Shown: positions 1-17,652 of the stretch, piece after piece | How positions within the stretch are numbered: the first letter of the stretch is position 1 | How the letters are laid out: every line of letters begins with the position of its first letter | DNA from: Nitrospirota bacterium | Lineage (GTDB): Bacteria > Nitrospirota > UBA9217 | Length of the DNA: 17,652 nt | Assembly (NCBI GenBank): GCA_029858565.1 | Contig: JAOUEV010000064.1 | Span: 1-17,652 of the forward strand | Direction of reading: 5' to 3' | The notes under the pieces: generated by a model | What the model saw: only the letters and a program-made list of their open reading frames with translations | Database searches by the model: none | Told to the model about the DNA's origin: nothing | Position numbers and translations under genes: made by a program

Positions 1-14
1 CTGTGAGTGGATCA

Positions 15-105
15 GTGACGAGAGACGAGCGAAAAGTGACGAGTGGCCATTCTCGCTCCTGAACTACATTTATTTCTCGTCTCTTGTCTCTCGTCGCTTG
101 TCTCT
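15..105. repeat. Imperfect inverted repeat built of 7-nt units, just 3' of the MCP stop
   Basis: 75-102 reads TCTCGTC TCTTGTC TCTCGTC GCTTGTC. 15-43 carries complementary GACGAGA/GACGAGC units. Can fold into a hairpin in the MCP 3' UTR. Confidence 0.6.
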
Positions 106-109
106 GCTC

Positions 110-1840
110 TTAAAACTTCTCGAACTCGTGGTCCTTGGCGTCGGCCTTGCCGCCGGGCTTGGACATGTCCAGATGCACGCCCGCGCCCGCGGGCTTCGCG
201 GTCCTGGCAGCCACATGGGCGATCTGAGGATGATGGGCCGCGCGCACTGCTTTGCGCTGCGTTGCGGGCATCGCCCGCTGGTCAACTCCATTTGTCTTGA
301 AGAACGAGATTGTGGACTGGAGTTGGTCCGCCTGGGACGAAAGCTCCTCTGCTGTGGAGGCCATTTCCTCGGCCGCTCCGGCATTCTGCTGCACCACCTG
401 GTTCAGTTGCTGGATCGCGCCGTTGATCTGGTCCGCTCCGCCCGCCTGTTCCTTGGACGAGGCGCTGATCTCCTGCACCAGTTCCGCGGTCTTCTGGATG
501 TCAGGCACCAGCTTGGCCAGCATGGTTCCGGCGCGCTCCGCCACCTCGACGCTCGAACCGGACAGATCGCTGATCTCCGCTGCTGCTGTCTGGCTTCGCT
601 CGGCGAGCTTCCGCACTTCCGATGCCACCACCGCGAATCCCTTGCCGTGCTCGCCTGCCCGGGCAGCTTCGATCGCCGCGTTCAGGGCCAGAAGGTTCGT
701 CTGGCGCGCGATCTCCTCGATGATCGTGATCTTCTGGGCAATCTGCTTCATGGCGGCCATTGCGTCGGTAACAGCCTTGCCGCTTTCCTGGGCGTCGTTC
801 GCGCTCTTCTGCGCGATCTTCTCGGTCTGCATGGCGTTATCCGCGTTCTGGCGGATCGTGGCGTTCATCTCTTCGATTGACGACGAAGCTTCTTCGGTAG
901 ATGCAGCCTGCTCGGTCGTACCCTGGGACATCTGCTGGGCCCCGGCCGAGAGCTGGTCGCTGCCCGATGCGACGTTGTCAGCCGCAGTCTTGACGTCGGA
1001 CACAACTCCCTGGAGCTTCTCGACCATGGTCTTCATGGCCCCAAGCAACTGGCCTGTCTCATCCTTGCTTCGCACCTCGATATTGAATGTAAGATCTCCC
1101 TTGGCAAGCTTTTCAGATATCGCAACTCCTTCAGCAAGTGGCCTGGTAATGCTGCGGGACAACGTGTACCCGATCCCGGCAGCCAGAATGAGTCCCAGAA
1201 CAGTGAATAACAGGACCAGCCGGTTTGCCATTGCGTGTGCCGCATCAGCGACCGCCATGGCATCCTGCATTTCCATGCCTGCAAGTTTCTCTGCGTCCTC
1301 CATATACTTATGGATCACTTCACCGGTCTTGTCCATATCAGCCATGACCGCGCGCGCTCGAACGTCCCCCTCGGTGAGCTTCCTTGAAATAGCCTGTGCA
1401 CGGTGGATCTCGAATATGTCTTTTGCCTGCCTGTCCAGCGTCTCGTGAGCTTTCCTGGCCTCTTCGAGCATCCGGAGAAGTTCCTTATTCGTAGTCGCGA
1501 TGATCTTCACCCCGTCAATGGTACCGCCCTTGCTCACAGCCTCCTCTTTGCGATCGAATTCCGCGGACACTGTTGAAAATTCCTTTTCCATGGCAGCCAG
1601 CTTGGTCGGATCCACCGCAAGCATGTATTCCGCGGCAATATCCTGCATCACCAAGAGGTCGGCCTTCATCTCCATTACCGTGTCTGCAACAGGAACTTCC
1701 TCCTCAAGAATTGAGTCCGCGGCGGCCATCACCGTGTTCAATTGGATATAGGATACTACCCCCACAATGACCAGCAGTAACGTCACCAGAAAAAATCCCG
1801 CCAACAATCTTGTCCCGATCTTCACATCGCTCAGTTTCAT
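110..1840 (-). CDS. Methyl-accepting chemotaxis protein (TM-periplasmic sensor-TM-HAMP-signalling domain, C-terminal pentapeptide)
   Basis: Hairpin-tip motif [40 protein letters not shown], two TM helices, HAMP (ITRPL...DETGQL), C-terminal EFEKF tether. Start moved to ATG 1840 ([12 protein letters not shown]), which has a GGAGG RBS 8 nt upstream. Confidence 0.97.
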
Positions 1841-1987
1841 AACAGGTACCTCCGTTGTTCCGATGATTTCCGCATCGTGAGATTTATTCACACCTGACAG
1901 GTGAAGCGTAAGAGACAACCTTTTTCAGGCTATAGTGCTTTCAGTCCGACCGTACGATCGCACCAACTTGGTGCACGTATGTCTTAT

Positions 1988-2068
1988 TCAACTATTGATG
2001 ATAAGCATCAACAACAGCAAACCGAAACCAAAACCCAACCGTGCACCAATACGAAGATTCTTTAGCAT
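1988..2068 (-). pseudogene. Truncated chemoreceptor N-terminus (26 aa) or leader ORF
   Basis: AAGGAGGAGACC-ATG then MLKNLRIGARLGFGFGLLLLMLIINS-TGA. This is the typical MCP start (KNLKIGxRLxxGF + TM1) and stops within TM1. Not in the ORF track. Confidence 0.75.
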
Positions 2069-2178
2069 GGTCTCCTCCTTCAGCCTACTCAGCTTGAACT
2101 TGAATTATTGCAATAAGTGCATTTTGCAGATTTTCTAGGAGTCCTGCAGTACACCTCAATGCCGTATATTTATGAATT

Positions 2179-2195
2179 TGCAGTATATGTGCCAA
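2179..2195 (-). promoter_or_regulatory. Sigma54 (-24/-12) promoter
   Basis: Minus strand TTGGCACATATACTGCA = TGGCAC-N5-CTGCA with exact GG-N10-GC spacing, oriented toward the MCP. Confidence 0.8.
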
Positions 2196-2267
2196 TTTAC
2201 ACTATTTATTTTTGCTTTTGATGTTCTAAAGTTACGATTATCAGCAATGCCGCATTGGTTTTCACCC

Positions 2268-2302
2268 GTCTCAGATTGAGACTTGCGGTGTCATGTTGAG
2301 AC
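2268..2302. promoter_or_regulatory. Tandem palindromic enhancer-like (bEBP UAS) sites
   Basis: GTCTCA-gat-TGAGAC (2268-2282) and GTGTCA-tgt-TGAGAC (2288-2302), 20 bp period, about 100-135 bp upstream of the predicted sigma54 start, with an AT-rich spacer between them and the promoter. Confidence 0.7.
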
Positions 2303-2441
2303 TGGGCAAGCTAACAGACCTGCTGAGTTACAGTACGCTGAAAAGGAAGGAAGGCAGGTGATAAAACGAGGAGCTAGGAGACTGATGCTTCGTTTTGGGG
2401 ACGTCCGGACCTGGTGGCCCGAACGTGGTTAGTGCGGCGGA

Positions 2442-3299
2442 TCAGAACCGCACTGCCATGCCCGCGAGAACGGTCCTGTCCGTCTCAGGATCAGTAATTC
2501 CGATCTTGACGCCCCCATCAACGTCAATGTGTTCTGTGATGGCATAGATGATCCCGATGAGTCCGAAAGCAGGATCACGGTCACTTGCTTTGTCAGGATT
2601 CCGCTCCTGGCCGATGTTCGCCACAACCCGGAGACCCTCGACCAGTTCGTATTCACAGGCCACGGAAACATGGTATATATCCTCCCGCTCATCAAAGCGG
2701 TTGCTGTTCCGGATGTATCCGATGTTCTGATGGAACGTCAGGGGCTTGAACTCCTCGGTCGCTATGAAGAACATTCCGAATCCGTATTTACCTGCTCCAA
2801 GCCCCTTTTCCTCGTCTCCCGTCGGCATGCTGATGCCGGGCTTGAGCGCCATGCTCAGGCCCTCTCGCTCGAAAAACCGCCACTTCAGTTCGACTGCCAC
2901 GTCCGACAGCCCTTTTTCACTTATTAAAGTGGAAGCGGGGATAGTGATATCTGTTTCCCGTCCCTCGACCTGGAGGTAGGGAATGCCGATGATTACATCA
3001 ACAGTATCCGAAGCACCGTAGGCAAGCGTGACACCCGCTTCGACAGCGCGCTCAGTGGTCTCTATTCCCTGCGATTCTTCACGGTCAGACCCGTACTCGC
3101 CGTTCACTTCAAGCTGGAACTTCCCTGTTCCCTGCGTACCCGTGTCATCGCTGATCAGGGGGTGCGCGGCCTGGGCCGGCCGGATCAACGTAAGAGTTAT
3201 CAATAGAGCCGTCAGAATAATACCGATGCTGAGTGTGTTTGCCCGGCACATGCTGCCGCCGAGACACCCGGTGAGTTTCTGTTCAGATATTTTTTCCAT
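2442..3299 (-). CDS. Outer-membrane beta-barrel 'transporter' (MetA-pathway/phenol-degradation-like family)
   Basis: Signal peptide ending AQA-AHPLISDDTGTQGTGKFQLE, amphipathic beta-strands, GLSDVAVELKWRF and LKPGISMPTGD motifs, C-terminal Phe. Start uncertain (3299 or 3251). Confidence 0.75.
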   Translation of the reverse strand: MEKISEQKLTGCLGGSMCRANTLSIGIILTALLITLTLIRPAQAAHPLISDDTGTQGTGKFQLEVNGEYGSDREESQGIETTERAVEAGVTLAYGASDTVDVIIGIPYLQVEGRETDITIPASTLISEKGLSDVAVELKWRFFEREGLSMALKPGISMPTGDEEKGLGAGKYGFGMFFIATEEFKPLTFHQNIGYIRNSNRFDEREDIYHVSVACEYELVEGLRVVANIGQERNPDKASDRDPAFGLIGIIYAITEHIDVDGGVKIGITDPETDRTVLAGMAVRF

Positions 3300-3597
3300 A
3301 ATCAGTCTTCCCCCATTCCCGTAAGCCCATATGATCACAACGTCATGGGCGGACAATTACGATCACTTGCCGCCGGTGCCGCTGCTGTATGCCGCTGTTT
3401 TCCCTTCAGTATAGCATACTATTCACGTGTTCATAGCGCACAATATCTGAAGTAAGATGTCAGGTAATATCCACTTGTGTGACGATACATGCAAGGGCTC
3501 TCATGCGTATCTGTTCATTCCAATCGATTGTGATTTCCGGGAGATAGTGATGATCGACCGCAAAGAAGTGCAAAGACAATGATATTTATTAGACTGC

Positions 3598-4932
3598 TTA
3601 CTGGATGGCTCTCTGGTATTTTTTTAGTCTACGGAAGATCGTTGCCCGGGATACGCCAAGCGCTTCGGCGGTCTTGTTCACGTCACCGCCGCACCGGTCG
3701 AGTGCCGCGCGGATGGATTCCATCTCAACGCGCTCCAGGTCCTTGATCCTCTCGTTTGCTGCTGCAAATGCCGCGGGCTGGCTCAGACCGGGGAAATGGG
3801 GGGGTTCCAGCGCCTTGCCCCGAGAGAGCAGCATTGCCCGCTCCAGCACGTTCCTGAGCTCCCGGACATTGCCGGGCCAGGGATAGGATTCGAGCAGGGA
3901 AAGGACCGACCGGTCCACATCGCGGTATTGGTAATTGAGGAATGCGAGCAGCTGCCGCACAAGGCCCGGAATATCGTCACAGCGTTCGCGCAATGGGGGA
4001 ATGCGCACCGGCAGGACCTGGATGCGGTACAGGAGGTCTTTCCGGAAACGGCCCTGGGCTGCCTCGGCCTCCAGGTCTTTGTTCGTGGCGCAGATCAGAC
4101 GGAAATTGCTCTTTCGCTCCTTTACCTCGCCGAGACGACGATAGGTCTTGTCCTCGATCACTTTCAGGAACTGGGCCTGGATGGCGATGTCCATGTCCCC
4201 GATCTCGTCGAGCAAGAGTGTACCCCCGTTGGCCACATCGAGCAACCCCTGGCGGTCCTGTACCGCCGACGTGAAGGCGCCCCGGGCGTGGCCGAACAGT
4301 TCGCTGGCAAGCAGCTCGCCCCGCAGTGCCGAACAGTTCACTTCCACGAACAGACTCGCGCTCCGGTTGCCGTTGTCATGGATCCATCGGGCCAGCACGC
4401 CCTTGCCAGCGCCGGTCTCGCCGGTGATCAGCAACGGGGCCTCGCTGTCCGATGCCAGTCCCGCGACCTCCATGACCGACCGCATGGCGGGGCTCGATCC
4501 AAAATCCGGCCGCGTCCGTGCGCCGAGCACCTGGCAGGCCCGGGACGTTCTCTTGAGCACACCCACTTCAAGGCTTTTCTGGACAATGACCTTGAGGTCC
4601 GAGAGCCGCACCGGCTTGGCCAGGAAGTTGTCCGCTCCCCGCTGCATGGCCTCCACCGCAAGGGGGATGTCGCCATGGCCCGTGATCATGATGATCGCCA
4701 TATCCGGCCCGGCAGTGCGGAGCTCTCCGATGAAATCCATTCCCGTACCATCGGCAAGGAACTGGTCGAGGATAACAGCGTCAAAGCTTCGTGCCGTGAT
4801 CAGCGCCCGAGCTTCAGCTAGGGACACTGCCGTCTTCACCTCGAACCCGGAATCGGTGAGGAATCGCGAGAACAACTCGCAGATCGCTGTTTCGTCGTCA
4901 ATGACCAGTATGCCGGGTCGCGCGGTTTTCAT
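3598..4932 (-). CDS. Sigma54-dependent response regulator (REC-AAA+-Fis HTH, NtrC/AtoC family)
   Basis: REC (IDDE, ILD, ITGHG, AKP), Walker A GETGAGKG, ELFGHARGAFTSA, Walker B LLLDEIG, WPGNVREL, HTH TAEALGVSRATIFRRL. Confidence 0.97.
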   Translation of the reverse strand: MKTARPGILVIDDETAICELFSRFLTDSGFEVKTAVSLAEARALITARSFDAVILDQFLADGTGMDFIGELRTAGPDMAIIMITGHGDIPLAVEAMQRGADNFLAKPVRLSDLKVIVQKSLEVGVLKRTSRACQVLGARTRPDFGSSPAMRSVMEVAGLASDSEAPLLITGETGAGKGVLARWIHDNGNRSASLFVEVNCSALRGELLASELFGHARGAFTSAVQDRQGLLDVANGGTLLLDEIGDMDIAIQAQFLKVIEDKTYRRLGEVKERKSNFRLICATNKDLEAEAAQGRFRKDLLYRIQVLPVRIPPLRERCDDIPGLVRQLLAFLNYQYRDVDRSVLSLLESYPWPGNVRELRNVLERAMLLSRGKALEPPHFPGLSQPAAFAAANERIKDLERVEMESIRAALDRCGGDVNKTAEALGVSRATIFRRLKKYQRAIQ

Positions 4933-5213
4933 GGAATAATGAATTTACTCTGCCTTCCCAGAAACGTGATCATCAATATTTGCAGAAAATAGCACAAAAA
5001 GCAACCTCTTTTCCGCATAGGCCCGTTAATTTTCGGTAAATTTCCTCCCCTGCAGCACGTACGTTTTCGCGATCGCAGATGATTCACCAGGACAATCAGG
5101 CGACCGCTGGCACGGTGGATACTGAAACTCCACTCACTGCATCCCTTTTACGGTTTTTTTCCGCGTCTTCAGTGTCAAAATGCCTTCACGGTTTCTTGCA
5201 GCTGAAATAGCGT

Positions 5214-6140
5214 TTACTTCACCGCATCGAGCGGGAGCAGCACAATCTCGATGCGGCGGTTCTTGGCTTTTCCTTCGTCGCTATCGTTCGCTGCCACGGG
5301 ACGATATTCCGCGTATCCCTCGGCGCTCAGGAACGCCGGATTGACGCCGCGTTCCTGCAGGTACCGCACGACCGTGGTGGCACGCGCCGTGGCAAGCTCC
5401 CAGTTCGTGGGGAACCGGTCGGCAAGCCGTGAACTGATCGGGACATTGTCCGTATGGCCCTCCACCTTGATCTGCTGCTTTGCCACGGACTTCAGGATGT
5501 CGGCCACACGGTCAAGCACCTTTTTCCCGTTGCCCTTGATGACCGCGCTGCCGGAATCGAACAGGATCTTCTCCACCAGGTTCACGGTCAGCTTGTCCCG
5601 GAGCTGGGTGATCTGGACCTCGCCCTCTTTGATCTCCTGTTTCAACTCCGACACCAGACTGTCGTAGGTGTTCTTCACCCGGGCAATGGCCTGGTCTTTT
5701 TCCTCTATCGCCTTCGCCTTCTCGAGCGTGAGCTGGTCCACCAGCTCCTTCAGTTCTCCGATGTGCCTGTTCCGCGCGGCAAGCTCCTGGTCCATGGTCT
5801 GGATGCGGTTCCCATTCTCGGACAAGCGGTTCTTAAGATCAACGACCTCCCGGGACAACTGGTCGCGCTTGGTCTCCAGGGTGCTCTTGATGTTGGCGTT
5901 CTCCTGCTGGAGAACGGCCTTTTCCTTTTCCAGCTGCTCTTTCTGCTTTGTCAGTTCATCGTGCTTCTGCTTCAGGTCCGCCAGTTCCTTTTCCGTGGCC
6001 TGGCTCTTCGTCTCCAGTCCGGACAGGTCCCTCTTGAGCCCCTCGTTCTCCGCAAGCTTGGTCGTATATTCGGATTTCATGACGCACCCCGAAAGGAGCA
6101 GCGCCGTCATCACCGCGAACAGCTGGATATTCCTGATCAT
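5214..6140 (-). CDS. OmpA/MotB-like peptidoglycan-binding lipoprotein with long coiled coil
   Basis: Lipobox LLSG-C, coiled-coil region, C-terminal ILFDSG...VEGHTDNVP...NWELATARA...NRRIEI. Start at ATG 6140 with AAAGGA RBS. The ORF-track extension to 6254 runs into the sufBD remnant. Confidence 0.9.
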   Translation of the reverse strand: MIRNIQLFAVMTALLLSGCVMKSEYTTKLAENEGLKRDLSGLETKSQATEKELADLKQKHDELTKQKEQLEKEKAVLQQENANIKSTLETKRDQLSREVVDLKNRLSENGNRIQTMDQELAARNRHIGELKELVDQLTLEKAKAIEEKDQAIARVKNTYDSLVSELKQEIKEGEVQITQLRDKLTVNLVEKILFDSGSAVIKGNGKKVLDRVADILKSVAKQQIKVEGHTDNVPISSRLADRFPTNWELATARATTVVRYLQERGVNPAFLSAEGYAEYRPVAANDSDEGKAKNRRIEIVLLPLDAVK

Positions 6141-6199
6141 TTCCATTCCTTTCCCGATCTGAAAGTAGCCGCCTATGGGAATCAGTATACCAGAATTCT

Positions 6200-6336
6200 C
6201 TATTGTAAAGACGCCTTTGACGATGACACACCGCCTCTTGCGGTGACAGACCATGGGTCATGAGCGTTTCCATCCGGCGTTTGTCCACGCTCCCGATGGC
6301 GGCTTCGTAAGCGATCTGCGCGCCGGCGACGTTCAC
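6200..6336 (-). pseudogene. Diverged duplicate of the 3' end of the sufBD/smsB gene
   Basis: Translates VNVAGAQIAYEAAIGSVDKRRMETLMTHGLSPQEAV, then after a frameshift VIVKGV, versus intact VNNPGAKVTHEAAIGSVDKRQMETLMAHGLSPQEAVDVIVKGILR. 6229-6336 vs 9494-9601: 90/108 identical by hand count. Confidence 0.9.
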
Positions 6337-8528
6337 TGGAAAAAAGCCTGCACGGAAGACTCCAGGACTGCCCGTACTTTTCCGAGCAGTTCGTTGGGGG
6401 TGCAGGGTTTCGACAAAAAATTGACATGATTGTTCAACATACCCTGCTGCCCGATAAGCTCGGCTGTGTATCCGCTGGTGAACAGGACCTTGATGCCGGG
6501 CCGCGTGCGGCGGATTTCTTCATAAGCCTCCTTGCCGTTCTTTTTCGGCATGATCACATCGAGGAGCAGGAGGTCGACAGCGTCCGGCCGTTCCTTGAAG
6601 CGCTCCACTGCTTCGATGCCATTGGACGCCTCGACGACCGTATATCCAGCCTCTTCCAGGATGGTTTTCGTGTATTTCCGCAAGGGTTCATCATCTTCAG
6701 CCAGCAGGATCCGCTCCGTGCCGCGCTGTATCTCGAAAACAGGCTCCGTCGGTAACGTCTCTCTCGGGGCAGCGACCATCGGCAAGTATATCTTGAATGT
6801 CGTGCCTTTGCCCGGCGTGCTGTAGCAATTGATATAGCCGTTGTTCTGTTTCACGATGCCGTACACCATCGAAAGACCGAGACCGGTCCCGCGTCCCGGC
6901 TCCTTGGTGGTAAAAAAGGGTTCGAATATGTGCTCCTGCGTCTTCTTGTCCATGCCGATCCCCGTATCGGATACTGAGATCATCACGTAGGTGCCGATCG
7001 CTGCTTCGCCGTGCCGTATCCGGAAGCGCTCATCCAGCCGGACCCTCGCGGTCTCAATGATCAGGCTTCCTCCCTGCGGCATGGCATCGCGGGCGTTGGT
7101 CGCCAGGTTGATCAGGACCTGCTCCATCTGCACGGGATCGATAAAAATGGTCAGCGATGCACGGTGAAGCATTGTCCTGAACTCGATATCCTCCCGAAGT
7201 GTGCGGAGCAACAGTTTTTCCATACGATTGATGCACTCATTTACATTGACGTTCGTCGGGTTTGCGACCTGCTTCCTGCTGAAGGCCATCAAGCTCCTGA
7301 TCAGCGCGGCAGCGCGCTCGGACGCATGAAGGATCTCGTCCACATTGTTCCGGAGCGGATCGCCGGCAGCCATCTTCATGCGTAAAATACTGCCATATCC
7401 GATGATCGCGGAGAGAATATTATTGAAATCGTGCGCTATGCCGCCTGTCAGAAGACCGACTGCCTCCATCTTCTGGGCCTGGCGCAGCTGATCTTCCAGT
7501 GCACGGCGCTCGGAAATGTCCTCCAGCAGGGCCACCGCGTGCGTGATCCCGCCCTTATCGTTCTGGATCGGCGACAGGGAAGCGAACTGCCAGAACAGTT
7601 TTCCGTTCTTCCGGACGCTTTGAAACTCGCCCCGCCATGTTTTGCCGCTCAAAATCTCCTGCCAGATCGCCTCAAAGTCCGGAGCTGCCTCCGTTCCGGC
7701 CTTCAGGATGAGGATGTCCTTGCCCAGCATTTCTCCTGGACCGTAGCCCATGACATCGTTGAATTTCGGATTCACGTACTCAACAATACCGTTCCGGTCC
7801 GTGATGACGATGGACACCGGGCTCTGCTCGACCGCATGGAACAGCTTGTTCAACGACTCGTTCCTCGTTATCAGCTCCGCCTGATACCCTCTGATCGATA
7901 ACCGCATCTGATCAAAGTTTTTCACCAGTTCGCCCACTTCATCATGCTGAACCGGCGGAAGCTGCGCGGCAAAATCGCCCTCCGCGAGCCGTTTTGATGC
8001 CTGGGCGAGATCGGCGACCGGCCTGCTGACCATCCGTTCGATAACGAGCCAGATGATGCCGATGGACAAAAGAATGACGAGGGAGGTGATACCAAGGAGT
8101 TGGTGGTGCCGGATATGCAGGTCCTTGAGCGGCTCGTCGAAATCGACATCAACGATCAGTTTCCCCAGGTCCGTATCCTGATAACGGACCGGCTGCTCCA
8201 TAGCGTGAATTTCGCGGTCGTTCGCGACGGGCGGCTGCGGCACGAGGGGGTAGATCTTCGTGCCGTCCCCGTTGAGGAGCCGGATGCTCAGCCAATTGAC
8301 ATTCCGCTGCTTAAGCGTGTCGAGGTTCTCATAGACCGCGTCCAGCTGGTGAGCCAGCAACAGCGGGATCAAACCTTCGACAACGCTGACCAGGTGCCGC
8401 TCGGTCGCCTGCTGGTATTCATGTTTCAAATCGACAATATGGCGCGGCGTCCAGTACCCGTACAGAAAGAGCAGCAGCACGAGAGCGATCAACACGAAAG
8501 GAAGCAGCACTTTCGTCCGCAGGTTCAT
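6333..8528 (-). CDS. Hybrid sensor histidine kinase (TM-periplasmic-TM-HAMP-PAS-HisKA-HATPase-REC)
   Basis: H-box GGIAHDFNNIL, N-box QVLINLATNARDAM, G boxes DTGIGM and GTGLGL, PAS (VEQSPVSIVITD...YVNP), C-terminal REC (AEDD, LLDVIMP, SKP). Starts 3 nt after the upstream stop. Confidence 0.96.
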   Translation of the reverse strand: MNLRTKVLLPFVLIALVLLLFLYGYWTPRHIVDLKHEYQQATERHLVSVVEGLIPLLLAHQLDAVYENLDTLKQRNVNWLSIRLLNGDGTKIYPLVPQPPVANDREIHAMEQPVRYQDTDLGKLIVDVDFDEPLKDLHIRHHQLLGITSLVILLSIGIIWLVIERMVSRPVADLAQASKRLAEGDFAAQLPPVQHDEVGELVKNFDQMRLSIRGYQAELITRNESLNKLFHAVEQSPVSIVITDRNGIVEYVNPKFNDVMGYGPGEMLGKDILILKAGTEAAPDFEAIWQEILSGKTWRGEFQSVRKNGKLFWQFASLSPIQNDKGGITHAVALLEDISERRALEDQLRQAQKMEAVGLLTGGIAHDFNNILSAIIGYGSILRMKMAAGDPLRNNVDEILHASERAAALIRSLMAFSRKQVANPTNVNVNECINRMEKLLLRTLREDIEFRTMLHRASLTIFIDPVQMEQVLINLATNARDAMPQGGSLIIETARVRLDERFRIRHGEAAIGTYVMISVSDTGIGMDKKTQEHIFEPFFTTKEPGRGTGLGLSMVYGIVKQNNGYINCYSTPGKGTTFKIYLPMVAAPRETLPTEPVFEIQRGTERILLAEDDEPLRKYTKTILEEAGYTVVEASNGIEAVERFKERPDAVDLLLLDVIMPKKNGKEAYEEIRRTRPGIKVLFTSGYTAELIGQQGMLNNHVNFLSKPCTPNELLGKVRAVLESSVQAFFQ

Positions 8529-8531
8529 CCG

Positions 8532-9374
8532 CTAATCCTCCCTCCAGGCGGGGTCCCAGTACTTGTCCAGACCCCACTTCTCGATGACAAGATACTCGTC
8601 CATCGATGTTGCAACGACCTCCTTCATCGGTATCTTTTCAAGCACAGCCCGCCCCTCCTCCGTTGTTCCAAGTTCAAGGAATGCGCGCCGCACCTTTTCA
8701 CGGATTGTTTCGGGGATGCGGCGGTTCGCAGCCACAGGCAGGTTCGGCATCACCTCGGTGGTGTGCAGGACCGTGAGAAGACCGCGAATAGCAGCGTCCT
8801 GTTCCTGCAGGGTCTTTTCCACCCCCCCTCCTGCCACTGCAAGTTCCTTTGCTACGTGAAGATACACCGAGCTATGCGTCTTGACATACAGTGGTTCGAC
8901 CGTGACGTTGAAGAGCCGCTCAAGCTCCGCCCGAGTCATCAGGGTCGCGCCGATAGCGTTGGGAGAAGGAAACGCCACGGTCTTGCCCGCAAGATCCGCT
9001 ACCCTTTTAACAGTACCGTCCCTGCGCACGACTACGATGCCGCGGTGAGGCTTGTTGTCCCGGACGAGTGGGATGTAGGTGCCGGGCGTGACACCCCGTA
9101 CGATGAAGTAGGGATTCATGTACGCGAAGTCGAATTTTTGAGCCATATATTCCTTTTCGAAATCATTGATCTTGAGCGTGGTCACCAGTTTGAACGACAG
9201 GCCGGTCTTCTTTTCCAGTTCGTCTATGACCGGCTTCCAGATGGCATAGAGCTTACGCTGTTCGAATTGAGGCACGACACCGAACGAGTAAACACTGTCG
9301 TCCGCTGCAACAGCCGGAGCGATCGCATATCCTAGCAGCACGCAGGCAAATAGCATTCTTAGGATGGTGAGCAT
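8532..9374 (-). CDS. PhnD/phosphate-phosphite-phosphonate-type periplasmic binding protein, probably partner of the kinase
   Basis: Signal peptide (AVA-A), FGVVPQ...WKPV...LEKKTG, DFAYMNPY, GIVVVRRD, DLAGKTVAFPSPNA. CAGGAGG RBS before ATG 9374. No ABC permease or ATPase partner adjacent. Confidence 0.88.
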   Translation of the reverse strand: MLTILRMLFACVLLGYAIAPAVAADDSVYSFGVVPQFEQRKLYAIWKPVIDELEKKTGLSFKLVTTLKINDFEKEYMAQKFDFAYMNPYFIVRGVTPGTYIPLVRDNKPHRGIVVVRRDGTVKRVADLAGKTVAFPSPNAIGATLMTRAELERLFNVTVEPLYVKTHSSVYLHVAKELAVAGGGVEKTLQEQDAAIRGLLTVLHTTEVMPNLPVAANRRIPETIREKVRRAFLELGTTEEGRAVLEKIPMKEVVATSMDEYLVIEKWGLDKYWDPAWRED

Positions 9375-9463
9375 AATAACCTCCTGACCGTTCCAAGCTT
9401 GATGATACCATACCCAGGATCCCGTTCCGGGAACCGGATTATTCCTCTCGCCGGTCACGGGAC

Positions 9464-10399
9464 TTACCGCAGGATGCCCTTGACGATTACATCCACCGCC
9501 TCCTGCGGCGACAGACCATGGGCCATCAGCGTTTCCATCTGGCGTTTGTCCACGCTCCCGATCGCGGCCTCATGGGTGACCTTGGCGCCCGGGTTGTTCA
9601 CCTGCACAATGGGAATGGCGCGTGCGACGGCCCGGTCCTTTACGATCTCCATGCAGTCCACGTGGCCGCGCGCCCCGTCGGCATTCCCCTCGGTGATCCC
9701 GGTCACCTCGGCGCGCGCATCGTCCTCGATGGCAACGCGGGTCTTGATCATGCCCCGCGCGTTCCGGCCGTTCAGAAGCACAGCGTCCCTGATGCGCACA
9801 TCGTCCTGCCCGTGGCCAAAGACCCGTGCGTTCAGTTCGGTCACGGAGTCACGGCCGCCCGTCACCGTGTAATCGAGGCTGAGCTTTCCCACCCTGCCGG
9901 TGGTAAGGGTAAAGTCCGTGATATACCTGCCTCCGGCCCCCACGTTCACCCGGGCCACGGGGATGACTTCCACGCCGCCATGGGGACCGTGATAATGGGT
10001 CTCCGAGTACCGCATCTCCGCCCGGTCTCCGACCGAGACCTCGGCGTCCATGGCATGACGCACCTTGACCGCGTTCGGGAAGATACAGTGCGCGATGAAA
10101 GTTGCCGAGGCTCCTTCCTCGATGTTTACGCGCATCTCGATCCTCTGCGTGCCCTCGGCGTGGAGTACGCCGAAACAGAGATGGACCGGTTTCGCGAGCC
10201 TGACATCTTTCTTAACCGTCACTGCCGCGAAGATACCGTCCGCGGTTTCACGCGCGTCGACCACCAGTCCCGGCACTCCCCGCATGCTCACGATGCTGTG
10301 GCCGCTGGCTGCCAGGTGGCCGGTGGAGCTGTCGCCCAGGACAGCGGCGTCGCCGCCGGCGCAGGTATAAGCTCTGAGGAGATCTTCCTGTTCAGACAT
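9464..10399 (-). CDS. sufB: SufB/SufD-family Fe-S scaffold, short archaeal-type (SmsB-like)
   Basis: PVHLCFG, AHCIFPNA, ARGHVDCMEIV, AIPIVQV...AKVTHEAAIGSVD motifs. About 311 aa. ATG 10399 overlaps the sufC stop (ATGTCTGA). Confidence 0.92.
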   Translation of the reverse strand: MSEQEDLLRAYTCAGGDAAVLGDSSTGHLAASGHSIVSMRGVPGLVVDARETADGIFAAVTVKKDVRLAKPVHLCFGVLHAEGTQRIEMRVNIEEGASATFIAHCIFPNAVKVRHAMDAEVSVGDRAEMRYSETHYHGPHGGVEVIPVARVNVGAGGRYITDFTLTTGRVGKLSLDYTVTGGRDSVTELNARVFGHGQDDVRIRDAVLLNGRNARGMIKTRVAIEDDARAEVTGITEGNADGARGHVDCMEIVKDRAVARAIPIVQVNNPGAKVTHEAAIGSVDKRQMETLMAHGLSPQEAVDVIVKGILR

Positions 10400-11117
10400 A
10401 GTGACACTCTGTGCCATCGCACAATCCGCAATGGCGTTTCTTGTAGTGGCCGGCAACACCCTCGGGTGTTCCTGAGCAGATGATCCTGCCGTTGCAGAGC
10501 TGGGAAGCCCGGTCCGCGATCAGCGCGATCTCTTCGCGGTGAGTGATGAGCAGGACCGCGGAACCGCGTTCCTTGAACGCTGAAATGACGTTAATGATGT
10601 CCCGGGTAGAGAGCATATCGATGCCCGAATCAGGTTCATCCATGATGGCCAGCCTTGGCTTGAGCGCCAGGAGCGACGCAAGCTCGATGCGCTTGCGCTC
10701 ACCACCGCTCAGGGAGCGGTCGACCATGCGGTCGCGATAGAGAGCGGGATTCATTCCAACGAGCTCCAATGCTGAGTCAGCCGCACCCCGTTCCGTTCCG
10801 AGAGACAGGTAATCTGCCACGGTCACTCCCTCGAACCGTACCGGCTCCTGCCAGGCCATGGTGATGCCTTTCCGGGCCCGTTCGTGGATCTTGAGGCCGG
10901 CAAGCGCGGCACCGTCATACAGAAGCTCTCCTTCCGACGGTCGGTATCCTTCGCAGCCCATGATCACGTAAGCCAGGGTGCTCTTGCCGGTCCCGTTGGC
11001 GCCGAGCAACGCGTGTACTTCGCCCTGTTCGATGGCAAGGTCGAGGTGATCGAGGATGGCGGCGCATGATGCCCCGGCAGGCCTGAAAACAAGATCCCTT
11101 ATGGAGAGCAAGGACAT
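10392..11117 (-). CDS. sufC: SufC-like ABC ATPase with Cys-rich tail (SmsC-like)
   Basis: Walker A GANGTGKST, AWQEP Q-loop, LSGGERKRIE, MDEPDSGID, LITH. Tail LC...IC...HCGLCDGTEC. Translationally coupled to sufBD. Confidence 0.92.
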   Translation of the reverse strand: MSLLSIRDLVFRPAGASCAAILDHLDLAIEQGEVHALLGANGTGKSTLAYVIMGCEGYRPSEGELLYDGAALAGLKIHERARKGITMAWQEPVRFEGVTVADYLSLGTERGAADSALELVGMNPALYRDRMVDRSLSGGERKRIELASLLALKPRLAIMDEPDSGIDMLSTRDIINVISAFKERGSAVLLITHREEIALIADRASQLCNGRIICSGTPEGVAGHYKKRHCGLCDGTECHYV

Positions 11118-11247
11118 GGATTTCACCCCATCAGCAACAACGACATCGTCGAGCCTGATATATATTCTAGCTGATTTGGGGGAATTAGGGGGGAGATCAA
11201 AGATGAGGACAGATGGTCAACTGTCTCTTCAATCAAGGGAAACCGGT

Positions 11248-11361
11248 TTTCGCGCAAAGGCGCAAAGACGCCAGGAAAAGATAACAACGACCGCGTCCGG
11301 TTTACTGCAAAATCCAGAAGTATCTCTGTCTTTCATCGCGACTTGGCGGCTCGGCGCGAGA
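11248..11361. repeat. REP-like imperfect inverted repeat made of 8-nt CGCAAAGN units
   Basis: Left arm TTTCGCGCAAAGGCGCAAAGACGCCAGGAAA. Reverse complement of right arm TCTCGCGCCGAGCCGCCAAGTCGCGATGAAA. Confidence 0.65.
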
Positions 11362-11392
11362 CTGAATTACGCAGCTATTTTTCCCTCTACTC

Positions 11393-11428
11393 AAAAAAAA
11401 GCCGCTGCCCGGAAGACCGGGAGCGGCT
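11393..11428 (-). terminator. Rho-independent terminator after the HesB-like gene
   Basis: Minus strand AGCCGCT-CCCGG-TCTT-CCGGG-C-AGCGGC followed by a run of 8 T, about 25 nt after the stop at 11453. Confidence 0.85.
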
Positions 11429-11452
11429 GAAAAGAACAGAGAACAGGAGCTA

Positions 11453-11758
11453 CTAACAGCTGCAGGAACCGCCGCAGGAATTGTTCTGCTGCATGCCTGT
11501 CAGCACGAAACCCTGATTGTCGTTGAAATCGATGGTGGTGCTCATCAGCATCTGCTTCGCACGCTCTTCGAGGAACAGCTTGAGGCCGTCCTTCTCAAGG
11601 GTCGTGTCGCCCGCCTGGGCTGCTTTGGCTATGTCCATAGCCAATGAGGGGCTTCAGCCACCGGGGACAACGAAGATCCGGACCCCGTCGTCCGCGGTTC
11701 CCTGCTGGGTGACTACTTCCTTGAACTTCTTTACTGCTCCGTCGGTAAGACTTACCAT
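11453..11758 (-). CDS. HesB/IscA-like (A-type carrier fold) selenoprotein, 101 aa, Sec at codon 35
   Basis: ORF-track pieces 11654-11845 and 11453-11644 are in one frame, separated only by TGA at 11654-11656: MVSLTDGAVKKFKEVV...GVRIFVVPGG-U-SPSLAMDI...DGLKLFLE...TIDF...GFVLTG...SCGGSCSC. GAGGAGG RBS before ATG 11758. SECIS-like hairpin follows. Confidence 0.88.
11625..11644 (-). promoter_or_regulatory. Putative bacterial SECIS element
   Basis: TTGGCTAT-GGAC-ATAGCCAA: perfect 8-bp stem after a 9-nt spacer from the UGA. G-initiated loop lies 17 nt from the UGA. Confidence 0.72.
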
Positions 11759-11816
11759 TACAAACTTCCTCCTCTGCCTGGCTGCGAGAACCTTTCGGGA
11801 CTCGATGATGTAAGTG

Positions 11817-11845
11817 ATAATAACTCCGTGTTCAAATGTCTGCAA
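11817..11845 (-). promoter_or_regulatory. Putative sigma70 promoter for the HesB-like gene
   Basis: TTGCAG-N17-TATTAT on the minus strand, about 60 nt upstream of ATG 11758. Confidence 0.45.
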
Positions 11846-11906
11846 CTGTTTTTTGCTTCTTTCGCCCAGTTACGAACTCCGCAGAAGCAATGTCACACCC
11901 CTCTGC

Positions 11907-12323
11907 CTACCCCGATATATCGCGGACCAGGAACTCCATCCGGGCATGGATCTCGTCACGGGCCCTGCGAAACTCCCTGAGGATCTCTTCTTCCGTACCT
12001 GTGGCCCCGACCGGGTCCTTGATAGGCCAATGATATCTTTTTATTTCCTTCGGCGTCACGGGACAGGATTCAAGTGCGTTGGCGCAGAGCGTGACGATAA
12101 CGTCCATGGTCCGGAGCAGGTCCCAGTCGATCTCCTTGGACCGCTGGCCGGAAATGTCGATCCCGGCCTCGGCCATGACCGCTGCCGCGTGCCGGTTCAC
12201 TCCCGCGGCCATGAGACCGGCGCTATAGGGCTCGATGGCTCCCTGTCCGAGCGCCCGGGCGAACCCTTCGGCCATCTGGCTTCGGCAGGAATTTCCGGTG
12301 CAGAGGAACATGACTTTTTTCAC
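11907..12323 (-). CDS. arsC: Thioredoxin-coupled arsenate reductase (LMW-PTPase fold)
   Basis: P-loop FLCTGNSCRSQMAEG, distal C-X6-C (TLCANALESCP), HWPIKDP. GAGGAGG RBS 8 nt before GTG 12323. Confidence 0.95.
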   Translation of the reverse strand: MKKVMFLCTGNSCRSQMAEGFARALGQGAIEPYSAGLMAAGVNRHAAAVMAEAGIDISGQRSKEIDWDLLRTMDVIVTLCANALESCPVTPKEIKRYHWPIKDPVGATGTEEEILREFRRARDEIHARMEFLVRDISG

Positions 12324-12364
12324 AAGCACAGCCTCCTCAGGCGAACATGGTCAGCGATACCGGT

Positions 12365-13057
12365 CTACAGACCGATGACAGCAAAATAGGATCCCGTGGC
12401 AACAAGCACCGCTCCGCTGAACCGCTTCGCGTACAGGGAAAAGCTCCTGACACCGCGGGAGCGTACGAGTTGTTCAGTGAGCCCGACGGAAAGACCGGCC
12501 ATAAAGATCAATGCGCAATGACCGACAGCATAGACGAAGAGAAGCGATCCGCCATACAGGATATCGCCCTGCGTGGAGACATAAGCGAGGATAACAGCGA
12601 GCACCGGCGTGGCGCAGGGAGACGAGACGGTGCCGGTCAGGAGCCCAAGCAGGAACGCACCCCAGAGGCCGCGGGTCTTGATCTGATGCGTTTTCTGAAA
12701 GGGCAGAGGGATATCCACAATGCCCATGAGTTGGAGTCCCATGACTACAGCAAGGAGGGCAAGACCACCATATAACCACCGGCCGGCGAAGGACAGGAAC
12801 GCGCCCATGGCCGAAGCAGCCGCGCCAAGGACCGTAAAGGTTATGGAGAGACCTAGAATGAAGACCAGCGAATAGATCGCTGCTTTTTTCTTGTCCCCGT
12901 CCGAGTAACCGCCCACATAACCAATAATAAGAGGGATCGCGGCCAGCACACAAGGGCTGGCCGCGGACAGGAGACCACCGACGAACACGGTCAGGAACGC
13001 CAGTCCATGATTGTTTTGGATGACTGCTTGAATGTTTGCAAGCATGGCTTCCATCAT
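12365..13057 (-). CDS. ccdA: CcdA/DsbD-beta transmembrane thiol-disulfide electron transporter
   Basis: About six TM helices with the two catalytic motifs ASPCVLAAIP and SSPCATPVL. Confidence 0.92.
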   Translation of the reverse strand: MMEAMLANIQAVIQNNHGLAFLTVFVGGLLSAASPCVLAAIPLIIGYVGGYSDGDKKKAAIYSLVFILGLSITFTVLGAAASAMGAFLSFAGRWLYGGLALLAVVMGLQLMGIVDIPLPFQKTHQIKTRGLWGAFLLGLLTGTVSSPCATPVLAVILAYVSTQGDILYGGSLLFVYAVGHCALIFMAGLSVGLTEQLVRSRGVRSFSLYAKRFSGAVLVATGSYFAVIGL

Positions 13058-13061
13058 ATAC

Positions 13062-13093
13062 TCTCCGCGTCCCCGTGTCTCCCTGTCTCCGGG
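13062..13093. repeat. Four degenerate 8-nt tandem units between the thioredoxin gene and ccdA
   Basis: TCTCCGCG TCCCCGTG TCTCCCTG TCTCCGGG. Confidence 0.6.
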
Positions 13094-13100
13094 TCCGCTG

Positions 13101-13478
13101 TCATATCCCCGCCTTTTTCAGCATAGCCACGATCTCCTCATAGGGATAGAAGCCGACATGGCGGTGAAACTCTTTGCCATCCTTGTCCAGGAAGACCTGC
13201 ACCGGGATCATGTACACACCGAACCTGCGCGCCGACCGTTGGTCTTTCTTGACATCTATAAAAATGACATTAAGCTCCTTTTTGTAGGTTTCTGACAGTC
13301 TGGCCATTACCGGTTTCATTTGTTCACAGGGAATGCAGCCGATCGACCCCAGTTCAAGCATGACGACCTTCCCTTCTGCTTTCGCTCTGCTCAACGCGCT
13401 ATCGGCATCTCCGGCATTACTGCACGAAGACAGGGAAAGAAAGAGCAGAATTACCATCGACGCTATACTGATCTTCAT
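13101..13478 (-). CDS. Exported (likely lipoprotein) thioredoxin-family protein
   Basis: Signal peptide with lipobox-like LSSC, active site GCIPCEQMKP, cis-Pro IPVQVFLDKDGKE. GGAGG RBS before ATG 13478. Confidence 0.9.
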   Translation of the reverse strand: MKISIASMVILLFLSLSSCSNAGDADSALSRAKAEGKVVMLELGSIGCIPCEQMKPVMARLSETYKKELNVIFIDVKKDQRSARRFGVYMIPVQVFLDKDGKEFHRHVGFYPYEEIVAMLKKAGI

Positions 13479-13488
13479 GTTGCCTCCG

Positions 13489-14568
13489 CTAAACAGCATC
13501 GTTACCCGTGGCACCGCAGGGGGAGACGGAGAAATAGGTACGTTGAAAATATCTGGCCACATGCACCAGGCCGATCAACACCGGCACCTCCACCAGCGGC
13601 CCGATGACCGCGGCGAAGGCGGCGCCGGAGTTAATACCGAACACGGCAACGGCCACTGCTATCGCAAGCTCGAAATTATTGCTTGCCGCGGTGAATGACA
13701 AGGTCGCGGTCTTCGGGTAGTCGGCGCCGATCTTCTTTCCCATATAGAAGGACACCAGGAACATGACCACAAAATAGATCAGGAGCGGCACTGCAATGCG
13801 GAGCACGTCAAGAGGCAGCTTGACGATAAAGTTGCCCTTGAGCGAGAACATGACAACGATCGTGAACAAGAGCGAAATTAGCGTGATCGGACTGATCTTC
13901 GGGATAAAGATCGTTTCATACCATTCCCGGTTCTTCATTTTGATCAAGGCAAAGCGGGTCAGCATGCCGGCGATGAACGGGATGCCGAGATAGATGAATA
14001 CGCTCTCGGCGATCTGGCCGATTGTCACCTTGACCACGACCCCCTTGAGACCGAACCACACCGGGAGCGCTGTTATGAAGATATAGGCATACACAGAGAA
14101 GAAGAGGACCTGAAAGATCGAGTTGAACGCCACGAGACCGGCGGCATACTCAGGGTCGCCGCCGGCAAGGTCGTTCCAGACGATCACCATGGCGATGCAT
14201 CGGGCGAGGCCGATCATGATAAGACCGACCATGTATTCGGGATAGGAGCGAAGAAATATGATCGCGAGACCGAACATCAGAATGGGGCCGATGATCCAGT
14301 TCTGGATAAGAGAAAGGCCCAGGACCTTCTTATTGCGAAAAACCTCGGTGAGTTCCTCGTATTTGACCTTGGCGAGCGGTGGATACATCATGAGGATAAG
14401 GCCGACCGCGATGGGGATATTGGTCGTTCCAACCTGAAAGCTGTTGATGAACGATTCGGTCCCCGGGATAAAATACCCGAGGCCCACGCCGAGCGCCATT
14501 GCCGCAAAGATCCAAAGCGTAAGGAAACGGTCCGTAAAAGAAAGCACTTTTCCCGTTTGTTCGGCCAT
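13489..14568 (-). CDS. acr3: Acr3-family arsenite efflux transporter
   Basis: [38 protein letters not shown] (essential Cys), [19 protein letters not shown]. Confidence 0.97.
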
Positions 14569-14590
14569 CAGTCACATCCCCTCTGCAATC

Positions 14591-14965
14591 TCATCCGCAG
14601 CATCGGCTTTTGGATTTTAGCGGAACGACCTTCCGACCAAGGTCTTTCTTCCCGAGAAAAACACTTAGCCGTTTGCTATCCGCCAATGATTGATTGTCCC
14701 TGAGCCTCTCGCAGATCGACAGGATCAACATTCTCCGGAGCAGGTCCTGATCGTTCAGACTATAATGGATCCACTTCCCCTGCTTCCGGTCCTTGATCAG
14801 TCCTGCCTCTCTCAAAGCGCTGAGATGGAATGACACCTTGGGCTGCACCATGTCCAGTGCCGCTGTGATGTCGCAAACGCATAGTTCGCCCTGTTCAAGA
14901 AGCTTGATGATACGAAGCCTGGTCTCATCGGATAGTGCCTTGAATATTGTCGCAAGCTCATTCAT
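14591..14965 (-). CDS. arsR: ArsR/SmtB arsenite-responsive repressor
   Basis: FKALSDETRLRI, ELCVCD box, QPKVSFHL, RKQGKWIHYSL, plus C-terminal CC. Start 14965 or 14995. Confidence 0.95.
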   Translation of the reverse strand: MNELATIFKALSDETRLRIIKLLEQGELCVCDITAALDMVQPKVSFHLSALREAGLIKDRKQGKWIHYSLNDQDLLRRMLILSICERLRDNQSLADSKRLSVFLGKKDLGRKVVPLKSKSRCCG

Positions 14966-15004
14966 GATCGATGCGTTTCCCCCTGTCGGCTGCATGTAAC
15001 TAAA

Positions 15005-15247
15005 TTACGAAGCCGCCTTGATAAGTTCCTTTACCTTCTCCAGCGACGGAAGCGGTTTCCCGGAATGCCTGATCTTGCCATTCACGATGAGACCCGGCGT
15101 CGAAAGGATGCCGTGCATGGCGATCTGGCCGATGTCGGTGATCTTCTCGATCTTCGCCTCGATGCCGAGTTCCTGAACCGCGGTTTTCGCCAGTTCCTCC
15201 ATCTTGTGGCAATTCGCGCAACCCGGACCAAGTACCTTGATCTCCAT
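15005..15247 (-). CDS. Small thioredoxin-like redox-active disulfide protein (MTH895 type)
   Basis: MEIKVLGPGCANC...IEKITD...GILSTPGLIVNG. AGGAGG RBS fits ATG 15247. Confidence 0.92.
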   Translation of the reverse strand: MEIKVLGPGCANCHKMEELAKTAVQELGIEAKIEKITDIGQIAMHGILSTPGLIVNGKIRHSGKPLPSLEKVKELIKAAS

Positions 15248-15263
15248 ATCGTTCATCCTCCTG

Positions 15264-15713
15264 CTATTTTTTCCTGAACTTCATTTTTAGCACCGGAATT
15301 CGCGGACCTGTGTGGGGCGGCTGTACCTTGAACAGATGGGCAGCAGCGGCAATACCCGCCCTAACGATCAGTTCGGCGGGGATCGATTCATGGATATCAC
15401 CGCCGTATTCTACTGTTCTGCAATCAGTATCGCCGCAAGTTTCGCAGCATTTACTCTGGCCCGTGGTTGCACCGAGCCATTCTTCGAGTGTCTTCCCGGA
15501 GATGAGGATCTTGTTGGACTGCAATGCGTCCTTTTTGAACGTCTCGGGATCGATAGGTTTTTTGATCAGATTGACGGCTACATCAGAAGGAGCCAGCATC
15601 TGGTTGAGATCCTTGACCGCCTTTTCAACTTCCAGCTCCGTTGATCCGCAGCGGGGGCAGGTTTCTTTCCGTTCATCCAGGAGCCTTTGCCATTCGATTA
15701 CAAGCGTTTTCAT
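15264..15713 (-). CDS. DUF2703-like Cys-rich protein
   Basis: LVIEWQRL...TCPRCGST...SNKILISGKTLEEWLG...SKCCETCGDTDCRTVEY pattern. Family assigned from memory of the motif. Confidence 0.75.
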   Translation of the reverse strand: MKTLVIEWQRLLDERKETCPRCGSTELEVEKAVKDLNQMLAPSDVAVNLIKKPIDPETFKKDALQSNKILISGKTLEEWLGATTGQSKCCETCGDTDCRTVEYGGDIHESIPAELIVRAGIAAAAHLFKVQPPHTGPRIPVLKMKFRKK

Positions 15714-15726
15714 CCCTGCTTGACTC

Positions 15727-16680
15727 CTACAGAATTGCGTTAAACAGGTAGCCGACTCCGATGATCGTAACGGTCATGATCCCCACGAACGCGGCAAGAA
15801 GCTTCATTTTCAGCACCTTCCGGAGAATGATCATTTCGGGAAGCGACAGGGCCGTGACCGCCATCATGAAGGCAAGGACAGTCCCCATGCTCATGCCCTT
15901 TTCCATGAGCGCGTAGACGATCGGGATCACGCCCGCGACATTGGAATAGAGCGGAACACCCAGTGCAACAGCAATAGGCACACCGAAGTGATTCTGCGGG
16001 CCGGCATATTTGACCAGGAAATCCTCGGGCACGTATCCGTGGATGAAACCGCCGATGCCGATGGCGACAAGAACATAGGCCCAGACCTTTTTCAGTATGT
16101 CCGTGGTATTCTCTCGCGCGTACACGAGCCTGTCCTTGAAGGACTGTTTTACCGCGTCCGCAGCGGCGCCCATTGACTTGATCTGGTAAACGTACTCTTC
16201 GACCCATCTTTCGAGCTTCAGTTTGCCGATGATCAGCCCGGCAAGGATCGCCACAAGGAGACCGACGCCCATATAGATCAATGCGACCTTCCAGCCGAAA
16301 AGGCCCCACAGAAGAACCACCGCCACTTCATTGACCATCGGAGAGGATATAAGAAAGGAAAAAGTGACGCCCAGAGGCACCCCAGCCTCGATGAACCCGA
16401 TGAAAAGGGGGACCGCGGAGCAGGAGCAGAAGGGCGTGACAACGCCCAATAGCGCGGCGAGAATATTTCCAATAAACTCTTTTTTATGCGAAAGGATGCG
16501 TTTGGTTCGTTCCGGAGGGAAATAGGACCGGATGACGGAAACAGCGAAGATGATGACTGAAAGCAGCAGGAATATCTTAATTGTGTCGTAAATAAAGAAT
16601 TCAACAGCGCCGGACAACCGCGCACCCTGCGTCATGCCGAGCAGATCGTAGACCAGGTACTGAGCGAATTTCCCGAACAT
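15727..16680 (-). CDS. arsP: ArsP/DUF318-family permease
   Basis: TPFCSCSAVP, FSFLISSPMVNE, GVPLYSN, AFMMAVTALSLPE, multiple TM helices. GAGGTG RBS before ATG 16680. Confidence 0.9.
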   Translation of the reverse strand: MFGKFAQYLVYDLLGMTQGARLSGAVEFFIYDTIKIFLLLSVIIFAVSVIRSYFPPERTKRILSHKKEFIGNILAALLGVVTPFCSCSAVPLFIGFIEAGVPLGVTFSFLISSPMVNEVAVVLLWGLFGWKVALIYMGVGLLVAILAGLIIGKLKLERWVEEYVYQIKSMGAAADAVKQSFKDRLVYARENTTDILKKVWAYVLVAIGIGGFIHGYVPEDFLVKYAGPQNHFGVPIAVALGVPLYSNVAGVIPIVYALMEKGMSMGTVLAFMMAVTALSLPEMIILRKVLKMKLLAAFVGIMTVTIIGVGYLFNAIL

Positions 16681-16693
16681 TCCCGCACCTCGC

Positions 16694-16738
16694 ATAAATT
16701 ATTCTTTATATATTATACGGAGTATGCGGTTTTGTCAA
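16694..16738 (-). promoter_or_regulatory. Sigma70 promoter of the ars operon with candidate ArsR operator
   Basis: TTGACA (16738-16733), N17, TAATAT (an overlapping TATAAT lies at N15), directly followed by the palindrome ATAAA-gaataa-TTTAT (16709-16694). Confidence 0.7.
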
Positions 16739-16772
16739 TGCCTTTTCCAGCTTCCTGCGCTGGTCCGCCCCC

Positions 16773-17651
16773 TCAGGATTTTCCGAATGGACAGACCGGA
16801 TACCGGCATTCCTTGCATTTCAGACACAGACCGCCATGGCCCAGTTCGGCAAGCTCCCGCCTCCCCACCCGTTTTCCGGCAAGCACGCGGGGCAGCACAA
16901 GATCGAAGATCGTGGTCTTTGCATACATGCCGCAAGCTGGAATCCCGAGAATGGGAATTGCGCCGACGTAGGCAACAAGGAACATTGCGCCGGGAAGCAC
17001 GGCCGAACCGTAGGTCACATCGGTTGCCCCCAGTTCTCGAATTGCAAACCGCGTTACGTCATCGGGATCAACAGACATACCACCCGTGGCGATCAGAAGG
17101 TCAGCCCCTGCTTTCAGCAGCTCCCGCAGCCGGTCCACGATGAAGGCCTTATCGTCCGGCGCATAATAAACGCCCGCAAGCTCGCCGCCGATCTCTTCGA
17201 TTTTTTTCGTGATGACCGGCGCGAAAGCGTCCTTGATCCTACCGTGATATACTTCGTTTCCCGTGATCACGACGCCAACCTTCGGTTTTCTGATCTCCTT
17301 GACGCTGATGATCTGCTTGGCTCGTGCGCCAACGGCAACAGCCTCATTGACGATATGCTTTTTGACGACCAAAGGGATCGCTCTGGTCCCTGCCACGGTC
17401 TGCCCTTTCTTCACGACCGTATTGCTATGCAGCGTCGCGGCCATTACCTCGCCGAGCATGTTGAATTCCAAAAGCGCGTCACGGTCGATCTTCAGGAGGC
17501 CGTCCCGTTCGGCGACGATGCTGATCTTGCCTTCTTTCGGCTCACCTTTGATGGCGACTCCGTCACCCATGATCGCCTTTGCGATGGCATAGGCCGCGTC
17601 ATTTTCGTGCATTTCGTCATCAGCAACCTGCAGCACAAAGAGGTGTTCCTT
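16773..17651 (-). CDS. MoeA-like molybdopterin-binding protein with C-terminal Cys cluster (5' end outside window)
   Basis: VAGTRAIPL, GVVITGNEVYHGRIKDAF, TGGMSVDPDDVT, YGSAVLPGAMF, GIPACGMY, tail GGLCLKCKECRYPVCPFGK. The frame stays open to the window edge (KEHLFVLQ). Confidence 0.88.
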   Translation of the reverse strand, partial: KEHLFVLQVADDEMHENDAAYAIAKAIMGDGVAIKGEPKEGKISIVAERDGLLKIDRDALLEFNMLGEVMAATLHSNTVVKKGQTVAGTRAIPLVVKKHIVNEAVAVGARAKQIISVKEIRKPKVGVVITGNEVYHGRIKDAFAPVITKKIEEIGGELAGVYYAPDDKAFIVDRLRELLKAGADLLIATGGMSVDPDDVTRFAIRELGATDVTYGSAVLPGAMFLVAYVGAIPILGIPACGMYAKTTIFDLVLPRVLAGKRVGRRELAELGHGGLCLKCKECRYPVCPFGKS

Positions 17652-17652
17652 G

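Follow-up and report, generated by a model that had tools for sequence, protein, structure and literature searches.

The window, meaning the whole 17,652-nt stretch of DNA analysed here, comes from a Nitrospirota bacterium (contig JAOUEV010000064.1). A short gene on its minus strand lies between ArsC, the last gene of an ars-type cluster running from about 16695, and a pair of SUF-like genes. The features of the locus, in the direction of transcription, are:

11907..12329, minus strand: ArsC, thioredoxin-type arsenate reductase, the upstream neighbour (PF01451; TIGR02691 164 bits against a cut-off of 174.3)
11840..11845, minus strand: -35-like hexamer TTGCAG, following an A-rich tract (AAAAAACAG), located by ortholog alignment
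11817..11822, minus strand: -10-like hexamer TATTAT, 17 nt past the -35-like hexamer; predicted transcription start close to 11810
11768..11773, minus strand: Shine-Dalgarno sequence AGGAGG, 9 nt before the ATG
11453..11758, minus strand: predicted IscA/HesB-family selenoprotein CDS (ATG at 11758, stop ending at 11453; translated with TGA as U)
11654..11656, minus strand: UGA, putative selenocysteine codon 35, from conservation and alignment with the Cys of A-type carriers
11625..11644, minus strand: candidate SECIS-type hairpin, 8-bp stem TTGGCTAT/ATAGCCAA and loop GGAC, from folding and conservation
11393..11427, minus strand: predicted intrinsic terminator, a bulged GC-rich stem (11427-11401) followed by T8 (11400-11393); RNAfold -21.7 kcal/mol
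10392..11126, minus strand: SufC-like ABC ATPase, the downstream neighbour (TIGR01978 166.5 bits against a cut-off of 212.8)
9464..10459, minus strand: SufB/SufD-like protein (SUFBD_core; PF01458 75.4 bits), with a 68-nt overlap between the ORF and the SufC-like gene that leaves its start codon uncertain

The coding sequence comprises 101 codons and a TAG stop, with a second TAG immediately after it at 11452-11450 (tandem TAG TAG, 11455-11450). Translation of the frame 11758..11456 with TGA as U gives 101 residues, in which U35 sits within GG-U-SPSL and the C-terminus reads S-C95-GG-S-C99-S-C101. The first-pass annotation had described one frame with a single TGA in this context, a strong ribosome-binding site and a CGGSCSC tail, without giving a strand; all three are present, on the minus strand. 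An AAGGAGG-type site precedes the same ATG in 28/30 orthologs, the window having GAGGAGG and ortholog L030 AAGGAGGC, and no Shine-Dalgarno-like site precedes the internal ATG (codon 41) chosen by gene callers. Codons 2-34 vary synonymously across the 30 orthologs with their amino acids kept, indicating that translation in this frame already covers the part before the TGA.

Upstream of the gene, a motif consisting of AAAAAACAGTTGC followed by G or A stands at an equal distance from the ATG in 30/30 ortholog upstream regions, and a TAnnAT element is conserved in the same 30-sequence alignment. The promoter motif is present in one copy in the window and one in the genome, so that a regulon search of both returned only the gene's own copy. 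A consensus promoter/terminator scanner run on 11000-12000 reported no promoters; it did not flag TTGCAG because this hexamer matches TTGACA at only 3/6 positions, and it missed the terminator because of the bulge. An equivalent terminator lies about 45-85 nt from the stop codon in 28/30 orthologs. As read from sequence, the gene forms a transcription unit by itself (monocistronic), between a predicted promoter and terminator that are both conserved. Contigs of four RNA libraries bridge the UGA, one of them spanning 11562-11797 with 6 differences in 236 nt; all of these contigs come from relatives and may contain DNA.

The codon aligned with UGA35 is TGA in 30/30 close and 20/20 distant genome loci (50/50 examined). 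It is also TGA in 119/119 of the metagenome matches listed, which were found with a pattern that had N at the third codon base; the count is a lower bound (at least 119 matches), and the pattern demanded the hairpin and was blind to Cys variants without it. In 117 of the 118 listed metagenome matches with enough upstream DNA, the frame is open and begins with a start codon 34 codons before the TGA. For all these sequences the uniformity of the TGA excludes a sequencing error and a Trp codon, two of the possibilities that the first-pass annotation had named as threats to its reading. When 401 genomes of the phylum were scanned, the best 68 rows all carried an in-frame TGA, the exceptions to a single clean TGA being one row with two and one that also had a TAG; 7 lower rows carried an in-frame TGA as well, and weaker matches, at about 34-46% identity, were mostly without it. 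Within family f1 of the genomes scanned, 55/63 other genomes have a match at E <= 1e-30.

Full-length, more distant homologs have Cys in the U35 column, and a Cys-type paralog is present on contig C74 of the same genome; the column thus holds Sec or Cys, the alternatives that had been anticipated for it. In an alignment of 32 Sec forms and 15 Cys forms (A2), position 35 and D51 are the only invariant columns. HMMER placed U35 on Cys35 (GCS) of E. coli IscA, on the GCA Cys of SufA and, in HI1723 and AQ_1857, on the Cys of GGCS. In IscA, SufA and ErpA this column holds a ligand cysteine that is invariant.

The hairpin begins 9 nt past the UGA, its arms (11644-11637 and 11632-11625) enclosing a loop (11636-11633) that starts 17 nt past the UGA, and the stem is a perfect 8 bp, just as described earlier. 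We take this distance to lie within the allowed SECIS range. The apical loop contains G, as the bacterial SECIS criterion asks; a conserved apical-loop G is given in the Figure 4 legend of PMC1794560. A 66-nt fold of the region is not beyond chance (z = -0.97; 26/200 shuffles fold at least as well), and no Rfam family reached its gathering score anywhere in the window. Conservation tells more. Codons 36 and 40-45 use one codon each across 30 orthologs (Ile43: 26/26), whereas codons 37, 38 and 46 use four each. In the wider alignment, hairpin cells are paired in 88.1% of cases against 18.6-44.8% when the structure is slid; 8 cells are changed on both sides, and 0/500 shuffles reach this. Compensatory changes replace GC by AU at pair 19:32 in 3 sequences and UA by CG at pairs 16:35 and 21:30, and L058 has another stem sequence at the same position. 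The stem is near-invariant within the 30 close orthologs, so these changes are few (3 pairs, 8 cells) and confined to more distant sequences; the hairpin is in a different register in 4/49 sequences. The predicted element is therefore lifted above chance by conservation and not by its single-sequence fold. It overlaps the peptide L-A-M-D-I-A-K, whose synonymous sites are fully frozen, making a tidy natural case of dual coding.

The machinery for Sec decoding, whose presence had been posed as a check on the reading, was found in the genome. It includes adjacent selA (604 bits) and selB (389 bits) genes, both above cut-offs, a tRNA-Sec gene (selC) and two selD genes (369.7 and 354.1 bits, above cut-offs). 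Each selD has one in-frame TGA, which is presumably the usual Sec site of SelD.

Two other readings of the UGA have to be weighed against recoding. If it were a true stop, either two short proteins of 34 and 61 residues would be made or the locus would be a pseudogene in decay, with an incidental hairpin. Public gene calls do match such pieces, 118 of the best 120 database homologs being C-terminal fragments of 59-63 aa and 7 of the 150 listed representatives being N-terminal pieces that end at residue 34; the insignificant single-sequence fold also fits. A pseudogene, however, would not keep the TGA, the start and the frame on both sides in 50 genome loci and in 117/118 listed metagenome loci, and the stop would have to fall exactly on the invariant Cys column. 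A ribosome-binding site is conserved at codon 1 and absent at codon 41, no complete PF01521 domain is found in either half, and in structural models only the joined product folds as IscA. Together with synonymous sites frozen over the hairpin only and a full Sec machinery in the genome, these observations make termination at codon 35 highly improbable. The same can be said of decoding as Trp or Cys, by a genome-wide code change or by SECIS-independent near-cognate read-through. Its support comes from two database homologs, P0003 and P0005, that have W in place of Sec; both appear to result from gene calling with table 4, on contigs of 674 and 522 bp. Many orthologs end at TGA as a real stop 60-odd codons further in the same gene, so TGA is not a general sense codon, and selD has its own single in-frame TGA. 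TGG, TGC and TGT are absent among the 119 listed hairpin-bearing environmental sequences, homologs without TGA have Cys and never Trp, and a conserved hairpin stands at SECIS distance.

Very probably, then, judging from conservation and alignment, the product of the gene is a true selenoprotein, 101 residues long, that belongs to the A-type carriers (IscA/HesB family). The first-pass annotation had called it a hidden selenoprotein that standard gene callers split or miss. Annotation does miss the gene, and the 59-63-aa fragments bear out the splitting; the biology is not hidden, as the HesB-like family is already recognised, being one of 25 bacterial selenoprotein families listed in PMC1794560. 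Public protein sets hold the clade almost only as 59-63- or 34-residue fragments, or with W at the Sec position, and hundreds of genes would come to light with a clade-specific model and the invariant sequence of the hairpin used together. What is known of Sec decoding itself is unchanged by the finding.

The expression of the protein would proceed as follows. Transcription would run from the conserved sigma-70-type promoter to the strong intrinsic terminator as a separate unit, and the ribosome would initiate at ATG 11758 behind the strong Shine-Dalgarno sequence. The hairpin 9 nt past the UGA would then recruit SelB with Sec-tRNA(Sec), and selenocysteine would be inserted at codon 35 instead of termination. 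The parts of this recoding mechanism are seen at the locus and in the genome; the event itself we infer from the established bacterial Sec pathway.

Residues 2-92 match PF01521 (Fe-S_biosyn) at 39.9 bits against a gathering score of 26.3, and the general NCBIfam model TIGR00049 was narrowly missed (55.6 against 58.8 bits). An AF2 model has a mean pLDDT of 83.5 and a pTM of 0.72, with tail residues 92-101 disordered. IscA, SufA, AQ_1857 and HI1723 make up the top 8 PDB matches in Foldseek, the best of them (IscA, SufA and [2Fe-2S] IscA) at TM 0.71-0.75. The predicted fold is that of IscA/SufA, shared with the A-type carriers E. coli IscA (1S98/1R94), SufA (2D2A) and T. elongatus [2Fe-2S] IscA (1X0G), and position 35 aligns with Cys35 of IscA. 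Unlike IscA, SufA and ErpA, the window protein would have Sec for Cys at this position and has a C-GGS-C-S-C tail in place of their C-G-C. The first-pass annotation had equated U35, C99 and C101 with the iron/Fe-S ligands Cys35, Cys99 and Cys101 of E. coli IscA. The numbering is literally right, but the homologous conserved pair is a different one: C95 and C101, spaced C-x5-C, are each at least 90% conserved in A2, C99 is clade-specific, and in the HMMER alignment C95-G-G of the window protein falls on C99-G-C101 of E. coli IscA. From the alignments, C95 and C101 thus make the better reading of the C-terminal ligand pair, C99 being an extra.

Membership in a named subgroup is less clear-cut. 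The cut-offs of the SufA equivalog TIGR01997 (50.5 against 136.2 bits), the IscA equivalog (28.1 against 150.6) and ErpA (43.1 against 117) were all widely missed. NF038090 (IscA_HesB_Se), a name that we take to suggest a selenium-containing IscA/HesB clade, aligns end to end with the protein (profile positions 1-101 of 101) and yet scores far under its cut-off of 85, at 44.2 bits (37.4 in six-frame search); the cut-off was also out of reach for 7 further Sec forms from the phylum, for 2 homologs of the Cys form and for the Cys-type paralog of the window genome. The closest likeness is to the HesB_rel_seleno family of TIGR01911, with about 100 residues, an IscA/HesB fold, Sec replacing the conserved N-terminal ligand Cys, a C-terminal tail rich in Cys, Ser and Gly, and Cys homologs; that family occurs in anaerobes with the Sec trait, as the window protein likewise does. 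The model itself (curated cut-off 66.35 bits) gave no match to the selenoprotein at E <= 0.01, its only hit in the whole genome being the Cys-type paralog on C74 (39.5 bits); the relatives L048, L052 and L058 reach 31.6-34.8 bits. The window protein also has the motif U-S-P-S and lacks UxGP, which Table 1 of PMC13188914 gives as the HesB-like family motif; its relatives carry U-G-P-S, U-R-P-S, U-S-T-S or U-G-C-G-P. The hosts are uncultured Nitrospirota, which differ from the organisms with HesB-like proteins in the tabulated part of PMC1794560 and are not named there. By its profile scores, the clade is an addition to the already known HesB-like selenoproteins that lies below the TIGR01911 and NF038090 cut-offs. 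The introduction of PMC11097638, a paper that ascribes no established function to HesB-like selenoproteins, states that one member, from Methanococcus maripaludis, was identified by mutagenesis and 75Se labelling.

The genomic surroundings provide handles on that function, in that the genome's only SufC/SufB-like genes adjoin the selenoprotein gene and a linkage to ars genes is recurrent and specific. The SufB/SufD-like gene is the sole SufB-family match in the genome, though its product scores far under the curated cut-offs of SmsB, SufB and SufD, and the SufC-like gene is the best SufC match; an IscU/NifU scaffold is encoded elsewhere. Neighbours in other loci were counted by tblastn, ORF-based Pfam scans having been set aside for the wrong-strand ORFs that arise in GC-rich loci. 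The gene immediately upstream, on the same strand, is an ArsC homolog in 18/29 other close loci and in 36 of the 60 listed metagenome loci whose upstream DNA reaches 500 nt or more, and ars genes flank the Sec gene in 21/29 close and 7/20 distant loci. A SufC-like homolog (at least 60% identity) is downstream in 14/29 close loci; SUF-like genes flank the Sec gene in 18/29 close loci and, with wider flanks, in 22/32 loci from genomes that overlap the earlier set. Control loci around Cys-type paralogs had ars or SUF-like genes in 0/21. Loci L045 and L048 have the Sec gene between arsD and arsA.

In the proposed mode of action, Sec35 would occupy the site of the first cluster-ligand cysteine of IscA/SufA/ErpA, in the loop between strands 1 and 2, and the flexible Cys-rich tail (C95, C99 and C101) would supply the remaining ligands. 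By analogy with SufA, the protein may be a carrier that binds iron or an Fe-S cluster and passes it on in the service of the neighbouring SufC/SufB-like pair, a tentative assignment to which we give a little less than an even chance. Its recurrent placement beside ars genes suggests that the protein is probably used under thiol-reactive metalloid stress. sufA leads the operon sufABCDSE, and the window gene similarly stands ahead of SufC- and SufB-like genes; it is only this gene context that resembles sufA. Counting against the SUF link, a terminator stands between this gene and the SufC-like one, unlike in the sufA arrangement; linkage to ars genes is at least as frequent, and the IscU/NifU scaffold encoded elsewhere also speaks against it.

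The ars linkage opens an alternative, that the same selenoprotein handles arsenic and not Fe-S: Sec35 and two tail Cys would make up a three-coordinate Se/S/S site for the As(III) produced by ArsC, and the protein, like the metallochaperone ArsD, would sequester it or hand it to efflux (ACR3 or ArsA). Such a trio of soft ligands suits As(III). The position of ArsC, the ars genes in the flanks of close and distant Sec loci against none of the 21 Cys-type paralog loci, and the arrangement in L045 and L048 all favour this alternative, and in 29/30 loci no strong terminator separates the upstream gene. Cys-type hesB genes also occur inside ars operons, as orf7 of arsRYCDAT-orf7-orf8 in Bacillus sp. 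CDB3 (PMC4562236) and within arsR-arsD-arsA-hesB-arsB in Exiguobacterium (PMC8779447). They are like the window gene in being HesB genes among ars genes, near arsD/arsA as in L045 and L048; the likeness is one of descriptions, and the relevant passages of the two papers do not mention Sec. On the other side, the gene's own conserved promoter is unlike the ars promoter of the window, so co-regulation with ars is not shown. SUF-like linkage is about as frequent, the fold and ligand set are typical of Fe-S carriers, and the portions of the literature consulted contain no As-binding data for HesB-like proteins. ArsD (PF06953) offers a model of how such a protein could work, being small, with three soft ligands and a gene beside arsA, although its fold and family are unrelated; as L045 and L048 encode ArsD itself next to the Sec gene, the Sec protein would not be a simple ArsD replacement. 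On balance, arsenic handling in place of Fe-S handling seems rather unlikely.

A broader proposal, which we consider unlikely, is that the clade is a dedicated arsenic-resistance partner in one of two forms. As a chaperone, it would capture As(III) on a Se/S/S site and pass it on, acting as a second, selenium-based chaperone beside ArsD/ArsA or ACR3. As a carrier sustaining Fe-S delivery under arsenite, it would keep up supply to the sole SufBC-like scaffold while arsenite attacks Cys-ligated carriers. If the proposal were true, Sec would have been selected for metalloid chemistry rather than redox catalysis.

Frames of at least 90 codons with one or two internal TGA were also collected across the window and gave no second read-through candidate; an ArsR-like and a MoCF-like frame were considered as further selenoproteins and rejected, both simply ending at TGA. 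Sampled words of the sequence occurred at only small shares in sequencing runs other than the likely source. The search for related loci used a single protein and reaches close relatives only. A tblastn search of plasmids returned 58 records, all below 60% identity and mostly HesB/iron-sulfur accessory genes of rhizobial plasmids; the best 25 of the 58 included no ars-linked or Sec-type relatives.

Translation of window 11758..11456 on the minus strand with TGA read as selenocysteine (Sec, U) gave a protein of 101 residues, MVSLTDGAV...VPGG-U35-SPSLAMDIAK...NNS-C95-GGS-C99-S-C101, closed by tandem TAG TAG stops. A first-pass annotation had described a hidden selenoprotein here, and its sequence elements (one frame, a single TGA in GG-U-SPSL, a ribosome-binding site, a hairpin and a Cys tail) were all found.

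Features of the Sec gene and its neighbours in the window
11907-16695, minus strand: ars-type (arsenic-resistance) cluster, upstream of the Sec gene on the same strand
11845-11840, minus strand: -35-like TTGCAG, from ortholog comparison
11822-11817, minus strand: -10-like TATTAT, from ortholog comparison
9 nt 5' of the ATG, minus strand: Shine-Dalgarno AGGAGG
11656-11654, minus strand: Sec codon TGA
11644-11625, minus strand: post-TGA hairpin, perfect 8-bp stem TTGGCTAT / ATAGCCAA, loop GGAC, beginning 9 nt past the TGA
11427-11393, minus strand: terminator hairpin with T8, -21.7 kcal/mol
10392-11126, minus strand: SufC-like ATPase, downstream past the terminator, 166.5 bits vs a cut-off of 212.8
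9464-10459, minus strand: SUFBD_core (SufB/D-like) protein, downstream past the terminator, 331 aa or fewer

Standard callers split the gene, as had been anticipated. An ORF listing gives two pieces, an upstream one and a C-terminal ORF of 63 codons (11453..11644), and 118 of the 120 best database homologs are 59-63-residue proteins starting at Met41, some titled 'Fe-S cluster assembly iron-binding protein IscA' or 'hypothetical protein' in Nitrospirota metagenome-assembled genomes (MAGs). N-terminal pieces ending at residue 34 account for 7 of 150 listed representatives. The other two best homologs are full length with W at position 35, lie on contigs of 674 and 522 bp, and are taken to be gene calls under a TGA=Trp table. 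Close relatives in genome collections all come from uncultured Nitrospirota MAGs, one labelled Betaproteobacteria, possibly by a binning error. The clade is systematically mis-annotated and is new within a known selenoprotein kind.

Matches turned up in 368 of the 401 genomes of the phylum that were searched in six frames, with an in-frame TGA in all 68 best-scoring rows and in 7 lower ones; weaker rows (about 34-46% identity) were mostly without it. Of the 63 other genomes in the family of the window, 55 had a match at E <= 1e-30 and the other 8, several of them incomplete, gave weak matches only. The TGA is codon 35, with an ATG start behind an AAGGAGG-type site, in 30 close loci (window counted), and codon 34-36 in 20 more distant loci, within GG-U-[SGR]PSL, GG-U-STSYG or GG-U-GCGPSYG. 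Metagenome contigs were scanned with an exact pattern that left the third base of the Sec codon free; at least 119 stretches matched, with TGA in all 119 listed, although the scan, demanding the hairpin, is blind to Cys variants without one. Of the 118 listed stretches that reach far enough upstream, 117 have a start codon 34 codons before the TGA, and their frame is open. Codons 2-34 of the 30 orthologs keep their amino acids with 2-5 synonymous codons in use; R27 is the same in 30/30 with five codons and V31 in 30/30 with four. Such synonymous variation marks codons 2-34 as translated, in a frame that runs on through the TGA. In orthologous loci L010, L011, L013, L015, L016, L018, L020, L021, L024, L032 and L038, TGA serves both as Sec codon 35 and as the true stop after the last Cys, which shows context-dependent decoding within one gene.

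The 66-nt fold of the single sequence has z = -0.97, is equalled by 26 of 200 shuffles, and had no Rfam match at gathering score. Such a fold lies within chance, and the case was built on comparison. Across the 30 orthologs, codon 36 (AGC) and codons 40-45 each use one codon (GCT 30/30, ATG, GAC 30/30, ATA 26/26, GCC 30/30 and AAA 30/30), and all four codons are used at each of the neighbouring codons 37, 38 and 46. In a 49-sequence alignment, standard pairs filled 88.1% of cells vs 18.6-44.8% with the 3' arm slid 1-3 columns, and the two-sided changes at three pairs (8 cells in all) were reached by 0 of 500 shuffles. One stem pair went from G-C to A-U in 3 sequences, altering two amino acids (A to T, A to V), and two went from U-A to C-G, one of them in 2 sequences and the other in 3. 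Locus L058 has another stem, TTCCTAT/ATAGGAA, at the same place, and four sequences of a separate subgroup carry a shorter hairpin in another register. These comparisons indicate that the hairpin is selected as RNA; the covariation is real but sparse, the frozen synonymous sites being the stronger argument. The SECIS signature of this clade is unusually clean.

The window's genome (G000), 100% complete by marker genes, encodes the Sec machinery for which a check had been proposed. Two full-length selD genes lie outside the window, both on the plus strand (G000:C3:2376-3290 and G000:C14:90529-91446; 369.7 and 354.1 bits), each containing a single TGA in frame, and their products look like Sec-type selenophosphate synthetases. 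On contig C101, selA (604.1 bits) adjoins selB (389.4 bits); like the selD genes, both exceed curated cut-offs. One tRNA-SeC, anticodon tca, is on C73. By the established bacterial pathway, SelB with Sec-tRNA(Sec) would bind the hairpin and insert Sec at UGA35. TGA conservation, frozen hairpin codons, the Sec machinery and the Cys counterparts of the family all support the selenoprotein interpretation, and we regard a real selenoprotein as very likely.

In 30/30 orthologs the upstream region carries AAAAAACAGTTGC(G/A)... and, after a spacer of 17 nt, a TAnnAT element, at about 60-75 nt from the ATG; neither the window nor the genome has a second copy of the motif. A GC-rich hairpin with a T-run follows the stop in 28/30 orthologs and a comparable structure lies upstream of the gene in only 1/30, so the Sec gene is apparently monocistronic. 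In four RNA libraries, contigs from relatives (82-97% identical) bridge the UGA, although they may include DNA and cannot reveal transcript ends; one spans 11562-11797 with 6 differences in 236 nt, and 11574-11659 is without differences among the 40 of 72 listed. A short inverted repeat, which could be an operator, is frequent in the -35/-10 spacer of L010-L038 (e.g. CGAATATTCG in L017 and L018) and is degenerate in the window (11823-11839, minus strand).

The protein matched PF01521 at 39.9 bits (Pfam cut-off 26.3). In a sequence alignment with HI1723, AQ_1857, E. coli IscA and SufA, residue 35 falls on the invariant GGC(S/A)G cysteine, Cys35 of IscA. Alignment of 32 Sec and 15 Cys forms of the family answered the homolog question raised earlier: residue 35, always Sec or Cys, and D51 are the only invariant columns. 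C95 and C101 are at least 90% conserved there, and C99 is specific to the window's clade. The first-pass annotation had likened C99-x-C101 to the pair in IscA; the numbering is true, but HMMER aligns C95-G-G with C99-G-C101 of IscA, and the true counterpart of that pair is therefore probably not C99-x-C101. An AlphaFold2 model from the family alignment (mean pLDDT 83.5; tail residues 92-101 disordered) best matched IscA, SufA, AQ_1857, HI1723 and [2Fe-2S]-bound IscA in the PDB (TM 0.62-0.75). The genome also holds a Cys-type HesB paralog, on C74.

That HesB-like proteins are a recognised bacterial selenoprotein family is borne out by PMC1794560, which lists it as one of 25 and counts 11 members, from deltaproteobacteria, clostridia and Symbiobacterium. 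Two reviews put it under TIGR01911 (PMC9312934, PMC13188914), one giving the motif UxGP. According to PMC11097638, the Methanococcus maripaludis member was found by mutagenesis and 75Se labelling and its function is 'not clear'. The window protein would work like these selenoproteins, yet it fails the curated models, with no match to TIGR01911 and 44.2 bits against a cut-off of 85 for NF038090. Seven other Sec forms of the phylum also fall below both, two of them passing the general TIGR00049. In the literature covered, outside subscription journals and PDF supplements, no Sec-containing HesB-like protein was described in Nitrospirota or ars clusters.

The ars cluster encodes an ArsP_1/SaoE-like permease, DUF2703, Thioredoxin_3, ArsR, ACR3 (459 bits, above cut-off), a thioredoxin-like protein, a weakly TsoB-like DsbD_TM protein and a Trx-type ArsC. 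In front of it stand TTGACA (16738-16733) and TATAAT (16717-16712) at 15-nt spacing, and TAATAT at 17-nt spacing. The SufB/D-like protein is far below the SufB, SufD and SmsB cut-offs; the genome's only SufB-family match and best SufC match are both within the window, and an IscU/NifU_N gene lies elsewhere. The pair may be a divergent minimal SufBC-type system. Among the 29 other close loci, ArsC is directly upstream in 18, a SufC homolog (60% identity or more) downstream in 14, and SUF-like genes are in the flanks of 18; any of ArsC, ACR3, ArsD and ArsA flanks 21/29 close and 7/20 distant loci, and the Sec gene of L045 and L048 lies between arsD and arsA. Among the metagenome loci listed, ArsC lies upstream in 36 of the 60 that extend at least 500 nt that way, and a SufC-like gene lies downstream in 27 of the 46 that extend at least 600 nt. 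Because the orthologs are related to one another, the counts cannot be treated as independent events. In a control set of 21 loci around Cys-type IscA/HesB paralogs of the phylum, ars or SUF-like genes were found in none. The linkage to both gene sets is specific.

The protein might act like an A-type carrier, binding iron or an Fe-S cluster through Sec35 and the tail cysteines, and serve the adjacent SufC/SufB-like pair; we hold this Fe-S carrier function tentatively, at slightly less than an even chance. A serious rival gives the three soft ligands a role in handling As(III). The ars linkage, recurrent and specific, speaks for it, and Cys-type hesB genes lie within ars operons of Bacillus sp. 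CDB3 and Exiguobacterium (PMC4562236 and PMC8779447); we nevertheless judge it rather unlikely. The remaining probability goes to functions other than Fe-S carriage or arsenic handling.

In L048 (G040:C28, about 2504-3141 in locus coordinates), a Cys-type HesB paralog sits directly upstream of the Sec gene, both between arsD and arsA, a case of Cys and Sec forms naturally paired within one operon. The phylum has another group of A-type carriers with Sec (L052, L053, L057 and L058, from genomes G208, G361, G157 and G184), with GG-U-STSYGLD or GG-U-GCGPSYG and a different, shorter post-UGA hairpin; two pass TIGR00049, and the group adjoins hemB (ALAD), not ars or suf genes. Upstream of the Sec gene in L019 (G215:C24), the large subunit of a hydrogenase of the NiFeSe_Hases family is represented by two neighbouring ORFs (149 + 250 aa), possibly because a Sec codon interrupts this gene too.
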